From the NCBI GenBank assembly GCA_902780865.1, contig CACZHC010000001.1, positions 3,554 to 67,553 on the forward strand: DNA of 64,000 nt. Direction: 5' to 3'. This document shows positions 1 to 64,000 of the stretch, piece after piece. Positions within the stretch are counted from its first letter, which is position 1; each line of letters opens with the position of its first letter. This stretch comes from an uncultured bacterium (GTDB lineage Bacteria > Verrucomicrobiota > Kiritimatiellia > RFP12 > UBA1067). Position numbers and translations under genes: made by a program. The notes beneath the pieces were generated by a model. The model saw only the letters and a list, made by a program, of their open reading frames with translations. It was not told where the DNA came from and searched no databases.

Positions 1-919
1 GGGGCAGCCCGTCGATGCCGTTGCCGTGACCTACGGCCCTGGCCTCGCACCGGCGCTCATCGTCGGGCTAAATGCGGCGAAGGGGCTCGCGAAGTCTCTC
101 GGCGTGCCGCTGATCGGAATAAACCACATCGAGGCGCATCTCCATTCCCCCTTTATCTACGATTCTCCCGACGACGCGGCGGCGAAGCTCGCCGATCCGC
201 GCGAGATCGGCCCTATGCTCGGTCTTGCCGTCTCAGGCGGAAACACGGTCTGGATCGATATGCCGGAATACGGGAAGTACGAGGTCGTCGGCGAGACGCT
301 TGACGACGCGGCGGGCGAGGCGTTCGACAAGGCGGCAAAGCTGCTCGGCCTAGGCTATCCTGGCGGGCTCAAGATCGACCGAATCTCCGCTGCCTATCGG
401 GAACGCTTCCCGAACGAACCGCTCATACCTTTCCCGAAAGGGCGCCCGCGCGACGGCGTGACGGCGCTCGCGGGGCTTCCCGCTGAGCTTTGCGTGTCGT
501 TCTCCGGGCTCAAGACTGCGCTTCTCAGGCATGTCCAGCACAATTCTTCGCTTGTCGAATCGAAGGAAGGGGCGCAGGACTTCGGCGGCTATGACGTCAC
601 GCCCGAAGTCGCGCATGTCGTCGCGTCCTACCAGGAGGCAATCGTCCAGGCAATTGCCGACCGCACTCGCGCCGCGCTGCGCCGCGGCTCCTACAGGGCG
701 TTTGTCCTTGGCGGCGGCGTTTCGCTCAACAGCCGCGTCCGCGCCGTCTTGACCAAAGTCTGCTCCGCGGCACATGTGCCGCTCCTGATGGCGAAGCCGA
801 AGTTCACGGGCGACAACGGCGCGATGGTGGCGGGACTTGCGTTCTATCGTCGAAACGTCTCTGGCGACGCGGCCTTTCGCGCCGACGCCTCTCCATCGCT
901 CCAAGTCGGCCTCGCATAG
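1..919 (+). CDS. tsaD: tRNA N6-adenosine threonylcarbamoyltransferase TsaD (Kae1/Gcp family), 5'-partial; in-frame from position 2
   Basis: Translation ..VDAVAVTYGPGLAPALIVGLNAAKGLAKSLGVPLIGINHIEAHL..VSGGNT..GETLDDAAGEAFDKAAKLLGLGYPGG matches the TsaD metal-binding HxEAH core and glycoprotease fold. The ORF runs open to the window start. Confidence 0.85.
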   Translation, partial: GQPVDAVAVTYGPGLAPALIVGLNAAKGLAKSLGVPLIGINHIEAHLHSPFIYDSPDDAAAKLADPREIGPMLGLAVSGGNTVWIDMPEYGKYEVVGETLDDAAGEAFDKAAKLLGLGYPGGLKIDRISAAYRERFPNEPLIPFPKGRPRDGVTALAGLPAELCVSFSGLKTALLRHVQHNSSLVESKEGAQDFGGYDVTPEVAHVVASYQEAIVQAIADRTRAALRRGSYRAFVLGGGVSLNSRVRAVLTKVCSAAHVPLLMAKPKFTGDNGAMVAGLAFYRRNVSGDAAFRADASPSLQVGLA

Positions 920-969
920 CGGGCTCAGAGTGGCGGGTGGTTTATTTTTTATACATGTATAATTTCTGA

Positions 970-999
970 TTGACGGGCGAGGCGGATTTATGCTAATCT
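970..999 (+). promoter_or_regulatory. sigma70-like promoter TTGACG-N18-TAATCT for the regulator gene; ATG lies 9 nt after the -10 (near-leaderless)
   Basis: Read directly from sequence. A perfect 12-bp palindrome TATACATGTATA at 950-961 sits just upstream and is a candidate operator. Confidence 0.4.
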
Positions 1000-1008
1000 G
1001 CTCTCGTC

Positions 1009-2097
1009 ATGGCGAAAAAGGTGAAATCCAGAGGGCGCCCGTCGCTCAACGCACGCATTGCGGATGTACTGCGCGAACGTGTCGCCGCGATGAAGCCGGG
1101 CGAGCCCTTCGGCACCGAGGTTGCGATAGCGGATGAGTGCGGTGTCAGTCGCATGACTGCGCGCAAGGCCGTCAACGCGCTTGTGGAAGAAGGGCTTCTG
1201 GAGCGCAGGGCCGGCGTCGGCATTTTTGTCCGCGGCAAGGGCGAGGTCACTCGCCGCTGGCGCTTTATCGCCGGCAATCTTCTGTGGGACAGCGCAATCA
1301 AGGCGGCGAGCGGTGCGAGGCGCGAGGCGCAGAAGATCGGAGCGGAGCTGGAACTCAAGGACGCTGGCGGCGACATGCGGGCGCTGCTCGCCGAGATCGC
1401 GGCGCTTCCCGATTCCGGCGCCACGGGCGCGATAGTGTTTTCCGTTCACGCGAAGGCGTTCGACGCGGCAGTACATGCCGTTGCGGAGAAGGGTTTTCCA
1501 ATAGTGGTCGTCGACGAAGATCTCGGGAAGAAGGTGCATGTCTCGTGCGTCGTCGCGGACAACGTAGTCGGCGGCAGACTCGCCGCGGAGCGGATCGTGA
1601 GCGCAGGTCACCGCCGCCTTGCGTTTATCGGCGACCTCGTGGCCGATACGGTTCGCGAGCGCTGGAGCGGATTCTCGAAGCTCGCCGCCGATCTGACGGG
1701 GGAGATTCCGCTCAAGTACGATGTGAAGGGCGAGGATCGACTCGGCGACTGGGGGATGGAGGTGCGCGCCGCCGTCGTTCGCATCGTGAAGCGCAAGGTG
1801 CGTCCGACCGCCGTCTTCTGCTCCTGCGACGCGATAGCGCGGCACGCGATGCGTGCGTTCGCGGAAGTCGGCATGCAGGTTCCGGACGACATTTCGCTCG
1901 TCGGATTCGACGACGATCCTATTGCGGAGTGGACGACTCCCGCGCTCACGACGGTGCGTCAGGATTTTTCGGCGATGGGTCTCGAGGCGGTGAAGGCGCT
2001 TGTCGCGCGGATCGCGAAGCCCGCCGCGCCGGGCGCAACGGTCGCAGTGCCGGTGGAATTTGTCGCGAGGGAATCTCTTGCGAGAAGAAGAAACTGA
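1009..2097 (+). CDS. Transcriptional regulator with an N-terminal GntR-type HTH fused to a LacI/PBP-type periplasmic-binding-like ligand domain
   Basis: N-terminus RPSLNARIADVLRERV..GEPFGTEVAIADECGVSRMTARKAVNALVEEGLLERRAGVGIFV is GntR-HTH-like. The C-terminal half (..AFIG.., LVGFDDDPIAEWTTPALTTVRQD) resembles the LacI-family sugar-binding domain. Confidence 0.7.
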   Translation: MAKKVKSRGRPSLNARIADVLRERVAAMKPGEPFGTEVAIADECGVSRMTARKAVNALVEEGLLERRAGVGIFVRGKGEVTRRWRFIAGNLLWDSAIKAASGARREAQKIGAELELKDAGGDMRALLAEIAALPDSGATGAIVFSVHAKAFDAAVHAVAEKGFPIVVVDEDLGKKVHVSCVVADNVVGGRLAAERIVSAGHRRLAFIGDLVADTVRERWSGFSKLAADLTGEIPLKYDVKGEDRLGDWGMEVRAAVVRIVKRKVRPTAVFCSCDAIARHAMRAFAEVGMQVPDDISLVGFDDDPIAEWTTPALTTVRQDFSAMGLEAVKALVARIAKPAAPGATVAVPVEFVARESLARRRN

Positions 2098-2107
2098 TTT
2101 AACGTAC

Positions 2108-4306
2108 ATGAAAGGGAAAGCCATGAAAAATAACAACATGCTCGTGACCGTTATTGCGGCCTTTGCGACATTTGCTTCCGCCTGGGCGGCAAATGTCACC
2201 TGGAACAATTCGACTGGCAACGGCCAGTGGTCCGATCCCGACAACTGGGCCGGAGGCGCACTGCCCGGCGAAGGGGATGTGGCTGTCATCGGTTCGGATG
2301 TGACGCTTGACGTTGACACGACGGTATTGGGGGTGTCGTTGTCCGGCTCCCCGGTGATTGATGGCGCAGAGCATCGGCTGACCGTCTTGAACGGAACGGT
2401 CACGGGCGGATCGAAGCCCGTCGTCAAGTGCAAGCTCGTCTTCCCTGAAGGCGTGGCAGCGACCGTCAGGCCTGCGCAGGGATATGGCAACATAATGACG
2501 ATCGAGGGCGGAATCGATGGCGGCGTTTCCGTTGCGTCCACGGGCGGGAATCAGAATTTCAATATTCGCTACACGAACGAGACCATTCGAACTGGGGCGC
2601 TCCTTGCGGACTTTGGCACGACGTTCTTTTCCCCGCTGGACGTAAGCAGCATCACTCTTTCCGATCCCTGGGCGGATGCGAACGGCAACTCCCCGACGTT
2701 CACCTTCTGGCCATCGGCGACTCTGGCCAACGATACGGTTATCACGACGAAACAAGGTATTGTCACGGTGGCCTTCACGGATCAATACGAAACCGCTCCC
2801 GTCACGTTCACGGTCCCCAAGCTGCACCTGGCTTCGGCGGGCAGGACGTCGCTGTCCTGCAATTTCTATGGCGTACAGAACTTTGTCAGGATCAATGCGT
2901 TTGAGCGCGATTCCGGAGCGATGCTCCACATCAACAACAGAAAGCTCGGTTCCTCGGCCTTCGATCCGGGAGTTAACGCCGGCATCTTCATCCAGGGGAT
3001 TCCGACGGATGCACAGGGGCGCGTCCCTGCCTGGGCCTACAACGACAGCTACCGCATCAAGGTGCTGGGAAACGGGGCTCTGGTTCCTGTTGCGTATAAC
3101 GACTACGCCAACCTCGCAGCGGAAATCGCGGTCAACGATCCGACGGGACTCTATCGCCTCCACTATGTGCAGGACTCGGCGCTGACGGCGGACACCGACA
3201 TCGATTCGCTCATCATGAACGGCAACTTCAATTCAACGGACAACACGATGCGTCTCGACCTCGGCGACTACGACCTTCGCCTGCATGGCGGCGCCCTCGC
3301 CTTGCGCGACTACGCCTCGAAGGAAATCTCCGCATCCGGGGACGGCGCCCTTGTCATCGCGGCAGACCAAGCGGTGTTCAACTTTACATATAATGTCAAC
3401 CGTATCGAAATCTCCGCTCCGATCGAATGGGAGAAGCCTGCCGGTTCTACCGTCGATTATCCCGACTTCCTCATGCCGTACTATTCCGGGGCCGAGACTA
3501 TCTTCTCCGGCGAGGATCGCGTCGGCGACTGGGGCGCGCTCAGCGCGGACGGCCGCAACAATGGCGGCTCGCTGCTCATCTTCGACGGCCCGTCCGACCG
3601 GACGTTCCACGGCCCCGTCGGCGGACGGTTCTGGATGCGCAAGCGCGGCACCGGCACGCTCACCTTCGCCGGGCCCGACATCACGCGCGGTCGACAGATA
3701 TTCGTCGAGGACGGTACCGTGGTCATTGCAGATAACAACGCGCCAAGGATTGACTGCGTCACGAATGGTGCGACGCTCAGAGTCGAGAAGGATATTGTCT
3801 GGACCCAGACAGCAGTTGTTTGGGATGACAGCGTCCTTGAGGGATTCGGGACACTGAATCCAGGACTTAACCAGAATTACCTTCAGCCGGGATGCATTCT
3901 GCGTGGCGGCACGGCAAGCGAGCCTGGCACGTTCTCGTTCGGCGGTCAGGTGGTGATTCCAACGAACGTCGTTATCGACGTCGGTTTTACGGGTGATGCT
4001 CACGGGCAGATACATGTCGGCGGCAAGTTGACGTTCAGGTCCAATCTCGATACGGAGGTCGTTGTTCGCGTGGCGGATGTCGACAAGACGGCGGCCATTC
4101 GCCCGTCTGACACGTTTGTTGTTCTCGATTACGGTGGTAGCCTCGAGAACTACGATGCAGGGCGCATTTCATTCGTCGTGGAAAATGTCTCGCCGAAGAG
4201 ACTCGATACGAGCGCGGCGCAGCTTGCATTTAATACCAAGACGAAGACGCTGTCGGTCACAGGCATCAAGAGTGTGAGCAAGGGCCTCGCCGTCTTCATT
4301 AGGTGA
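2108..4306 (+). CDS. Secreted autotransporter-associated beta-strand repeat (PATR-like) / beta-helix surface protein; ends ..KGLAVFIR
   Basis: Signal peptide MKGKAMKNNNMLVTVIAAFATFASAWA. N-terminal motif NVTWNNSTGNGQWSDPDNWAGGALP is typical of PVC-group PATR proteins. Gly/Thr/Asn-rich beta repeats. Start chosen at the first ATG with an n-region (2108); the track ORF begins upstream at 2000. Confidence 0.6.
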   Translation: MKGKAMKNNNMLVTVIAAFATFASAWAANVTWNNSTGNGQWSDPDNWAGGALPGEGDVAVIGSDVTLDVDTTVLGVSLSGSPVIDGAEHRLTVLNGTVTGGSKPVVKCKLVFPEGVAATVRPAQGYGNIMTIEGGIDGGVSVASTGGNQNFNIRYTNETIRTGALLADFGTTFFSPLDVSSITLSDPWADANGNSPTFTFWPSATLANDTVITTKQGIVTVAFTDQYETAPVTFTVPKLHLASAGRTSLSCNFYGVQNFVRINAFERDSGAMLHINNRKLGSSAFDPGVNAGIFIQGIPTDAQGRVPAWAYNDSYRIKVLGNGALVPVAYNDYANLAAEIAVNDPTGLYRLHYVQDSALTADTDIDSLIMNGNFNSTDNTMRLDLGDYDLRLHGGALALRDYASKEISASGDGALVIAADQAVFNFTYNVNRIEISAPIEWEKPAGSTVDYPDFLMPYYSGAETIFSGEDRVGDWGALSADGRNNGGSLLIFDGPSDRTFHGPVGGRFWMRKRGTGTLTFAGPDITRGRQIFVEDGTVVIADNNAPRIDCVTNGATLRVEKDIVWTQTAVVWDDSVLEGFGTLNPGLNQNYLQPGCILRGGTASEPGTFSFGGQVVIPTNVVIDVGFTGDAHGQIHVGGKLTFRSNLDTEVVVRVADVDKTAAIRPSDTFVVLDYGGSLENYDAGRISFVVENVSPKRLDTSAAQLAFNTKTKTLSVTGIKSVSKGLAVFIR

Positions 4307-4315
4307 TGAGTTTTG

Positions 4316-4345
4316 ATAAAACAGGTCTGACCTGTTTTATCATTT
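4316..4345 (+). terminator. Rho-independent terminator (AAACAGGTC-TGA-GACCTGTTT hairpin plus T-run)
   Basis: Perfect inverted repeat followed by tatcatttt, immediately after the stop at 4306. Confidence 0.6.
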
Positions 4346-4420
4346 TCAACAGCGGAGATTCGCGGCGTCGGCAACACGGCTTTTGTAGCTCGCAAGATGG
4401 ATAAAGTGGAGGATACTGAG

Positions 4421-6238
4421 ATGAAGTTGGCTTATATCATTCAATGCGTCGCGCTTGCCGCGATGGTCGCGCATGCAGACGAGGCGGCGATTGCGCCGAA
4501 ATGCCTCTATTCGGTGTCGGAGACAAGCCAGGAGACCAAGGTGAAGCCAGAGAAGGTCGTGACGGTCTCGGCTGGCGGCGTGGTCTCGGTCGCGGGCTCA
4601 GGCGCGGAATATCCGTGCGTAGACTTCGTTCCGGCGAATGGCGTGTGGGATCTCTCGCCGTGGGGACACATCGAGACGCAGGTGAAGAATACCTCTGACA
4701 TGCCGATTTCCGTCAACATGCGCGTCGACCATACCGATCCCTTCCAGAGCAACACGGAAATCGCCTACCTGAAGCCCGGCGAGTCGCGCACCTTGAAGGT
4801 CATCTTCGGCTACCAGTACGGCTTCAAGCCAGGTCCGAAACTCGACCCTTCCAAGATAAAGCTCGTCAAACTCTTCGTCGGCGGGAAGAGCGACAAGACG
4901 CGCACTTTCACTTTCACCGACATCTTCGCGAACGGTCCCGCCGGAGAGAAGCCGCCGCTGAATCCTAACTACGTCGTCACGGTTCCCGAAAACGGCGTGA
5001 TGATTCCGATGAAGAAGGGCACGGACAAGAACCTTTCCACATTCAATGACGCAAAGGCCGTCTTCACTAAGAGCGGGACTGTTGCCGTGACACTCGGAGA
5101 ACGCGAATGGGGCGCGGTTCGCGTGAAGCCCGCCATGGGCAGCTGGAACCTCGGCTCGTGGCTCAAGGTGAAGGCCGTAGTCAAAAACACCTCCAGCACT
5201 GAAGTTGCCCCGCGCATGAAGATCGACGGCGGCGAGGCGATTGAGACTGACGAGACGCCGATCGCCCCGGGAAAGACCGCCGTCATCGAAAAGACTTTCT
5301 TCGCCCCGAAGAGCTGGTGCGCGAAGGAAGGTCAGGGCACGCTGCCAGGCTGCACATACAAGTTCGAGAGCCATCGCGTGAAGGGCGTAGTATTCAGCGC
5401 CAAGGGGCAGCGCAAGACGTTTGAGATTCTCGAAATCAAGGCCGAGGATGTCATCGCGGAGCTTCCCGGTTGGCTCGGCAAGAAACCGCCAGTGCCGGGA
5501 GACTGGAAGCTCGTCTGGCACGACGAGTTCAACGGGAATGAGCTTAATGACGATTGGGAAATCTATACGGCGAACTACTGGGACAAGCGCACGCACTTCA
5601 CGAAGGACAACGCCTTCCTGCGCGGCGGCAATGCAGTCCTCAAGTACGAGAAGAAGACCGGACACCAGAACGACGATCCATCCGCGAAGACGACGGACTA
5701 TGCATGCGGATTCCTCAGCACCTACGGAAGGAAGACGTGGACGTACGGATACTTTGAGGCGCGCATGAAGCTCCCGACGGCTCCAGGGCTCTGGCCTGCA
5801 TTCTGGACGATGCCAGACCGCGGCGCGGACAAGGGGCCGCAGTGGGTTCGCGCCGATACGAAGAACGGCGGCATGGAGTTCGACGTCATGGAGCACCTCA
5901 CGGCGTGGGGCCCGCATCGCTTCAATATCGCCTGCCACTGGGACGGCTATGGCAAGGACCACAAGTCGGTCGGCACATCTGGCGCGTATCTTCCTGCGGA
6001 CAAGGACGGCTACATAGTCGTGGGCTTCCTCTGGCTGCCGGGACAGTATGTAGTCTACGGGAACGGCGTGGAAATCGGACGTCTCGAATCGAGCCGCATT
6101 TGCAATGTGCCGAGTTACGTGATACTATACATGGTCTCCGGCGGATGGGCGAACGTGGCGCTCGAAGACGAGAAGCTCCCCGACGAGTTCCAGATCGACT
6201 GGATCCGCGTCTGGCAGCGCAGGGACATGGTGAAGTAA
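4421..6238 (+). CDS. Secreted glycoside hydrolase family 16 (laminarinase/beta-glucanase-like) with N-terminal beta-sandwich domains
   Basis: Signal peptide MKLAYIIQCVALAAMVAHA. C-terminal region WKLVWHDEFNGNELNDDWEI...GLWPAFWTMPD...MEFDVMEH carries the GH16 E-x-D-x-x-E catalytic motif. Confidence 0.75.
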   Translation: MKLAYIIQCVALAAMVAHADEAAIAPKCLYSVSETSQETKVKPEKVVTVSAGGVVSVAGSGAEYPCVDFVPANGVWDLSPWGHIETQVKNTSDMPISVNMRVDHTDPFQSNTEIAYLKPGESRTLKVIFGYQYGFKPGPKLDPSKIKLVKLFVGGKSDKTRTFTFTDIFANGPAGEKPPLNPNYVVTVPENGVMIPMKKGTDKNLSTFNDAKAVFTKSGTVAVTLGEREWGAVRVKPAMGSWNLGSWLKVKAVVKNTSSTEVAPRMKIDGGEAIETDETPIAPGKTAVIEKTFFAPKSWCAKEGQGTLPGCTYKFESHRVKGVVFSAKGQRKTFEILEIKAEDVIAELPGWLGKKPPVPGDWKLVWHDEFNGNELNDDWEIYTANYWDKRTHFTKDNAFLRGGNAVLKYEKKTGHQNDDPSAKTTDYACGFLSTYGRKTWTYGYFEARMKLPTAPGLWPAFWTMPDRGADKGPQWVRADTKNGGMEFDVMEHLTAWGPHRFNIACHWDGYGKDHKSVGTSGAYLPADKDGYIVVGFLWLPGQYVVYGNGVEIGRLESSRICNVPSYVILYMVSGGWANVALEDEKLPDEFQIDWIRVWQRRDMVK

Positions 6239-6271
6239 CCACATTCCACAACCACAAAGCAAGGACAAAAA

Positions 6272-9200
6272 ATGAACAAGCAAGCACTGGCAATTCTCGC
6301 AATGGCTGTCGTCGTGGGCGCTTCGGCCGCTAATCTCACTTGGGTCGGTGGATCGGAAGGAGACTGGAACACGGCAACCAATTGGGACCCGCAGCAGGTG
6401 CCGACAAACAACGACACTGTGTTCTTTGATTCTGCACAGAACATTACAGTCAATCTTGGTGCGACGCAGATATTCGCAACGCTTTCGGTCTCTAACACGC
6501 CTTGCCTTAAGTTCGTCGGCGCTGCAAGCGGTTCTGAAATTCAGGTTCAGCAGGATTCGAAGTGGACTTTGTATGCTCCTGTTGTCTTTGACGAGAATAC
6601 GTATGTGAAATTCCTTGCCGGGAAGGTCTGGACGAACAATTCAACGATTGACTTCCTCGGTGGCGTTGGCGCCAACAATTCGACGCCGACACTGGGCGGA
6701 ACCGGCCTCTACAAGGTCCGTGGTCCCGTCGACTTCCCATCCGGCGTCAATCTCGCCGCGCCAATCGACTGGGGTCCCTCATCCGTGACGGCGGAGACCG
6801 TTTACAACGTCAACTCCTGCGACTGGCAATTCAACGCCGCGCCAACTGTCGAGGGCCATCTCGTCCGCTTCTCCGGCGGCACGGGCGGACCGGGCGGATC
6901 TGCTCCGTTGACGTTCAAGTCTTCCGACGATACGCGTCCTTCGGCGGGCATAAACCAGTACGCGAACCCAAATCTCTATCTGAGGCGGACGATGCCGACC
7001 GTCTTCGAGGACTGGTTCGCCCTCTGCCTCGGCAACGCCTGCAACAACAACAAGGTTGGCTTCACGCTCGGTTCAGGCGCGAATCTCTGGATCCCCGCCG
7101 ACATCACGACCGCGAACAACCGCGAGTATTCTTCTGAGTCCCCAACTGGAGGTTTCAAGCTTGCATTCAAAGGCTGCGGCGCGAACGTCCGGCTCACTGG
7201 CGACAATTCGTTTCAGGGTGGTGGTGCTGCTATGGATTTGATTTGTGAAAATGGTTGCGGGTATAATTCGGTGGAAATCGACGGCGACGGAGATACGATT
7301 CATCCGTTCGGCGAGGCGACGAGCAGCCTCTACTCGAACACGGGTCATGGCGTATTCATCAAGGCCCTCACGTCCGGCAAGACCCTTGCGAACGGCTTCT
7401 CCTACGGCAACTCGGTGAACAACAACAACGCCTACACCTTCGGTTTCGACGGAACGAACGACCTGACCGTGTCGGGCGACTTTACGCTCGGCACGGCCTA
7501 TTCGATGATCCCTGTCATTGGCGATATGACGCTGACGCTTACGGGAACGCTGAATCCGCAGAACAGGAACTTCGACTTCGCCGGCATCGGCGATGTCGTG
7601 CTCGGTCCGATGTCGCAGTACACCGGCTCGACGGGAACGCTCGTCAAGCACAGCGCGGGTTCGCTTACGCTTCAGGGCGCGCTCGTGGGCACAAGCTACA
7701 ACACGGCGTATTTCTCGGGCGGGAAGACGATCCTCGACTACACGCAGAATGCAGCGAGCCGTCTGAACACGGCGAACTCTGCCAATCTTGAGACGCCCGT
7801 CGCGCTCGCGGACGCCCTGCGTCTGCGCGGCACGGAACTCATACTGAAGGGTGGCTCCGTCTCCGAGACGGTCGGCGAAGGGAACGGCACCACGTTCCAG
7901 AACGGCCTCACCAAGATTCGCCGTGACGGCGGCATGTCGACAATCTATCTCGGCACGCTCTCGCCTGCCCCCACGGGCGCGCAGGCCTATACCGCGGCAA
8001 TGTCCTATGAGGGTGGCGTGGCGCAGGTTGCACCGTCCCAAGCAGGGGCGCTCCTTGGCGGGAACCACATGGTCGGTGACCATTTTGCGAAGACGGATGC
8101 GGACGGCTTTATCGTCGTGGCGGCGGACAACGAGACCAGCGACATCACGACCATCACTGGAAGTCAGACGACGGGTCGCCTTGTGAATAACCTCTTCGTT
8201 ATCGAGCCGACGGAGGATGGACAGGCGCTTACACTAAACTCCGCGACTGCCCCGTTTGTGGCGAACTGGAACGGCATGATTTTCCGCGGGCCGCATGATT
8301 TCACCGTGACGGGCGGCCAGTTTGGCGGAACCGCCACATGGAACCACTCACTGATCTTCAACCATGTCGGAACAGGCGTCTTCACCATCAACTCCGAACT
8401 CTACCGGAACGGCTTCACAAAGATTGGCCCCGGCACGGTGCGAATCACCGGCACGAGCACGCTGGGGCAGTCGCTCAATCTCTACGAGGGGGTGTTCGAA
8501 GTCGCGTCTGCGACCGGCTTCAGCCCGTCGTCAAAAGGCAATTACGTCGTTTATCTCAACGGCGGCACACTGAAGACTTCCGTTGATGTGACGCTTGAGC
8601 GCCCGCTCAGTGTCGGCGACAACGGCGGCGTGATCGACGTCGTGGCGAACACCACGTTCACGCAGAGCGGAAATACGGTGACGACGGCCGACAACACGTC
8701 TGGCCCCGTCGTGAAGCGCGGCGGCGGCACGTGGCTCCCCTCGGGCGACTTCCAAGCGCAGAGCGAGCTTCGCATCGAAGAGGGCACGGTGAGGCTCGGG
8801 TCGACGAAAGGCATCGGCGATGCGTCGAGCCGCACGCGCGCGATTGCACCGACGAAGATCCTTGCGGACGGCACGCTCGATGTCGCGGGTTTTGCGGCCA
8901 GGCTCGGCAATGTCTATCTTGACGGCGGTAGGATTGTCGATACGTCAGAAGGCGGCTCTCTCGGTGCGTATACGTTCTTTGCCACGTCGGGAACGGTGGA
9001 TGCGGTTCTGTCTGACGGCGCGCACCAGAACGGAAGCTGCTACTTCAATGCCACCAACCTCAAGAAGGATGGTCCGGGCACGCTGACGCTTTCGGCGGCG
9101 AACACGTTCACGGGCACGGCGTTCGTACACGACGGCACTCTTCTCCTTACTGGCAGCCTCGCCGGGTCGGCATACGTCGACGGTGGTGTACTCGAGGGCT

Positions 9201-9622
9201 CGGGTTCCATCGCTGGATATGCATATGCGACGAAGGACGGCGCGATATGCGCTACGCCCGGAACGGTGCTGTCGTTCGGTGACAAGCTTGCAGTTGGCGA
9301 AGGCGGTTCGCTGTGCGTCGCTGCAACAAGCGACGTAGTTGGAACATTTGCGCTCACATCCGCTGAAGGCGCCGTATATCTCGGCGAGAACGCATATCTT
9401 AGCTTTGACCTTCGTGGCGGAACGCTCGGCGCGCTCGCCGGCGAGCATGTTATTGTCGATTTGCCTGCTGGGGCTAAGGTCGAGGGAGAGTTTGCGAACT
9501 TCGTCAATGGCAAGTACACGGACGACAACGGAAACAAGTATGTCGTGAACTATGCGGGCGGCGACGGCAATGATATCGTGCTTTCCGCCCGCGGAAGCGG
9601 CTTTGCCATTTTCGTGCGATGA
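6272..9622 (+). CDS. Large secreted autotransporter-associated beta-strand repeat (PATR) protein; ends ..GSGFAIFVR
   Basis: Signal peptide. NLTWVGGSEGDWNTATNWDPQQVP N-terminus. Repeated units of the form GTLTLSAANTFTGTAFVHDGTLLLTGSLAGS..VDGGVLEGSGSI, characteristic of PATR repeats. Confidence 0.65.
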   Translation: MNKQALAILAMAVVVGASAANLTWVGGSEGDWNTATNWDPQQVPTNNDTVFFDSAQNITVNLGATQIFATLSVSNTPCLKFVGAASGSEIQVQQDSKWTLYAPVVFDENTYVKFLAGKVWTNNSTIDFLGGVGANNSTPTLGGTGLYKVRGPVDFPSGVNLAAPIDWGPSSVTAETVYNVNSCDWQFNAAPTVEGHLVRFSGGTGGPGGSAPLTFKSSDDTRPSAGINQYANPNLYLRRTMPTVFEDWFALCLGNACNNNKVGFTLGSGANLWIPADITTANNREYSSESPTGGFKLAFKGCGANVRLTGDNSFQGGGAAMDLICENGCGYNSVEIDGDGDTIHPFGEATSSLYSNTGHGVFIKALTSGKTLANGFSYGNSVNNNNAYTFGFDGTNDLTVSGDFTLGTAYSMIPVIGDMTLTLTGTLNPQNRNFDFAGIGDVVLGPMSQYTGSTGTLVKHSAGSLTLQGALVGTSYNTAYFSGGKTILDYTQNAASRLNTANSANLETPVALADALRLRGTELILKGGSVSETVGEGNGTTFQNGLTKIRRDGGMSTIYLGTLSPAPTGAQAYTAAMSYEGGVAQVAPSQAGALLGGNHMVGDHFAKTDADGFIVVAADNETSDITTITGSQTTGRLVNNLFVIEPTEDGQALTLNSATAPFVANWNGMIFRGPHDFTVTGGQFGGTATWNHSLIFNHVGTGVFTINSELYRNGFTKIGPGTVRITGTSTLGQSLNLYEGVFEVASATGFSPSSKGNYVVYLNGGTLKTSVDVTLERPLSVGDNGGVIDVVANTTFTQSGNTVTTADNTSGPVVKRGGGTWLPSGDFQAQSELRIEEGTVRLGSTKGIGDASSRTRAIAPTKILADGTLDVAGFAARLGNVYLDGGRIVDTSEGGSLGAYTFFATSGTVDAVLSDGAHQNGSCYFNATNLKKDGPGTLTLSAANTFTGTAFVHDGTLLLTGSLAGSAYVDGGVLEGSGSIAGYAYATKDGAICATPGTVLSFGDKLAVGEGGSLCVAATSDVVGTFALTSAEGAVYLGENAYLSFDLRGGTLGALAGEHVIVDLPAGAKVEGEFANFVNGKYTDDNGNKYVVNYAGGDGNDIVLSARGSGFAIFVR

Positions 9623-9659
9623 AAGACATGGGATAATTCTGGAGCAGAGGAGGTATTTC

Positions 9660-11459
9660 GTGAACAAGAGTGTAATATTGCATATGCCATGCGTCGCGCT
9701 TGCCGCGTTTTTGACGGTTTCCGCCGCGGCTGCGAACCTCGTGCCGGAGGGGAAGCGCGATTTCGACGTGCCGTTCAAGGGCGCTGGACAGATGAGTCTC
9801 GTCTACACGCCTGTCTTCTTCCCGAAGGGGACTGCGGGTGTCGTCGTGAGCGGCGAGGCGAAGTGGAGTGACGTCGTGCGCGGCGACAAGAGCTGGTTCG
9901 ATGCGCGCATAATGACCGACTTCATCGACTCGAAGTGCAAGAAAGTGAATGGCGGCCCGGTCATCGGTGGCTGGCACGGAAAAGGAGGGGAGTGGCGGGT
10001 TTTCCGCAAGTCTATCAAGGTTCCGGAGGGCGCGGAGGGGATCGCGCTGATGCCATGCCTTTTCAATGTCAAGTCTGGCGCGCTCGCCATTCGCGGCCTT
10101 TCCGTCGAGGCGCAGGAAAAGTACGAGGAGCTTCCCGAGGAGAAGGCGAAGCGCGAGGCCGAGGAGGCGAAGCGCACTGCCAACTGGGAGAGGCGCAAGA
10201 ACAAGGCGAAGGAGCGTCTGGAAAGGGACGGTACGCTCATCCCAGCGCAGGACGAGCCCTACGCGAAACTCGTTTCAAAGGAGCCAGGCAAGCTCGTCAA
10301 CGCCTACAAGGAGTATGACGTACCTGCGGGCGTCGAGGCGCTGAAGTTCTCCTGGAAGTGGGAGGTCAAAAACCTCAAGACAGGCGCCAAACCCTGGTTC
10401 GACGCGCGCGTCCTATTCAAGTTCAAGGACGCTTCCGGCAAGGAGGTCAAGAACCCGGGTCCGGTATACACGCAGCGCAATACGCAGGGCTGGCAGGATC
10501 GCGAGACGTCGTTCCTCGTGCCGCCCGAGGCCGTGACTTTCGTCGTCATGCCGTGCCTCTTCCAGGTCAATTCTGGCGAGATGGAGATGAAGGACGTCAG
10601 CTGTGTCGCAACCTCCGCCGAACCGCTCCACCGCGCCGCGGCTGAGCGCGAGCGCCAGATCAAGGCGCGTTTCGTGCCCGACGAACCAGAGAATCGCGCG
10701 AAGTGGCCGAAGATGGTCAAGGTCGAGGGCAATCGGCTCGTGGACCCCGACGGCAACGAAGTGTGGCTCCAGGGCGTCAACGCCGGCGGTATGGAGACGA
10801 TTCCGAACGGCGCGCAGGAGACGAAGTCTACGGTCGTAGCCATCGACGAGTGGAAGTCGAACTGCATACGCCTGCCGATCAACGAGGCCCACTGGTTCGG
10901 CACGGGCGTCTATTCGCCGGACGACGGGGGCAAGGCGTTCCGCGATGCGTGCGACAAGATCGTCCGCCTCGCCGCAAACCGCGGCGCATACGTCGTCATA
11001 GACCTTCACCGCTTCCGTGCGCCGAAGGCGGAGCACGTCGCGTTTTGGAAGGACTGCGCGGCGCACTACAAGGATCATCCGGCCGTCCTCTTCGATCTCT
11101 TCAACGAACCGCACGGAATCAGCTGGGAGGTGTGGCGCAACGGCGGATGGGTCGGCGAGGCGGGGAAGGTTGACGAGTCCGCGTTTCTCACGGCGGAGGA
11201 AAAGAAAAAGAACCAGGGATTCGAGTCGGTCGGAATGCAGGCGCTCGTGGACGCCGTTCGTTCTACTGGCGCAAAGAACGTCGTGATCGCTGGTGGACTC
11301 TATTGGGCGAATGACTTGACGGGCATCGAGAGCGAGGCAATAGAGAAGGGCGAGGCGAAGAGCTACCGGCTCGACGAGAAGGGCGGCAACGGACCACTGG
11401 CACAAGGGCTGGGCGCGGATTCTCCCGGTCGCCGCGAAGCATCCGATATTCCTCGGTGA
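9660..11459 (+). CDS. Secreted GH5-family glycoside hydrolase with two tandem CBM-like N-terminal domains; reading frame broken near 11350-11405
   Basis: GTG start with ggagg RBS. Two repeated ~110-aa modules (..[12 protein letters not shown].. / ..[12 protein letters not shown]..). Catalytic domain [25 protein letters not shown]...VVIDLHRF...[11 protein letters not shown] contains the GH5 acid/base motif NEP. The in-frame ORF stops at 11459 without a nucleophile motif. Confidence 0.6.
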
Positions 11460-11709
11460 AGTTGGCGCTGCGCCGCGCGAGGAAATGACTTTCATACCGT
11501 TCGAACAGAAGGAGGACCCGTACACGTTCGCCCCCGACATGCTCGGGTTCATCCAGAAGCACCGCATCAACTGGACGGGATGGTGCTTCCATCCGAAGGC
11601 GGGCCCCTGCATGATCAGGAGCTGGGACTACGACCCGACGCCGTACTGGGGCGAGTTCGCGCGCCGCGCCCTATCCGGCGAGAAGTTCGAGATGAAGAGA
11701 ATGCGATGA
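11342..11709 (+). pseudogene. C-terminal GH5 fragment in the +1 frame (..[49 protein letters not shown]..), evidence of a frameshift in the GH5 gene
   Basis: The frame starting after TAG at 11341 encodes the GH5 nucleophile motif FLGEVG, continuous with track ORF 11485..11709. Together with 9660..11459 this reconstitutes a complete GH5 domain. Confidence 0.5.
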
Positions 11710-13772
11710 GCGGCGTCGGAATCGCGCTTTCGGCGCTTTTGAGCGTCACAAATGTGCCTGGATACTACGCCTGCTACACCGAGGCGGTTACAGGCACCGT
11801 CGAGGTGCAGCGGCGCGTTCTTGCGATGCCGTCGAACGAATGTGTGCGCGGCAATTCGACGTATGTCAACACAGAGCGTTTCCTTCTCGGCCCGGACAAT
11901 CCGCATTGGCTGGAGCTGCGGGGGCCAGAGTATGCCGCGAAGCTGAAGGAGTGGAGGTCTGCGGCGGAAAGGGCGGTAGAGGCGGCTGCATCGCGCCCGC
12001 ATCCGCGTCTTTTCGCGACAGATGCGGACTTCGCACGCCTTAGGGAGGACGCGAAAGCCGACCCGCTTGTGAAACCGGCCGCCGATCGCATCATTGCAGA
12101 TGCAGAGGTGTATCTTTCCGCGAAACCGGTTGAACGTGCGATGAGCGGATACCGTCTTCTCGGTCCGGCCCGCAAGGCACTTACGCGGCTTGCAACGCTG
12201 TCGATGGCGTATCGCCTGACGGGCGACGCTCGCTATGTGCGCAGGGCCGAACGCGAAATAGAGGCGGTTGCCGCGTTTTCGGACTGGAACCCCGGGCACT
12301 TCCTGGACGTCGCCGAGATGTCGGTTGGCGTTGCCGTCGCCTATGACTGGCTCTATGACGCGCTTAAGCCGGAGGTCCGCGCCCTTGCGGCGCATGCGCT
12401 TCGCGACAAGGCGCTCGGTGCGACCGCGCCGCATCCACCCTGGACGCGGCTGCGCAACAACTGGGTGCAGGTCGGTTCCGCCGGCGTAGTCGCCGCAGCC
12501 GCCGCGCTGGCCGATCTTGAAAAAGACCTCTGTGCCATTCATCTCGCGGACGTCATCGAGTCGCTTCCGGAGGCGGAAGGAGTAGTCGCTCCCGACGGCG
12601 GTTTTCCCGAGGGGCCGAGTTACTGGAAATTCGGCTTCACCTTCAACGTGTTCGCGCTCGACATGATGAAGAGCGCGTTCGGAACCGACTTTGGCCTCTC
12701 GGAACTTCCGGGATTCCGCGAGACGGGATCGTTTCCGTCGCTCATGACCGGCCCATCCGGGCAGTTCTTTGCCTTTTCGGACGGTCATCCTGCCCGGCCC
12801 CAGATTTCGGCGCTTTGGTGGTTTGCCGTCCGGTTCGGCGATCCATCGTTCGTCGATGACCATGAAAAGCGCCTTTTCGCGAGGATGTGCGCTCTCCGCG
12901 CGGCTGGCGCAGAGGATGAGAACGACGTTCCACGCGACTTCCCGATCGGGCTGCTCTGGGTCGACGCCTATTCGCGGATGTCGAAAGCCGGGGTGTCGCC
13001 ATGCGGCAAGAACGGACCGTCCGTAGTGGTTCTGCGCGGCGAGATGCCCTTGGCGGTCCTGCGCGATGCGCCAGCGGACACGAACGGCATATACATTGCG
13101 ACAAAAGGCGGTTCGCCTTCCTACAACCACGGACATGCAGACGAAGGAACGTTTGTCCTCGACATGCTGGGCGAACGCTGGGCCTACGATCTCGGTGCTG
13201 AAGACTATACGGCAATTGAGCGTGCCATCGGCGCGAGTGCTCTTTGGTCTCCCGAGCCGGACTCCCGCAGGTGGACGCTATTTCGCCTCGGCACACAGGG
13301 TCACAACACGCTGACGATAGGCGGGCAAGGACAGTATTCGAAGGGTTTTGCGACTATATCGCAGCCGGAGGGCGGAGTTGTCGAGGTCAATCTCTCGGAA
13401 CTCTATCCAATGGCGAAGAGCGTTGTTCGCCGATTCCACATCGATGAAAGCTTCTATATCGAAGATTCCATCTGTGGCGTCGCGCCTGGCACCGTCGTGC
13501 GCTGGGCGATGGTGACGGATGCCGAAGTCTCGGTTTGGAACGACTTGCTGCCAGTGGCCGCGCTTAGGAAAAACGGCAAGACAATGAAGATTCTTTTCGG
13601 ATCCAACGGGGCGCCCGGCGAGCGCCGCGTGTCCGTTCGCGAGGCACGTCCCGAAAATGCCCATGAGAAGCAGAACGACGGGTTTAGGCAGGTCGTTTTC
13701 GAGTTCAAGACACAGGACGAGCCGGCAGAGTGCAGTGCCTTGTTCTGCGAGAGTATTACGATTGAAAAGTGA
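11706..13772 (+). CDS. Heparinase II/III-like polysaccharide lyase family protein (alginate-lyase-like N-domain plus heparinase II/III C-domain)
   Basis: [14 protein letters not shown].. N-terminus. [26 protein letters not shown] (alpha/alpha toroid), and [23 protein letters not shown] / GHNTLTIGG resembling the HxHxDxGSF motif of heparinase II/III-like proteins. Start overlaps the end of the GH5 fragment. Confidence 0.55.
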
Positions 13773-13795
13773 CGTTTCCACAATTTATGGCGATT

Positions 13796-13818
13796 GCCCC
13801 TTGCCTTTCAGGGGGGGC
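13796..13818 (+). terminator. Weak GC hairpin (GCCCC..loop..GGGGC) after the lyase gene
   Basis: Short stem, large loop, no clear T-run. Confidence 0.25.
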
Positions 13819-13829
13819 TTATGATATAC
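13819..13829 (+). promoter_or_regulatory. Extended -10 promoter element TGATATACT upstream of rpsT
   Basis: Matches the TGnTAnAnT pattern, 36 nt upstream of the rpsT ATG. Confidence 0.35.
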
Positions 13830-13865
13830 TACGCGCGAACATTCCCACAAAAAGGATAAGAAAAG

Positions 13866-14141
13866 ATGGCTAATATAAAGGGTGGCCGCGCTGCAAGGAA
13901 GCGCGACCGGCAGAACGAAAAGGCCCGCAAGCGCAATGCGGTCTGCAAGGCGAAGCTCCACGACGCGCACAAGAAGCTCTTCAAGTTCGCTGATGCGAAC
14001 AACAAGGAAGATGCTGAGAAGAAGTTCAAGGAATTTGTCTCCGGTCTCGACAAGGCCGTGAAGAAGGGCATCATCACGAAGAACACGGCTGATCGCAAGA
14101 AATCGCGCGCTCAGCTCAAGCTCAACAAGATGGCCAAGTAA
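13866..14141 (+). CDS. rpsT: 30S ribosomal protein S20
   Basis: MANIKGGRAARKRDRQNEKARKRN...KKGIITKNTADRKKSRAQLKLNKMAK; length and basic composition match bS20. Confidence 0.85.
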   Translation: MANIKGGRAARKRDRQNEKARKRNAVCKAKLHDAHKKLFKFADANNKEDAEKKFKEFVSGLDKAVKKGIITKNTADRKKSRAQLKLNKMAK

Positions 14142-14175
14142 AATAATTCAGGGAATACGGGAATGTGATGGCGAA

Positions 14176-14210
14176 GGGCATCGGAATGAATACCATTCTG
14201 GTGCCCTTTG
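14176..14210 (+). terminator. Putative rpsT terminator hairpin (GGGCATCGGAATG / CATTCTGGTGCCC) followed by TTTG
   Basis: Imperfect 13-bp stem with a 5-nt loop, read from sequence. Confidence 0.4.
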
Positions 14211-14263
14211 TAATTACAACCCGGCTTAAATAACTTCAACGCAAATAGAAAGGAAACAAAGAA

Positions 14264-15577
14264 ATGGACAAGAAGACTCTCCGCGACGTCGAGCTCAAGG
14301 GCAAGCGCGTCGTCATGCGTGTTGATTTCAACGTGCCGATGGCCAAGGACGGCTCCGGCAAGATCACCGACGACACCCGCATCGTCGCGGCGCTGCCGTC
14401 GATCAAGTACGTCCTCGAGCAGGGCGGCTCGCTCGTCCTCATGTCGCACCTCGGCCGTCCGAAGGGCGTCAAGCTCGGCGCGGCTCCGAACCCCGACAAT
14501 GCGGCGTTCACGCTGAAGCCCGTCGCAGAGGCGCTTTCCGAGAAGCTCGGGCTCCAGGTCAAGTTCGTCCCCGACTGCATGGCGGCCGACGATGTCGTCA
14601 AGGCGCTCAAGCCCGGCGAAGTCGCGCTCCTCGAGAACACCCGCTTCTACAAGGCCGAGGACGGCAAGGTCAAGAAGGATGACGAGAAGAAGGGCATCCA
14701 CCTCACCGACGAGGAGTTCGCGGCGAAGAAGGCCGAGCTCAAGGCGCAGCGCGCCGAGATGGCGAAGAAGCTCGCTTCCTACGGCGATCTCTACTGCAAC
14801 GACGCGTTCGGCACGGCTCACCGCGCCCACGCTTCGACCGCCGTCATTGCCGACTACATCCAGCCCGCGGTCTCTGGCTTCCTTCTCGAGAAGGAGATCC
14901 AGTTCCTCGGTGATGCGGTCGAGAACCCGGTCCGCCCGTTCGTCGCCATCCTCGGCGGCGCCAAGGTCTCGGACAAGCTCGCGGTCGTCAAGGCGCTTCT
15001 CAACAAGGTCGACACGCTCATCATTGGCGGCGGCATGGCCTACACCTTCAAGAAGGCCCAGGGCATCAAGATCGGCACGTCGCTCTGCGAGGACGAGCAG
15101 GTCGCCTACTGCAAGGAGATGCTCGCCGCGGCTGACGCGAAGGGCATCAAGATCCTCCTCCCCGTCGACAACGTGATCGCGAACAAGTTCCCCGAGACGA
15201 AGGACGCGTCCGACATCGAGATGAAGCTCTGCGAGGGCGACATTCCCGACGGCTGGATGGGTCTCGACATCGGCCCGAAGTCTGTCGCCCTCTTCGCTGA
15301 CGCCGTGAAGGGCGCGAAGACGGTCGTCTGGAACGGGCCTATGGGCTGCTTCGAGTTCGCGCCGCTCTCCAAGGGCACCTACGGCGTCTGCGACGCGGTT
15401 GCGACCGTCAAGGCGAACGGCGGCACGTCGATCATCGGCGGCGGCGACTCGGTGAGCGCGGTCAAGAAGAGCGGCAAGGCGGCCGAGATGAGCCACGTCT
15501 CCACCGGCGGCGGCGCGTCCCTCGAGTTCCTCGAAGGGAAGGTCCTCCCCGGCGTCGCGGCTCTCACCGCGAAGTAA
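14264..15577 (+). CDS. pgk: Phosphoglycerate kinase (long form with insertions)
   Basis: [56 protein letters not shown]...[32 protein letters not shown]; canonical PGK motifs throughout. Confidence 0.93.
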
Positions 15578-15600
15578 TGCGCTGACGGCGAGTCAGGAAA

Positions 15601-15641
15601 CCGCCCTCCCCGCGTGTGCGAGGAGGGCGATTTTTGTTTTT
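15601..15641 (+). terminator. Rho-independent terminator of pgk (CCGCCCTCC..GGAGGGCG stem plus ATTTTTGTTTTT)
   Basis: GC-rich 8-9 bp stem followed by a T-run. Confidence 0.7.
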
Positions 15642-15662
15642 CCCCTGTTCTTCGGGCGCAGA

Positions 15663-15673
15663 TGTGGTATAAT
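15663..15673 (+). promoter_or_regulatory. Extended -10 promoter TGTGGTATAAT for the two-component operon
   Basis: Perfect TATAAT with an upstream TG, 20 nt upstream of the response-regulator ATG. Confidence 0.5.
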
Positions 15674-15693
15674 TGCGCCAAAGAGGACAAAGG

Positions 15694-16326
15694 ATGAAGA
15701 AGATAAAGGTGCTTATAGTCGACGACCATGCGGTAGTGCGAATGGGACTCAAGTACGCGCTTTCCCTCTTCGTGGACATTGAACTCGCCGGCGAGCTTGC
15801 GGATGGAGAAGGCGCGGCAGAGCTCATGAAGCGCTCGGGTGCGGATGTAGTTTTGCTCGACATCAGGATGCCGGGCAAGGACGGCATAGCAACGCTCGGC
15901 GAGATGCTTGCCGCCGATTCTTCCGCGAAGGTCGTGATGCTCACGACGAGTTCCATGGAGGAAGACGTCTATGCCGCGCTCAACGCCGGTGCGAAGGGGT
16001 ATGTCCTCAAGGACCGCAATCCCGAGAACATCGTCAAGGCCATTCGCGCCGTCGCGGAAGGCGGCACGTTCATTCCCGACGACATCAAGGCCATTTACAA
16101 GGCGAGGAGCGAGGAGCCCGAGCTCACGCCTGCCGAACGCGAGGCTGTCGCTCTGCTCGTCCAGGGGCTCAACAACAAGGCGATGGCCGCAAAGCTCGGA
16201 ATATCCGAGGACGGCGTCAAGGTGCGGCTCAAGCACGCCTACGAGAAGCTTGACGTCAGCGACCGCGCAGGCGCGATCGCCGTTGCCATCAAGAGAGGCA
16301 TCGCCCGTCCCTCGGGCATGGTGTAG
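15694..16326 (+). CDS. Two-component response regulator, NarL/FixJ (LuxR-HTH) family
   Basis: MKKIKVLIVDDHAVVRMGL..VVLLDIRMPGKDG receiver domain. C-terminal LTPAEREAVALLVQGLNNKAMAAKLGISEDGVKVRLKHAYEKL is a LuxR/GerE HTH. Confidence 0.85.
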   Translation: MKKIKVLIVDDHAVVRMGLKYALSLFVDIELAGELADGEGAAELMKRSGADVVLLDIRMPGKDGIATLGEMLAADSSAKVVMLTTSSMEEDVYAALNAGAKGYVLKDRNPENIVKAIRAVAEGGTFIPDDIKAIYKARSEEPELTPAEREAVALLVQGLNNKAMAAKLGISEDGVKVRLKHAYEKLDVSDRAGAIAVAIKRGIARPSGMV

Positions 16327-16336
16327 CCGGCAGTCG

Positions 16337-18418
16337 ATGAAACGCGTCCTGACAGTCCTGTTCGCGACTATCGCCGTTTCTGCCTTCGCGCTGCCGCGCG
16401 TGAAGGTCGCGGACATCCTCGCCATGGACGCAGACGAAATCGCCGCGTGCGGGAAATGCGAACTCGAGGTCCAGGTGGCGTTCGTGATACCGTGGGTGAA
16501 CAATGCCTTTGTGGCCACCGATGTCGGCGACGCGGACGGCCATGCGCTATATTTCGCGGCGTTCACTGATCCGCAGCCGGGAATGTTCGACAGCGTCGAG
16601 GCCGGCGACATAATGAAGGTGATCGGCACGCCCGACCCCATGCTGCTCGAACCCGGAATCGAGTTCGACAGCGCCAAGTTCATCTCGCACGCCGATCTCC
16701 CGCCGCCTCGCACGAGGTCTGTGCTCGGAATAAAGGCGGGACACTTCAACAACTGCCGCGTGCGCGTGCGCGGCGTGTGCGTGTCGGCGGCATACGGCAA
16801 CGCGACTGGAAAGCCGGCATTTCTACTGTGGCTCTCGACCTCGGACGGCGAGATACGCGTGCGCGTGCGCACGAACGACTTCTCCCCGGAGGCTCTCCGC
16901 GACGCGGAAGTCGAGGTTGACGGGGTGGTTGTCCCGATCTTCAACCCTCGCCACGAGTTCATCGGCGCGGAGATTGAGGGGTTGAATGCACAATCGCTGA
17001 CTGTCGCGAAGGCGCCGCCAGACGACCCGTTCTCGGTGCCGGAGTGCGATACCTCGGCGCTTCTCGCGTGGAGTCCGCGCGGGCGCAGGCTCCACGCCTG
17101 CCGCGTAATGGGCGAGGTCACGTGCGTCTACGCCGAAGACGGCATGTTCACCGTCCAGCGCGGGAAGGCGTCGGCGAGAGTGTTCGCGGAAGGTGCGCTT
17201 CCTGAGGCCGGGGACATGGTGGAGGCGGCGGGATTTCCCGTCAGCCGCGGCGAATGCGGCGCGCTCGTCGGCGCAAAATGGCGGCACACGGACGCCGTCC
17301 TCGAACCGGCGAAGATCCACAGGCTTTCTCTCGCCACGGGCTCTGCCTTCGACATCGGCGGATTCAGGTTCGACAACGATCTGCAGTTCCGCCTCGTGGA
17401 GATGACGGGGAGGGTCGTTGACGCCCATTCGATGCGCGATCTGCACGGCAAGCTCGTTATCGACGTCGACGGGCAGAATGTGGAAGTGATACTTCCTCCG
17501 GCTGGCGGCGGAAAGCTGCCGTCGGGCATCAAGGACCTGCCGCTCGTTCGTGTGCGCGGCGTATTGGACGCGCATGTCTCGCTCGGCAACGACACCGACA
17601 GGATGTTCAGCTTCGAGGGCTACCGTCTGCACACGAGGCGCGCCGACGACATTGCGCTTCTCCCCGACTGGCAGTGGGGCGTGCGGAGGGCGCTCGGCTT
17701 CGCGTGGATCGCGTTTCTCTCGGTTCTTGTCGCGTTCTTCGTCTTCGTCGCCGTCGTTGCGTTTCGTCGCCACCACGCGCGCGTCGGCGCCGAGGCGATA
17801 GCGGCCGACAGGCGGCGCATCGCGGCGGAGCTTCATGACACGATATCGCAGCACATCTCGGGCGCGAAGCTGTGGGTGTATTCGGCTAAGATGGCTGCCG
17901 GCGACAAGCTTGCGCCGGGCGCGGCAGATGCGCTCGTGATGGCGGAGAACGTTCTCGAGGCTACGCGGCGCGAGATTCGCGACGCCATCATGGATCTCCA
18001 GAGCGATGATTTTGTCTCGCAGTCGCCTGAGTCGCTTCTGCGGCGCATCTGCCGCGACGCCTCGGCTCCAGGTAAGACGCGAGTTCGCAGCTTTCTGCGC
18101 GGCCTCCCCGCGGATCTTCCGATCATGGTGAAGCGCGATCTCCTCGCCATCGTGTCGGAGGCGATAGGGAACGCCGTGAAACACGGCGGCGCGGCGAACG
18201 TGATCGTGGTGAGCGAGGGCGACGGGGCGGGCGCGTTCACGATAGACGTCCTCAACGACGGCGAGCCGTTTTCGGCGGACGCCGCGCCCGGCCCGGAGAA
18301 GGGGCATTTCGGCATCTCCAATATGCGCGAGCGCGCGGCGCGCTCTGGCATGATGCTGACATTCGGCCAGAAGCGCGGCTACGTCGCGGTTACCCTTCAG
18401 TTCCGGCCAAAGTCGTAG
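16337..18418 (+). CDS. Sensor histidine kinase (HisKA_3/HATPase, NarL-partner type) with a ~400-aa extracytoplasmic sensor domain and one TM segment
   Basis: MKRVLTVLFATIAVSAFA signal/anchor. TM segment GFAWIAFLSVLVAFFVFVAVVAF. H-box RRRIAAELHDTISQHISGAKL. ATPase motifs IVSEAIGNAVKHGGA ... GHFGISNMRERA. Confidence 0.8.
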   Translation: MKRVLTVLFATIAVSAFALPRVKVADILAMDADEIAACGKCELEVQVAFVIPWVNNAFVATDVGDADGHALYFAAFTDPQPGMFDSVEAGDIMKVIGTPDPMLLEPGIEFDSAKFISHADLPPPRTRSVLGIKAGHFNNCRVRVRGVCVSAAYGNATGKPAFLLWLSTSDGEIRVRVRTNDFSPEALRDAEVEVDGVVVPIFNPRHEFIGAEIEGLNAQSLTVAKAPPDDPFSVPECDTSALLAWSPRGRRLHACRVMGEVTCVYAEDGMFTVQRGKASARVFAEGALPEAGDMVEAAGFPVSRGECGALVGAKWRHTDAVLEPAKIHRLSLATGSAFDIGGFRFDNDLQFRLVEMTGRVVDAHSMRDLHGKLVIDVDGQNVEVILPPAGGGKLPSGIKDLPLVRVRGVLDAHVSLGNDTDRMFSFEGYRLHTRRADDIALLPDWQWGVRRALGFAWIAFLSVLVAFFVFVAVVAFRRHHARVGAEAIAADRRRIAAELHDTISQHISGAKLWVYSAKMAAGDKLAPGAADALVMAENVLEATRREIRDAIMDLQSDDFVSQSPESLLRRICRDASAPGKTRVRSFLRGLPADLPIMVKRDLLAIVSEAIGNAVKHGGAANVIVVSEGDGAGAFTIDVLNDGEPFSADAAPGPEKGHFGISNMRERAARSGMMLTFGQKRGYVAVTLQFRPKS

Positions 18419-18423
18419 TGTAG

Positions 18424-18486
18424 TACACTTTCGTGTATGCGCTTCCTGTTTTCTTTTGCTGCCGTGATTATACTTTTGGATATTCC
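18424..18486 (+). promoter_or_regulatory. Promoter box copy 1: inverted repeat TACAC-TTTC-GTGTA with downstream TTTTGGATATTC -10-like element (longer spacing than the other copies)
   Basis: Read from sequence. A 10-codon uORF (MDCARITRKD) lies between the box and the main ATG at 18543. Confidence 0.45.
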
Positions 18487-18542
18487 TTTCCGCGATGGAT
18501 TGTGCTAGAATAACGAGAAAAGACTAGAGGGAGATTGACAAA

Positions 18543-21023
18543 ATGCACGGAACAAATCTACACGTTGGCGTCAAGGCGTTGCTGGTGGGATGCGCCATGT
18601 TTGCGGTTTTCCATCCAGTCACAGTCGAAGGCGCGGGTGCGAAGGGCCTCTACCAGGCCATATATGCGGGAGAGAACGTGACGACGGGCGATCCGGCGGC
18701 GGACGGCGTTGTCATTCCTGAGGGCGCGCTTCTTCTGGCGGTACAGTCGGGGAATCCGTCCATCTCGGCGACGTCCGGCGGCACGACCTACACGGTCGGC
18801 CCGAACACGACGGTCGCCTACAAGGGCGTCATGCGTCTGACGGCGGGAACGACCTACACCTTCGCCAAGAATTATGACGACTCCGGCAGTGTCAGTCTCA
18901 CGGCGCCGGGCGGCGCGAAGACGGAAGTCCTCAGGTCCACGGCATGGAACGAGGTCAAGTATGGTTCCTATACGGCGGCTGGGTCGGGCTGGTACGGGAT
19001 CGAGGTTCGGTTCGGCAACGGCAGCGGCGGCGTCGGCCCTACGACTGCTCCGTTCAACGCAGCGCCGTACGCCTCTCTTCTGTGGAACGACACTGGGCTC
19101 GCGTCCTGCACGGCGGAGAACCGCGCGTCGTGGCACCGCCTCGTGAACGACGTGACCGAGGGCGACTATCTCTACACGGAGATTCCGGTCCGCGGCATAT
19201 CCGCCGTGTACACATGCGACGGAGGGAACTTGACGGCTTCTCTGACGCTGGAATCGGGCGACACCTGCGACCTTTACGTCTGCTACGGCGCGCAGAACGG
19301 CGGCGACACGACCAACGGCTGGGATCATGTCGTCAAGGTGGGGACGGTTACCGCGGATGAGACATCCGCTACGGACACCTCGGTCTCCGGAATCGGGACT
19401 ACGGTCAGTTACGTCCGCTATGCCACATACAGCGCGGCGGCGGATGAATTCAGCTTCTCGAACGGCTATGGCGAGCCCGTCCTGTCCGATGCGCACATTT
19501 CCGCGGACGGCAACACGTTGAGGGTGCAGGCGACTCTCGCGCTCGCCGGTCTCGGCGGATCTGGCGCGACGACGGTCGAGATATACCTCGGCACTTCGCA
19601 GGACGAAATGGCGCGTGTCTATGCGTTCAATCCCGTGTCCGTGAGCGGAACGGCGCTTCAGCACGACATCACGGGGCTTGTCTTTGGCGCGATGTACTAC
19701 TGCCGTCTGCGCGCCTGGAGCGAAGACGGCGGCGTGCTGTACGAAACAACAACGGACGCGATGAAGGTGCTGATATCCGGCACGATGGTCTGGAACGGCG
19801 CGGGGACGGACTGGAACTCCGCTTCGTCCTGGGATGGAGGCGCATATCCCGTTGCCGGTCTGTCGGCGCAGTTCCCGTCGGCCGGCGGACGCGTCGAGGC
19901 AGCGGCGGACGGAGCGGCGGACGCGCTCAGCGTCGCGACGGACACGCCAATCACCTTCGCCTTCGGCGATCACGCGCTCACGCTGGACAAGACGGAGTTC
20001 GCGACGGAAAAGAAATCCGATGTCACGCTCGAGTCCGGAACTTTCGACTTCGGCGTGTTTTCCTACGTGAAGAAGACGGAGGACAATCTGCTCACCGTGA
20101 AGAAGGACGCCGCGCTGACGCTGCCCGCAGCCATGGCCGTGCAGACATGCCGGAACAAGTGGGTGATCGACGGCGGCCGTTTGACGACAACGGGCACGTT
20201 CTCCCTGTCAACGCGTTCGGGAAGCAACGGGAACAGCACAGACGGCTCCAGCGTTACGCTCCAGAACAGGGCGGTCTGGCAGGCTGCGGCGATCAAGTGC
20301 GGCTGCTGGCACAACGCAAAGATCGCGGTGCTGTCCGGCTCGACGCTGACGGCCGGAAGCGTCACGATATCCAACGACCAGGATTCTGGCAGCGGCAACG
20401 GAATGATCGTCAGCAACGCTACGGCAACGGTATCCGGTCTCGCGGTCTGTTCTGATGACCGGCATGGAAGTTCATATCTGCGACTCTACCAGGATGAAGG
20501 TCAGACGGCGTCGCTGACGGTGACGGGGAGCATGAGCGTCTCGTCGGAGGGGAATGGCTGCCGCCATGGAAGGAACAACCGCGTCGACCTCGCGGGCGGC
20601 ACGCTGACTGTCGGCGACAGCCTGCGCGTGAGCTCGAATCCGAACAATCCCCTTACGGGGCAGACCAACGTCGTGTCCATCTCGCGTGCATCGTCGCGTT
20701 TTGCCGTGACGAAGAAGGTGTCGTTCCAGCGCGACACGAAAGTTGCATTCACCGTTCCGGCCGAGGGCTATGCGGCCGAAGCCGTCTTCACCGCGGGCAC
20801 TACGATGGTATTCTCCGAACAGGCGAGCGTTACCGTAGACGCGACGGCTGTGCGGAAGTCGATGAACATTAAGCTCCTCAAGGCGGGGACTGCACTTTCC
20901 GGACTGACGGCAGAACGTGTGGCTGTTACGGCCCGTCCCAAATGGACGAGCAAAGTGAAGATTGATGAAACTTCGCTTGTGGTTCACGTTGGAGCCCCTG
21001 GTTTTAGCATAGTCGTGCGCTGA
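18543..21023 (+). CDS. Large secreted surface protein with an N-terminal PA14-like domain and beta-rich repeats; ends ..GAPGFSIVVR
   Basis: Signal peptide. GLYQAIYAGENV...GWYGIEVRFGNGSGG resembles a PA14 domain. Thr/Ser/Gly-rich beta repeats. Shares the C-terminal hydrophobic-Arg tail family. Confidence 0.5.
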   Translation: MHGTNLHVGVKALLVGCAMFAVFHPVTVEGAGAKGLYQAIYAGENVTTGDPAADGVVIPEGALLLAVQSGNPSISATSGGTTYTVGPNTTVAYKGVMRLTAGTTYTFAKNYDDSGSVSLTAPGGAKTEVLRSTAWNEVKYGSYTAAGSGWYGIEVRFGNGSGGVGPTTAPFNAAPYASLLWNDTGLASCTAENRASWHRLVNDVTEGDYLYTEIPVRGISAVYTCDGGNLTASLTLESGDTCDLYVCYGAQNGGDTTNGWDHVVKVGTVTADETSATDTSVSGIGTTVSYVRYATYSAAADEFSFSNGYGEPVLSDAHISADGNTLRVQATLALAGLGGSGATTVEIYLGTSQDEMARVYAFNPVSVSGTALQHDITGLVFGAMYYCRLRAWSEDGGVLYETTTDAMKVLISGTMVWNGAGTDWNSASSWDGGAYPVAGLSAQFPSAGGRVEAAADGAADALSVATDTPITFAFGDHALTLDKTEFATEKKSDVTLESGTFDFGVFSYVKKTEDNLLTVKKDAALTLPAAMAVQTCRNKWVIDGGRLTTTGTFSLSTRSGSNGNSTDGSSVTLQNRAVWQAAAIKCGCWHNAKIAVLSGSTLTAGSVTISNDQDSGSGNGMIVSNATATVSGLAVCSDDRHGSSYLRLYQDEGQTASLTVTGSMSVSSEGNGCRHGRNNRVDLAGGTLTVGDSLRVSSNPNNPLTGQTNVVSISRASSRFAVTKKVSFQRDTKVAFTVPAEGYAAEAVFTAGTTMVFSEQASVTVDATAVRKSMNIKLLKAGTALSGLTAERVAVTARPKWTSKVKIDETSLVVHVGAPGFSIVVR

Positions 21024-21040
21024 CATTCATCTGTCTGGAA

Positions 21041-21853
21041 ATGAACAGACGTGAGTTCTTGAAGCGTGGCGTGATTGCGGGCGTCGTGGCGGCGTTCTCG
21101 CCTGAGGCGTTCGCGTCCGCGCTCGCGCAGGGGCAAGGGCGGAAGACGCTGGTTCTCGGAGGAAGCGCCTTCGCGCTCGGATACGCGCTCTCGCATCCCA
21201 ACGAGACGGTCGTGCTCGAGCGCGGCATCCTTCTCGCGCCCGAGTTCTCCGCGACGGGGGACTACGCCGAGCCGGGCGCGGCGAAAAGTCCGCTCGGGCG
21301 CGAGCTCCTCGCCGCGCTCGAGAAGTGCGGACTCCTCAGGGACGGGAAGGTGGAGCTTCCGCCGCTCGCGGACTTCATGTCGGAGTTCTTCGCGGCGCAC
21401 GGAGGCCGCGCCTTCCTGAACGCCGAGCTCGTGTCCGTCGAGACGCCGCGCCGCGGGTCGTTCCGCCTCGGGATCTTCGGCAGCGCATACACGGGTGTCA
21501 AGACATTCACAGTCGACAGTTTTCTCGACACGACGCCGACGGGGTGGCGCGACCTCGGCGCGGACGCGGTGAAGGCGAAGGTTTTCCGCGCGATCACCGA
21601 CCGCGGCGCATTTGCCGCGGAGTTGCCGGCGGACGCGGACTGGCACCGCGCGCGGATAGCGCTCCACGAGGAGTTCGCGCGGCGAGGAGACGGCGCGAGG
21701 ATCCTCGCGGAGGCGAACGGATTCGAGTATTCATACGGCGGCGCGAAAGTCGAGCGGAAGACCTCAGCGGGCTTCGTGTGGAAGCCGTCCGCGCAGTACA
21801 GTACGCTTCTTGATGCATTCGAAGAGGGAGTCGCATGGAATACGATGTCATAG
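21041..21853 (+). CDS. Tat-signal protein with an N-terminal Rossmann-like (FAD/NAD-binding-like) segment; function unknown
   Basis: MNRREFLKRGVIAGVVAAF twin-arginine motif. KTLVLGGSAFALGYAL...ETVVLERG dinucleotide-binding-like pattern. Overlaps the next gene by 19 nt. Confidence 0.45.
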   Translation: MNRREFLKRGVIAGVVAAFSPEAFASALAQGQGRKTLVLGGSAFALGYALSHPNETVVLERGILLAPEFSATGDYAEPGAAKSPLGRELLAALEKCGLLRDGKVELPPLADFMSEFFAAHGGRAFLNAELVSVETPRRGSFRLGIFGSAYTGVKTFTVDSFLDTTPTGWRDLGADAVKAKVFRAITDRGAFAAELPADADWHRARIALHEEFARRGDGARILAEANGFEYSYGGAKVERKTSAGFVWKPSAQYSTLLDAFEEGVAWNTMS

Positions 21854-23559
21854 TCGTCGGACTTGGCACGGCTGGCGTGGAAGCGTTCAGGACCTCCGTC
21901 GAATGCGGGCTCAGGACGCTCGGCATCGAGCGGCTGAACGGAATGGGCGGCGTCGGCACGGTCGGTTGCATCTCCTTCGGCGGCGACATCCCGAAGCTCC
22001 TGCACGACTACGAGAAGGCGGCGGAGAAGGGCGAGGTCGCGTACGAGTCTGCGGTCATCGGAGTGCAGCGCAAGGGGAATCGTATTGCATGTGTGACTTA
22101 TGTCACGAACGGCGTAGTCCGCGAGGCGTCCGCGAAAATCGTCATCGACGCGAGCGGGAACGCCACCATCGGCGCGCTTGCGAAGCTTCCGCTGCGGCGC
22201 GGATGTGACTTCGACGGCACGATGGCTCCTTGCTCGCGCGCGGAAAGCTGGATGAACGCAGGCGGCGGAATCCGCCCGATCTACCGCAACTACCAGGAGG
22301 ACACTTCCGCGGACTCCCTGGACGCGCTTTCCGCGACGGCGGCGAAACTCACTCGCGGACGCCATCAGTTCTGGTGTCAGAACAGGGCGAAGCAGCGGAT
22401 GCTGCGTCCGTCGCCCGCAGTAGGCGCGCGTGAGGAGCCGCGCTACGTCACCGAGCGCATCCAGACGCTCGCCGAGGTTCTTGCGGAGACCCCGGTGGAG
22501 GATCCGATCTTTTACGCCTGGACGCCCGAGGACCTGCCGGTGACGGACCGCGCCGTCGCTTTCGAGAGCGAGGCGATACAGAACTGGAAGTTCCTCTGCG
22601 ATCTGCCGATGTTCGGATATCCTTCGACGATTTCGTACCGCACACTCGTCGTCAAGGGCATTGCCAACCTTCTTTGCCCCTCGAAGCACTTCGGCGTCGC
22701 GCACGATCTTGGCGGGGGGCTTCGCATGCAGGGCGAGATGCGCAAGGCGGGCAAGGCCGCGGCGCTTGCGGCGAAGCTGGCGATTGAGAAGGGCGTCGCC
22801 GTTAAGGACGTTCCGTATGCGGAGCTCAAGCCGTTCCTCGAGAAGGCGAGAACGCTGCGCAGTCCGTTGAAGACGATTGTCACTTCGTACCACGGCTATG
22901 CCTTCACGCCCTACGACGACGCACAGGTTGTCGAAGAACTTAGACGCGATGTGACGCGCACGCCGGAGTGGTGGTTTGCGAAGTCCGAGAACGCGCCGTG
23001 CGAACGGTCTGCCTACGCCTACTGGACCGCGTGGAAGCGCGGCATGGACGGAAAAGGGCGTCCGCTCGCGGACGCGCTCGAACGTGAGATGTCAGCCGGC
23101 GGCAGATTCGCCGCGAACTACACGATCGCGCTTGGGCTTATGAAGGACGCGCGCTGCGTTCCCGTGCTGCGGCGTCTCGTCGCGGAGCCTGGATGCGAAA
23201 TCGACCCTGTGATCGAAAAGGCGATACCGAACCGCTTCAAGGCGATTGCGCTTCTCGGGCGATTCAAAGACGAGAAGTCGGTAGCGCCGCTTGTGGAAAT
23301 CGTCAAGGACGACGCAAGGGGATTCACCCGCGACATCGCCGGATGCCGCGCCTACGAGAGCGCGGATCTCTACCGCTTCCAGGCGCTGTCGTACGCGCTC
23401 ATGGCGCTCAGGTCGATCCTCGCAGCGCATCCCGACGCGAAGGTGACGGCGGAGCTGGAGGCGTGGCGGACACGTCCGCTTGTCATCAAGGGATATGACG
23501 GATTCGATCTTGCCGCAAGATTGAAAAAGGTCTGCTTCACCAAGAAAGGGAAAGGATAA
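21835..23559 (+). CDS. FAD-dependent oxidoreductase family protein with C-terminal HEAT/PBS-like repeats
   Basis: MEYDVIVVGLGTAGVEAF GxGxxG motif. ..LGIERLNGMGGVG.. C-terminal VPVLRRLVAEPGCEIDPVIEKAIPNRFKAIALLGRFKDEKSVAPLVEIVKDD repeat-like. Confidence 0.55.
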   Translation: MEYDVIVVGLGTAGVEAFRTSVECGLRTLGIERLNGMGGVGTVGCISFGGDIPKLLHDYEKAAEKGEVAYESAVIGVQRKGNRIACVTYVTNGVVREASAKIVIDASGNATIGALAKLPLRRGCDFDGTMAPCSRAESWMNAGGGIRPIYRNYQEDTSADSLDALSATAAKLTRGRHQFWCQNRAKQRMLRPSPAVGAREEPRYVTERIQTLAEVLAETPVEDPIFYAWTPEDLPVTDRAVAFESEAIQNWKFLCDLPMFGYPSTISYRTLVVKGIANLLCPSKHFGVAHDLGGGLRMQGEMRKAGKAAALAAKLAIEKGVAVKDVPYAELKPFLEKARTLRSPLKTIVTSYHGYAFTPYDDAQVVEELRRDVTRTPEWWFAKSENAPCERSAYAYWTAWKRGMDGKGRPLADALEREMSAGGRFAANYTIALGLMKDARCVPVLRRLVAEPGCEIDPVIEKAIPNRFKAIALLGRFKDEKSVAPLVEIVKDDARGFTRDIAGCRAYESADLYRFQALSYALMALRSILAAHPDAKVTAELEAWRTRPLVIKGYDGFDLAARLKKVCFTKKGKG

Positions 23560-23564
23560 AAACC

Positions 23565-26312
23565 ATGGGAAAACGCTTTCTCGCATTTCTAATTGCACTT
23601 GCGTCCGGACTGTGCTGGGCGGCAGAGGGAAATCTCGCCGCCTCTAACGGCGGACGGTTCGCCTTTGTTGACCGTCCCGAAAACTGCTTCGAGCCGATGC
23701 TGTTCGACGCAAGTTGGGGACACTGCCGCGCTTTCGGTGGATGGAACGACGAAAATGGCGGCGCGGACGGACCTTGGACGCGCACCTTCCGGATCGTCGG
23801 CAAAGACGAGTCGCCTATTGTGCGTGGAAAGGTGACGTATGACCTTCGCCGCGATGCCGCGACTAACGAACTCGTGTCGCATTTCACATGGGAGTTCACC
23901 GCAGTAAAGGACTTTGAGGGGAAGGGCTTCTGCCTCGCATGGACGCTTCCTTGCGAACAGTATGCCGCCAACGCCTCGGCGGGAAAGGTCGTCTTCGGTG
24001 ACAAGACAGTGGAGCTGCCGCAGAAATATGGCGTTACGCATTTGGGCAACGCAACTTGCGACACGCTAGAGATCGCCGCTCCAGCTGGTGCGCCCCTTCG
24101 CATAAAGCTCGAGCAGCCCACGTGGTGCATGGTGCAGGACGACCGCCAGTGGAACAATCCATGTTTCACGTTGCGCATGGCAATCGGCGACGGCAAGCTC
24201 AAGGCCGGCGAAAAGCGGACCTTTTCGATGACAATGCGCGGCGTTTCGTCCTTTGTCCGCGACGGCAAATACACCGTGCAGGCGAGCGACGACTGGGTGC
24301 CGGTCTGTGACACGACGGCCGTCAAGGCCGGCTCCGCGCTCGACTTTTCCGCTGCAGGATGGATTGATGCGCCCGCCGGGAAGCACGGACGCGTCATTCG
24401 CAAGGGCGACCATTTCGAGTTCACTGGAAGACCTGGCGTAAAGCAGCGCTTCTACGGCGTCAACCTCTGCTTCTCCGCGAACTACATGAGCGCGGCCGAC
24501 GCCGAAGAGCTTGCGACGCGTCTTTCGCGCCTCGGCTACAACGCACTGCGCATACACCACTACGAGCGCGAACTCTGCGACAGGAAGGACGGTACGACGA
24601 TCCGCCCCGAGAAGATGGCCGAGCTCGACAACCTCTTGAACGCCTGCATCCGCCACGGCATATACCTGACGACAGACCTTTTCGTCTCGCGGAACGTCCC
24701 CTGGCGTTCATGCGGCATTGACCGCGACGGCGTAGTTCAGATGAAGGAATACAAGGAGCTTGTGCTCTTCCACGATGGCGCCTTCAGGAACTATCTCGAC
24801 TTCTCGCGCCAGCTTCTCAACCACGTCAATCCGGAGACCGGTCGCCGTTGGGCCGACGAGCCGGCCTTCGCGTTCCTCGCGCTCATAAACGAAGGGAATC
24901 CCGGCAACCATGGCTACGGCTTCATGAAGAACCTGCCAGAGGCGAAGGCGGCATGGGAGAAGTGGCTTGCCGCGCACAAGGCGAAAGAGCCCAAGACATA
25001 CGCCAAGATCACGGACAAGGTGCCGGACAACTGCTGGGAGAATACGCCGCAGAATTGCGCGTACGCGCTCTTCCTTACCGATATAGAAATCGACTTTGCC
25101 AAGCGTATGACGGCTTTCATCCGCGAGGAGATCAAGTCGCAGGTGCTTCTCACCGACCTTTCCTGCTGGAAGAACGCGATTGAGTACCAGCTCGTCCGCA
25201 CGCACTACGACTATGTAGACGACCATTTCTACGTGGACCATCCTAAGTTTCTCGAGAAGGACTGGCAGCTGCCGAGCAGCTGTCCGAACTCAAATCCAGT
25301 TCGCGGGGCGAACGCCGGCTTCGAGGCGGTCGCCAAGCATCGACTCCTCGACCGTCCGTTCACGCTCACCGAATTCAACTACTCGGGTCCGGGGCAGTTT
25401 CGCGGCGTAGGCGGCATGATGCTGGGGGCACAGGCCGCACTCCAGGAATACGACGGCATCTGGCGCTTCGCCTGGAGCCATAACGCCGAGGGCCTGCTCA
25501 AGCCGCAGTCAATCCACTACTTCGACGTCGCAAAGGATCCGCTTCAGCGTGCGACCGAGCGCGCCGTAACGATGCTATACTTGCGAGGCGACATGAAGCC
25601 GCTTAAGCGCACGCACGCGGTCGTCTTCCCTGAGAAGGCGCTCCGCAGCGACTTCAGCTGCGGCCCCCAGGCGGACATCAAGGACATGTGGTTCGGGTGG
25701 CACGCCCGCTTCGGTACACTAATCGCCGACGCGCTCCCGACGGGAGCGACTTCGGGCGGACTCTTCCCGGAGATATACTCGCGCACGTCCGACGACTACC
25801 GACGCTGGGCCGAAGGATCGCGTCCCGGTGACGGGCAGGTGATCATTGACCGCGAGGAGGGGTTTTTTGGCGTCGATACGCCGCGCACCGTCGGTTTCTT
25901 CGCGGAGGCGGGTGAGCGCACTGTCGGGCCTCTTACTGCGAAGCTCGACGGAAAAGTTCCGGCCGCAGTCTGGGTGAGCGCACTGGACGATGCGCCGATT
26001 ACCTCGTCAAAGCGGCTTCTGCTTACGCATGTCGCGGACGTTCAGGACGAGGGGACGGTCTATGCGGACGGCACGAAGAAAGTGCTTCTCAAGTGGGGCC
26101 ATCTCCCGCACCTCATGCGCAGGAGCGCGGCGGAGGTGACGCTCAAGTTCGCCGACGCGAGGCCCTGCAAGGTATACGCCCTCGCGTCTGATGGCATGCG
26201 CCGCGGCGAAGTGCCGGTCGTTCAGAAGGGCGGCAATGTTTCCTTTGTGGCGAATACTGCCCGCGATCACGCCGAGGCGACTTGCTATTACGAAATTGTC
26301 CGTCTCCCATAA
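23565..26312 (+). CDS. Secreted putative glycoside hydrolase (TIM-barrel, clan GH-A-like) with N- and C-terminal accessory domains
   Basis: Signal peptide MGKRFLAFLIALASGLCWAA. YGVNLCFSANYMSAADAEELATRLSRLGYNALRIHHYE and LTEFNYSGPGQ resemble a GH5/GH42-type (beta/alpha)8 barrel. Confidence 0.45.
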   Translation: MGKRFLAFLIALASGLCWAAEGNLAASNGGRFAFVDRPENCFEPMLFDASWGHCRAFGGWNDENGGADGPWTRTFRIVGKDESPIVRGKVTYDLRRDAATNELVSHFTWEFTAVKDFEGKGFCLAWTLPCEQYAANASAGKVVFGDKTVELPQKYGVTHLGNATCDTLEIAAPAGAPLRIKLEQPTWCMVQDDRQWNNPCFTLRMAIGDGKLKAGEKRTFSMTMRGVSSFVRDGKYTVQASDDWVPVCDTTAVKAGSALDFSAAGWIDAPAGKHGRVIRKGDHFEFTGRPGVKQRFYGVNLCFSANYMSAADAEELATRLSRLGYNALRIHHYERELCDRKDGTTIRPEKMAELDNLLNACIRHGIYLTTDLFVSRNVPWRSCGIDRDGVVQMKEYKELVLFHDGAFRNYLDFSRQLLNHVNPETGRRWADEPAFAFLALINEGNPGNHGYGFMKNLPEAKAAWEKWLAAHKAKEPKTYAKITDKVPDNCWENTPQNCAYALFLTDIEIDFAKRMTAFIREEIKSQVLLTDLSCWKNAIEYQLVRTHYDYVDDHFYVDHPKFLEKDWQLPSSCPNSNPVRGANAGFEAVAKHRLLDRPFTLTEFNYSGPGQFRGVGGMMLGAQAALQEYDGIWRFAWSHNAEGLLKPQSIHYFDVAKDPLQRATERAVTMLYLRGDMKPLKRTHAVVFPEKALRSDFSCGPQADIKDMWFGWHARFGTLIADALPTGATSGGLFPEIYSRTSDDYRRWAEGSRPGDGQVIIDREEGFFGVDTPRTVGFFAEAGERTVGPLTAKLDGKVPAAVWVSALDDAPITSSKRLLLTHVADVQDEGTVYADGTKKVLLKWGHLPHLMRRSAAEVTLKFADARPCKVYALASDGMRRGEVPVVQKGGNVSFVANTARDHAEATCYYEIVRLP

Positions 26313-26323
26313 TTGTTCCGCAA

Positions 26324-26352
26324 TTGACAATTGCACGGGTTTGGTGTAGCAT
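26324..26352 (+). promoter_or_regulatory. Consensus-like sigma70 promoter TTGACA-N17-TAGCAT located just upstream of promoter box copy 2
   Basis: Read from sequence. Embedded in the palindromic GCAATTGaCAATTGC. Confidence 0.3.
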
Positions 26353-26394
26353 ATACTTTCGTATATTCCGCATTCTGGGGACATTTGGTAAAAT
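26352..26394 (+). promoter_or_regulatory. Promoter box copy 2: TATAC-TTTC-GTATA followed by TTCCGC-N18-TTTGGTAAAAT
   Basis: Read from sequence. Followed by an 11-codon uORF (26433..26468) containing the 8-bp inverted repeat TATTGGTC..GACCAATA, before the main ATG at 26484. Confidence 0.55.
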
Positions 26395-26483
26395 CGCACA
26401 AAACTGTTTCCAGAATTTGGAGCCAAGTGGGGATGAGAGATGAGTATTGGTCGGATAATGACCAATAAAATGGGGGTATAGAA

Positions 26484-29400
26484 ATGAAGAATTGTCATAG
26501 ACACGCAGCCAGGGCGCTTTGCTCGGTGGCTGGAATGTTGTTTGCAGCTTCGGCTTTTGCCGCAGATGATGCGGACGTCACCGGCCTCGTGCCAACGGTC
26601 TTCATGGACTTCGAAGCATCCAGTCTGGCGAACAAGGGCTCGGCAAGTGCCTCGTTCAAGGACGAAGGAACAAAAAAATACAGTAGCGGGGCTAATGGCG
26701 GCTATGCGCTTGATACGTCAAGCTTCACGCCGTATACGTCGAGTAGCGGTTCTTTCTCTACGGCCGGTGAGCCAATCACCGTCTCCGCCGTCATGACGCT
26801 TGGCACGAACACGAACGGCATCACTCTGAACGTCCGCTCGGCCGCCGGCGACCTGATCATCCGCCGCGGCGCCGACACGGGCTCGCTCGTCATCGGCTTC
26901 GGCTCGCAGGGGGCGGTTTCGACGGCAGTTTTGAACGCGACCTTTGCCGACGGCGATGCTGCCTGGCATCTCGTTTCCGTAGTCGCTGGTTCGACGGGCA
27001 CTGGACTCTACGTTGATGGCGTTCTCGTCGGTTCCACGACGGACACCACTCTGTGGAGCCCTACGGGCGTCCTGAGCGACATGCAGTTCGGATCGCACTT
27101 TGGAGGGCTCAAGACAGGCGATGTCAAAAATGGCGGCTGTATCGATGACCTCCGCATCCACGCTGCGGCGCTTACCACTGTCCAGATGACGGCGATCGCC
27201 GTCGAATACGGGATCGTCGTCCCGGAAGGACACATCGCCGTCCGAGCGTCGGGCGAGCCGACGGTCGGCAAGAACACGTTCTCGACGACCTGGTCGCTGG
27301 ACATCGCCCCGGACGACAGGGCCGAGGCCGCCCTCGTCTACGGTTCGGACGCCGCGCTGTCGACACCGACGACGAACGCTCTCGGCTCGGCCCTTTCCGC
27401 CGGAGACTACACGGCGTCCCTTGCCGGCCTTTCCCCCGGCACGACGTACTGGTGGAAGATCGTCGCGAGCAACGGCGTCAACCGGGCCGAAACGGACACG
27501 GCGTCGTTCCGCACGCTCGACGAGATCGTCCCGACGGACTACGCCAGTCGCATCCCCGCCGCCATCTCCGGCTATGCCGGGACGGATACGCTCACGAACT
27601 TCCCCGTCCTCGTGAAACTCGCCGCTGGACAGCCCGCCGGCTTCGACTACGCCGACTGCGCGGAGGACGGCGCGGATATCCGCTTCGCGTCCCCGGACGG
27701 CACGGTGCTGCCGCACGAAATCGACACGTGGAACACGAACGGCGAGTCGCTTGTCTGGGTGAAGATCCCGGCGATCGCCGGCACGGCCACGGCGTTCGCG
27801 ATGTACTACGCCGCGCCGGACCCGGCGAGGCTTCCGCCGGTCGATCCGCACGACGTCTGGACCGCGGCCGGACACCGCGCCGTGTGGCACTTCGCCGCGG
27901 ACGCGACGGAGTCCGCGCAGGGCCTGGTCGCCTCCACGGTCACCGGCACCCCGTCCTACGAGAACGACGGCGCCGTCGGCAAGTGCTGGCAGAGCGCGGG
28001 CGCGGCGTGGCTGCAGTACGCGAACGACGCCTCGTGGAGCAGGCTCGGCCCCGATTCGACGCTCACGATCTCCGTCTGGGCCAAGTTCGACTCCTCTTCC
28101 TACGGTTACAACCGTATCCTCTCCGCAATGTCGAGCTGGGAAAATCCGGCCGGCTACGAACTGACCGTCCAGAACAACAAGAACCAGATCACAGTCGGCT
28201 CGAGCGGCAAGAGCCAATACCAGAAGGTCGTTTCGCCGGGGCCGTCGGACGAGATGGTCTACCTCACGGCCGTCTACAACGCCGACACCTACGCGGACCT
28301 CTACGTGAACGGCGTCCTGCAGGAGCACAAGCAGCTCAATCCGCTCGTGTGGCCGACGGAGGCGATGACGGTCGCCTGCGTGGCCGGCGGCGGCAACGTC
28401 TGGAACGGCAAGCTGGACGAGCTCCGCCTCCACGCGGCCGCCGAATCGGCCGACTGGGTCAAGGCCTGCTACGACACGATGGCGGCGCCGACGTCGTTCG
28501 TCGCCCTCTCGCCGGCCGAATCGACCGACCCGGACCTGCCGCGGTTCGGCGCAGTTTCCGCGTCCGACGCGAACGGCGTCGCGACCTTCACCGTTCCGCT
28601 CACCGAGCCCGGCTACGGCGGCGAAGTCCCGACCGCCGTTTCGGTCTTCTACGGGACCGACGGCGAAACCTGGACGGAGCTTTCCCTCGGTTCGACGAAC
28701 GAGGCCGCGACGCTGACCGTCTCGGCGTCCGGGTTCGCGGTCGGCGTCCGGTACCTCTGGTACGCCGTCGCCACCGCGACGAGCGGCGGCACGCCCAAGA
28801 CGACGGTCTCCCAACCGCAGTCGTTCGTCGCCAGGGCCTTCGACCCGACGGGGGACTACAAGTCCTTCACGGCGACCGTCGTCTGGGACGGTGCGCCCGC
28901 GGAGAACCTCCCGTTCCTGCTGCGCATCTCCGAGGGCGGAATCAACGGCTTCGACTACGACGACGTCACGGCGTCCGGCCTCGAGATCCTCGACGCGGAC
29001 GGCCACCTGCTTCCCTTCGAGATCGACACGTGGAACACGGACGGCGAATCGCTCGTCTGGGTCCTTCTGCCCGTCTACGAAAACGGCGCGACGGTTACCG
29101 TCCGCTACGGCGCCCCGTTCGCCAACGCGCCGATTCCCGCGACGAACGTCTGGGCGGCCTATGTCGCCGTGTGGCACATGAACGAAATCCTCGTCGACGC
29201 CGATTCCGGCAACCACTACACGCCCGATTCCTCCGCGAGCGGCTGGCATGCCTACAAGTCCGACGAGGCGGACACCGTTCTGTCGCCTGTGACAACCGCG
29301 CCCGGAGCCTCCGCGCATCCGACGCCCCTCACCGGGACTGCGATGAACATCGCCTACGGCGCTGGGAAGTCGAGCTCGTCCCTCGGCGGCTTCCGTGTCC

Positions 29401-31574
29401 CTGCGGCACAGACCTCCACAACCACGCTGAATGGCCCTGGCTTCACGCTCTCCGCCATCGTCAACTCGCAGCAGATCGCCAACAACGGCCGTTGCCGCGT
29501 GATCGCCTTCGGAAACGAATACAACGACAGGGCCAACTTCGCGGTCGGCTCCGACAAGATCTACTGCATGGGATCCAACTCCCACAACAAGACCAATCCG
29601 AAGGGCGCGACGGGCTGGGTCTACGCCGCGGACGTCTTCAACTCGCCGTATTCGAAGATCTACGCCGACGGCGTCTGCCTTTCCGCCAGCAACGAGGGCA
29701 ACCCCAACCTCGCTAGCCTCACGCTCGACAAGGGCATCGGCCTCGGCTGCTTTACGGGCGGCAAACAGTGCCTCGACGGCTACCTCGACGAGGCGCGCAT
29801 CCGCAACGCGGCTTCGACCGCCGACTGGATCGCGGCCGAATACCACGCGATGGCGGACGCCGGAGCGATATCCTTCTCCTCCGTTTCCTCGTCCGACATA
29901 TCGGCTCCCGTTCTCGGGATACCGTCCGTCGAGAGTAACCCCGACGGCTCGTTCACTGTTTCCGTCGAAGTGTCCGAAAATACGCCGGCTTCGATTGTCT
30001 GCATAGTCGGAGGAACCGACTACGCGATGACAACCGCGGACGCGTCTCTCCCGACGACGTATTCCGCCATGGTTTCCGGCCTTGCGCCCGGCACCTATGT
30101 TGCGTCCGTCCATGCGACGGCAACGAGCGGAACGGTTGTTTCCTCGACCTGCCCGACAGCGTTCCATGTTGGTTCGCTGACAATCGTCAAGCAGTCCGAC
30201 GCCGACGAAGGCACGATTGCGCCCGGAGTCTTCCGCGTTTCGCGCCTTGACGCCGATTCCACGGGCCTGCCCGCCGTGACGTTCGACGTTGCGTTTTCCG
30301 GAAGCGGACTTGCCGCGATCGCCGCCCCCGGCATTTCGACCGCCACGATTCCCGCGGGCGCGGCGTATGTCGAGATCGCTGTGACGCCTGTTCCCACGGA
30401 CGAAGTGGATGAAGACAGCGAACTTGTCCTGACGGTTTCTGGTGCGCAGATCGGGCAGCAGTCGACCGGAACGCTGACCGTTGTGGACGCGGGGTTTGAC
30501 CTCGCGGTTCGCTATGTCTCCACGGATGGCAACGACGCCAACTCCGGCGGCACACCAGAGGCGGCCAAGAAGACGATAGCTGCTGCCGTCGCCGCCGTCA
30601 ATCCGGTTGCGCCGTCACGGCCCTGCACAGTCCATGTCGCGACTGGTCTCTATCCAATCACGAAACCGATCGTCGTAACGAACGCGATCGCCATTCTCGG
30701 TGACAATCCGGATCCGTCGCGCGTCGTCGTGTCGAACACCGTCATTGGAGGTTGGGGTGCGATGAACCGGATTTTCACGATCGACCATGCCGGCGCTTTT
30801 GTGGCGAACCTCACGATGCAGAATGGCAATGTGAACGGTTCTGATCATGGTGGAAACTTCAATGTCGGTTCTGCCGGCGGTATCGTGTCCAATTGCGTCG
30901 TCGAGGCCGGCAAAAGCAATGGAAACCTGTACGGGGCGGGAGCACGGCTTTCAGGTGGCCTCGTCACGCATACAGTCTTCCGCAAGAACAACTGCGGATC
31001 GGGCATGGGTAATTGGCAGGGACAGCATGGTGGCGTTCTGGAGCTTTATGGCTCGTCCCGCGCGGAGAACTGCCTCTTCGTCGACAATCCTCCGTCCGGG
31101 ACGGTCTACCTCTCTCTGATCGGCGATTCTGCCGTCATGCGCAACTGCACGATTGCCGACACGGGTCTTTCGAAGACGAACGAATACTGCAAGGTATTCA
31201 CCGCGATCCGCATCAACTCTTCGAAAGCGACGGTTCTCAACACCGTGATCGCCGGCGTGACGAACAAGATTGACGGCGCGGCTTGTCCGCCGACGGGGTC
31301 GGGCGTTGCGAATTTCCTGAACGGCGCGTTCGACGGCGATGTGACGGGGCTGCCCGAAGGCACCGTTACCGGAACGGCGGCGGAGTTCTTCAAGGACTAT
31401 GAGAACGGCGACTACACGCCGAGCTTCTCCGGCCCACTTGCAAATGTGGGCGATGAGTATGAGGGAATGGCCGCGGTTGATCTTGCCGGAAAGAAGCGCA
31501 AGGCCGGCAATCACATTGACATCGGCTGCTACGAGTGCCAGAAGGAGAAGGGCTTCTTTATACTTCTTCGATAA
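26484..31574 (+). CDS. Giant (1696 aa) secreted multidomain protein: LamG-like domains, two DUF2341-like modules, Fn3-like regions, and a C-terminal right-handed beta-helix ending DIGCYE..KGFFILLR
   Basis: Signal peptide. LamG signatures CIDDLRIHAAALT, LDELRLHAAAESADWV, LDEARIRNAASTADWI. Two DUF2341-like modules (NFPVLVKLAAG..GADIRFASPDGTVLPHEIDTWNTNGESLVWVKIP and LPFLLRISEGG..LEILDADGHLLPFEIDTWNTDGESLVWVLLP). Beta-helix region (..TVHVATGLYPITKPIV..NCTIADTG..) with terminal HIDIGCYEC. Confidence 0.7.
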   Translation: MKNCHRHAARALCSVAGMLFAASAFAADDADVTGLVPTVFMDFEASSLANKGSASASFKDEGTKKYSSGANGGYALDTSSFTPYTSSSGSFSTAGEPITVSAVMTLGTNTNGITLNVRSAAGDLIIRRGADTGSLVIGFGSQGAVSTAVLNATFADGDAAWHLVSVVAGSTGTGLYVDGVLVGSTTDTTLWSPTGVLSDMQFGSHFGGLKTGDVKNGGCIDDLRIHAAALTTVQMTAIAVEYGIVVPEGHIAVRASGEPTVGKNTFSTTWSLDIAPDDRAEAALVYGSDAALSTPTTNALGSALSAGDYTASLAGLSPGTTYWWKIVASNGVNRAETDTASFRTLDEIVPTDYASRIPAAISGYAGTDTLTNFPVLVKLAAGQPAGFDYADCAEDGADIRFASPDGTVLPHEIDTWNTNGESLVWVKIPAIAGTATAFAMYYAAPDPARLPPVDPHDVWTAAGHRAVWHFAADATESAQGLVASTVTGTPSYENDGAVGKCWQSAGAAWLQYANDASWSRLGPDSTLTISVWAKFDSSSYGYNRILSAMSSWENPAGYELTVQNNKNQITVGSSGKSQYQKVVSPGPSDEMVYLTAVYNADTYADLYVNGVLQEHKQLNPLVWPTEAMTVACVAGGGNVWNGKLDELRLHAAAESADWVKACYDTMAAPTSFVALSPAESTDPDLPRFGAVSASDANGVATFTVPLTEPGYGGEVPTAVSVFYGTDGETWTELSLGSTNEAATLTVSASGFAVGVRYLWYAVATATSGGTPKTTVSQPQSFVARAFDPTGDYKSFTATVVWDGAPAENLPFLLRISEGGINGFDYDDVTASGLEILDADGHLLPFEIDTWNTDGESLVWVLLPVYENGATVTVRYGAPFANAPIPATNVWAAYVAVWHMNEILVDADSGNHYTPDSSASGWHAYKSDEADTVLSPVTTAPGASAHPTPLTGTAMNIAYGAGKSSSSLGGFRVPAAQTSTTTLNGPGFTLSAIVNSQQIANNGRCRVIAFGNEYNDRANFAVGSDKIYCMGSNSHNKTNPKGATGWVYAADVFNSPYSKIYADGVCLSASNEGNPNLASLTLDKGIGLGCFTGGKQCLDGYLDEARIRNAASTADWIAAEYHAMADAGAISFSSVSSSDISAPVLGIPSVESNPDGSFTVSVEVSENTPASIVCIVGGTDYAMTTADASLPTTYSAMVSGLAPGTYVASVHATATSGTVVSSTCPTAFHVGSLTIVKQSDADEGTIAPGVFRVSRLDADSTGLPAVTFDVAFSGSGLAAIAAPGISTATIPAGAAYVEIAVTPVPTDEVDEDSELVLTVSGAQIGQQSTGTLTVVDAGFDLAVRYVSTDGNDANSGGTPEAAKKTIAAAVAAVNPVAPSRPCTVHVATGLYPITKPIVVTNAIAILGDNPDPSRVVVSNTVIGGWGAMNRIFTIDHAGAFVANLTMQNGNVNGSDHGGNFNVGSAGGIVSNCVVEAGKSNGNLYGAGARLSGGLVTHTVFRKNNCGSGMGNWQGQHGGVLELYGSSRAENCLFVDNPPSGTVYLSLIGDSAVMRNCTIADTGLSKTNEYCKVFTAIRINSSKATVLNTVIAGVTNKIDGAACPPTGSGVANFLNGAFDGDVTGLPEGTVTGTAAEFFKDYENGDYTPSFSGPLANVGDEYEGMAAVDLAGKKRKAGNHIDIGCYECQKEKGFFILLR

Positions 31575-31588
31575 TTGCCGACACGGCC

Positions 31589-31632
31589 TACACTTTCGTG
31601 TATTGCCGCCTTCGCGACGCTTTTGGTACAAT
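31589..31632 (+). promoter_or_regulatory. Promoter box copy 3: TACAC-TTTC-GTGTA / TTGCCG-N18-TGGTACAAT; ATG at 31643 lies about 10 nt after the -10 (leaderless)
   Basis: Read from sequence. Confidence 0.6.
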
Positions 31633-31642
31633 CGCGTCGCCA

Positions 31643-34183
31643 ATGAAACGAATATTCTTAGTGGTACTTGTCGCTCCGCTCGCGCTCGCCGCGGCGGAGG
31701 TTTCGCGCGACGATGCCGCGATTGCGGCGCGCGCATGGGTTGATCGCGGCTATGCGATGGGCAAGCTCCCTGCCGGGTGCACCGTTGCGGGCGTGGACGA
31801 GGTGACGGATCCGGACACTGGCGCGGAGTTGCGCGTGGTGCGCTTCACTGGCGGCGGCTATGTCGTTCTCTCGGCCAACGATCTTGTCGATCCGGTAATT
31901 GCTTTTTCCGAGACTGGAACTGGCCTCGACCTCGACGATGACAATCCGTTTTGGGCGCTCCTGCGCAGCGACATTGCGGCGCGCGAGGCCCATGCAGGTG
32001 TCGAGCGCGGCAAATCCGCCGCGGCGAAGAAGGGGACTGGCGTGCTTCTCGCCGCGTCCGGTCGGACGACCGCGCAGCGCAAGTGGGACAATCTCCTCTC
32101 GAAGCCTTCGGGAGGCGCCCCCGTGCTCCGCGCCGTAGCGGGTCTCTCCTCGCTCTCGGACATTCGGGTTGACTCGTTCGTGCAGTCGCGCTGGTCGCAG
32201 TCCGGTCACGCCAATACCGATTTAGGCGTTCCGTGTTACAACTACTACGTGACGAACCACTACGTCTGCGGTTGCGTTGCTACCGCACAGGCGCAGCTGA
32301 TGCGCTACTGGTGCTATCCGACAGCGAACGAGCCGGTCGAGCCGTTCTACAATCTCTGCATGGTCGACAACAAGTACATCTTCCCCTACATAATGGGCGG
32401 GGCTTACGACTGGGACAATATGCCACTTGAACCGATGTGGGTCGCGGACATTACGGAGGAACAGTGCCAGGCCATCGGCAAGCTCACCTACGACGTCGGG
32501 GTAACCGTACGCATGGAGTGGAAGTCTGACGGAAGCAGCGCGAGCGTGCCATCCACCGTGGCGTCCCTGACGCACAACTTCCATTACGCGAGCGCGCACG
32601 CCGTTTCCTATTCGTCCGGCTCCTGCAAGTTGGATCTGTTCAAAAAGGCCCTGATTCCCAACCTCGATGCCCGCTGTCCGTGCATCCTGAGCATCCAAGG
32701 TTCCGGCGGCCACGCGATCCTCGCCGACGGCTACGGCTATTCAGATGGCAATTTCTTCATCCATGTCAACATGGGCTGGGCAGGCTCGGGCGACGCTTGG
32801 TACAATCCGCCGAACATCGAGGAATACACGTCGATCAAGGCCTACGTCTACAATGTCTTCCCCAGGAAGACCGGCTCCATCGCGAGCGGCCGCGTGCTCG
32901 ACCAGTCGGGGAATGCCGTCGCGGGCGCGAACGTGGCGCTCTCCGACGGACAGACGACGGTTTCCGACGCGAACGGCATCTATGCGTTCATCGCGCCCGC
33001 CGGGACGTACGATCTTACGGCCGCAAAGGGCGGCTTTACCGCGCTGGGCTCGGTGACGCTCGGCGAAACGGCCGGAATCAACGTCTCGACGAACATCGGC
33101 ACGTATGGGACCTACAATCACGGCACCGGCAAGAACGGCAACGTCTACGACAACGACCTCCAGTTCGCGGACATGCCGTCCACTTCGGCACCCGTCTTCT
33201 CTCCCGGGGCGTGTGCCGTCCACCCTGCCACCAACGTAACAATCACCTGTGCCAATGCGAACGCGACGATTCGCTACACGGTCGACGGCACGGCGCCGGA
33301 CGAGACGAGCCCCCTATACGACGGGCCGATTTATGTGAACGACACCGTCACGATCAAGGCGCGTGCCTTTGCGCCCGGTTGCAACGCTAGTGCCGTTGCC
33401 GTTGCGGACTACGTATACGATCCGGGAGACGGTCCGCAGAAGGGCGACAACTTCGACGATCCGATCGAGATCTATGGCGCGAGCGGAACGCGCGTTGTCG
33501 CGGACAACGAGCTTTACACGATCGAGGAAGGCGAGCCGGTCCATGTCGTCATCGATGGCACGCCCAAGCCCCAGCTCCGCTCGATCTGGTACCGCTGGAC
33601 GGCACCCGCGAGCGGACGCGTGACCTTCCGCACGTACTGCCGGAAAGGCAACGCCGCCTACTATACCAACATTGCCGCCTACCAGGGGGATACGCTCGCC
33701 AGCGCCGAGAAGATCGCCTTCTCGACTGCTAACGACGCCAACTACGCGGCGCTCCTTCCCCTCGACGTCGTCCAGGGGACCACCTACCGGTTCGTCGGAA
33801 TGATCAACTCGACCAATGCCCCCGCGGCCTTCGGGACCTTCACGCTGCGCTGGGACGACGAATTCCCGACCACATTGCCTTTGCCCGTCTTCCGTCCTGC
33901 CGAGCAGGGTGGGGGAATGTTGTTCGCCGGCTCTGGGGCGGGCCGTAGTTTGACATTCTATCTTGAAGACACGCTTCCTACGGCTTATTACGCGGTGTTC
34001 ACCAATGGGACTTTGAGGGGGCCATTTTTCGCGGCTGCCAATGGTGTTACGGGGGCGAATAGTGGCGTTCTTGAGCTTCCCGTCGATGCCAAGGAATCGT
34101 CCAAGTTCTTCGCCATCGGCGTGTCGGACAAGCCCATTTCCGTCGGCGACCCGCTCGTGCCGAGGGCAAATGCTGGCAACTAA
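31643..34183 (+). CDS. Secreted C10-family (streptopain/SpeB-like) cysteine peptidase with a CarbopepD-regulatory-like domain, a chitobiase/hexosaminidase C-terminal-like domain, and a C-terminal ~100-aa domain shared with the 47182 protein
   Basis: Signal peptide MKRIFLVVLVAPLALAAA. WSQSGHANTDLGVPCYNYYVTNHYVCGCVATAQAQLMRYW (catalytic Cys motif GCVATA.AQ.M.Y). GGHAILADGYGY (catalytic His). GRVLDQSGNAVAGANVALSDGQTTVSDANGIYAF. ANATIRYTVDGTAPDETSPLYDGPIYVNDTVTIKARAF. Confidence 0.7.
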   Translation: MKRIFLVVLVAPLALAAAEVSRDDAAIAARAWVDRGYAMGKLPAGCTVAGVDEVTDPDTGAELRVVRFTGGGYVVLSANDLVDPVIAFSETGTGLDLDDDNPFWALLRSDIAAREAHAGVERGKSAAAKKGTGVLLAASGRTTAQRKWDNLLSKPSGGAPVLRAVAGLSSLSDIRVDSFVQSRWSQSGHANTDLGVPCYNYYVTNHYVCGCVATAQAQLMRYWCYPTANEPVEPFYNLCMVDNKYIFPYIMGGAYDWDNMPLEPMWVADITEEQCQAIGKLTYDVGVTVRMEWKSDGSSASVPSTVASLTHNFHYASAHAVSYSSGSCKLDLFKKALIPNLDARCPCILSIQGSGGHAILADGYGYSDGNFFIHVNMGWAGSGDAWYNPPNIEEYTSIKAYVYNVFPRKTGSIASGRVLDQSGNAVAGANVALSDGQTTVSDANGIYAFIAPAGTYDLTAAKGGFTALGSVTLGETAGINVSTNIGTYGTYNHGTGKNGNVYDNDLQFADMPSTSAPVFSPGACAVHPATNVTITCANANATIRYTVDGTAPDETSPLYDGPIYVNDTVTIKARAFAPGCNASAVAVADYVYDPGDGPQKGDNFDDPIEIYGASGTRVVADNELYTIEEGEPVHVVIDGTPKPQLRSIWYRWTAPASGRVTFRTYCRKGNAAYYTNIAAYQGDTLASAEKIAFSTANDANYAALLPLDVVQGTTYRFVGMINSTNAPAAFGTFTLRWDDEFPTTLPLPVFRPAEQGGGMLFAGSGAGRSLTFYLEDTLPTAYYAVFTNGTLRGPFFAAANGVTGANSGVLELPVDAKESSKFFAIGVSDKPISVGDPLVPRANAGN

Positions 34184-34252
34184 TAAAGCAACTTTCGGTA
34201 AAAGCATACATAACATTTCGAGGATTAGCTTCGTTCGAGGGAGAATATTGAG

Positions 34253-36322
34253 ATGATTAAAAATCGCCGCCTTTTGATCCCTGTCCTCTTCGCGGTCGTT
34301 CTGACTGTGGGCGCAGAGGTTCCTGGCAAAGATGGTGTTGCGGTGAATGGAATCTCGCAGTTGTTCCCGGCGGCGGATGTGAAGCTGGAGCCGAACGATG
34401 GTGGAGCCGTGCGTATGGAAGGCGATGTCGCTGTTGTCGACGTCGCGCCCGAACGTAGTTTCAGCGGCGCAAAGTTTGTATTTGGAAAGCCGTTCGCGTT
34501 TATCGATTGCCGAACCGTTTCGGTGGAGATCTCTAACAGGACGGATCGCGCGATGGGCTTCGGCTTTTATGGCATTCACCGAGGCGACTATACGTGGTAT
34601 GCGGCCCAGCGTTTCCGCCTTGAGCCGAACCAGTCAAAGGTCGTTACGGCGCTGAACCGCCCCAAGTCCTACGTTCTTTCGCCGGGGAGCCAAGCCATTC
34701 CCGGGTTGATTGGATATGATGCCAAGAGCTTCCCGAATAGCGTCAACAAGAGCAGCACCATAGATTTCTTTGTCGTATTCTGCGATCGCCAGAACTCGCC
34801 CGCCCAGTTTGACGTGAAGTGCATTCGTGCCGATAGCGGCAAGCAGAGTTTCACGCTTGACGTCAACGACAAGTTCTTCCCGTTCGTGGACGAGTTCGGC
34901 CAATACATGCATGCGGACTGGCCGGGCAAGGTGCACTCGCTCGAGGAGCTTATGGCGTCGGCAAAGGCAGAGGAAGCGGCTTTGCTATCCGAGCCCGAGT
35001 CGCCGATCCCGGGCGTGGACCGCTTCGGCGGCTGGGGAGCGGGTCCGCAGCTTAAGGCGACAGGAATGTTCCGCACGGAGAAGTGGAACGGTCGCTGGTG
35101 GCTCGTCGACCCAGATGGGCACATCTTCTTCTCCTTGGGCTGCAACTACGTCCGTCTCCTCTGCCGGACGCCTGTCGCCCGGCGCGAGCGGTTTTTCTCG
35201 TGGCTGCCTTCTCGGGAGGATCCGCTTTTTGCAGACTGCTGGAAGGACGAAAAGTTCAACTGGCACGTCGATTCGCTCTACAAGGGCGTGGATACCGTCC
35301 CTCAGTTCGACTTCGCGAAGGCGAACCAGAAGCGGCTTTACGGAGAGGATTGGAAGGAGAAGTTCATCGATCGGCAGCACCGGCGCATGCGCTCGTGGGG
35401 CTTCACGTCTATGGGCAACTGGTCCGATCCCGAGATCATGGCCGCGAGCCGCACGCCCTACGTTGACAACTTCAATCTAGACGGCGTGCGCAAGCTCGAG
35501 GGGGACAAGCACGGCATGTGGCGCAAGTTCCCTGACGTGTTCGCGCCTGACTTCGCGTCCAACTTGGTGCAGCGCGCGCTCACGACCCGCACGCCCAAGT
35601 CGCGCACCGACCCGTGGTGCATCGGGTGGTTCGTCGAGAACGAGCTTCACTGGGGGCGGGGCAACAAGACGGACGACATGATTGACGCCGTCGTCGGCTC
35701 GCCAGACGACCAGCCGGCCAAGGTGGAATACCTGCGCCGCCTCAAGGCCGCACACGGCGAAGACGCGACGTTTGAAAGCGCCACGGCGAAAGACAAGGAC
35801 GACTTCGCAGCCGATATTGCCGAACGCTATTTCTCTACGGTCAAGCAGGCCATCGAGCAGGTTGCGCCCGGGCGTCTCTACCTCGGCTGTCGGTTTCACA
35901 ACAGCTATCCAGCCGCGCTTCGTGCCGCGGCGAAGTATTGCGACGTCGTGAGCTTCAACTGCTACAGGGACCTTCCCGAGACGCATCGTCCCCCGGCTGA
36001 CGCCGTCGACAAGCCGACGATTATCGGCGAATTCCACTTTGGCTCGCTGGACCGAGGCTCGCTGCATGCGGGGCTTGTCCCGTGCTGTGACATGAAAGAC
36101 CGCATCGAGCACTACAAGGCGTATGTCCGCGCGGCGCTCAAGGACAGGAACCTCGTCGGCGTGCATTGGTTCTTCTGGAGCGACATGCCACTCACGGGCT
36201 GGATGGATGGAGAGGACTTCATGACCGGTGTCCTAACGGTGACAGACACGCCGTACCCCGAGATGGTCGAGGCAACCCGGGAACTCGCACGTGAACTCTA
36301 CCCCCAGTCCGCAAGGCCATAA
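34253..36322 (+). CDS. Secreted glycoside hydrolase, clan GH-A TIM barrel (acid/base ENE, nucleophile GEFH) with an N-terminal beta-sandwich domain
   Basis: Signal peptide MIKNRRLLIPVLFAVVLTVGA. WNGRWWLVDPDGHIFFSLGCNYV. CIGWFVENELHWG. IIGEFHFGSLDRG. Confidence 0.5.
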   Translation: MIKNRRLLIPVLFAVVLTVGAEVPGKDGVAVNGISQLFPAADVKLEPNDGGAVRMEGDVAVVDVAPERSFSGAKFVFGKPFAFIDCRTVSVEISNRTDRAMGFGFYGIHRGDYTWYAAQRFRLEPNQSKVVTALNRPKSYVLSPGSQAIPGLIGYDAKSFPNSVNKSSTIDFFVVFCDRQNSPAQFDVKCIRADSGKQSFTLDVNDKFFPFVDEFGQYMHADWPGKVHSLEELMASAKAEEAALLSEPESPIPGVDRFGGWGAGPQLKATGMFRTEKWNGRWWLVDPDGHIFFSLGCNYVRLLCRTPVARRERFFSWLPSREDPLFADCWKDEKFNWHVDSLYKGVDTVPQFDFAKANQKRLYGEDWKEKFIDRQHRRMRSWGFTSMGNWSDPEIMAASRTPYVDNFNLDGVRKLEGDKHGMWRKFPDVFAPDFASNLVQRALTTRTPKSRTDPWCIGWFVENELHWGRGNKTDDMIDAVVGSPDDQPAKVEYLRRLKAAHGEDATFESATAKDKDDFAADIAERYFSTVKQAIEQVAPGRLYLGCRFHNSYPAALRAAAKYCDVVSFNCYRDLPETHRPPADAVDKPTIIGEFHFGSLDRGSLHAGLVPCCDMKDRIEHYKAYVRAALKDRNLVGVHWFFWSDMPLTGWMDGEDFMTGVLTVTDTPYPEMVEATRELARELYPQSARP

Positions 36323-36375
36323 GTCGGCACAAGAGGGCATCCGTGAAACTGCAATTCTTTCCCTCTGCCGCTTCC

Positions 36376-36404
36376 TTGATTCCATATTGGTTTTTTGGTA
36401 AAAT
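36376..36404 (+). promoter_or_regulatory. sigma70-like promoter TTGATT-N17-(TG)GTAAAAT upstream of 36454; lacks the inverted-repeat box but retains the TTTTGGTAAAAT element
   Basis: Read from sequence. Confidence 0.4.
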
Positions 36405-36453
36405 GCAAGCACAAAATCTAGAGGATTTGCCTCGTTAGAAGGAGGAGTCTGAT

Positions 36454-38745
36454 ATGACCAAAGGTTGCAGCAGTATAGACCGCGGCAAATCTGCCGCGGA
36501 TAAGAGTGTACATCTTATGCTGGCATTCCGCCTTTCGGCTCTTGCCATCTTTGCCGCCGCGGCGTATGTTGCGATCGCTGCCGAGATTCCAAATGCGGAC
36601 GTGGTCAATCCTGTCAATCTCGTTTCGACAGTCGGCGGCTCGGCGTCCAGCGACACAAAATGCCTAAACAGCGACAATCAATATGGGGTTACGAGGGCGT
36701 TCGATGGCGTTAACAACACTGACACGGATAACCGCTGGATTGGGCACGGTAGCACTTTCCCGCAGCGAGCCGTATGGACTTTCCCTTCAGCTACTGTTGT
36801 GGATGCCTTTCGCATTTACAACGCCTCATATAACGGAGCTTATCAATCGCCTTCGACATTCACGTTTGCGGGTGCGAACGATGACGAAAAGTGGAAAATT
36901 CTTGACTCTGAGAGCTCGATTACGGGCTGGTCTGCCGGCTCATACCGGACATTTAGCTTTACCAACCGTACACCCTACAAGAAGTATCGGCTCGAGATCA
37001 CTGCGGTTCAAGACATGACAAGTTCAAATGGGAAGCGGCTGTCGATTAGGGAAATTGAGCTATATCGACTTAAGGCAGTTACTTTTGGTGTTGAGCCATC
37101 TGGCTCGCCAACTATTGGACATAATTCGTTCTCGACGTATTGGACGCTTATTGCAGCAGGTGGCGCGACGGCAGATGCAGGCATTGTGTGGAGCGCCGAC
37201 GAGACGTTAGCGACTGCCGTAACCAATTCGCTCGGCACCAGCCTTTCAGGCGGAATATATACCGCGACGCTCTCGAACTTAGAGCCAGAAACGAAGTACT
37301 GGTGGAAAATCTTCGCGACAAACGCGACCGATTCTGCCGATACTGAGGTTGCTTCGTTTAAGACAAGCGGTGCGCCTGTTATCGGTAGTTGCACACGCAC
37401 GGTAGATGGTAATGCCGTTACATTCTCCATTGCCCTTGACGAGGTGGCTCTGGGGAACACGCTGATCACGTCGGTTTCGGTCTTCTACGGAAGCGACGGC
37501 GAGAACTGGACGGAGCTTTCGCTCGGTTCAACTTCAGCGGCAGCGACTTGGGTCGAGACGGTTGAGAATCTAGATTGGGGGACAACTTATCAGTGGTTTG
37601 TTGGTGCTTCGGCTACGATGGAGGGTGGCCGTATGCTTTCGACTTCTTCTGCGACCAACTCCTTTACTACGCTCTACAACGGCGATATGTATGTCGACGC
37701 CGCGGCAGAAAACGCAACGCCACCTTATTCCACGTCTGCGACCGCCGCCAAGACCATCGCCGCCGCGTTGGCACTCGCCGCCGCCGGCGCGACGATTCAC
37801 GTCGCCGAAGGCCTGTATAAAATTTCGAACCCGCTGAGCGTGACGTCTGCCGTTCGCATTCTCGGCGATGATCCGGACCCTTCGCGGGTGGTTGTCTCCA
37901 ATACTGTGAAGGCAAACTACCAGAACGGAAATCGGCGTGTCTTTATTCTCAATCATGCCGATGCATTCGTGGCGAATCTGACCATGAAGAATGGCTCGGC
38001 ATGGGGCGACTGGACAGCGGGCGGCAATCTCTACATCAACACCAACGGCGGCACGGTCTCCAACTGTGTGCTGGAGGCCGGGTTGCTTGTTTCGGGACAT
38101 GGCAACGGTGGAGGTGCAACATTGGAGGCGGGATTGATCACGCACTCCACAATTTGCAAGAGTTCCTCGGAGAAGGGATCGACCAAGGAGGGAAAGAACA
38201 AGGCGGTAGCGCTTTACCTGAAAGGTGCATCCCGTGCCGAAAACTGCCTCATCGCTAATCATCATCCTGCAACATCTTTAACTATTGCAAAACTCGACGG
38301 CACAGCAATCATGCGGAACTGCTCAATTGTCGATGGCTCTCTCACGGCAACGAGCGAGTGGTGCACGGTGCGGTCTCCGCTCGTCATCGGTGCCAACGCC
38401 ACAGTGCAGAATGTTGTTGTTGCAGGCATCACGAATACTGTTGACAATATCCCGTGTCTTCCTACCGGAACTCGGTCAAATTTCGTCAATGGCGCGGTCG
38501 AAGGGGATATAACTGGAACCTCATTCCCCGAAGGCACCGTTACCGGCACGGCATCGTCGTTCTTCAAGGACTACGCGAACGGCAACTACACGCCGAAGGC
38601 GGGCGGGCCGCTCGTCGGGAATGGCGAGAACTACGAGGGCATGGCGTCTGTCGACCTAGCGGGCAATCCGCGCAAAATAGGCAGCAAGATCGACATCGGC
38701 TGCTACGAGGCGAGCTCTTCGGCGTTAGTTATAATCGTGCGCTGA
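36454..38745 (+). CDS. Secreted F5/8-type C (discoidin) domain + Fn3-like + right-handed beta-helix protein; ends KIDIGCYEASSSALVIIVR
   Basis: Discoidin-like segment RAFDGVNNTDTDNRWIGHGSTFPQRAVWTFPSATVVDAFRIYNAS..YKKYRLEIT. Fn3-like TYWTLIAAGGATADAGIVWSAD..TKYWWKIFATN. Beta-helix ATIHVAEGLYKISNPLSVTSAVRILGDDPDPSRVVVSN. GGAGGA RBS before the ATG at 36454; alternative start at MLAFRL (36517). Confidence 0.65.
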   Translation: MTKGCSSIDRGKSAADKSVHLMLAFRLSALAIFAAAAYVAIAAEIPNADVVNPVNLVSTVGGSASSDTKCLNSDNQYGVTRAFDGVNNTDTDNRWIGHGSTFPQRAVWTFPSATVVDAFRIYNASYNGAYQSPSTFTFAGANDDEKWKILDSESSITGWSAGSYRTFSFTNRTPYKKYRLEITAVQDMTSSNGKRLSIREIELYRLKAVTFGVEPSGSPTIGHNSFSTYWTLIAAGGATADAGIVWSADETLATAVTNSLGTSLSGGIYTATLSNLEPETKYWWKIFATNATDSADTEVASFKTSGAPVIGSCTRTVDGNAVTFSIALDEVALGNTLITSVSVFYGSDGENWTELSLGSTSAAATWVETVENLDWGTTYQWFVGASATMEGGRMLSTSSATNSFTTLYNGDMYVDAAAENATPPYSTSATAAKTIAAALALAAAGATIHVAEGLYKISNPLSVTSAVRILGDDPDPSRVVVSNTVKANYQNGNRRVFILNHADAFVANLTMKNGSAWGDWTAGGNLYINTNGGTVSNCVLEAGLLVSGHGNGGGATLEAGLITHSTICKSSSEKGSTKEGKNKAVALYLKGASRAENCLIANHHPATSLTIAKLDGTAIMRNCSIVDGSLTATSEWCTVRSPLVIGANATVQNVVVAGITNTVDNIPCLPTGTRSNFVNGAVEGDITGTSFPEGTVTGTASSFFKDYANGNYTPKAGGPLVGNGENYEGMASVDLAGNPRKIGSKIDIGCYEASSSALVIIVR

Positions 38746-38886
38746 CGGAAGTTGTGGCGGGTGCCTCGACCGGAAGGCCACGATAATCCAGACCGACCGC
38801 CCAAGGAGCTGATAGAGTATCTAGCCGAGAAGGGCTGCCGTAACATGGGCTGAAGTCGTCCGCCCTCCCGCACCCCGGAGCGACAC

Positions 38887-38929
38887 TACACTTCCGTGTA
38901 TTGCCGACCCGCGGCGTATCTGGTAGAAT
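38887..38929 (+). promoter_or_regulatory. Promoter box copy 4: TACAC-TTCC-GTGTA / TTGCCG-N18-TGGTAGAAT; ATG at 38939 lies 9 nt after the -10 (leaderless)
   Basis: Read from sequence. Confidence 0.6.
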
Positions 38930-38938
38930 TACGGCACA

Positions 38939-40474
38939 ATGAAAAGACTGCTTTTAGCGATGTCTGCTGTCATCGGGCTATGCACGGCTTCCGCAGCGGA
39001 GGCTGACCTTGCCCGCTCGCCGATGCGCGAGAACGTCTGGACCGCCAACGCGACGAGGTTTATGTATCCGCCGCGGCTCGCCTTTCCCGCGCACGCCGGC
39101 GCAACGAACGCCACATGCGGCGTCGAGGGTGCGGACGGCTCTCGGCACATTCTCGCGGTGCGGGACGGCGTGGTCGATCTCGCTCCGGCGTGGGAGTCTC
39201 TCCCGGTCGGAAACGTGCAGCTCGCCGTTAAGTCCGAAAGGGGGGAGTCGAAGCGGTTCTTTTGGAAGAAGGCCATGTTCAAGGAGGGCGCGTACGGGAA
39301 GGCGCGGTGCGGATACGGAGAGTCCGCGGCGAAGTGCTTCCGCTATCTCATGGACATGCCCGCCTTGCGGTATCTCGCGGAGAAGGGCGAGCCGGATCCG
39401 GACTACGAGCTCAACTGCTATCCGAGCAAGATGATGTCCGCTGTTGCCCGCGGTTTTGCGCGTCACGCGGAGAAGTGCCCGCAGGACGCTGAGCGCGCGC
39501 TGCGCGTTGCGAAGTCCGCCGCGGACTGGCTGATCTCGGCATCCGGGAAAGATGGCTCGGCGCTTCCGGGGATACCTCCGATCTACATGGGCGACAGGCT
39601 TACCGCGAAGGCGAACGCCGGCCTCGTGATGACGAGCTATCCCTGCGCCGCCGCGTCCGCGTACATCACGCTCGGCAGGCGCACGGGCGAAGCGAAGTAC
39701 GTCGCGGCCGCGAAGAGGATCGCCGAGGTGTATCTGAAGCTCCAGGGTGCGGACGGCACGTGGCCGCTTGTGCTGCGCGTCTCGGACGGCTCGCCAGCGG
39801 CGCCGAACCGCCTTCTTCCGACAACAGCCGTCGAAATGTTCGAGACGCTGTTCGCCGAGACGCGCGACAGACGCTACCGCGAGGCCGCAGACAGGGCCTT
39901 CGGATATTTCGAGCGGGGCCCGATGGCGGACTGGAACTGGGAGGGCCAGTTCGAGGACGTCAGGCCGTCGCCAGCGAAGTACCACAACCTGACGAAGCAC
40001 GACGCGTGCTCTGCGGCAATCTATGCGCTCGCGCGCTTTCCAGGGGACGCGAGGTGGATTGCCTTCGCGAGGGATGCCGCGCGCTTCGCGGAGGACCAGT
40101 TCGTGGACTGGGAGGTTCCGTATGGCGGCGCGGATTTGCCTCCGGTGTGGGGAGAGTACGGCGATCGCAGATGGATGCAGAAGTTCTCGGAATGGCGCTG
40201 TCCGGCCGCGGTCGAGCAGTACGAGTGCTACGTCCCGGTCGATGCGTCCGCGGCGAAGATCATCCGCACGTTCCTCGCGCTCTACCGCGCCACGGGCGAG
40301 GCGTCGTACCTGAAGAAGGCGCGGGCCCTCGGAGACGAGGCAACGCTCGTGCAGCGCGACGACGGATCATATCCCACGTGGTGGCGGCCAGATTCTCCCT
40401 ACCATGCTGACTGGCTCAACTGCATGATCGCGACGGCCGAGGCGATGGAGCTCCTCGCGGAGACGGAGGACTGA
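38939..40474 (+). CDS. Secreted hypothetical protein, probable (alpha/alpha)6-toroid polysaccharide hydrolase or lyase
   Basis: Signal peptide MKRLLLAMSAVIGLCTASAA. Helical repeat pattern (..AKSAADWLISASGKDGS.., ..AAKRIAEVYLKLQGADGTWPL.., ..KKARALGDEATLVQRDDGSYPTWW) typical of alpha-toroid glycoside hydrolases or epimerases. No specific family assigned. Confidence 0.35.
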   Translation: MKRLLLAMSAVIGLCTASAAEADLARSPMRENVWTANATRFMYPPRLAFPAHAGATNATCGVEGADGSRHILAVRDGVVDLAPAWESLPVGNVQLAVKSERGESKRFFWKKAMFKEGAYGKARCGYGESAAKCFRYLMDMPALRYLAEKGEPDPDYELNCYPSKMMSAVARGFARHAEKCPQDAERALRVAKSAADWLISASGKDGSALPGIPPIYMGDRLTAKANAGLVMTSYPCAAASAYITLGRRTGEAKYVAAAKRIAEVYLKLQGADGTWPLVLRVSDGSPAAPNRLLPTTAVEMFETLFAETRDRRYREAADRAFGYFERGPMADWNWEGQFEDVRPSPAKYHNLTKHDACSAAIYALARFPGDARWIAFARDAARFAEDQFVDWEVPYGGADLPPVWGEYGDRRWMQKFSEWRCPAAVEQYECYVPVDASAAKIIRTFLALYRATGEASYLKKARALGDEATLVQRDDGSYPTWWRPDSPYHADWLNCMIATAEAMELLAETED

Positions 40475-40514
40475 CCACGGAGGCCGACCCCCGGCCCTGG
40501 ATCGCACTACACAC

Positions 40515-40565
40515 TACACTTTCGTGTTGTCGCATTGGCGCGCTTTTGGTAAAATTGCAACAACG
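40515..40565 (+). promoter_or_regulatory. Promoter box copy 5: (CACTACA)x2-TACAC-TTTC-GTGTT / -N15-TTTTGGTAAAAT; SD AGGAG precedes the ATG at 40586
   Basis: Read from sequence. Confidence 0.55.
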
Positions 40566-40585
40566 AAAGAATCATAGGAGATTTT

Positions 40586-43234
40586 ATGAATAGGCGAATG
40601 CTACCTGCGATTTTCTGCGCCGTTGCCGTGCTCTGCTTGATTTCCACCGCGCGCGCGACGGTGCTTGTGTATGAGGGGTTCCATCCGGAGGACTACAATA
40701 ATGTTGCGGCTGGCGGCAATGTGACGGCAAGCGACTGCACGCTTACCGGAAACAATACCACTGGCGTTACCTATGGTTCTACGGCGGCCAACAAGTGGAA
40801 CGGGATGGGTGGTACGCAAATCAAGGTCTATGGTGAAAACTATGGGCTTGCGCTTCCATCCGTGATGACGGGCGCCGGATTTACCGCGCATGGCGGGTCG
40901 ATCGGGACCAACCCTGAAGGCAACGATAGCCAGTTACGCGCCATGCGGCATGCCCTTGCGTCGGAAGTCCTTAAAGTTTCAGAAGGAAAGCTCTATGTCC
41001 GGATGCTCCTCAACATTGACTCCAAAGCCGCAGGCAAACTATCGTCTAATGATGCTCTTTCAGATGCCAGCGGCGGCTATTACGGCTTCGGCCTCTGCAC
41101 GGTTCCCGGCAGTAACAACTACAATCTGCTGATCAAGACGAAGGCCGCTCTGGCGTTTGCGATTTGGAAGAATAATTCAGGGCAGTGCAATATCTCGTTC
41201 ACGCACACAACCGCAGGGGAGGCAACTGTGACATCGTATCCGATTCTCACCGATATCACGCTTGGAAGCACCTATATCTGCTATGCGGAAATCAATGTGG
41301 GCGGCGGCACAGACGGAAAGGAAATCATCCGCGCAGGAGCGGTCAAGTCCGATGATTTTGCTGGCACCATTGCGTGGGCGAAGCTCAACGGGGAAAACGA
41401 AACCATAGAAACAGAGCTCATAACCGAATCTTCATTCCCCAATACGATGGCGGTCGCCGGTCCCTACGGGTCGAACGGCGGCTATTTCCGTGCGGACGAG
41501 CTTGTGGTCGGGACGGAACTTGGGGACATTCTGCCTGCGGGCGGCGTGTTTGCGGTGTCTGCAACTGGAACACCAACCATAGGGCAGACGTCGTTTTCGA
41601 CGGACTGGATCCTCGTTGCCGATGATGGCGTGACGGCGGATGCTGGTATTGTCTATTCAACGGACGAGACGTTCGTTACTGCAATGACGAACTCGCTTGG
41701 AACGGGGCTTCCCGCCGGCACGCGCACGGCGACGCTTTCAAATCTCGACCCCGCCACGACCTACTGGTGGAAGATCTATGCAGACAACGGGATGGAGGTT
41801 GCTGAAACGACGCCGGCCTCGTTCACCACGATAGGGGCGCCCATTTTCGGCGACGCGACAGCGACTATGACCGGTGATTCCGCTACGTATTCCGTCACGC
41901 TTGCGGAGGCTGCGCTGGAGAACACTCTTTCCACGTCTGTCGCTGTGTTCTACGGAACTGACGGCGAAAACTGGACGGAGCTTCCGCTCGGCTCGGCTTC
42001 GACGGCTGAGACATTTTCGGAAAGCGCAGACAGCCTCGGATATGGCGTGACATACCAATGGTTCGCGCGAGCTTCGGCGACAATGGTGGGTGGACGCGTC
42101 CTCTCGACGACGACCGCGACCAACTCTTTCACGGCACTCTGGAACGGCGATATGTACGTCGATGCCGCGGCAGAAAACGCAACGCCGCCTTATTCTACGC
42201 CTGCGACTGCCGCCAAGACTATCGCCGCTGCGCTTTCCCTCGCCACCGACGGCGCAACGATCCATGTCGCCGAAGGTCTCTATAAAATCTCGAATCCGTT
42301 GAATGTGACGTCTGCCGTTCGTGTTCTCGGTGACGATCCGGACCCTTCTCGCACTGTAATCTCCAATGTGACGGGTGCTGGTTATAACAATGGCAACCAC
42401 CGGGTGCTGTATTTGAACAACGCAGGTTCGGTCGCCGCCAACTTGACGCTGAAAAACGGAAGCTCCTGGGGGCGGACTTCGTCTGGATGTGGTTTTGCCA
42501 TCGGCACAAGCGGGGGAATTGTTTCGAACTGTGTTGTTGAAGCTGGGTTGACGGCGGGAAACCAGGCCATGGCAGGCGGGGCGCAGTTGGAAGGCGGGTG
42601 CGTGACCCATACTGTCTTCCGGAAATGCAAGGTTGGCAGTGATACTACATCCAACAAAAATGCCGGGATGAGCTACGAGCCTGGCGTTCTTCGGCTCACA
42701 AAATATTCCAAAGCGGAGAACTGCCTCTTCGTCAACAACACGCAGGATGCAAGCAAGGCACTCACGCTGATTCGGCTTGAGGACAACGCAATTTTGCGTA
42801 ATTGCACAATCGTCGATTCGGGATTAGGCAACACCAATCAGTACTGCGCCGTATTTACGCCGGTGTATCTCACCTCTGCGAACGCGACGGTCCAGAACGT
42901 CATTGTAGCCGGCGTGACGAATCGAATCGACGGTGCACTGTGCCGTCCGGCTTGGGGACGTCCGGCGAATTTTCTCAACGGAGCCACTGATGCCGATATT
43001 TCCGGTCTTAACTTCCCTGAAGGCACCGTCAACGGGACTGCGACGGAGTTCTTCAAGGGCTATGCCAACGGAGACTACACCCCGGCGTCGGGAGGACCGC
43101 TCTACAACGCAGGCGCGAACTACGAGGGCATGGCGTCCGTCGATCTCGCGGGCAACAAGCGTCTGGTTGGCAGCAGAATCGACATCGGCTGCTACGAGGC
43201 GAGATCCTCCGCGCTCATCATGATCGTCCGCTGA
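40586..43234 (+). CDS. Secreted N-terminal-domain + Fn3-like + right-handed beta-helix protein, paralog of 36454; ends RIDIGCYEARSSALIMIVR
   Basis: Signal peptide MNRRMLPAIFCAVAVLCLISTARA. Fn3-like and beta-helix segments are near-identical to 36454 (..LWNGDMYVDAAAENATPPYSTPATAAKTIAAAL..ATIHVAEGLYKISNPLNVTSAVRVLGDDPDPSR..). Confidence 0.65.
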   Translation: MNRRMLPAIFCAVAVLCLISTARATVLVYEGFHPEDYNNVAAGGNVTASDCTLTGNNTTGVTYGSTAANKWNGMGGTQIKVYGENYGLALPSVMTGAGFTAHGGSIGTNPEGNDSQLRAMRHALASEVLKVSEGKLYVRMLLNIDSKAAGKLSSNDALSDASGGYYGFGLCTVPGSNNYNLLIKTKAALAFAIWKNNSGQCNISFTHTTAGEATVTSYPILTDITLGSTYICYAEINVGGGTDGKEIIRAGAVKSDDFAGTIAWAKLNGENETIETELITESSFPNTMAVAGPYGSNGGYFRADELVVGTELGDILPAGGVFAVSATGTPTIGQTSFSTDWILVADDGVTADAGIVYSTDETFVTAMTNSLGTGLPAGTRTATLSNLDPATTYWWKIYADNGMEVAETTPASFTTIGAPIFGDATATMTGDSATYSVTLAEAALENTLSTSVAVFYGTDGENWTELPLGSASTAETFSESADSLGYGVTYQWFARASATMVGGRVLSTTTATNSFTALWNGDMYVDAAAENATPPYSTPATAAKTIAAALSLATDGATIHVAEGLYKISNPLNVTSAVRVLGDDPDPSRTVISNVTGAGYNNGNHRVLYLNNAGSVAANLTLKNGSSWGRTSSGCGFAIGTSGGIVSNCVVEAGLTAGNQAMAGGAQLEGGCVTHTVFRKCKVGSDTTSNKNAGMSYEPGVLRLTKYSKAENCLFVNNTQDASKALTLIRLEDNAILRNCTIVDSGLGNTNQYCAVFTPVYLTSANATVQNVIVAGVTNRIDGALCRPAWGRPANFLNGATDADISGLNFPEGTVNGTATEFFKGYANGDYTPASGGPLYNAGANYEGMASVDLAGNKRLVGSRIDIGCYEARSSALIMIVR

Positions 43235-43312
43235 CGGAAGGTAGGGCTGGTGCCTCGACCAGAAGGCCACGATAATCCAGCCCGACCGTCCTTCCACGCC
43301 CCAGAGCGATAT

Positions 43313-43355
43313 TACACCTTCGTGTATTGTCTCCCGTGAACGCTTTTGGTAAAAT
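43313..43355 (+). promoter_or_regulatory. Promoter box copy 6: TACAC-CTTC-GTGTA / TTGTCT-N17-TGGTAAAAT; followed by a 10-codon leaderless uORF (MLPKGLEEVV) whose TGA overlaps the main ATG (ATGA)
   Basis: Read from sequence. uORF spans 43357..43389. Confidence 0.55.
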
Positions 43356-43385
43356 CATGTTACCGAAAGGCTTAGAGGAGGTTGT

Positions 43386-45782
43386 ATGAACAGACAGATT
43401 CTGCCTGCGATTCTTTGTGTTGTTGCCACGGTGTGCAACGCGACAACGTACTATGTATCTACAACCGGCAACGACGCGAACGACGGTTTGTCGGTCTCGG
43501 CCGCGAAGGCGACAATCGCTTCGGCACTTGCTGCGTTAAAGGCGCTTCCCGATGGCGGCGGTGAGAGGATCGTCTATGTATGCGATGGAGACTACGAGTT
43601 TGATTCAGGAACGGACATTGCGGCTACGGTTGACTTTCCTGTTTTAGTGACGTCGCTTTCCAGAGATGCGTCGAAGGCGCGCATCACGCGGACTGGATCT
43701 TCGAAGCGGATCTTCCAGCTCGACTGTGCGGATGCGGTCGTCTCGCATCTGACGATCTACGGCGGGAATTTGCTGGAAGGCGGGGCGGCGTACATTACCG
43801 CTAACGGAGGGACGCTTTCGGACTGTGTCGTGTCCAATTGTGCGAATTCCGCGTATAATTCGCATGGCGCGGTATATGTAAATGCAGGACGCGTTGCACG
43901 TTGTGTATTTAAGAAGAATGCGTACACTGTCGGATCGGGTCTTTATGCCAAGGGGGGAGTCGTGGAGTCGTGCCTGTTCACTGGGAACACGTGCGGCGGT
44001 GGTGGAGCGGTCTACATCGATGGGAAAGCCTACCTTGTGAACTGCACAATAGCGGCGAACACAGGCTCGTCGTGCTCTGGCGTCAAGATGAACAATGCCA
44101 ATGGACGGGCGGTCAACTGCGCGATATTCAACAACACCGCGCCTGACTCGGCCACTGGGAAGGTCTTCAGCTCCAACGGCTCGTGTTTCGTGAACTGCGC
44201 GGCGGACCTTGAAATCACTGACGGAACAGGATGCCTCTGCGTCCAGCCGGCTTTTCGCGATTCCGCGAACGGCGACTGGCGTCTCACGCCGGCGTCGCCG
44301 CTGATAGACGCTGGAATCGACGTGGCCGAGTACGGCGCTACTTCTACGAAGGACCTTGGCGGTTATACGCGCGTTGTCTCGGCTTCGGTAGACATTGGGT
44401 GCTACGAGAATCCCAAGAGCGACGTCGAATGCGGTTTCGTGTTTGCAAGTTCAGGATATCTCGTCCCGACCGAGATCAAGTTCACAGGCGTGGCGTTCGG
44501 CTTTGCCGAAACGCCTGACTTTACGTGGGAAGTGACAAGGGCTGGCACGGGAGAGACAGATTATCTGTACAATGCGACGCCGATATGGGAGGCTTCCACC
44601 CCAGGCGTCTATTCCGTCCGCTTAACTGTGTCAGGGGGAGGCAATTCTGCCGTGTACGAACAGGCATCCTGCATCAAGCTTGCTCCTTCCGACATGTATA
44701 CGAGCCCTGGCAACGAGTCAGCGGCGTATCCGTACTCCACATCTGCTACGGCGGCGCCTGATATCGCTACGGCAGTTGCCGCAGCGGTTGACGGGACGAC
44801 GATACATGTTCTCAAAGGCGCTGATGGAATCTATCCGCAGTCCGCGACAATCAAAGTCGAGAAAGGGGTGCGCATCGTCGGCGAGACGGACGATCCGAAC
44901 GACATAGTCTGCACGAACCTGGTAGTGAACACGGACGGCCACGGAATCTTCCTGCTCAACCACCCCGACGCCTTCGTGGCCGGACTGACCATGGCGAACG
45001 GATCGCTTCGCGCAAACAACGCCTACGGCGGATGCCTGCGCATCAAGCCGAACGGCGGGGCTGTTTCAAACTGCGTGATACGCTCCGGACAGTCGCAGCA
45101 TTTTGCCAGCCCTGGTGCGGGTGCGTATCTTGAGGCAGGCGTCGTCACGCACACTCGCTTCACGGGGCGTTTCACGAGCTGTCCGCAGTACAACGCTGAT
45201 CCTTCGTCCGCCGGCGTCGTCGCGCACCTTACCGGCGGTCGCCTCGAGAACTGCCTGTTCCACGACATCGAGATCGTGCCGGGGGTTGACGGAACGTCGT
45301 GCGGCCCCATGGTTTCAGTAAGGGGCGGCATGATGCTCAACTGTACCGTCGTCGGACGCTGCCAGTGTGTCGGCACGGGAAACAGTACGGACGGGATCTT
45401 CCTGAAGTACGACGGCGGTTCCGGAATCTACTGCAGCGGTTCCGGCTGGGTGAAGAACTGCGTGTCCACCTGCGTCACGAACATGAACGGCATCGTCACT
45501 CCGTTCACCGGCACGGCGTCGCGCTTCGTGAACTGCGCGGGAGACGGGGGATCCATCTGGGGCGGGACGAATTGCCTGAATGGCGAGCCAGGATCGTTTT
45601 TCAGAGATTTCGCTCGCCGAAACTACACGCCGAATGCGAACGGCCCGCTCATGGACGCAGGCATAGAATACGATGGCATGGCAGCAACAGACCTTGACGG
45701 AAAGCCGCGCAAGGTTGGGAAGTGCGTTGACATTGGCTGCTACGAAGCCCCACTAAGGGGATTCAGGCTTAAAGTGCGTTAA
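43386..45782 (+). CDS. Secreted protein with two right-handed parallel beta-helix domains; ends CVDIGCYEAPLRGFRLKVR
   Basis: Signal peptide. TTYYVSTTGNDANDGLSVSAAKATIASAL and a second YPYSTSATAAPDIATAVAAAVDGTTIHVLKG module. Repeated NCxx/beta-helix rungs (SNCANS, VNCTIA, VNCAIFNN, FVNCAAD). Confidence 0.6.
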   Translation: MNRQILPAILCVVATVCNATTYYVSTTGNDANDGLSVSAAKATIASALAALKALPDGGGERIVYVCDGDYEFDSGTDIAATVDFPVLVTSLSRDASKARITRTGSSKRIFQLDCADAVVSHLTIYGGNLLEGGAAYITANGGTLSDCVVSNCANSAYNSHGAVYVNAGRVARCVFKKNAYTVGSGLYAKGGVVESCLFTGNTCGGGGAVYIDGKAYLVNCTIAANTGSSCSGVKMNNANGRAVNCAIFNNTAPDSATGKVFSSNGSCFVNCAADLEITDGTGCLCVQPAFRDSANGDWRLTPASPLIDAGIDVAEYGATSTKDLGGYTRVVSASVDIGCYENPKSDVECGFVFASSGYLVPTEIKFTGVAFGFAETPDFTWEVTRAGTGETDYLYNATPIWEASTPGVYSVRLTVSGGGNSAVYEQASCIKLAPSDMYTSPGNESAAYPYSTSATAAPDIATAVAAAVDGTTIHVLKGADGIYPQSATIKVEKGVRIVGETDDPNDIVCTNLVVNTDGHGIFLLNHPDAFVAGLTMANGSLRANNAYGGCLRIKPNGGAVSNCVIRSGQSQHFASPGAGAYLEAGVVTHTRFTGRFTSCPQYNADPSSAGVVAHLTGGRLENCLFHDIEIVPGVDGTSCGPMVSVRGGMMLNCTVVGRCQCVGTGNSTDGIFLKYDGGSGIYCSGSGWVKNCVSTCVTNMNGIVTPFTGTASRFVNCAGDGGSIWGGTNCLNGEPGSFFRDFARRNYTPNANGPLMDAGIEYDGMAATDLDGKPRKVGKCVDIGCYEAPLRGFRLKVR

Positions 45783-45801
45783 TGACTTGCATAAGATAAC
45801 T

Positions 45802-45858
45802 CTCTGCGTGCTCTGCGTCTCTGCGTTGAAATATCCTACACGTCCTACATGGTTAAAA
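45802..45858 (+). promoter_or_regulatory. Variant regulatory region: three tandem CTCTGCGT repeats, then two direct repeats of CCTACA at 9-bp spacing abutting a TGGTTAAAAA -10-like element
   Basis: Read from sequence. The same CTACA half-site as the inverted-repeat boxes, in direct-repeat configuration. Confidence 0.4.
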
Positions 45859-45872
45859 ACGAAGGAGGCAAA

Positions 45873-47117
45873 ATGATAAGACCATTGGTTGCGGTTCTTG
45901 TGGCGGCGGTTTCGTTTGGAGTTGCGAACGGCTATACCGTCGACGCGGAAATTCCGGCGGGGAACATCGTCGTGAAGTCGATCGAAGGCGATGTCGTGAA
46001 GCTGAAACAGGACTTCCGCGACACGCCCGGACACTGGATCTACTGGGCGTTCCGCGTCAGAGGTGCCGCGGGACGGACGCTCACCTTTGACTTCGGCGAC
46101 TCGGCCGCGGTCGGCTCCCGCGGCGCGGCGGTTTCGGAAGACCACGGTGGACACTGGCGCTGGTCCGACTTCGAGAGGGACGATCCACGCGACCCGGTGA
46201 CGGGAGACCACGCATCGTACACGACCTTCACCTGGAAGTTTGGCCCGGACGACAACGAGGTGTGGTTCTCGCAGACCTTCCCGTACTCGCAGTCCGACTG
46301 GGAGGCCTTCCTCGCGGCGCACGCGGCGGACTACGGCAGGGTCTTTGTCACCAACACTCTGTGCCTCTCGAAGAAGGGGCGTCCCGTCGAGGCAGGACGC
46401 TTCGGACGCATCGACGGCAAGGCCAAATACCGCATGTTCGTCACTTCGCGCCACCACTGCGCGGAGACGACGGCGACGTTTGTGATGGAAGGGCTTCTGT
46501 CGGCCGTCTTCGGCGATGACGAACTCGGACGCTGGATGCGCGAGAACATCGAGATACGCGCCGTTCCGTTCGTCGACAAGGACGGCGTAGTTGATGGCGA
46601 CCAGGGCAAGAACCGCAGACCATACGACCACTGCCGCGACTACAACGACGACAAGCCGTCCATCCACCCCGAGATCAAGGCGATCCGCGAGATGCTGGAG
46701 AAGTGGGCGAAGGAGAGCGGAACGCCGTCCGTCGTGATGGACCTGCACTGCCCGTGGCTCCGCGGCAGCTGGCTCAAGAAGGACGACTCGAACGAGTACA
46801 TCTACGCCGTCGGAATCAAGGACGTCGAGCCCCAGCAGCGCCGCATCTGCGAGATACTCGAGCGCGTGCAGGAGTCTGGTTCCGGGTTCCTCGCCTCGGA
46901 CTACTACGCCGAGGGCCGCGGATGGAACACGGGCGCGAACTACAAGGCTGGCTCGACGCTCACGCAGTGGGCGATACGCACCTGGCCGGACGCGCCGCTC
47001 GTGGTCTGCTTCGAGATTCCCTTCGCGAACGCGCGCCGCATGACGCTCATGCCGCCGACGTTCCGCCTCTTCGGCCGCGACATTGCGCTCGCGCTCAAGG
47101 CCTATCTCGAGCCGTAG
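45873..47117 (+). CDS. M14-family zinc carboxypeptidase-like protein with an N-terminal beta-sandwich domain
   Basis: AAGGAGG RBS. Signal peptide MIRPLVAVLVAAVSFGVANG. Zn-ligand-like HHCAET (HxxE). IEIRAVPFVDKDGVVDG (NPDG-like). MDLHCPW (second His). Confidence 0.5.
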   Translation: MIRPLVAVLVAAVSFGVANGYTVDAEIPAGNIVVKSIEGDVVKLKQDFRDTPGHWIYWAFRVRGAAGRTLTFDFGDSAAVGSRGAAVSEDHGGHWRWSDFERDDPRDPVTGDHASYTTFTWKFGPDDNEVWFSQTFPYSQSDWEAFLAAHAADYGRVFVTNTLCLSKKGRPVEAGRFGRIDGKAKYRMFVTSRHHCAETTATFVMEGLLSAVFGDDELGRWMRENIEIRAVPFVDKDGVVDGDQGKNRRPYDHCRDYNDDKPSIHPEIKAIREMLEKWAKESGTPSVVMDLHCPWLRGSWLKKDDSNEYIYAVGIKDVEPQQRRICEILERVQESGSGFLASDYYAEGRGWNTGANYKAGSTLTQWAIRTWPDAPLVVCFEIPFANARRMTLMPPTFRLFGRDIALALKAYLEP

Positions 47118-47130
47118 CATTCGGGTCGAC

Positions 47131-47173
47131 TACACTTTCGTGTATTGCCGCCTTCGCGTGCTTTTGGTAGAAT
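47131..47173 (+). promoter_or_regulatory. Promoter box copy 7: TACAC-TTTC-GTGTA / TTGCCG-N17-TGGTAGAAT; ATG at 47182 lies 8 nt after the -10 (leaderless)
   Basis: Read from sequence. Nearly identical to copy 3. Confidence 0.6.
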
Positions 47174-47181
47174 CACCGCAA

Positions 47182-49989
47182 ATGCAACGGATATTCCCAA
47201 TGGCACTTGCCGCTCCGCTCGCGCTCGCCGCGGCGGCTGCGCTTCACGGAGCCGTTCCTGACGTCACCGGCTCGCTCGAGTACGTCAGCAGCCCAGCCAA
47301 GCATCGCTGGCCCGCGGGAGGCTCCTCGTGCGGCGCGCTCGACCTCCAGTTCCACCGCGGAACGCTCCTCGTCGGCAGCGGCGAGGTCGAGAGCAACCCC
47401 GGCCCCGTCTGGGTCTATGGAACCGACCCGCTCACGCTCGAGGAGAGCTTCGAATATTCCGCCGGCACCGAGGCGCTCGCAAGCTGTCGTGTCGCGTCGT
47501 GGGGCGAGCTTCTCGTGCCGTCGCAGGACCTGCATGACGGAGACCCAAACGGCGGCACTGTCTTTACGCGCGATATTACCGGCACCTGGAAGCGCTTCAA
47601 CAGCATCGGCGGGAGCGTGCCCACCGCCTCGTCTGGAGTCGTCTACAACAAGACGCACATCTGGGACATGGAGGAGTTCGACGGACGGGTATTCACATCC
47701 GGATACCAGTTGCACTGGTCGACGAACCGCTGCGTAAAATTTGTCGATACCGGCTCGATCACGAACGCCTACCGCGTCCTCTACTATATGACGAGTTCAA
47801 CGAGCGGTCAGGGGCGGTGGTCCCTGCGCCGGCAGATGCAGCTGTTGCGCTTCGCCAACGACCTCTACGCGGTCCCGAACACCCTGATCCAGCCGAACAA
47901 CCGCGTCGCGGACAACGACAAATGGTACAACAAGGCCGAGGTGTTCACTTATAATTCGTCGACGAAGAAGTTTGACGAGTCGCGGCAGGCGATGTCGACA
48001 CTTTTCCCGAACATCTCGTCGAACGACTTCCGCCTTGTCCTTTCGTCCGCGAGTACCACGACCTGGGACCCGCTGCCGACGGGCACATACGACACCGTAC
48101 TTGTGCGTCTCTGGCACACGACGCCGTTCAAGGGGCGCGTCCTCTACGTGGGCTGCTACGACACGAAGCCGGGCTCCCCCGCGTTCACGTCGTACCCCCT
48201 CCCGTTGATGGGATGCTCGGCGTACGTGCAGACGTATGGCGGCAAGAAGACGCTCAAGGCGGACCGCCTTTCGTTCGACAACGACAAGGAGGAGTACCCG
48301 TGGGATTTCACGGTTGTCGGCGACACGTGCTATGCGCTCACGTCGAAGCCCAACGCGTCTACGAAGGTCGTTCGCCATTCTGTCTGGAAGTCAACTAACG
48401 GCACGAGTTTCACGCGCGTCTTTTCGTTCGACTTCCACCAGAACATGATTTCGCTCGACTACCGCGATGGCTGGTTCTGGCTGGGCGTCGGCGTGAAGAA
48501 TGCGACGAGGGGCTACGCCTACGACAGCAAAAAGGCTGACGAGGCGGGCGCGGTCTACCGTGTGCGGCTTCCGCAGGAGCCGACTTCCGTCGAGGCGGTC
48601 AATCCGCCGACAGCTGTTGCGGAAGGGGGCTCGGCGTCAATCGCGTTCCGCCTCACGGCGCAGCCATCGTCCAATTTGACGCTGCGCGTCGCAGCTCGCG
48701 AGCGGCGCGGCGTTTCGCTCGACAAGTCGTCTCTCACGTTCACCACGTCGAACTGGTCGACGCCGCAGACCGTCTTTGTTTCGCTTGCGGACGACGACGT
48801 TGGCGACACGTCGAAGATTTTTGTGCAGTGCGGCGCCTTCGGCGACGACGTGGAGCGCGGCGAGTTCTTCAGCCCCCAGGTGACATCCGCCCTCGTGACG
48901 CTTGAACCTGTCGAGAACGACATTCCTGCGACAGTCGTTTCGGAGTCGTGCGATCCGGGCGTCGGCAAATGCACATATCGCGCGACGTTCGATTCGCTCG
49001 GGAGCGTGAACGGAACGGCCGCGTCGTCAGCCGCCGTGTCGGTGAAGATCTATTCCGACGCCGCGCTCACGGCGCTTGTCGGGGAGACTTCGGGAACAGT
49101 CTCCGCGACTGGAACGGAATGGTCCTTCGTCGTCAACGGACTCGAGAGAGGTGTCTGGTACTGGGTCGTCGCAGAGACATCGACCGCGCCTGGCGTCGCG
49201 CATGTGTTCACCGCGAAGTACCTCTCGCCCATCGCGGACCCGGAAAACCTCGTCGATCTTATGGATGACGAGTCCAACCGCGAGGCGACGTATTCCAACT
49301 CGACTTCCGGCGGTGCGACGGGATCTACTGCGTTCGACAACTCGTCGTCAAAGTTCGGCGGATACAAAAAGCCCGTCGAGTTCTTCTACCAGTTCAAGAC
49401 GCCGGTCGTAGTCAAGGCGTTTGGCGTCGAAGGGGCCGGTAATTCCAACCCCGACCAGGACCCGTCGACAATCAAGATCTTCGGGGGAATCTCGACGAAT
49501 GCGAGCGACCTCGTGCAGCTCTTTTCGCGTACGGGGGAGCCGGCCTGGACTGCCGGAGAATGGCGTCGCTGGCTCGTAGAGAACGAGACTGCCTACACTT
49601 TCTACAAGTTCCAGATGTCCGGCGCTCACCAACACTGCTACATCCGCGAAATCGAGCTCTACGGAGACGTCACTGCGATCGGAGATGTGCCTGCGCCCGT
49701 CTTCCGCTCAGCGGCGGACGGTGGAGCCATGACTTTCTCCGGGACGGGCGCTTCGCGCATTCTCACGCTTCACCTAGTGGGCGCGCTTCCGCAGACGTAT
49801 TACGCCGTTTTCACGAACGGCACCTTGAATGGCGCCTTCTTTGCGGCTTCCGACGGCGTGTGCGGCGAGGCGAGCGGCGCGCTCGAGATATCCGTCGCCG
49901 CCAAGGAGCCGTCCAAGTTCTTCACCGTTGGCGTTTCCGCGGAGCCGATCTCCGAAGGCGACTTGCTCGTGCCTGGAGGCTCGCGGTGA
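47182..49989 (+). CDS. Secreted surface protein with a Calx-beta-like domain, a discoidin/F5-8-C-like domain, and a C-terminal ~100-aa domain shared with the C10 peptidase
   Basis: Signal peptide MQRIFPMALAAPLALAAAAALHG. Calx-beta-like segment PTAVAEGGSASIAFRLTAQPSSNLTLRVAARE..TFTTSNWSTPQTVFVSLADDDVGDTSKIF. Discoidin-like segment ..KKPVEFFYQFKTPVVVKAFGVEG..YKFQMSGAHQHCYIREIELYG. C-terminal ..YYAVFTNGTLNGAFFAASDGV..SKFFTVGVS.. Confidence 0.55.
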   Translation: MQRIFPMALAAPLALAAAAALHGAVPDVTGSLEYVSSPAKHRWPAGGSSCGALDLQFHRGTLLVGSGEVESNPGPVWVYGTDPLTLEESFEYSAGTEALASCRVASWGELLVPSQDLHDGDPNGGTVFTRDITGTWKRFNSIGGSVPTASSGVVYNKTHIWDMEEFDGRVFTSGYQLHWSTNRCVKFVDTGSITNAYRVLYYMTSSTSGQGRWSLRRQMQLLRFANDLYAVPNTLIQPNNRVADNDKWYNKAEVFTYNSSTKKFDESRQAMSTLFPNISSNDFRLVLSSASTTTWDPLPTGTYDTVLVRLWHTTPFKGRVLYVGCYDTKPGSPAFTSYPLPLMGCSAYVQTYGGKKTLKADRLSFDNDKEEYPWDFTVVGDTCYALTSKPNASTKVVRHSVWKSTNGTSFTRVFSFDFHQNMISLDYRDGWFWLGVGVKNATRGYAYDSKKADEAGAVYRVRLPQEPTSVEAVNPPTAVAEGGSASIAFRLTAQPSSNLTLRVAARERRGVSLDKSSLTFTTSNWSTPQTVFVSLADDDVGDTSKIFVQCGAFGDDVERGEFFSPQVTSALVTLEPVENDIPATVVSESCDPGVGKCTYRATFDSLGSVNGTAASSAAVSVKIYSDAALTALVGETSGTVSATGTEWSFVVNGLERGVWYWVVAETSTAPGVAHVFTAKYLSPIADPENLVDLMDDESNREATYSNSTSGGATGSTAFDNSSSKFGGYKKPVEFFYQFKTPVVVKAFGVEGAGNSNPDQDPSTIKIFGGISTNASDLVQLFSRTGEPAWTAGEWRRWLVENETAYTFYKFQMSGAHQHCYIREIELYGDVTAIGDVPAPVFRSAADGGAMTFSGTGASRILTLHLVGALPQTYYAVFTNGTLNGAFFAASDGVCGEASGALEISVAAKEPSKFFTVGVSAEPISEGDLLVPGGSR

Positions 49990-51314
49990 TCCGGCGCGGA
50001 CATGCAGTGCTACCACTGGCAGCCCTTGCCGCGCTCGCGTTGCCTGCGGCCGCGTTCTGTGAAGCCGCCGGACGCTACGTTCCGACATATGACGCCGAAA
50101 AGGCGTGGTATCTCGGCGAGCTCGGTGTCACGAACCTTCTGAACGCCGGCATTACCGGCAGAGGCGTCCGCGTCGGTGTCATCGACCTCGGCGTGGGCGA
50201 CATCGTGACCGGGGCGCACACGAACCTGCACTGCGCGGCGAAGGGTGGAAAATCCATGCGGGCCATGCACGGCCCGGCGGTTGCGGGCATCATCGCCTCC
50301 GACCTCTATGGCGTCGCGCCGGAATGCGAGATCTACGCCTACGACAACGGGGACGGCACTGCTGACGACCTGATTGCCGGCTTCGCCTGGTGCGTCTCGA
50401 ACGGATGCCGCGTGATCAACTACTCCGGCGGCATGCACCGGTTTTCGCGAGGCGTCGGCAACCTTCCGGAGGAGGCCGCCGCCGCGAAGCTGGAGGAGCT
50501 CCGCGCCGCGGTCCGCGCGGCGATGTCGGCGGGAATCGTCGTTGTGGCATCGGGCGGCAACGCGCCGAACGAGACGCTTACCTGCCCGCAGGACGTAGAT
50601 GGCGTGATCAACATCGGCGGAGTCGCTCGCACGCGCAAGTCCGCCGGGCTCAACGACTCCTGGGCGAAGGACTTTTGCGCCTTCGGCAAGGACGTGCCGA
50701 TCTTCACTTCGCGCTCCGGCGCGACAGGCGCGCAGAGCGGCTCGTCGTTTGCCGCGCCGATGGCAACCGGAATCATCGCGCTCCTGCTCCAGCAGGAGCC
50801 CTCGCTCACGCGCGACGAGATATACGGCATCCTGCGCTCCACCGCCTTGCGGCCCGAAGGAGGCCGGACGAAAACCCACGGCTACGGACTCCTCCAGGCC
50901 GCGCGTGTCCCGGCGGACTACAAGCGCCAGGCCGCGTTCGACGCCGAGCAGGCCGCGTTCGTGCGTACGGATTCGGCCGAGCTGCTCAACGAAGGCATTT
51001 CGTGGAACGAGGAGCGCGGGTTCTACGAGACGAAAATGCGCCCCGGGGAATCGATGAAGCTTGAGTACAGGATCAATCCCGCGAATGCCACCGACCGGAA
51101 CCTCTACTGGTACTGCGGCAACATGCCGACATTTCGTCCGATTGAGCTCGACCAGGTCCTGACGATCCCCGCCATGACAAAGCCCGGCGAGTTCCTTGTC
51201 TACTTCGCGCGCAACGACGCTCGGCAGATCGTCTGCCGGCTGCGCGTCGACGTCGTCGCGCCAGATCCCGCCGCTCCGCTCGCCGAACCCGCCCGCGAAC
51301 TCTGCCGGCAATAG
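49986..51314 (+). CDS. Secreted S8-family subtilisin-like serine peptidase; GTG start overlaps the upstream stop (GTGA)
   Basis: Signal peptide VIRRGHAVLPLAALAALALPAAAF. Catalytic triad motifs VGVIDLGV (Asp), HGPAVAGIIAS (His), GSSFAAPMATG (Ser). Confidence 0.8.
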   Translation: MIRRGHAVLPLAALAALALPAAAFCEAAGRYVPTYDAEKAWYLGELGVTNLLNAGITGRGVRVGVIDLGVGDIVTGAHTNLHCAAKGGKSMRAMHGPAVAGIIASDLYGVAPECEIYAYDNGDGTADDLIAGFAWCVSNGCRVINYSGGMHRFSRGVGNLPEEAAAAKLEELRAAVRAAMSAGIVVVASGGNAPNETLTCPQDVDGVINIGGVARTRKSAGLNDSWAKDFCAFGKDVPIFTSRSGATGAQSGSSFAAPMATGIIALLLQQEPSLTRDEIYGILRSTALRPEGGRTKTHGYGLLQAARVPADYKRQAAFDAEQAAFVRTDSAELLNEGISWNEERGFYETKMRPGESMKLEYRINPANATDRNLYWYCGNMPTFRPIELDQVLTIPAMTKPGEFLVYFARNDARQIVCRLRVDVVAPDPAAPLAEPARELCRQ

Positions 51315-51326
51315 CCGGACGGCGGG

Positions 51327-51369
51327 CTACACTTTCGTGTATTGTAGGGGCGGGTGGTTTTTGATAGAA
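51327..51369 (+). promoter_or_regulatory. Promoter box copy 8: TACAC-TTTC-GTGTA / TTGTAG-N16-TTGATAGAAT; a 4-codon leaderless mini-ORF (MVEK) then SD AGGGGAGGG before the ATG at 51411
   Basis: Read from sequence. Confidence 0.55.
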
Positions 51370-51410
51370 TCACGGCACCATGGTAGAAAAATAAGCGAAA
51401 GGGGAGGGTT

Positions 51411-53765
51411 ATGTCTACCGATGTTGTCCGTTCTGGCAAGTATCTGAACTGTAGTTTTGCTGCGGCGCTTTGCGCGGCATTTTTGCTGGCTTCGTCCGCT
51501 GCACGAGCGGCGGATCCGGACATCACCGGCCTTGTGCCGACGATCTGGTGGGACTTCGAAACCCAGCCCAGCGCCTCGGAACTCAAAGGCGCGAACAGGG
51601 GCTCGGCGTCCATCTCGTTCACGGGCGAGGGGACCAAAACGTATTCGGCAGGTGCGATCAGCGGCACATACGCCCTCGATGCGTCGCATTACACGCCGTA
51701 TTCGAAGGCGAGCACTTGTTCGACGGCGGGGAATCCCTTTACCGTTTCCGCGGTGATGACTCTTGGCACGAATCCAAACGGCATCACGCTGAACGTCCGC
51801 ACGACCGCCGGCGACCTGATCATCCGCCGCGGCGCGGACGCGGGTTCGCTCGTCATCGGCTGGGGCAAGCAGGAGGCGGATTCGTCCCACTTTCTCAACG
51901 CAACTCTTTCCGGGGGAGATTCCGCCTATCACCTCGTCTCCGTCATCGGCTCGTCGGCGGGCACTGAACTCTACGTTGACGGCACGCTTGCCGCTTCCTC
52001 GACGGAATTTACCCCGTGGAGCTCATCGGGCAAGGTGGAGCAGATGCAGTTTGGTTCGCACCTGGGCGCCATCCATACGGGCGAGGCGAGGCTCGGCGGC
52101 TGCATCGACGACCTGCGCATCCACGATGCGGCGCTCACGCCAGCGCAGATGAGGGCGATCGCCGTTGAATACGGACTCTCCGCGTTTTCCGACGGATTAA
52201 TAGTGTCTGGCACGCCGGGCTACTGGGGAACCGTCATCCCCGCCTACGGCGTCACGTCTGGGCTTTCGCAGGGCGGTCAAGTAGCGTGCTCTGCGCTCGG
52301 CGTGGAGACGGAGACGACAAAGACCGTCCCGATTGGCTACTCGCTTTATTCGGTCGCGTCTGACGGTGTGCAGACCCTTGTCGATGAAAGCACCTTGACG
52401 TCCTTTACCTACACGCACGGATCGGACGCAGGGCATCTTGTCTGGCACTGGGTGCAGTCAAATCTTGTGAGCGTGACCGCCGGACAGTACGGAGCCGTCA
52501 CGCCAGGCGGCTGGGTCGGATCCGGAGAAACGCTTACGGTGACGGCCACTCCGTATGGTGGATATAAATTCCTGCGATGGACGGGAGACACGGCAGGTAT
52601 CGACGCCACGTCTGCCACGGTTGTCCTGCCTCCTGTTACCAAGCCAGTTTCGCTCGTCGCCGAATTCCTGGACGAAAATACCGACGAAACGGTGCAGTAT
52701 GTCTCGCCTGACGGAGACGATGCAGACACCGGCTATTCCAAAGACCATGCGAGGAAGACGATCGCCGCCGCGGTGGCCACGCTCGACATTCACGCGCAAA
52801 CGCGGTCATGCACGGTCCATGTCGCGCCGGGACTGTACAAGATTTCTTCTCCTATTGACGTTTCGAGTGCAATCAGCGTCATTGGCGATGATCCTGATCC
52901 ATCGCGCGTCGTCGTGTCCAACCTGCATCAGGCCGGCTGGGCGCAAAACTTCCGCGTCTTCACGATCAACCACCCGGACGCCCTCGTCGCGAACCTTACG
53001 ATGCAGAAGGGATCGGTTGGCGGCGACTGGACCCAGGGGGCAAACTTCTATATCGGCGAGGCGGGCGGCACCGTGTCCAACTGCGTGGTCGAGGCGGGCG
53101 AACAGCGGACGAATCATGCCGGCGGCGGCGGTGCCACCCTGGATGCAGGCCTCGTGACGCACACGGTGTTCCGCAAAAACAAGGCGCCCAACTCCTCGCC
53201 TTACAGCGACGGCAGTGGAAACAGGGCCGCTGTTCTGTGCCTCAGGAAAAGCAGCCGGGCGGAAAACTGCCTGCTCGTCGACAACCCGCAGTCCTCGGCT
53301 GTTGTTCTGGTCTGGATGGGCGACAACGCCATCATGCGAAACTGCACCATTGCCGACTCCAGCTTGTCCAAGACCTCCGACGTCTGCCGAGCCTTCTCGT
53401 CGATCCGGATTAACTCGTCGAACGCCTCGGTCGTCAACACCGTGATCGCCGGCGTGACGAACACAATCGACGGCGCGGCATGTCCGCCTACGGGTTCAGT
53501 CACGAAGTTCCTGAACGGCGCGTTCGACGGCGATGCGACGGGACTGCCCGTCGGAACGGTGACTGGCACGGCGGCTACATTCTTCAAAGACTATGGAAGC
53601 GGTGACTATCGCCCGAAGACAGGTGGAGTGCTTGTCAACAAGGGACAAAATTACGAGCCGACACCAGCGAAAGATCTTGGCGGAAACAAGCGCCTTATAG
53701 GCAGCAAGATTGACATCGGCTGCTACGAAGCCAACGCCGCCGAACTCTGCATTCGTCTGCGATAA
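51411..53765 (+). CDS. Secreted LamG + Big/Fn-like + right-handed beta-helix protein, N-terminal paralog of 26484; ends KIDIGCYEANAAELCIRLR
   Basis: ADPDITGLVPTIWWDFE..GITLNVRTTAGDLIIRRGADAGSLVIGWG is ~80% identical to the 26484 N-terminus. LamG motif CIDDLRIHDAALTPAQMRAI. Beta-helix TVHVAPGLYKISSPIDVSSAISVIGDDPDPSRVVVSN. Confidence 0.65.
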   Translation: MSTDVVRSGKYLNCSFAAALCAAFLLASSAARAADPDITGLVPTIWWDFETQPSASELKGANRGSASISFTGEGTKTYSAGAISGTYALDASHYTPYSKASTCSTAGNPFTVSAVMTLGTNPNGITLNVRTTAGDLIIRRGADAGSLVIGWGKQEADSSHFLNATLSGGDSAYHLVSVIGSSAGTELYVDGTLAASSTEFTPWSSSGKVEQMQFGSHLGAIHTGEARLGGCIDDLRIHDAALTPAQMRAIAVEYGLSAFSDGLIVSGTPGYWGTVIPAYGVTSGLSQGGQVACSALGVETETTKTVPIGYSLYSVASDGVQTLVDESTLTSFTYTHGSDAGHLVWHWVQSNLVSVTAGQYGAVTPGGWVGSGETLTVTATPYGGYKFLRWTGDTAGIDATSATVVLPPVTKPVSLVAEFLDENTDETVQYVSPDGDDADTGYSKDHARKTIAAAVATLDIHAQTRSCTVHVAPGLYKISSPIDVSSAISVIGDDPDPSRVVVSNLHQAGWAQNFRVFTINHPDALVANLTMQKGSVGGDWTQGANFYIGEAGGTVSNCVVEAGEQRTNHAGGGGATLDAGLVTHTVFRKNKAPNSSPYSDGSGNRAAVLCLRKSSRAENCLLVDNPQSSAVVLVWMGDNAIMRNCTIADSSLSKTSDVCRAFSSIRINSSNASVVNTVIAGVTNTIDGAACPPTGSVTKFLNGAFDGDATGLPVGTVTGTAATFFKDYGSGDYRPKTGGVLVNKGQNYEPTPAKDLGGNKRLIGSKIDIGCYEANAAELCIRLR

Positions 53766-53794
53766 CAACATACATAAAAAAATGAATTAAACAA

Positions 53795-53830
53795 TCTACA
53801 CGATCTACATGTTCTACACGGCTTAAAACA
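53795..53830 (+). promoter_or_regulatory. Variant regulatory region: three direct repeats TCTACA(cga)/TCTACA(tgt)/TCTACA(cgg) at exact 9-bp period, followed by GCTTAAAAC
   Basis: Read from sequence. Shares the half-site with the inverted-repeat boxes. Confidence 0.4.
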
Positions 53831-53846
53831 AACAAAGGAAAAAACA

Positions 53847-56800
53847 ATGAAGAAACTGGTTTCCGCATTGATGGTTGCAGGCACGGTGCTTGCACTTCAT
53901 GCAGCCGTCCACGAGGACGACTGGCTCAAGGTCGAGACGCCCGACAAGGTTGCGCCCGACTCTGCGTTCCAGGTGAAGGTCACGCTCAAGAAGAACCTCG
54001 GAGCCGGTGAGAACGTGACCGTCGCGATGCACACCTTCAAGCCCGACGGCGGCTGGATGGGCACCGGCGAGTGGCGTCCGCCGCAGACGATGAAGAAGGG
54101 CGAGACTAAGGAGTTCGCCTTCACCGCGAAAGGGAGCGACAAGGTCGGACACTTCGGCCCGATCGTGTTCACCGCGCCGGGCGGAAACTGGGACAAGGCG
54201 ACGCACAGGATGTTCTGCGGAAAGATCGCATGGGCGATGTCCGGCGCGGAGGCTGCGAAGCGGAAGGCCGCGGCAGAAGCCGCCGCAGCGCGCTCCAAGC
54301 CGCCTGCGGGCATCACCTACAAGAAGAGCTGGATCGTCCCGCGCGGATGCTTCAGGCCCGGCACCGACGAGCCGATGAAGGAGATCCGCGAGGGCGAGCC
54401 GTTCGACGTCGTGGCTGACTACTACCTTGATTCTTCCGAATACTGGAACAACAAGTGCCACATCGTGGTCTTCGGCTGCGGTCCGTGGATCGACAACCCC
54501 GACGGCGTTCACGAGAAGCACGCGCACCACGTCGACTACCCGGGGGCGGGCTGGGGTTTCCGCGAGGTGAAGCCCGGAAAGGGCACCGTCCGCGTCACGC
54601 AGACGATCAAGAAGTTCTTCCGCTACAACTCGCTCTTCTTCCACGTCCGCTTCCGCGGCGGCGACGACAAGGACTTCCCGTGGACGAAGACATGCGGCGC
54701 GCCGCGCATGGTTCGCCCGATCAACGGGCTCGACATCATCGCGCCTACGGCAGGCGGTCTCTTCGTTGCGGGCCGCGAGAAGCCAGTCGTCGACCTCGTC
54801 GCCGGTTCCGACGCGAAGGCCGGCTCTCCCGTCGCCATCAAGATACTTGCGCTCGACGAAGTCGGCAAGCTCGAGGAAGTCGGCTCTGTTTCGGCTACGA
54901 TGCCCGATCCCGGCAAAACGGCCAAGGTCGATCTCTCGAGCGCCATTGGCAAGCGTCTCGGCTGCTTCCTCGCGGAAGGGCGCTCGGGCGACAAGTCGGT
55001 TGACGCGTTCTTCGGTGTTATTCCCGACGTAGACAAGGCGCTTGGCGGAAGGCGCGCGCAGTTCGGTGCGACGGACCTCCATACCGACCTCGAATGCGAG
55101 ACGGCCGCGAAGCTCGGTTTCTCCGTGAACCGCATGTTCATCGGCTGGGGCGGGCTCGTCCCGAACCGCGGCGAATACAAGTTCGACTGGCTTTCCAGTA
55201 CGATGGACCGCCAGGAGAAGCACGGCATCAAGCCGTGGCTCATGCTCATCGGTGCGCCCGAGTGGGTGCTGCCGCCCCATGTCCACTCGCCCGGATTCGA
55301 GCCGTACCCATTCGACGACGCGGGATGGCGCGATTCGATACGCGCGATATCGCAGAAGTTCGGCAAGCGCGTCTTCGGCATCGAGTGGCTCAACGAGATC
55401 ACCCCCGGCAGCAAGAGCTCGAACCCCACCGCGGACTACAACCGCTTCTGCGAGATCGGCACGGAGGAACTCCGGAAGGTGAACCCGAAGGCGCACTCGA
55501 TGATGGCCGGCGGCCTCTGGCCGCGCAACTTCCGTCTTGACGTCCTCGGCGCGGGAATCGGCAAGCACGTCGACATCCTCCCGATCCACTACGGCGAATA
55601 CGAAAGCGCGTCCGAGGCAATCGCCGACGCCAAGGCGGGCGGCATTGATCTCGTCTGGAACGACGAGAGCGCGGCGGGCATCTCCGTGTGGGGCATGGGC
55701 GGCCGCGAGGCGCTCGAGCGCAGCGTCTTGCAGTCGCGCTTCGTTCTCCGCTCGTGGCCCGCCCAGCTCGCCGCAGGCGTGAAGGGCATAATCTACTTCG
55801 GCGGCGAGGCGAACCCCGCCGGCAACTGGAAGTACCTTCTCGACGACTACACGCCGCGCCCTGTCGCCGCCACGCTTGCCGTCCTGTCGGCGAAGCTCGG
55901 CAATGCCCGCCCTGTCGGCGTCTACTACGCCGAACCTGGCGCGCGCGTCGTCGTGTTCGAGCGGAAGGACGGCACTGCGCTCGCCGTGATCGGTTCCGCG
56001 AACGGCGACGAGAAGTCCGCGCCTGTCGAGATGACTGTTCCCGCGACGCCCGGCTCCACCGTCGTGAGTACCGACCATCAGGGCAACACGCGTACTATCG
56101 CCGCCAAGGGCGATACCATTACTATAAAGGCCGGTGCGATGCCGTTGATCTACGAGGGGTTGCCGCTTAATCCTCTCGCCGTCCGCTGCGCGCTTACGAT
56201 CGAGGGCCAGGGACCGCTCACGCCCAAGCCCTCCGTCAGCTTCGTGAAGGGCGCTGCGCCGCAGTTGCGTATCTCCGCCCGCAACCCGCTCAACATGCCT
56301 GTCGAGGGCGTGGTTGGCGTTGCGATCGGCAACGGCGGCAAGAGCACCAAGGCGCTCAAGCTCGCGCCTGGAGCGAGCGAGCACTTTATCCTCGACTTCC
56401 CGGCCTCCGCGCTCCCCGCTGGTCCCTCGAAGGGCGTGGCCCGCGTCGGCTGGAAGCTCGCCAAGGGCAATGTCATCGCGCAGACCGACTTTGCCGTCGA
56501 CGTCGTCGATCCAGCGACGCTTGGCAACCTACTCTCGAACGGCGGCTTTGAGGCGAACGGCGGCTCGAAGCACGGCTGGAACGGCGGCGGCAAGGTGGTG
56601 AAGCTCTCGGGCGCCCGTCCGGGCGAGGTCGGAAACGCTCTTTCGCTCGACCACGGCAAGGGCTGGATGCAGCTTTTCCAGCGTGTCGACAATCCAGCCC
56701 CCGGGCGCAAGCTCCTCTACACGGCGTGGATGCGCACGGACAAGATGAACGCGGGCTCGAACGCCTCGCTCATCTGCCGCAACGGTCCATCGGCCGACTA

Positions 56801-57629
56801 CTACATGCCGGACATCTTCGCCGCCCCGAGGGACACCGCCGGCGCGTGGCAGTTCATGGTGAAGGTCCTCGGCACTTCGGTTGACCATGTGGCGGCGCAG
56901 GTCCAGCCCGTCGCCAGCGGCGAAAACGGATCCGCGCTCTACGACAACATCCGCCTGACGCTCTACGACGGGTCCGACTGGGCGACTGAGGCGCGCCGCA
57001 CCGCGAAGCCGAAGGCCATCGACGGTGATCTCTCCGACTGGGACTTCGCCGATCCGATTCCGCTTCTCTGCGCGAACCAGATCACGTCTGAAGGCGGCTA
57101 CAAGTGGACGCCCGAGAACCTTTCCGGCATTGCGCAGCTCACGTGGGACGACGAGGCACTCTATATTGCCGCGCGCGTGCGCGATGACGTTCATGTCGTC
57201 AAGACGGGCACGGATACGCTGAAGGGCGATGCCCTGCAGATCGGGCTCCATCCCGCGAACCGCCTCGTTGGCGCCGACAACGCCGCGATCGAGTGGTACA
57301 TATCCGCCGCGAACCCGGGCAGCGGCTCGGGCAAGCACACGGTCTTCCGCCCGGCGGCGCATGCGGCGGGTCTTGCGAGCGGCCAGCTCGCCAAGGACTC
57401 GTCCGTCTACGAGATCGCCGTCAAGCGCAACGGCAAGGATACCTGCTACGAGTTCAGGGTCCCGTGGCGCGACGCTGGTGGCGTTCGTCCGCAGGCTGGT
57501 ACGCGCCTCGGACTTTCGCTCCGGCTCACCGACGCCGACTCTGGTGCGGCGCACGGCGCGGCGGCTTGGGGACGCGGCCTCGAATCGTGGACTCCGTCCT
57601 CGTTCGGCTCGCTCGTTCTTTTGCCATAG
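53847..57629 (+). CDS. Large (1260 aa) secreted glycoside hydrolase, clan GH-A (GH5/GH39-like) with N-terminal beta-sandwich and C-terminal CBM9/DOMON-like domains
   Basis: Signal peptide MKKLVSALMVAGTVLALHA. ..FSVNRMFIGWGGLVPNRGEYKFDWLSSTMDRQEKHGIKPWLMLIGAPEW and GIEWLNEITPG (NE acid/base). C-terminal DGDLSDWDFADPIPLLCANQITSEGGYKWTPENLSGIAQLTWDDEALYIAARVRDD is CBM9-like. Confidence 0.55.
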   Translation: MKKLVSALMVAGTVLALHAAVHEDDWLKVETPDKVAPDSAFQVKVTLKKNLGAGENVTVAMHTFKPDGGWMGTGEWRPPQTMKKGETKEFAFTAKGSDKVGHFGPIVFTAPGGNWDKATHRMFCGKIAWAMSGAEAAKRKAAAEAAAARSKPPAGITYKKSWIVPRGCFRPGTDEPMKEIREGEPFDVVADYYLDSSEYWNNKCHIVVFGCGPWIDNPDGVHEKHAHHVDYPGAGWGFREVKPGKGTVRVTQTIKKFFRYNSLFFHVRFRGGDDKDFPWTKTCGAPRMVRPINGLDIIAPTAGGLFVAGREKPVVDLVAGSDAKAGSPVAIKILALDEVGKLEEVGSVSATMPDPGKTAKVDLSSAIGKRLGCFLAEGRSGDKSVDAFFGVIPDVDKALGGRRAQFGATDLHTDLECETAAKLGFSVNRMFIGWGGLVPNRGEYKFDWLSSTMDRQEKHGIKPWLMLIGAPEWVLPPHVHSPGFEPYPFDDAGWRDSIRAISQKFGKRVFGIEWLNEITPGSKSSNPTADYNRFCEIGTEELRKVNPKAHSMMAGGLWPRNFRLDVLGAGIGKHVDILPIHYGEYESASEAIADAKAGGIDLVWNDESAAGISVWGMGGREALERSVLQSRFVLRSWPAQLAAGVKGIIYFGGEANPAGNWKYLLDDYTPRPVAATLAVLSAKLGNARPVGVYYAEPGARVVVFERKDGTALAVIGSANGDEKSAPVEMTVPATPGSTVVSTDHQGNTRTIAAKGDTITIKAGAMPLIYEGLPLNPLAVRCALTIEGQGPLTPKPSVSFVKGAAPQLRISARNPLNMPVEGVVGVAIGNGGKSTKALKLAPGASEHFILDFPASALPAGPSKGVARVGWKLAKGNVIAQTDFAVDVVDPATLGNLLSNGGFEANGGSKHGWNGGGKVVKLSGARPGEVGNALSLDHGKGWMQLFQRVDNPAPGRKLLYTAWMRTDKMNAGSNASLICRNGPSADYYMPDIFAAPRDTAGAWQFMVKVLGTSVDHVAAQVQPVASGENGSALYDNIRLTLYDGSDWATEARRTAKPKAIDGDLSDWDFADPIPLLCANQITSEGGYKWTPENLSGIAQLTWDDEALYIAARVRDDVHVVKTGTDTLKGDALQIGLHPANRLVGADNAAIEWYISAANPGSGSGKHTVFRPAAHAAGLASGQLAKDSSVYEIAVKRNGKDTCYEFRVPWRDAGGVRPQAGTRLGLSLRLTDADSGAAHGAAAWGRGLESWTPSSFGSLVLLP

Positions 57630-57651
57630 TCGCTCTTTCTCGGCGATTCTA

Positions 57652-57660
57652 TGATATAAT
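57652..57660 (+). promoter_or_regulatory. Extended -10 promoter TGATATAAT; ATG at 57668 lies 7 nt downstream (leaderless)
   Basis: Read from sequence. Confidence 0.45.
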
Positions 57661-57667
57661 TTACGTC

Positions 57668-58516
57668 ATGGACATCGTCGAGAAACTTGCAGGGCTCATA
57701 CGAGACACCAGTTCGTCGCTTCCACGGGATGTGGAAGCGGCGATAAATAAGGCCTTCCGCGGAGAGACGCGCGGGTCTTCAGCGTCTGTCGTCCTCGGGA
57801 CGATACTCGACAACGTGCGTCTCGCGCGGAAGCTCGGCTCGCCGCTTTGCCAGGACACGGGGACTCTCGCGTTCTACGTCGACGCATCGCTTCGCCGCAA
57901 GGTCTCGCCCGCAGCCGTCAAGAAGGCGGTCGCGCTTGCGACTGCGCGAGGGTATCTGCGAAAGAACTGCATCGACTCCGTGACAGGCAAGTCCTACGAC
58001 GACAACTGCGCGGACGGGGCTCCCGTGATCCACTACGTCGACTGGCAGAAGCCGGGGTGCGTGACTCTTGTCATGAAGGGCGGCGGCAGCGAGAACATGT
58101 CGCGCCAGTATTCGCTGCCCGACGCGTCGCTCGGCGCGGGGCGAGATCTCGCGGGCGTGAGGAAATGCATTCTCGACGCGGTGCGCAAGGCGCAGGGCTT
58201 TGGCTGCGCGCCCGGGATACTTGGCGTCTGCATCGGCGGCGACCGCGCGACGGCGTATGAAGTGGCAAAAGAGCAACTTCTCCGTCCGCTCGGCGCGGTT
58301 GGCGCGTCGAAGGACGCGACGCTCAGGCGGCTTGAGAGGGATATCCTGAAGGACGCAAACTCTCTCGGCATAGGCCCGATGGGGCTTGGCGGCAAGACGA
58401 CGCTTCTCGGCGTCAGGATTGCAGCGCGGCCGCGCGTTCCAGCGAGCTTCTTCGTGACCGTCGCCTACATGTGCTGGGCGTGCAGGCGCGGAGAGGTTTG
58501 CGTCGTAGCCGTGTAG
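57668..58516 (+). CDS. Fe-S hydro-lyase alpha-subunit-like protein (class I fumarate hydratase / L(+)-tartrate dehydratase alpha family)
   Basis: MDIVEKLAGLIRDTSSSLPRDVEAAINKAF...LGSPLCQDTGTLAFYVD. The CQDTG motif and ~283-aa length fit the FumA/TtdA alpha domain. No beta subunit is adjacent. Confidence 0.55.
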   Translation: MDIVEKLAGLIRDTSSSLPRDVEAAINKAFRGETRGSSASVVLGTILDNVRLARKLGSPLCQDTGTLAFYVDASLRRKVSPAAVKKAVALATARGYLRKNCIDSVTGKSYDDNCADGAPVIHYVDWQKPGCVTLVMKGGGSENMSRQYSLPDASLGAGRDLAGVRKCILDAVRKAQGFGCAPGILGVCIGGDRATAYEVAKEQLLRPLGAVGASKDATLRRLERDILKDANSLGIGPMGLGGKTTLLGVRIAARPRVPASFFVTVAYMCWACRRGEVCVVAV

Positions 58517-58535
58517 ACCATGTAGCAAATGGAAT

Positions 58536-60065
58536 ATGAGCGATTTTTTGCTGTCGCTTAAGGATGTATCGCTCGCGTTCGGCGGACCGAGCGTCTTGGA
58601 TTGCGTGTCGCTTTCCATCTCGAAGGGGCTTCGCGCCGCGCTCACGGGGCGAAACGGCGAGGGCAAGTCCACTTTGCTGAAGGTGATCGCCGGAAAGCTC
58701 GAGCCGGATTCCGGCGAAATCGTCCGCGCACCTGGGCTCAAGACCATATACGTCTCGCAGGAAGTCCCTGCAGACCGCCCGGATGATCCCGGCTTCAACG
58801 CGCTTTCAGGCGGCCGCCGCCGCAGGAGCATTCTCGAGGCGGCGCTGCTGGCGCGTCCCGACCTCCTGCTTCTCGACGAACCGACGAACCACCTCGACAT
58901 GGAGACGATCGACTGGCTCGAGGCGATGCTGCGCCGATCCCGCGACATGGCCGTTGTCGTCGTCACTCACGACAGGCGCTTTCTCAGGCGTGTTGCGACG
59001 AAGATATTCGACCTCGACCGCGGCGAACTCTCCGGCTGGGAATGCAACTACCCGACGTTTCTCAAGCGCAAGGCCGAGCTCTTGGCGGACGAAGCGGTCT
59101 ACTGGGAGCGCAAGTCAAAGAAACTCGCTCAGGAGGAAGCGTGGATCAGGCGCGGCGTAAAGGCGAGGACTACGCGCAACGAAGGGCGGGTCGCCGCGCT
59201 TATGAAGCTGCGCGAGGAATTCGCGGCGCGGCGTGCCGCAGTGGGTTCCGCGACGCTCAAGCTCGACACCGCGGCTCCTGGCGGCATGGGCGTCCTCAAG
59301 ATAAAGAACGTCTCCTTTTCCTATCCCGGCTCGAAGCGTCCCGTGATTTCCGATTTCACGGCGACCGTGCTGCGCGGCGAGAGGATTGGCATCCTCGGCG
59401 CAAACGGCGTTGGCAAGACGACGCTCCTGAACTTGCTCACGGGGCGTCTCAAGCCGACGTCGGGCGAGGTTGTGCGCGGCACTGGCGTGGAGCTTTCGTT
59501 CTTCGACCAGCTTCGCAGCGAGATGCGCCCGGAGCTTACCGTTGGCGAGAACATCGCCTCCGACCGCGACGAAGTCGTAGTGGGAGGCGTGAGGAAGCAC
59601 GTCTATTCCTACCTTGCCGATTTCCTCTTCACGCCCGAGCGCGTGCGCACTCCGGTCAAGGCGCTTTCCGGCGGCGAGCGCGCGCGGCTTATGCTTGCGA
59701 AGCTTTTCCTGAAGCCCGCGAATCTGCTCGTGATGGACGAGCCGACGAACGACCTCGACGTGGAGACGCTGGAACTTCTGGAAGAGCAGCTTCTCGCGTA
59801 TTCGGGGACGCTGCTTCTGGTTAGCCACGACCGCGAGTTCTTGAACAACGTCGTGACTTCGACTTTCGCGCTCGACGGCGACGGAACCGTCAGGCAGTTC
59901 CCTGGCGGGTATGACGACTACGAGCGGCAGAGGGCGGCGAAACCGAAGGTGGACGTGCCGCCTGCGCCCCCGGCAAAGACGAAGCTCGACATCCGCGTCC
60001 GCGTCAAGCCCCTTGCCGCCGCGAAGAAGAAAGAGTTCACCTGCAATCCATTTGCAAATCTTTAA
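58536..60065 (+). CDS. ABC-F family ATP-binding cassette protein (Uup-like) with a shortened, degenerate first NBD
   Basis: Walker A GRNGEGKST. LSGGRRRRS...LLLLDEPTNHLD. Linker LAQEEAWIRRGVKARTTRNEGRV (strongly Uup-like). Second NBD GANGVGKTT, LSGGERARL, LLVMDEPTNDLD. Confidence 0.8.
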   Translation: MSDFLLSLKDVSLAFGGPSVLDCVSLSISKGLRAALTGRNGEGKSTLLKVIAGKLEPDSGEIVRAPGLKTIYVSQEVPADRPDDPGFNALSGGRRRRSILEAALLARPDLLLLDEPTNHLDMETIDWLEAMLRRSRDMAVVVVTHDRRFLRRVATKIFDLDRGELSGWECNYPTFLKRKAELLADEAVYWERKSKKLAQEEAWIRRGVKARTTRNEGRVAALMKLREEFAARRAAVGSATLKLDTAAPGGMGVLKIKNVSFSYPGSKRPVISDFTATVLRGERIGILGANGVGKTTLLNLLTGRLKPTSGEVVRGTGVELSFFDQLRSEMRPELTVGENIASDRDEVVVGGVRKHVYSYLADFLFTPERVRTPVKALSGGERARLMLAKLFLKPANLLVMDEPTNDLDVETLELLEEQLLAYSGTLLLVSHDREFLNNVVTSTFALDGDGTVRQFPGGYDDYERQRAAKPKVDVPPAPPAKTKLDIRVRVKPLAAAKKKEFTCNPFANL

Positions 60066-60157
60066 ATACTGATTCCTGGCCCCTGGCCCCTGTGCACTGA
60101 CCCCTAATCTCGTTTCCCCTCGCGTTTTGGGAGCAAATCTGCTATAATATCGCACCG

Positions 60158-61651
60158 ATGAAGCGATATTGGTTTTTGGCGGCCTTCGGGTTCGTCGTGC
60201 TTGCGTTTGCGGCCGTGTGGCTCGGGGCCCTCAATCAAGACGAGGGATGGTATCTTTATGCCGCGCGTCTCGTGTCGGAGGGCAAGACGCCGTACCGCGA
60301 CTTTTTCTACACCCAGGCGCCCGTAATGCCAATCGTATACGCGGCGTTCACTTCCGTGTGGAATTCGTTCGGGCTTCTTGGCGCAAGGATCCTTACCATC
60401 GTCATTGGTGCGCTGGGCCTCGCTTTTTTCTGCGCCCTTGCCGCACGCCTCGTCGCGCCTGGCCGCCGTGCGCTGGCCGCGCTTGCCGTCTTTCTCCTGC
60501 TCGGCTCGAATCTCTACCACCTCTACTACGTCGCGATTCCGAAGACATACGCGCTTGCGTCGCTTTTCGTGGCAATCGGCTTCTTCCTCCTGACCTTCGC
60601 CCGCACGCCGACCCTTCGCGGGGGCGTCTTCGCGTTCGTGTCGGGGCTTTCGCTCGCATTCGCGTGCGGCACGCGCATCAGTCTCGGAGTGATTCTCGTG
60701 GTTGTCGGTTTGGGGCTGCTTCTCTCGATTCGCACCTGGGGCAAGGCCTTCCTTTGGTTCGGCCTCGGCGGCGCGTTCGGCCTCGCTGTCGTCTACGGCT
60801 TCTTCCTATGCGACCCCACGGCACGCGCCGGGCTCTTTGCCGCGCAGGCCTACCACGCCGCCCGAGGCGGCTTTGACCCGGTCTTCACGGTCGGTTCCGT
60901 GTCGCGGCTCGTCAGGTGGTATCTGCCTGTTTTTGTCCTGCTTGGGCTTGGTTTTGCGCACCGTAGCGAAGCCGGTGGCGAAATCGATGCGGTCCTCGTC
61001 GCGCGACTTGCGTTTGCAAGCGTCGTCGCCGTTTTTCTCGTACAGATGCTCGCGCCGTTCCCCTACGAGGACTATCAGGTTCCGGTAATGGGGCTTCTTG
61101 CCGTCTTCGCCGTCGTGCTCTTCTTCGGCCGTCCGGCCTCCGTGCCTTCGCGCGGGCTTCTGCTGACGCTTGGCCTTGCATGGGCCGCGTCGTTCGGCTC
61201 TCCGCTTCTCGAAAAGTGGACGACGAACGGTCAGGACAGGTTCTGGACCCACAAGAAGGAGCAGTGCGAGCTCGCACAGCTGCGAGACGTAGCGCGCACC
61301 ATCGAGGAGGAGGACCCGAACGGCGACATGCTGCTGACCCAGGACCTCTATCTCGCCATCGAGACCGGGCGCAAGGTCCCTGCCGGGCTCGAGATGGGGC
61401 CGTTCAGCATGCTTTCGGACGAGGAATGGCGCAAGCTCCTCTCGTCCGCGCCGTGCAAGATGGCCGCTCTTTCCGGCTACTCGTTCGCCATAAATCCGCC
61501 TCGCTGCGACGAGGTGCCGATCGACAGGCAGATCGAGTACTGGAGCCTCCTGAAGAAGGACTACGACCTCGTGATGAGGGAAGATGCGTTCGGGCAGAAC
61601 GCCACTGCTCTTCTCATACTCAAGCGCAAGGCGGACAGGACTGACAGGTGA
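60158..61651 (+). CDS. Integral-membrane glycosyltransferase, ArnT/PMT (GT39/GT83)-like
   Basis: About 11 predicted hydrophobic TM segments. N-terminal DEGWYLYAARLVSEGKTPYRDFFYTQAPVMP resembles the ArnT/PMT family loop-1 region. Confidence 0.5.
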   Translation: MKRYWFLAAFGFVVLAFAAVWLGALNQDEGWYLYAARLVSEGKTPYRDFFYTQAPVMPIVYAAFTSVWNSFGLLGARILTIVIGALGLAFFCALAARLVAPGRRALAALAVFLLLGSNLYHLYYVAIPKTYALASLFVAIGFFLLTFARTPTLRGGVFAFVSGLSLAFACGTRISLGVILVVVGLGLLLSIRTWGKAFLWFGLGGAFGLAVVYGFFLCDPTARAGLFAAQAYHAARGGFDPVFTVGSVSRLVRWYLPVFVLLGLGFAHRSEAGGEIDAVLVARLAFASVVAVFLVQMLAPFPYEDYQVPVMGLLAVFAVVLFFGRPASVPSRGLLLTLGLAWAASFGSPLLEKWTTNGQDRFWTHKKEQCELAQLRDVARTIEEEDPNGDMLLTQDLYLAIETGRKVPAGLEMGPFSMLSDEEWRKLLSSAPCKMAALSGYSFAINPPRCDEVPIDRQIEYWSLLKKDYDLVMREDAFGQNATALLILKRKADRTDR

Positions 61652-63405
61652 AGCCGATTGAACTGAGGCACAGGATTCTCGAGACCGTTTCGAAGAACGG
61701 CGGCCATCTCGCGTCGTCGCTTGGCGCGGTCGAGATAGCGATGGCCCTTGCCGAAGTCTTCGATCCAGAGACCGACCGCGTGGTGTGGGATGTCGGCCAC
61801 CAGGCATACGCGTGGAAGATTCTCACCGGCCGCGCAGACAGCTTTGCCACACTCCGCAAGCTGGGCGGGATATCCGGTTTCCCCAATCCCGCCGAGTCGA
61901 AGGCCGATGCCGCCGTGGCGGGTCACGCGGGCGTCGCGCTTTCCGTCGCCGAGGGGCTCGCGGCCGCGCGCGACAGGCGAGGCGGAAACGAGCATGTTGT
62001 CGCGGTCATAGGCGACGCGTCGATCGCGAACGGCACGAGTTTCGAGGCGCTCAACAACTGCGCATCGGCGACGAAGCGGCTCATCGTCATCCTGAACGAC
62101 AACGAAATGTCGATAGCGAAGCCGGCCGGAAGCATCGCGAAGGGGCTTGGTCGCCTCACGTCGGGCATACGCTACAACCGTGCGAAGAACGTCGCCAAGA
62201 AGATCGGCCGCGCGCTTCGGCTGTCGTTCCTCTATGGTCTTGTCCACTGGGTGAAGAACCGCCTCAAGACGATGATGCTCCGCAACGTCTGGTTCGAGGA
62301 GTTTGGCTTCCACTACCTTGGCCCGGTCGACGGCCACGATCTTGCCGCGCTCGTCTCGGCGCTCACGGCTGCGAAGGAAGAGAACCGCCCTGTTCTTCTG
62401 CATGTCGTCACGAAGAAGGGCCATGGCTACGGCCCGGCCGAGAAGGACCCGACGGCATGGCACGGCGTTGGGCCTTTCCCCTGGCCTTCGACTTCCGACA
62501 CCGTCGATCTTGCGCTTCCGACGGACGGCCAGAAGGCGCGTCCGGCGCCCGGCTGGAGCGAGGTCTTTGGCGAGGCGCTGTGCGAGCTCGCGAAGGAAGA
62601 CGACCGCGTCGTGGCGCTGACGGCGGCGATGCGCGATGGAACGGGGCTTGCGCCGTTTGCCGCGCGCTTCCCGGATCGTTTCTTCGACGTCGGCATAGCC
62701 GAAGGCCACATGGTAGCGTTCGCAGGCGGGCTTGCCGCGGGCGGGATGCGCCCTGTCGTCGCCGTCTACTCGACGTTCCTCCAGCGGTCCGTGGACCAGG
62801 TTATGCACGATGTGGCGATCTCCAACCTGCCCGTCGTCTTCTGCGTAGACCGCGCCGGCGTCGTCGGTGCAGACGGAGTGACGCATCAGGGGCTCTACGA
62901 CATCGCGATGCTCAGGTGCCTCCCCAATGTGACGATATGCCAGCCGAAGGACGCCGAGGACATGAAGGCGCTGCTAAAGGAAGCCCTCGACCGCAACGGC
63001 CCGACCGTAATCCGCTACCCCCGCGGCAAGGTCCCGACGGGACGCGGGAGCGAGGCGCCTGCGATCAATCAAACAATCAAACAATCAAACAATCAAACAA
63101 TTGCCATTTGGGCCACCGGCGACTGGTACGGGAAGGCGTGCGAAGTCGCGTCCCGCGTCGGCGGGATTGCGGTGCATGCCCGCTACCTGAAGCCGTTCGA
63201 CAGCGAGCTCCTTGCCAAGCAGCGCGCGGCGGGAATGAAGATCGTGAGTCTTGAAAACGGGGCTGTCGCCGGCGGTTTTGGAGAGGCGATTGGCGCCGAC
63301 GTGAAGTTCGGGTGGCCCGACGCGTTCATCCCCCACGGCACGCAGGCCGAGCTTGAAAGGAAATACGGCCTCGACGTGGAATCCATAGTTGCGTCTCTGC
63401 GTTAA
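61648..63405 (+). CDS. dxs: 1-deoxy-D-xylulose-5-phosphate synthase
   Basis: GGHLASSLGAVEIAMALAEVFDPETDRVVWDVGHQAYAWKILTGR...VIGDASIANGTSFEALNN..ILNDNEMSI...; canonical DXS TPP-binding and transketolase motifs. Contains an in-frame 8-mer tandem repeat at 63066-63101. Confidence 0.93.
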   Translation: MKPIELRHRILETVSKNGGHLASSLGAVEIAMALAEVFDPETDRVVWDVGHQAYAWKILTGRADSFATLRKLGGISGFPNPAESKADAAVAGHAGVALSVAEGLAAARDRRGGNEHVVAVIGDASIANGTSFEALNNCASATKRLIVILNDNEMSIAKPAGSIAKGLGRLTSGIRYNRAKNVAKKIGRALRLSFLYGLVHWVKNRLKTMMLRNVWFEEFGFHYLGPVDGHDLAALVSALTAAKEENRPVLLHVVTKKGHGYGPAEKDPTAWHGVGPFPWPSTSDTVDLALPTDGQKARPAPGWSEVFGEALCELAKEDDRVVALTAAMRDGTGLAPFAARFPDRFFDVGIAEGHMVAFAGGLAAGGMRPVVAVYSTFLQRSVDQVMHDVAISNLPVVFCVDRAGVVGADGVTHQGLYDIAMLRCLPNVTICQPKDAEDMKALLKEALDRNGPTVIRYPRGKVPTGRGSEAPAINQTIKQSNNQTIAIWATGDWYGKACEVASRVGGIAVHARYLKPFDSELLAKQRAAGMKIVSLENGAVAGGFGEAIGADVKFGWPDAFIPHGTQAELERKYGLDVESIVASLR

Positions 63406-63447
63406 AACATAAAACATCAAACTTCAAACATCAAACTTTAAGCTTTT

Positions 63448-64000
63448 ATGGCCAATGTACACGGAGTTGCGGGCGAGTGGGCCCGGGTGAAGGGCATGGT
63501 GACAGGGCTTTGGCCTCTGTTTCTCGGCGTGTTCATAGCTGGTTTCGCCGTCGCCGCGACGGCTTTTGCCGACGTGGTGTGGGGGCTTGCGCTGCTTGTG
63601 GCGGCGATCACATATTCATGCTGGAGCCTTTTGAAGGGGCTTCGCCACGCCGAGCGCTTCTTCAAGGGCGCGCGCGGCGAGGAGCGCGTCTCCAGCATAC
63701 TCGCGCATCTGCCCGACGCCTACCACGTCTTCAACGACTTTGTCGCCGACGGCAAGCATGTCGACCATGTCGTTGCCGGGCCGGCGGGCGTGTTCGCCGT
63801 CGAGACGAAATACTGGCGCGGCAATGTGACGGTCGAGGACGGGCGCATACTCCTCGACGGGCGGCTTCCCGACCGCGACCCCCTCGAGCAGGCGAAGAAG
63901 GAGGCGCAGCTCGTCAAGACGGCGCTGGCCGCCGCCGGCTGGAACGGCGCGGTGACGCCCGTCCTTGCGTTCGCGTCCGACACGTTCAGGCAGCATATTG
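63448..64000 (+). CDS. NERD-domain-containing membrane protein, 3'-partial (runs off the window end)
   Basis: MANVHGVAGEWARVKGMVTGLWPLFLGVFIAGFAVAATAF.. (TM segment), then ..HVFNDFVADGKHVDHVVAGPAGVFAVETKYWRGNV.. matching the NERD core. Not in the ORF track because no stop occurs within the window. Confidence 0.55.
   Translation, partial: MANVHGVAGEWARVKGMVTGLWPLFLGVFIAGFAVAATAFADVVWGLALLVAAITYSCWSLLKGLRHAERFFKGARGEERVSSILAHLPDAYHVFNDFVADGKHVDHVVAGPAGVFAVETKYWRGNVTVEDGRILLDGRLPDRDPLEQAKKEAQLVKTALAAAGWNGAVTPVLAFASDTFRQHI

Follow-up and report, generated by a model that had tools for sequence, protein, structure and literature searches.

Long simple sequence repeats (LSSRs) with units of 5-11 nt, notably heptamers, have been described in GC-rich bacterial genomes (Mrázek et al. 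2007, as summarized in PMC4679880). The GGGNATC repeats of Xanthomonas and Nostoc show a preference for about 4 copies (PMC4692102), and tandem heptanucleotides are known from Calothrix PCC7601 (as cited in PMC4692102). TAACTGA heptamer direct repeats are intergenic in marine Beggiatoaceae, cyanobacteria and Bacteroidetes, with a suggested role in translation and S1/Csp binding (PMC4679880). In H. influenzae, the hepta-, octa- or nonanucleotide tracts of hmw1A and hmw2A vary between strains, an intragenic (AATTTTG)14 tract occurs with a frameshift, and tracts comprise 13-38 units (PMC2651432). The repeat array described here, which lies inside the dxs gene of a 64-kb stretch of DNA (the window), is a version of this known simple sequence repeat (SSR) biology and not a new molecular system. 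It resembles the GGGNATC-type and other LSSR families in having 7-8-nt tandem units in few copies in a genome of >60% GC, and the sister dxs alleles GGGGAAC and GGGAAGA are G-tract heptamers similar to GGGAATC and GGGGACT. In the GGGNATC-type families, however, one unit is dispersed genome-wide and is under-represented within ORFs on their coding strand, whereas the dxs array is intragenic and the dxs linker accommodates many units at one site, in frame, in an essential enzyme. No dispersal of a single unit type was seen in the 64-kb window, which contains two arrays with different units.

All features of the window discussed below are on the forward strand. The dxs gene (61648..63405, GTG start) encodes a protein of 585 aa that exceeds the cut-offs of the TIGR00204 equivalog (619.6 bits, cut-off 465.95) and of NF003933 (515 bits, cut-off 395), matches E. 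coli DXS (2O1S; E-value: 3.4e-145) across residues 5-583 and has 120 homologues at 70-94% identity. Pfam matches to PF13292, PF02779 and PF02780 (the last of these faint) give the three-domain DXS architecture (DXP_synthase_N, Transket_pyr and Transketolase_C), collinear with solved structures. When genome and metagenome contigs were scanned with the DXS protein, the relatives among the matches listed were at most 68% identical. Upstream, an ORF from the ORF list (60158..61651) encodes a predicted membrane protein of 497 aa without an NCBIfam match; its stop codon overlaps the dxs start codon (GTGA), and both this gene order and the 4-nt overlap are kept in relatives. Downstream, the 5' part of a gene that leaves the window (63450..64000) translates to MANVHGVAGEWARVKGMVTGLWPLFLGVF and matches PF08378 NERD genes, which at 225 aa also come after dxs in relatives.

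The segment that carries the array is bordered on its 5' side by the RYPRG codons at the end of domain II (residues 456-460, 63013..63027) and on its 3' side by the AIWATGDW codons of the first β-strand of domain III (63103..63126). R456, Y457, P458, R459 and G460 are invariant in the alignment, as are W488, T490, G491 and D492, and AF2 places strands at 453-457 and 485-489. Between these borders, comparison of homologues and the AF2 model define a hypervariable domain II-III linker of 25 aa (residues 461-485, KVPTGRGSEAPAINQTIKQSNNQTI, 63028..63102). This is modelled as coil at 462-484, with pLDDT <50 at 466-480 and confident strands on either side, followed by an α/β domain III at 485-585; the linker is thus predicted to be intrinsically disordered. 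In the canonical enzymes of E. coli (2O1S), D. radiodurans (2O1X) and M. tuberculosis (DXPS), the linker has the same post-RYPRG position and a similar total length; it lies exposed at the surface, and its conformation varies from one crystal structure to another (PMC9068908); the M. tuberculosis equivalent (475-489) is surface-located and its conformation differs between structures (PMC9068908).

The initial annotation described the post-RYPRG segment of other DXS proteins as a short loop, a description that does not fit E. coli, where a surface linker is followed by a conserved β-hairpin (…PIGKgEvlreG…) that opens domain III. The window linker takes the place of both elements at about the same total length (25 aa versus 27 aa in E. 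coli), and comparison with orthologues therefore reveals no insertion relative to the DXS family. Canonical DXS keeps the hairpin (l-P-I-G-K-g-E-v-l-r-x-G), while in the Kiritimatiellae clade low-complexity, strain-variable sequence stands in its stead. The hairpin is absent from the window, from 120/120 close homologues and from L001, L002 and L081, and is retained in L004, L006, L007 (a more distant member of the Kiritimatiellia), L009-L012 and E. coli. Its absence is a loss specific to the Kiritimatiellae clade that leaves the DXS family assignment unchanged. Annotators and protein-family modellers should be aware that the start of 'Transketolase_C' is degenerate in this clade.

The octamer array, (CAAACAAT) x4.5, occupies 63066..63101, uses all three frames and encodes INQTIKQSNNQTI (residues 473-485); positions 63064-63101 read ATCAAT followed by four copies of CAAACAAT. 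Tandem Repeats Finder gave it the top score of the 64-kb window (72; period 8, 4.5 copies, 100% matches) and, with the ORF translation, confirms the four perfect units plus a partial unit first reported in frame within dxs. A two-unit 16-mer of the octamer had 4 matches at ≤3 mismatches versus 0.16 expected, a count reached in 0/100 shuffles, and the dxs array is the sole CAAACAAT array of the 64-kb window. GC content is 0.25 in this array and 0.22 in the array after the dxs stop codon, compared with 0.642 for dxs and 0.615 for the window. The AT-rich motif is atypical of the window, in support of the initial annotation; the figure of ~65% GC given there for the genome is slightly high against the 61.5% of the window. 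The array is identical in L168, L169 and L170 (three separate ENA assemblies), the flanks of which differ by SNPs, so that the copy number of the CAAACAAT allele is equal in four independent assemblies, and the exact DXS protein of the window is present on 5 contigs. Perfect identity of the array between the window and L168, despite genes that are just 83-94% identical in DNA, requires recent transfer or constraint. A scan of 62800-63600 gave no promoter and no terminator, hence none within either array, and an Rfam search of 62500-64000 at a permissive threshold returned nothing relevant, its sole weak match (14.7 bits) lying elsewhere.

The second array of the window, made of heptamers (AAAACAT/CAAACTT/CAAACAT, ~4.6 copies; 63405..63440), fills the spacer between dxs and the NERD gene. 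The stop codon TAA (63403-63405) is directly followed by AAAACAT AAAACAT CAAACTT CAAACAT CAAACTT; a related repeat straight after the stop codon, earlier placed at 63406-63440, is indeed present and begins one base sooner. Tandem Repeats Finder ranks it second in the window (63405-63436, period 7, 4.6 copies, 88% matches, score 50). By beginning with the final base of the stop codon, the junction array shares a feature of the GGGNATC-type families that the linker array does not. Its end, ~10 nt upstream of the next start codon, recalls the position of the TAACTGA repeats (PMC4679880), but those have another unit and number hundreds, whereas the junction array is a single occurrence. Also unlike the TAACTGA repeats, the spacer is dispensed with in many relatives: L163, L168 and L173 have none, dxs and the NERD gene being joined by a ATGGCTAA stop/start overlap. 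L161, L174 and L175 have (TTTYAAC)x5 at this junction, and in L171 (CTCAACCC)x6.9 forms a C-terminal extension. Where the stop codon of relatives lies inside the first unit (TTTTAAC), a T/C change leads to read-through C-termini (…SAEFQLSTFNF).

Among ~160 homologues (120+40), the flanking RYPRG and AIWATGDW are conserved but the middle is unalignable; the linker comprises 80 different peptides, 17-56 aa long with a median of 24. Autocorrelation of the linker peptides gave z=8.6 at offset 7 and z=3.7 at offset 8. At the DNA level, 7- or 8-nt arrays were found in 6/7 other sequenced alleles (L173 has none): (GTCAATCC)n, (CAAGCAAT)3, (GGGGAAC)n, (CCCTCAT)7.7, (GATTCGT)n with (CCACGAR)5.9, and (GGGAAGA)3. 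The units of relatives include CCACGAA, and the arrays are translated in three frames. Could the linker peptides simply be other frames of one DNA sequence? For the sequenced alleles this was rejected, as the DNA itself differs. Tracts are 3-8 units long in relatives, and 4.5 units recur in the window, L168-170, L174 and the P0039/P0059 peptides. Within the 7-kb loci of eight relatives, 7-8-nt arrays with at least 4 copies are located at the linker and the dxs 3' junction only. L174 and L161 are 98-100% identical over the gene and have units CAATCAAG and CAATCCGT, respectively; the same three positions differ in most copies, while register and total length are shared, a pattern of concerted evolution. 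Small inserts also occur: the L163 linker has one of ~70 nt bounded by GGTAAC direct repeats, for which a search of 193 loci and of the window gave no further copy, and some other alleles differ by inserts of 15-17 aa.

Several allele pairs show how the linker changes in size. Compared with L174, L175 lacks 3 octamers (24 nt) and has 3 additional heptamers (21 nt), and P0008 is shorter than P0007 by 5 aa (15 nt), which fits the loss of one heptamer and one octamer. L194 has (GGGAAGA)2 in place of 3; with this one heptamer lost, dxs stops at 506 aa and is followed by an 80-aa ORF that is a remnant of domain III. A 29-kb contig from ERZ27280471 has this truncated allele as its assembled consensus, and no other frameshift allele was seen among ~160 proteins. 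The suggestion of a slippage-prone site has thus found support in a sister allele lacking exactly one 7-nt unit and in three-unit steps elsewhere. The accompanying statement that any copy-number change would shift the frame holds for ±1 or ±2 units, but the frame is kept when three units (24 nt) or 7+8 nt are gained or lost, and it is these frame-keeping changes that are observed in nature. An internal start allowing separate synthesis of domain III was considered and rejected: the boundary between array and strand lacks a start codon in both the window and L161, and the first in-frame ATG of the frameshifted L194 lies well inside domain III.

Linker alleles are also exchanged between lineages. 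L168 and L176 have 0 mismatches over ~1.3 kb upstream; their linkers cannot be aligned, and the following ~700 nt diverge by 3-6%. Clusters at ≤2% core divergence contain 3-4 unrelated linker alleles, proteins that are 99.8% identical outside the linker bear unrelated linkers, and the NQTIKQSNNQTI allele is shared by cores with 83-95% identity to that of the window. Unrelated linkers on 99.8% identical proteins and a single allele on backgrounds more than 10% apart indicate that alleles move by recombination. Mosaic recombination tracts occur all along the loci and are not confined to the linker.

Based on these results, we consider it probable that the octamer array represents a single allele of a DXS domain II-III connector that is hypervariable and disordered, driven by slippage, filtered by reading frame and constrained in length. 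Following loss of the hairpin, the stretch from RYPRG to AIWATGDW would need only to stay in frame and to be at least 17 aa long, and this nearly neutral stretch would behave like an intergenic spacer at the DNA level. Arrays of 7 and 8 nt would arise there from proto-repeats and would grow, shrink and homogenize by replication slippage or unequal exchange, with small pieces inserted from time to time. Since unit length is not divisible by three, changes of one or two units destroy domain III and are purged by selection; only frame-preserving changes (three units or 7+8 nt) would persist, and adjacent arrays could swap length. Homologous recombination shuffles old alleles among lineages, hence near-identical strains with unrelated linkers. 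The heptamer array after the stop codon would be a repeat of this type at the gene's second unconstrained site, the junction of dxs with the NERD gene. The anatomy of the segment, its diversity of alleles, the steps of three units, the frameshift allele, the recombination tracts and the predicted disorder are shown by the data; that slippage drives the changes, that the stretch is nearly neutral and that its length is constrained is what we infer. The locus is a clean natural example of non-triplet microsatellites within an essential, highly conserved enzyme. Selection on slippage products would be visible here in the three-unit steps, in the trading of length by neighbouring arrays and in the occasional frameshift that looks lethal. 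The DXS domain II-III junction seems to need frame and minimum length rather than a particular sequence.

Three observations fit a neutral linker less well. The two arrays lie within 350 nt of each other with none elsewhere in 64 kb, which is more clustered than expected if any unconstrained spot would do; the copy number is strikingly constant, both in the linker (4.5 units) and at the junction of L161, L174 and L175 (5 units), where frame imposes no constraint; and the array is perfectly identical between the window and L168. Constant copy number argues for low mutability or for selection on the sequence itself. The linker may be selected and multi-allelic, either as a contingency switch or as a frequency-dependent target driven by an antagonist, with the arrays serving as an evolvability device, although we regard this as unlikely. 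A contingency switch would stochastically truncate DXS in part of the population, and a putative antagonist would read the linker segment of the protein or its nucleic acid.

Linker alleles could alternatively be selected as programmed translational pauses that slow ribosomes between domains II and III and thereby help co-translational folding. The means would vary by allele, from rare codons in the window to G-rich (G4-capable), proline-rich or hairpin-forming arrays in others. Of the 13 codons in the array (residues 473-485), 9 are rare in the window (CAA is used for 9% of Gln codons; the shares of TCA, ACA, AAA, AAT and ATT are 5%, 11%, 14%, 28% and 25%), the inverted heptamer arrays of L166 fold strongly (z=-3.7), L163 and L176 have four or more GGGG runs and L165 has a Pro-rich tract. 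The rare codons, however, are a trivial result of the AT-rich composition of the repeat, and L173 has ordinary GC-rich codons and no repeat. RNA structure is not shared either (fold z of 0.07 in the window, -0.14 in L173 and +1.5 in L161). A common RNA-structure function was rejected: when six linker and junction segments were folded, the L166 hairpin alone was significant and the window array was unpaired. We consider the pausing explanation improbable.

The locus might also be a contingency (phase-variation) locus in which slippage of the non-triplet arrays turns production of full-length DXS reversibly on and off, giving subpopulations with altered isoprenoid-precursor flux or dormancy. As in the hmw genes of H. 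influenzae, where hepta-, octa- and nonanucleotide SSRs vary between strains and phase variation has been proposed (PMC2651432), the units are not divisible by three (8 nt, x4.5 within dxs), unit types at the locus differ between strains and a one-unit change shifts the frame, as in the naturally truncated DXS of L194. The likeness does not extend to tract length, which is 13-38 units in H. influenzae and 3-8 in the dxs linkers (4.5 in the window). Contingency loci typically have long tracts of ~6 or more to tens of units and a high switching rate. The dxs array is in the distal quarter of its ORF, unlike contingency tracts near the 5' end, and its copy number is stable between independent samples, being the same in all four independent copies of the allele. 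Only 1 frameshift was seen among ~160 proteins, in-frame three-unit variants prevail, and the OFF allele of L194 may be erroneous or belong to a dead lineage. Finally, dxs encodes a cytoplasmic housekeeping enzyme, in contrast to the phase-variable genes of H. influenzae, and is neither a surface nor a restriction-modification gene. We consider phase variation an unlikely account of the array.

Under diversifying or balancing selection, rare linker alleles would be favoured, and trans-lineage polymorphism maintained, by something that recognizes the DXS segment or dxs DNA or RNA; a protease, a nucleic-acid-guided system or a factor from a phage or competitor could play this part. Such selection would suit the distribution of unrelated alleles on near-identical backgrounds and of one allele over diverged ones. 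It would also suit the raised divergence beside the linker between L161 and L174 (95% and 89% identity in the flanking 100-nt windows, 98-100% elsewhere). However, the mosaic tracts run along whole loci, beyond the linker, and high indel mutability together with recombination accounts for the pattern without selection. DXS is moreover cytoplasmic, and we know of no antagonist that interacts with it. We give this explanation little chance of being correct.

The initial annotation raised the possibility of an insertion remnant, such as a target-site or recombination scar. The AT-richness of the array (25% GC versus 61.5%) is what a mobile-element scar or foreign insertion might leave, and the L163 insert between its GGTAAC repeats and the 15-17-aa inserts of other alleles show that insertion does occur at this site. 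Yet the 25-aa linker of the window does not exceed the clade median or the E. coli segment in length, is not flanked by a target-site duplication and has units that share the register of the GC-richer CAATCAAG and CAATCCGT arrays found in relatives. Most other arrays being GC-rich, AT-richness is not a common property of linker arrays, and the L163 insert has no counterpart in the 193 loci or the window. This explanation is largely refuted and we consider it very unlikely. An assembly or sequencing artefact, for which only the general difficulty of assembling repeats could be cited and which the initial annotation had allowed for, can be set aside with near certainty because the 36-nt array is shorter than reads and assembly k-mers and is found identically, between SNP-marked flanks, in the three other assemblies.

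The linker could be used as a strain-typing marker for rumen and gut Kiritimatiellae. The range of alleles suggests that arbitrary linkers are tolerated by DXS at this junction, which may be useful in engineering or crystallization constructs. An exact search of viral contigs for (CAAACAAT)3 returned 17 matches, which are treated as coincidental SSRs and not as evidence of a tie to the dxs locus.

The ORF at window positions 61648-63405 (585 aa, plus strand) scores 619.6 bits against TIGR00204 (cut-off 465.95) and matches the E. coli DXS structure 2O1S with an E-value of 3.4e-145. Based on these similarities, it can be classified as a bona fide DXS gene (dxs). The surrounding gene order (497-aa membrane protein, dxs, NERD-domain gene, S41 peptidase gene, dapF) is conserved between the window and its relatives. 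The upstream 497-aa ORF product has no NCBIfam family match, and positions 60001-61000 over this ORF show a strong AT skew (−0.37), presumably because a hydrophobic membrane protein is encoded there with T-rich codons. The dxs start codon is GTG and overlaps the stop codon of this ORF (GTGA), an arrangement identical in relatives; the DXS N-terminus of this clade (encoded at 61648-61760 in the window) begins approximately 30 residues after that of E. coli DXS, with window residue 5 aligning with E. coli residue 34.

The initial annotation described an in-frame AT-rich tandem repeat within dxs, and this was confirmed by Tandem Repeats Finder, ORF translation and GC content. This linker array (63066-63101) reads …GCGATCAAT CAAACAAT CAAACAAT CAAACAAT CAAACAAT TGCC…, encodes the peptide INQTIKQSNNQTI and is the top tandem repeat in the 64-kb window (period 8, 4.5 copies, 100% matches, score 72). 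The second-ranked repeat (63405-63436; period 7, 4.6 copies, 88% matches, score 50) is the junction array, which runs from the dxs stop codon into the spacer before the NERD gene. The GC contents of these arrays are 25% and 22%, respectively, compared to 64.2% for dxs and 61.5% for the window. A search for two-unit CAAACAAT patterns with ≤3 mismatches gave four matches (0.16 expected; reached in 0 of 100 shuffles), and none was found elsewhere in the 64-kb window than in the linker array.

The linker array is not an artefact. The gene of the closest homologue was found in three independent ENA assemblies (loci L168, L169 and L170) with the (CAAACAAT)x4 array exactly alike in all, while SNPs in the flanking sequence set them apart from the window (GGTCCCG/GGTTCCG, AGCGAG/AACGAG, GCGCCT/GCACCT and CATTTGG/CATCTGG). 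As the exact window DXS protein is also recorded on five contigs from both NCBI and ENA, an assembly error is unsupported. The assembly labels (STEW18/19, XIEF21, WILK20; PRJEB21624) suggest that the material probably came from ruminant gut.

The array encodes part of residues 461-485, which connect domains II and III between the conserved RYPRG and AIWATGDW motifs. By alignment, the E. coli counterpart is a 27-aa segment containing a surface linker and the first β-hairpin of domain III. The hairpin motif (…G-K/R-A/G-E-x-L-x-x-G…) is kept in canonical DXS proteins of many phyla, including that of the distant Kiritimatiellia locus L007, but is absent in alignment from the window DXS, from 120 of 120 close homologues and from L001, L002 and L081. 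Because the window segment is 25 aa in length, it replaces the canonical segment without adding to it, leaving the proposed insertion or target-site scar without support. AlphaFold2, run on an alignment of 41 sequences (mean pLDDT 67), predicts confident strands at 453-457 and 485-489 with coil at 462-484 between them, and pLDDT falls below 50 at 466-480. For M. tuberculosis DXPS, the corresponding linker (475-489) is described as lying on the surface and as accounting for most of the conformational difference among DXPS structures, and domain III as making the dimer contacts (PMC9068908).

Among the 120 homologues (70-94% identity; Kiritimatiellae MAGs wherever the sources give a name), RYPRG and AIWATGDW are invariant and the stretch between them is unalignable. 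Together with cluster members, these proteins carry 80 distinct linker peptides of 17-56 aa (median 24). Linker DNA was examined for nine further alleles, named by locus: (GTCAATCC)5.2 in L161, (CAAGCAAT)3 followed by CAAACAAT in L174, a degenerate CAAACAAT array with a 9-nt unit in L171, (GGGGAAY)n in L163 and L176, (CCCTCAT)7.7 in L165, (GATTCGT)n and then inverted (CCACGAR)5.9 in L166, (GGGAAGA)3 in L175, and a GC-rich, non-repetitive sequence in L173. Read through three frames, such arrays give peptide periods of 7 or 8 residues (such as GNGERGT, SHEPRAT, VNPSINQS and TRPLADSP). Peptide self-identity is highest at offsets of 7 (z=8.6) and 8 residues (z=3.7), values that are descriptive and not a formal test as the 80 peptides are related. 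In eight loci of 6-8 kb, no 7-8-nt arrays of at least four copies were found besides those at the linker and the dxs 3' junction. L163 additionally carries a linker insert of ~70 nt (L163:4420-4500) that encodes NRPLWVGATHGEATKPSEASAE and has GGTAAC direct repeats at both ends. The insert is also present in the DXS proteins P0023, P0028 and P0149, in several allele contexts, but searches of the window and of the other relatives' loci gave no further copy. Further alleles differ through 15-17-aa inserts (SSSAKATEDKRGTGNGE; VSPERSEPYQRSLEGC).

Related alleles show how the arrays change. Across the whole gene, L161 and L174 share 98-100% DNA identity and their arrays are equal in length and register, but their units are CAATCAAG and CAATCCGT, respectively, with the same three positions changed in most copies and one middle L161 copy reading CAATCAAT; the units have thus changed in concert. 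Relative to L174, L175 has lost three octamers (24 nt; 1.5 units remain, …ANQKI) and gained three GGGAAGA heptamers (21 nt), a net loss of one codon. P0008 is shorter than P0007 by 5 aa (15 nt), consistent with the loss of one heptamer and one octamer. In L194 (on a 29-kb contig, as assembled; L194:4340-4760 corresponds to window ~63030-63405), which has 80 differences from its relative L175 in ~4.6 kb, there are two GGGAAGA units instead of three. This 7-nt loss shifts the frame and cuts DXS short at 506 aa; all that is left of domain III downstream is an 80-aa ORF. These changes are the signature expected of unit-wise slippage with selection filtering for frame: the initial annotation was right to call the site slippage-prone, as seen in the three-unit steps of L175 and the one-unit loss of L194, and the latter is direct evidence for the frameshift liability that it attributed to a non-triplet unit.

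Recombination also shuffles linker alleles. Unrelated linkers are found on proteins that are 99.8% identical elsewhere (P0001 and P0007, P0020 and P0026, P0043 and P0070), and clusters with core divergence of ≤2% contain three or four types of allele. The NQTIKQSNNQTI type is found repeatedly on cores with 83-95% identity to the window, as is the HQALGTSSASPS… type. L168 and L176 show no mismatch for ~1.3 kb upstream of the linker, an unalignable linker, and then 3-6 mismatches per 100 nt over ~700 nt before identity resumes, a pattern that looks like a recombination tract. When window positions 63300-63520 were compared with L168 and L161/L174, most of dxs resembled the L168 group, whereas the L161/L174 group was resembled by its final codons (…ESIVASLR), by the junction array and by ~70 nt at the start of the NERD gene; this mosaic implies a recombination breakpoint near the dxs 3' end. 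In the window's own 90% cluster, members sharing the …ESIVASLR C-terminus mostly have TRPLPNSSTPQPADSTARF or TRPLADSPTRPLADSAARI linkers.

In many relatives, dxs and the NERD gene overlap (ATGGCTAA) with GGAGG upstream. In the window, stop and start are separated by a 44-nt heptamer spacer; in L161 and L175 this spacer measures 35 nt. L161 (4750-4785), L174 (3278-3313) and L175 share the same array, and its first unit (TTTTAAC) contains the dxs stop codon; copy number is five in all three strains, although frame constraint is absent there. C-terminal extensions of 7-11 aa (…SAEFQLSTFNFQLLN; …SAEFQLSTFNF…) in proteins P0134, P0137, P0139 and P0128 are consistent with TTTCAAC in place of TTTTAAC and read-through into the array, and the L171 DXS C-terminus itself continues into a (CTCAACCC)6.9 array. 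The position of the junction array matches both the sense-strand zone that overlaps stop codons or follows them within 50 bp, where heptameric SSRs are reported to be enriched (PMC4692102), and that of heptamer arrays which closely precede start codons (PMC4679880). L174 keeps this array with no NERD gene called downstream: ~440 nt (L174:3284-3723) separate dxs from the S41 peptidase gene, compared to a 678-nt NERD gene in relatives.

Scans of the arrays region found no promoter- or terminator-like sites and no Rfam families. No RNA structure common to the linker alleles was found, and the window array is fully unpaired (z=0.07). Folding is significant in L166 alone (z=−3.7), where the inverted heptamer arrays (GATTCGT… / …CCACGAA; L166:3715-3793) fold as a long mRNA hairpin in the coding region (−54.6 kcal/mol).

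The best-supported reading is that the interdomain linker is disordered and near-neutral. At the DNA level, short non-triplet tandem arrays would arise, expand, contract and become homogenised, selection may be confined to frame and a minimum length of ~17 aa, and homologous recombination would exchange the alleles. Three features are left unexplained: the two window arrays lie <350 nt apart, copy numbers are constant, and the linker array is perfectly identical between genes just 83-94% identical in DNA. Because of these, we assign small probabilities to a contingency switch, to selection for linker diversity and to a translational pause. The last would agree with the run of rare codons in the array (CAA, 9% of Gln codons; TCA, 5%; ACA, 11%; AAA, 14%), but these follow trivially from array composition. 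The building blocks are already known: in many bacterial genomes, heptamers are reported to outnumber all other classes of long SSR (Mrázek 2007, as cited in PMC4679880), heptameric SSRs have had few detailed studies and are under-represented on the ORF coding strand (PMC4692102), and SSR unit sizes vary between strains at the H. influenzae hmw locus (PMC2651432). What is unusual is the combination of many different non-triplet units alternating at a single in-frame position within an essential enzyme, strain-level allelic diversity and a visible frame filter.

A further variable low-complexity segment is found near the 5' end of the L171 S41 peptidase gene. Here, a 48-nt unit encoding a Pro/Glu-rich peptide is tandemly duplicated (L171:3689-3785, 2.0 copies), and the protein is 756 aa in length compared to ~693 aa in relatives. 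Unlike those of the linker arrays, this unit is triplet-compatible.
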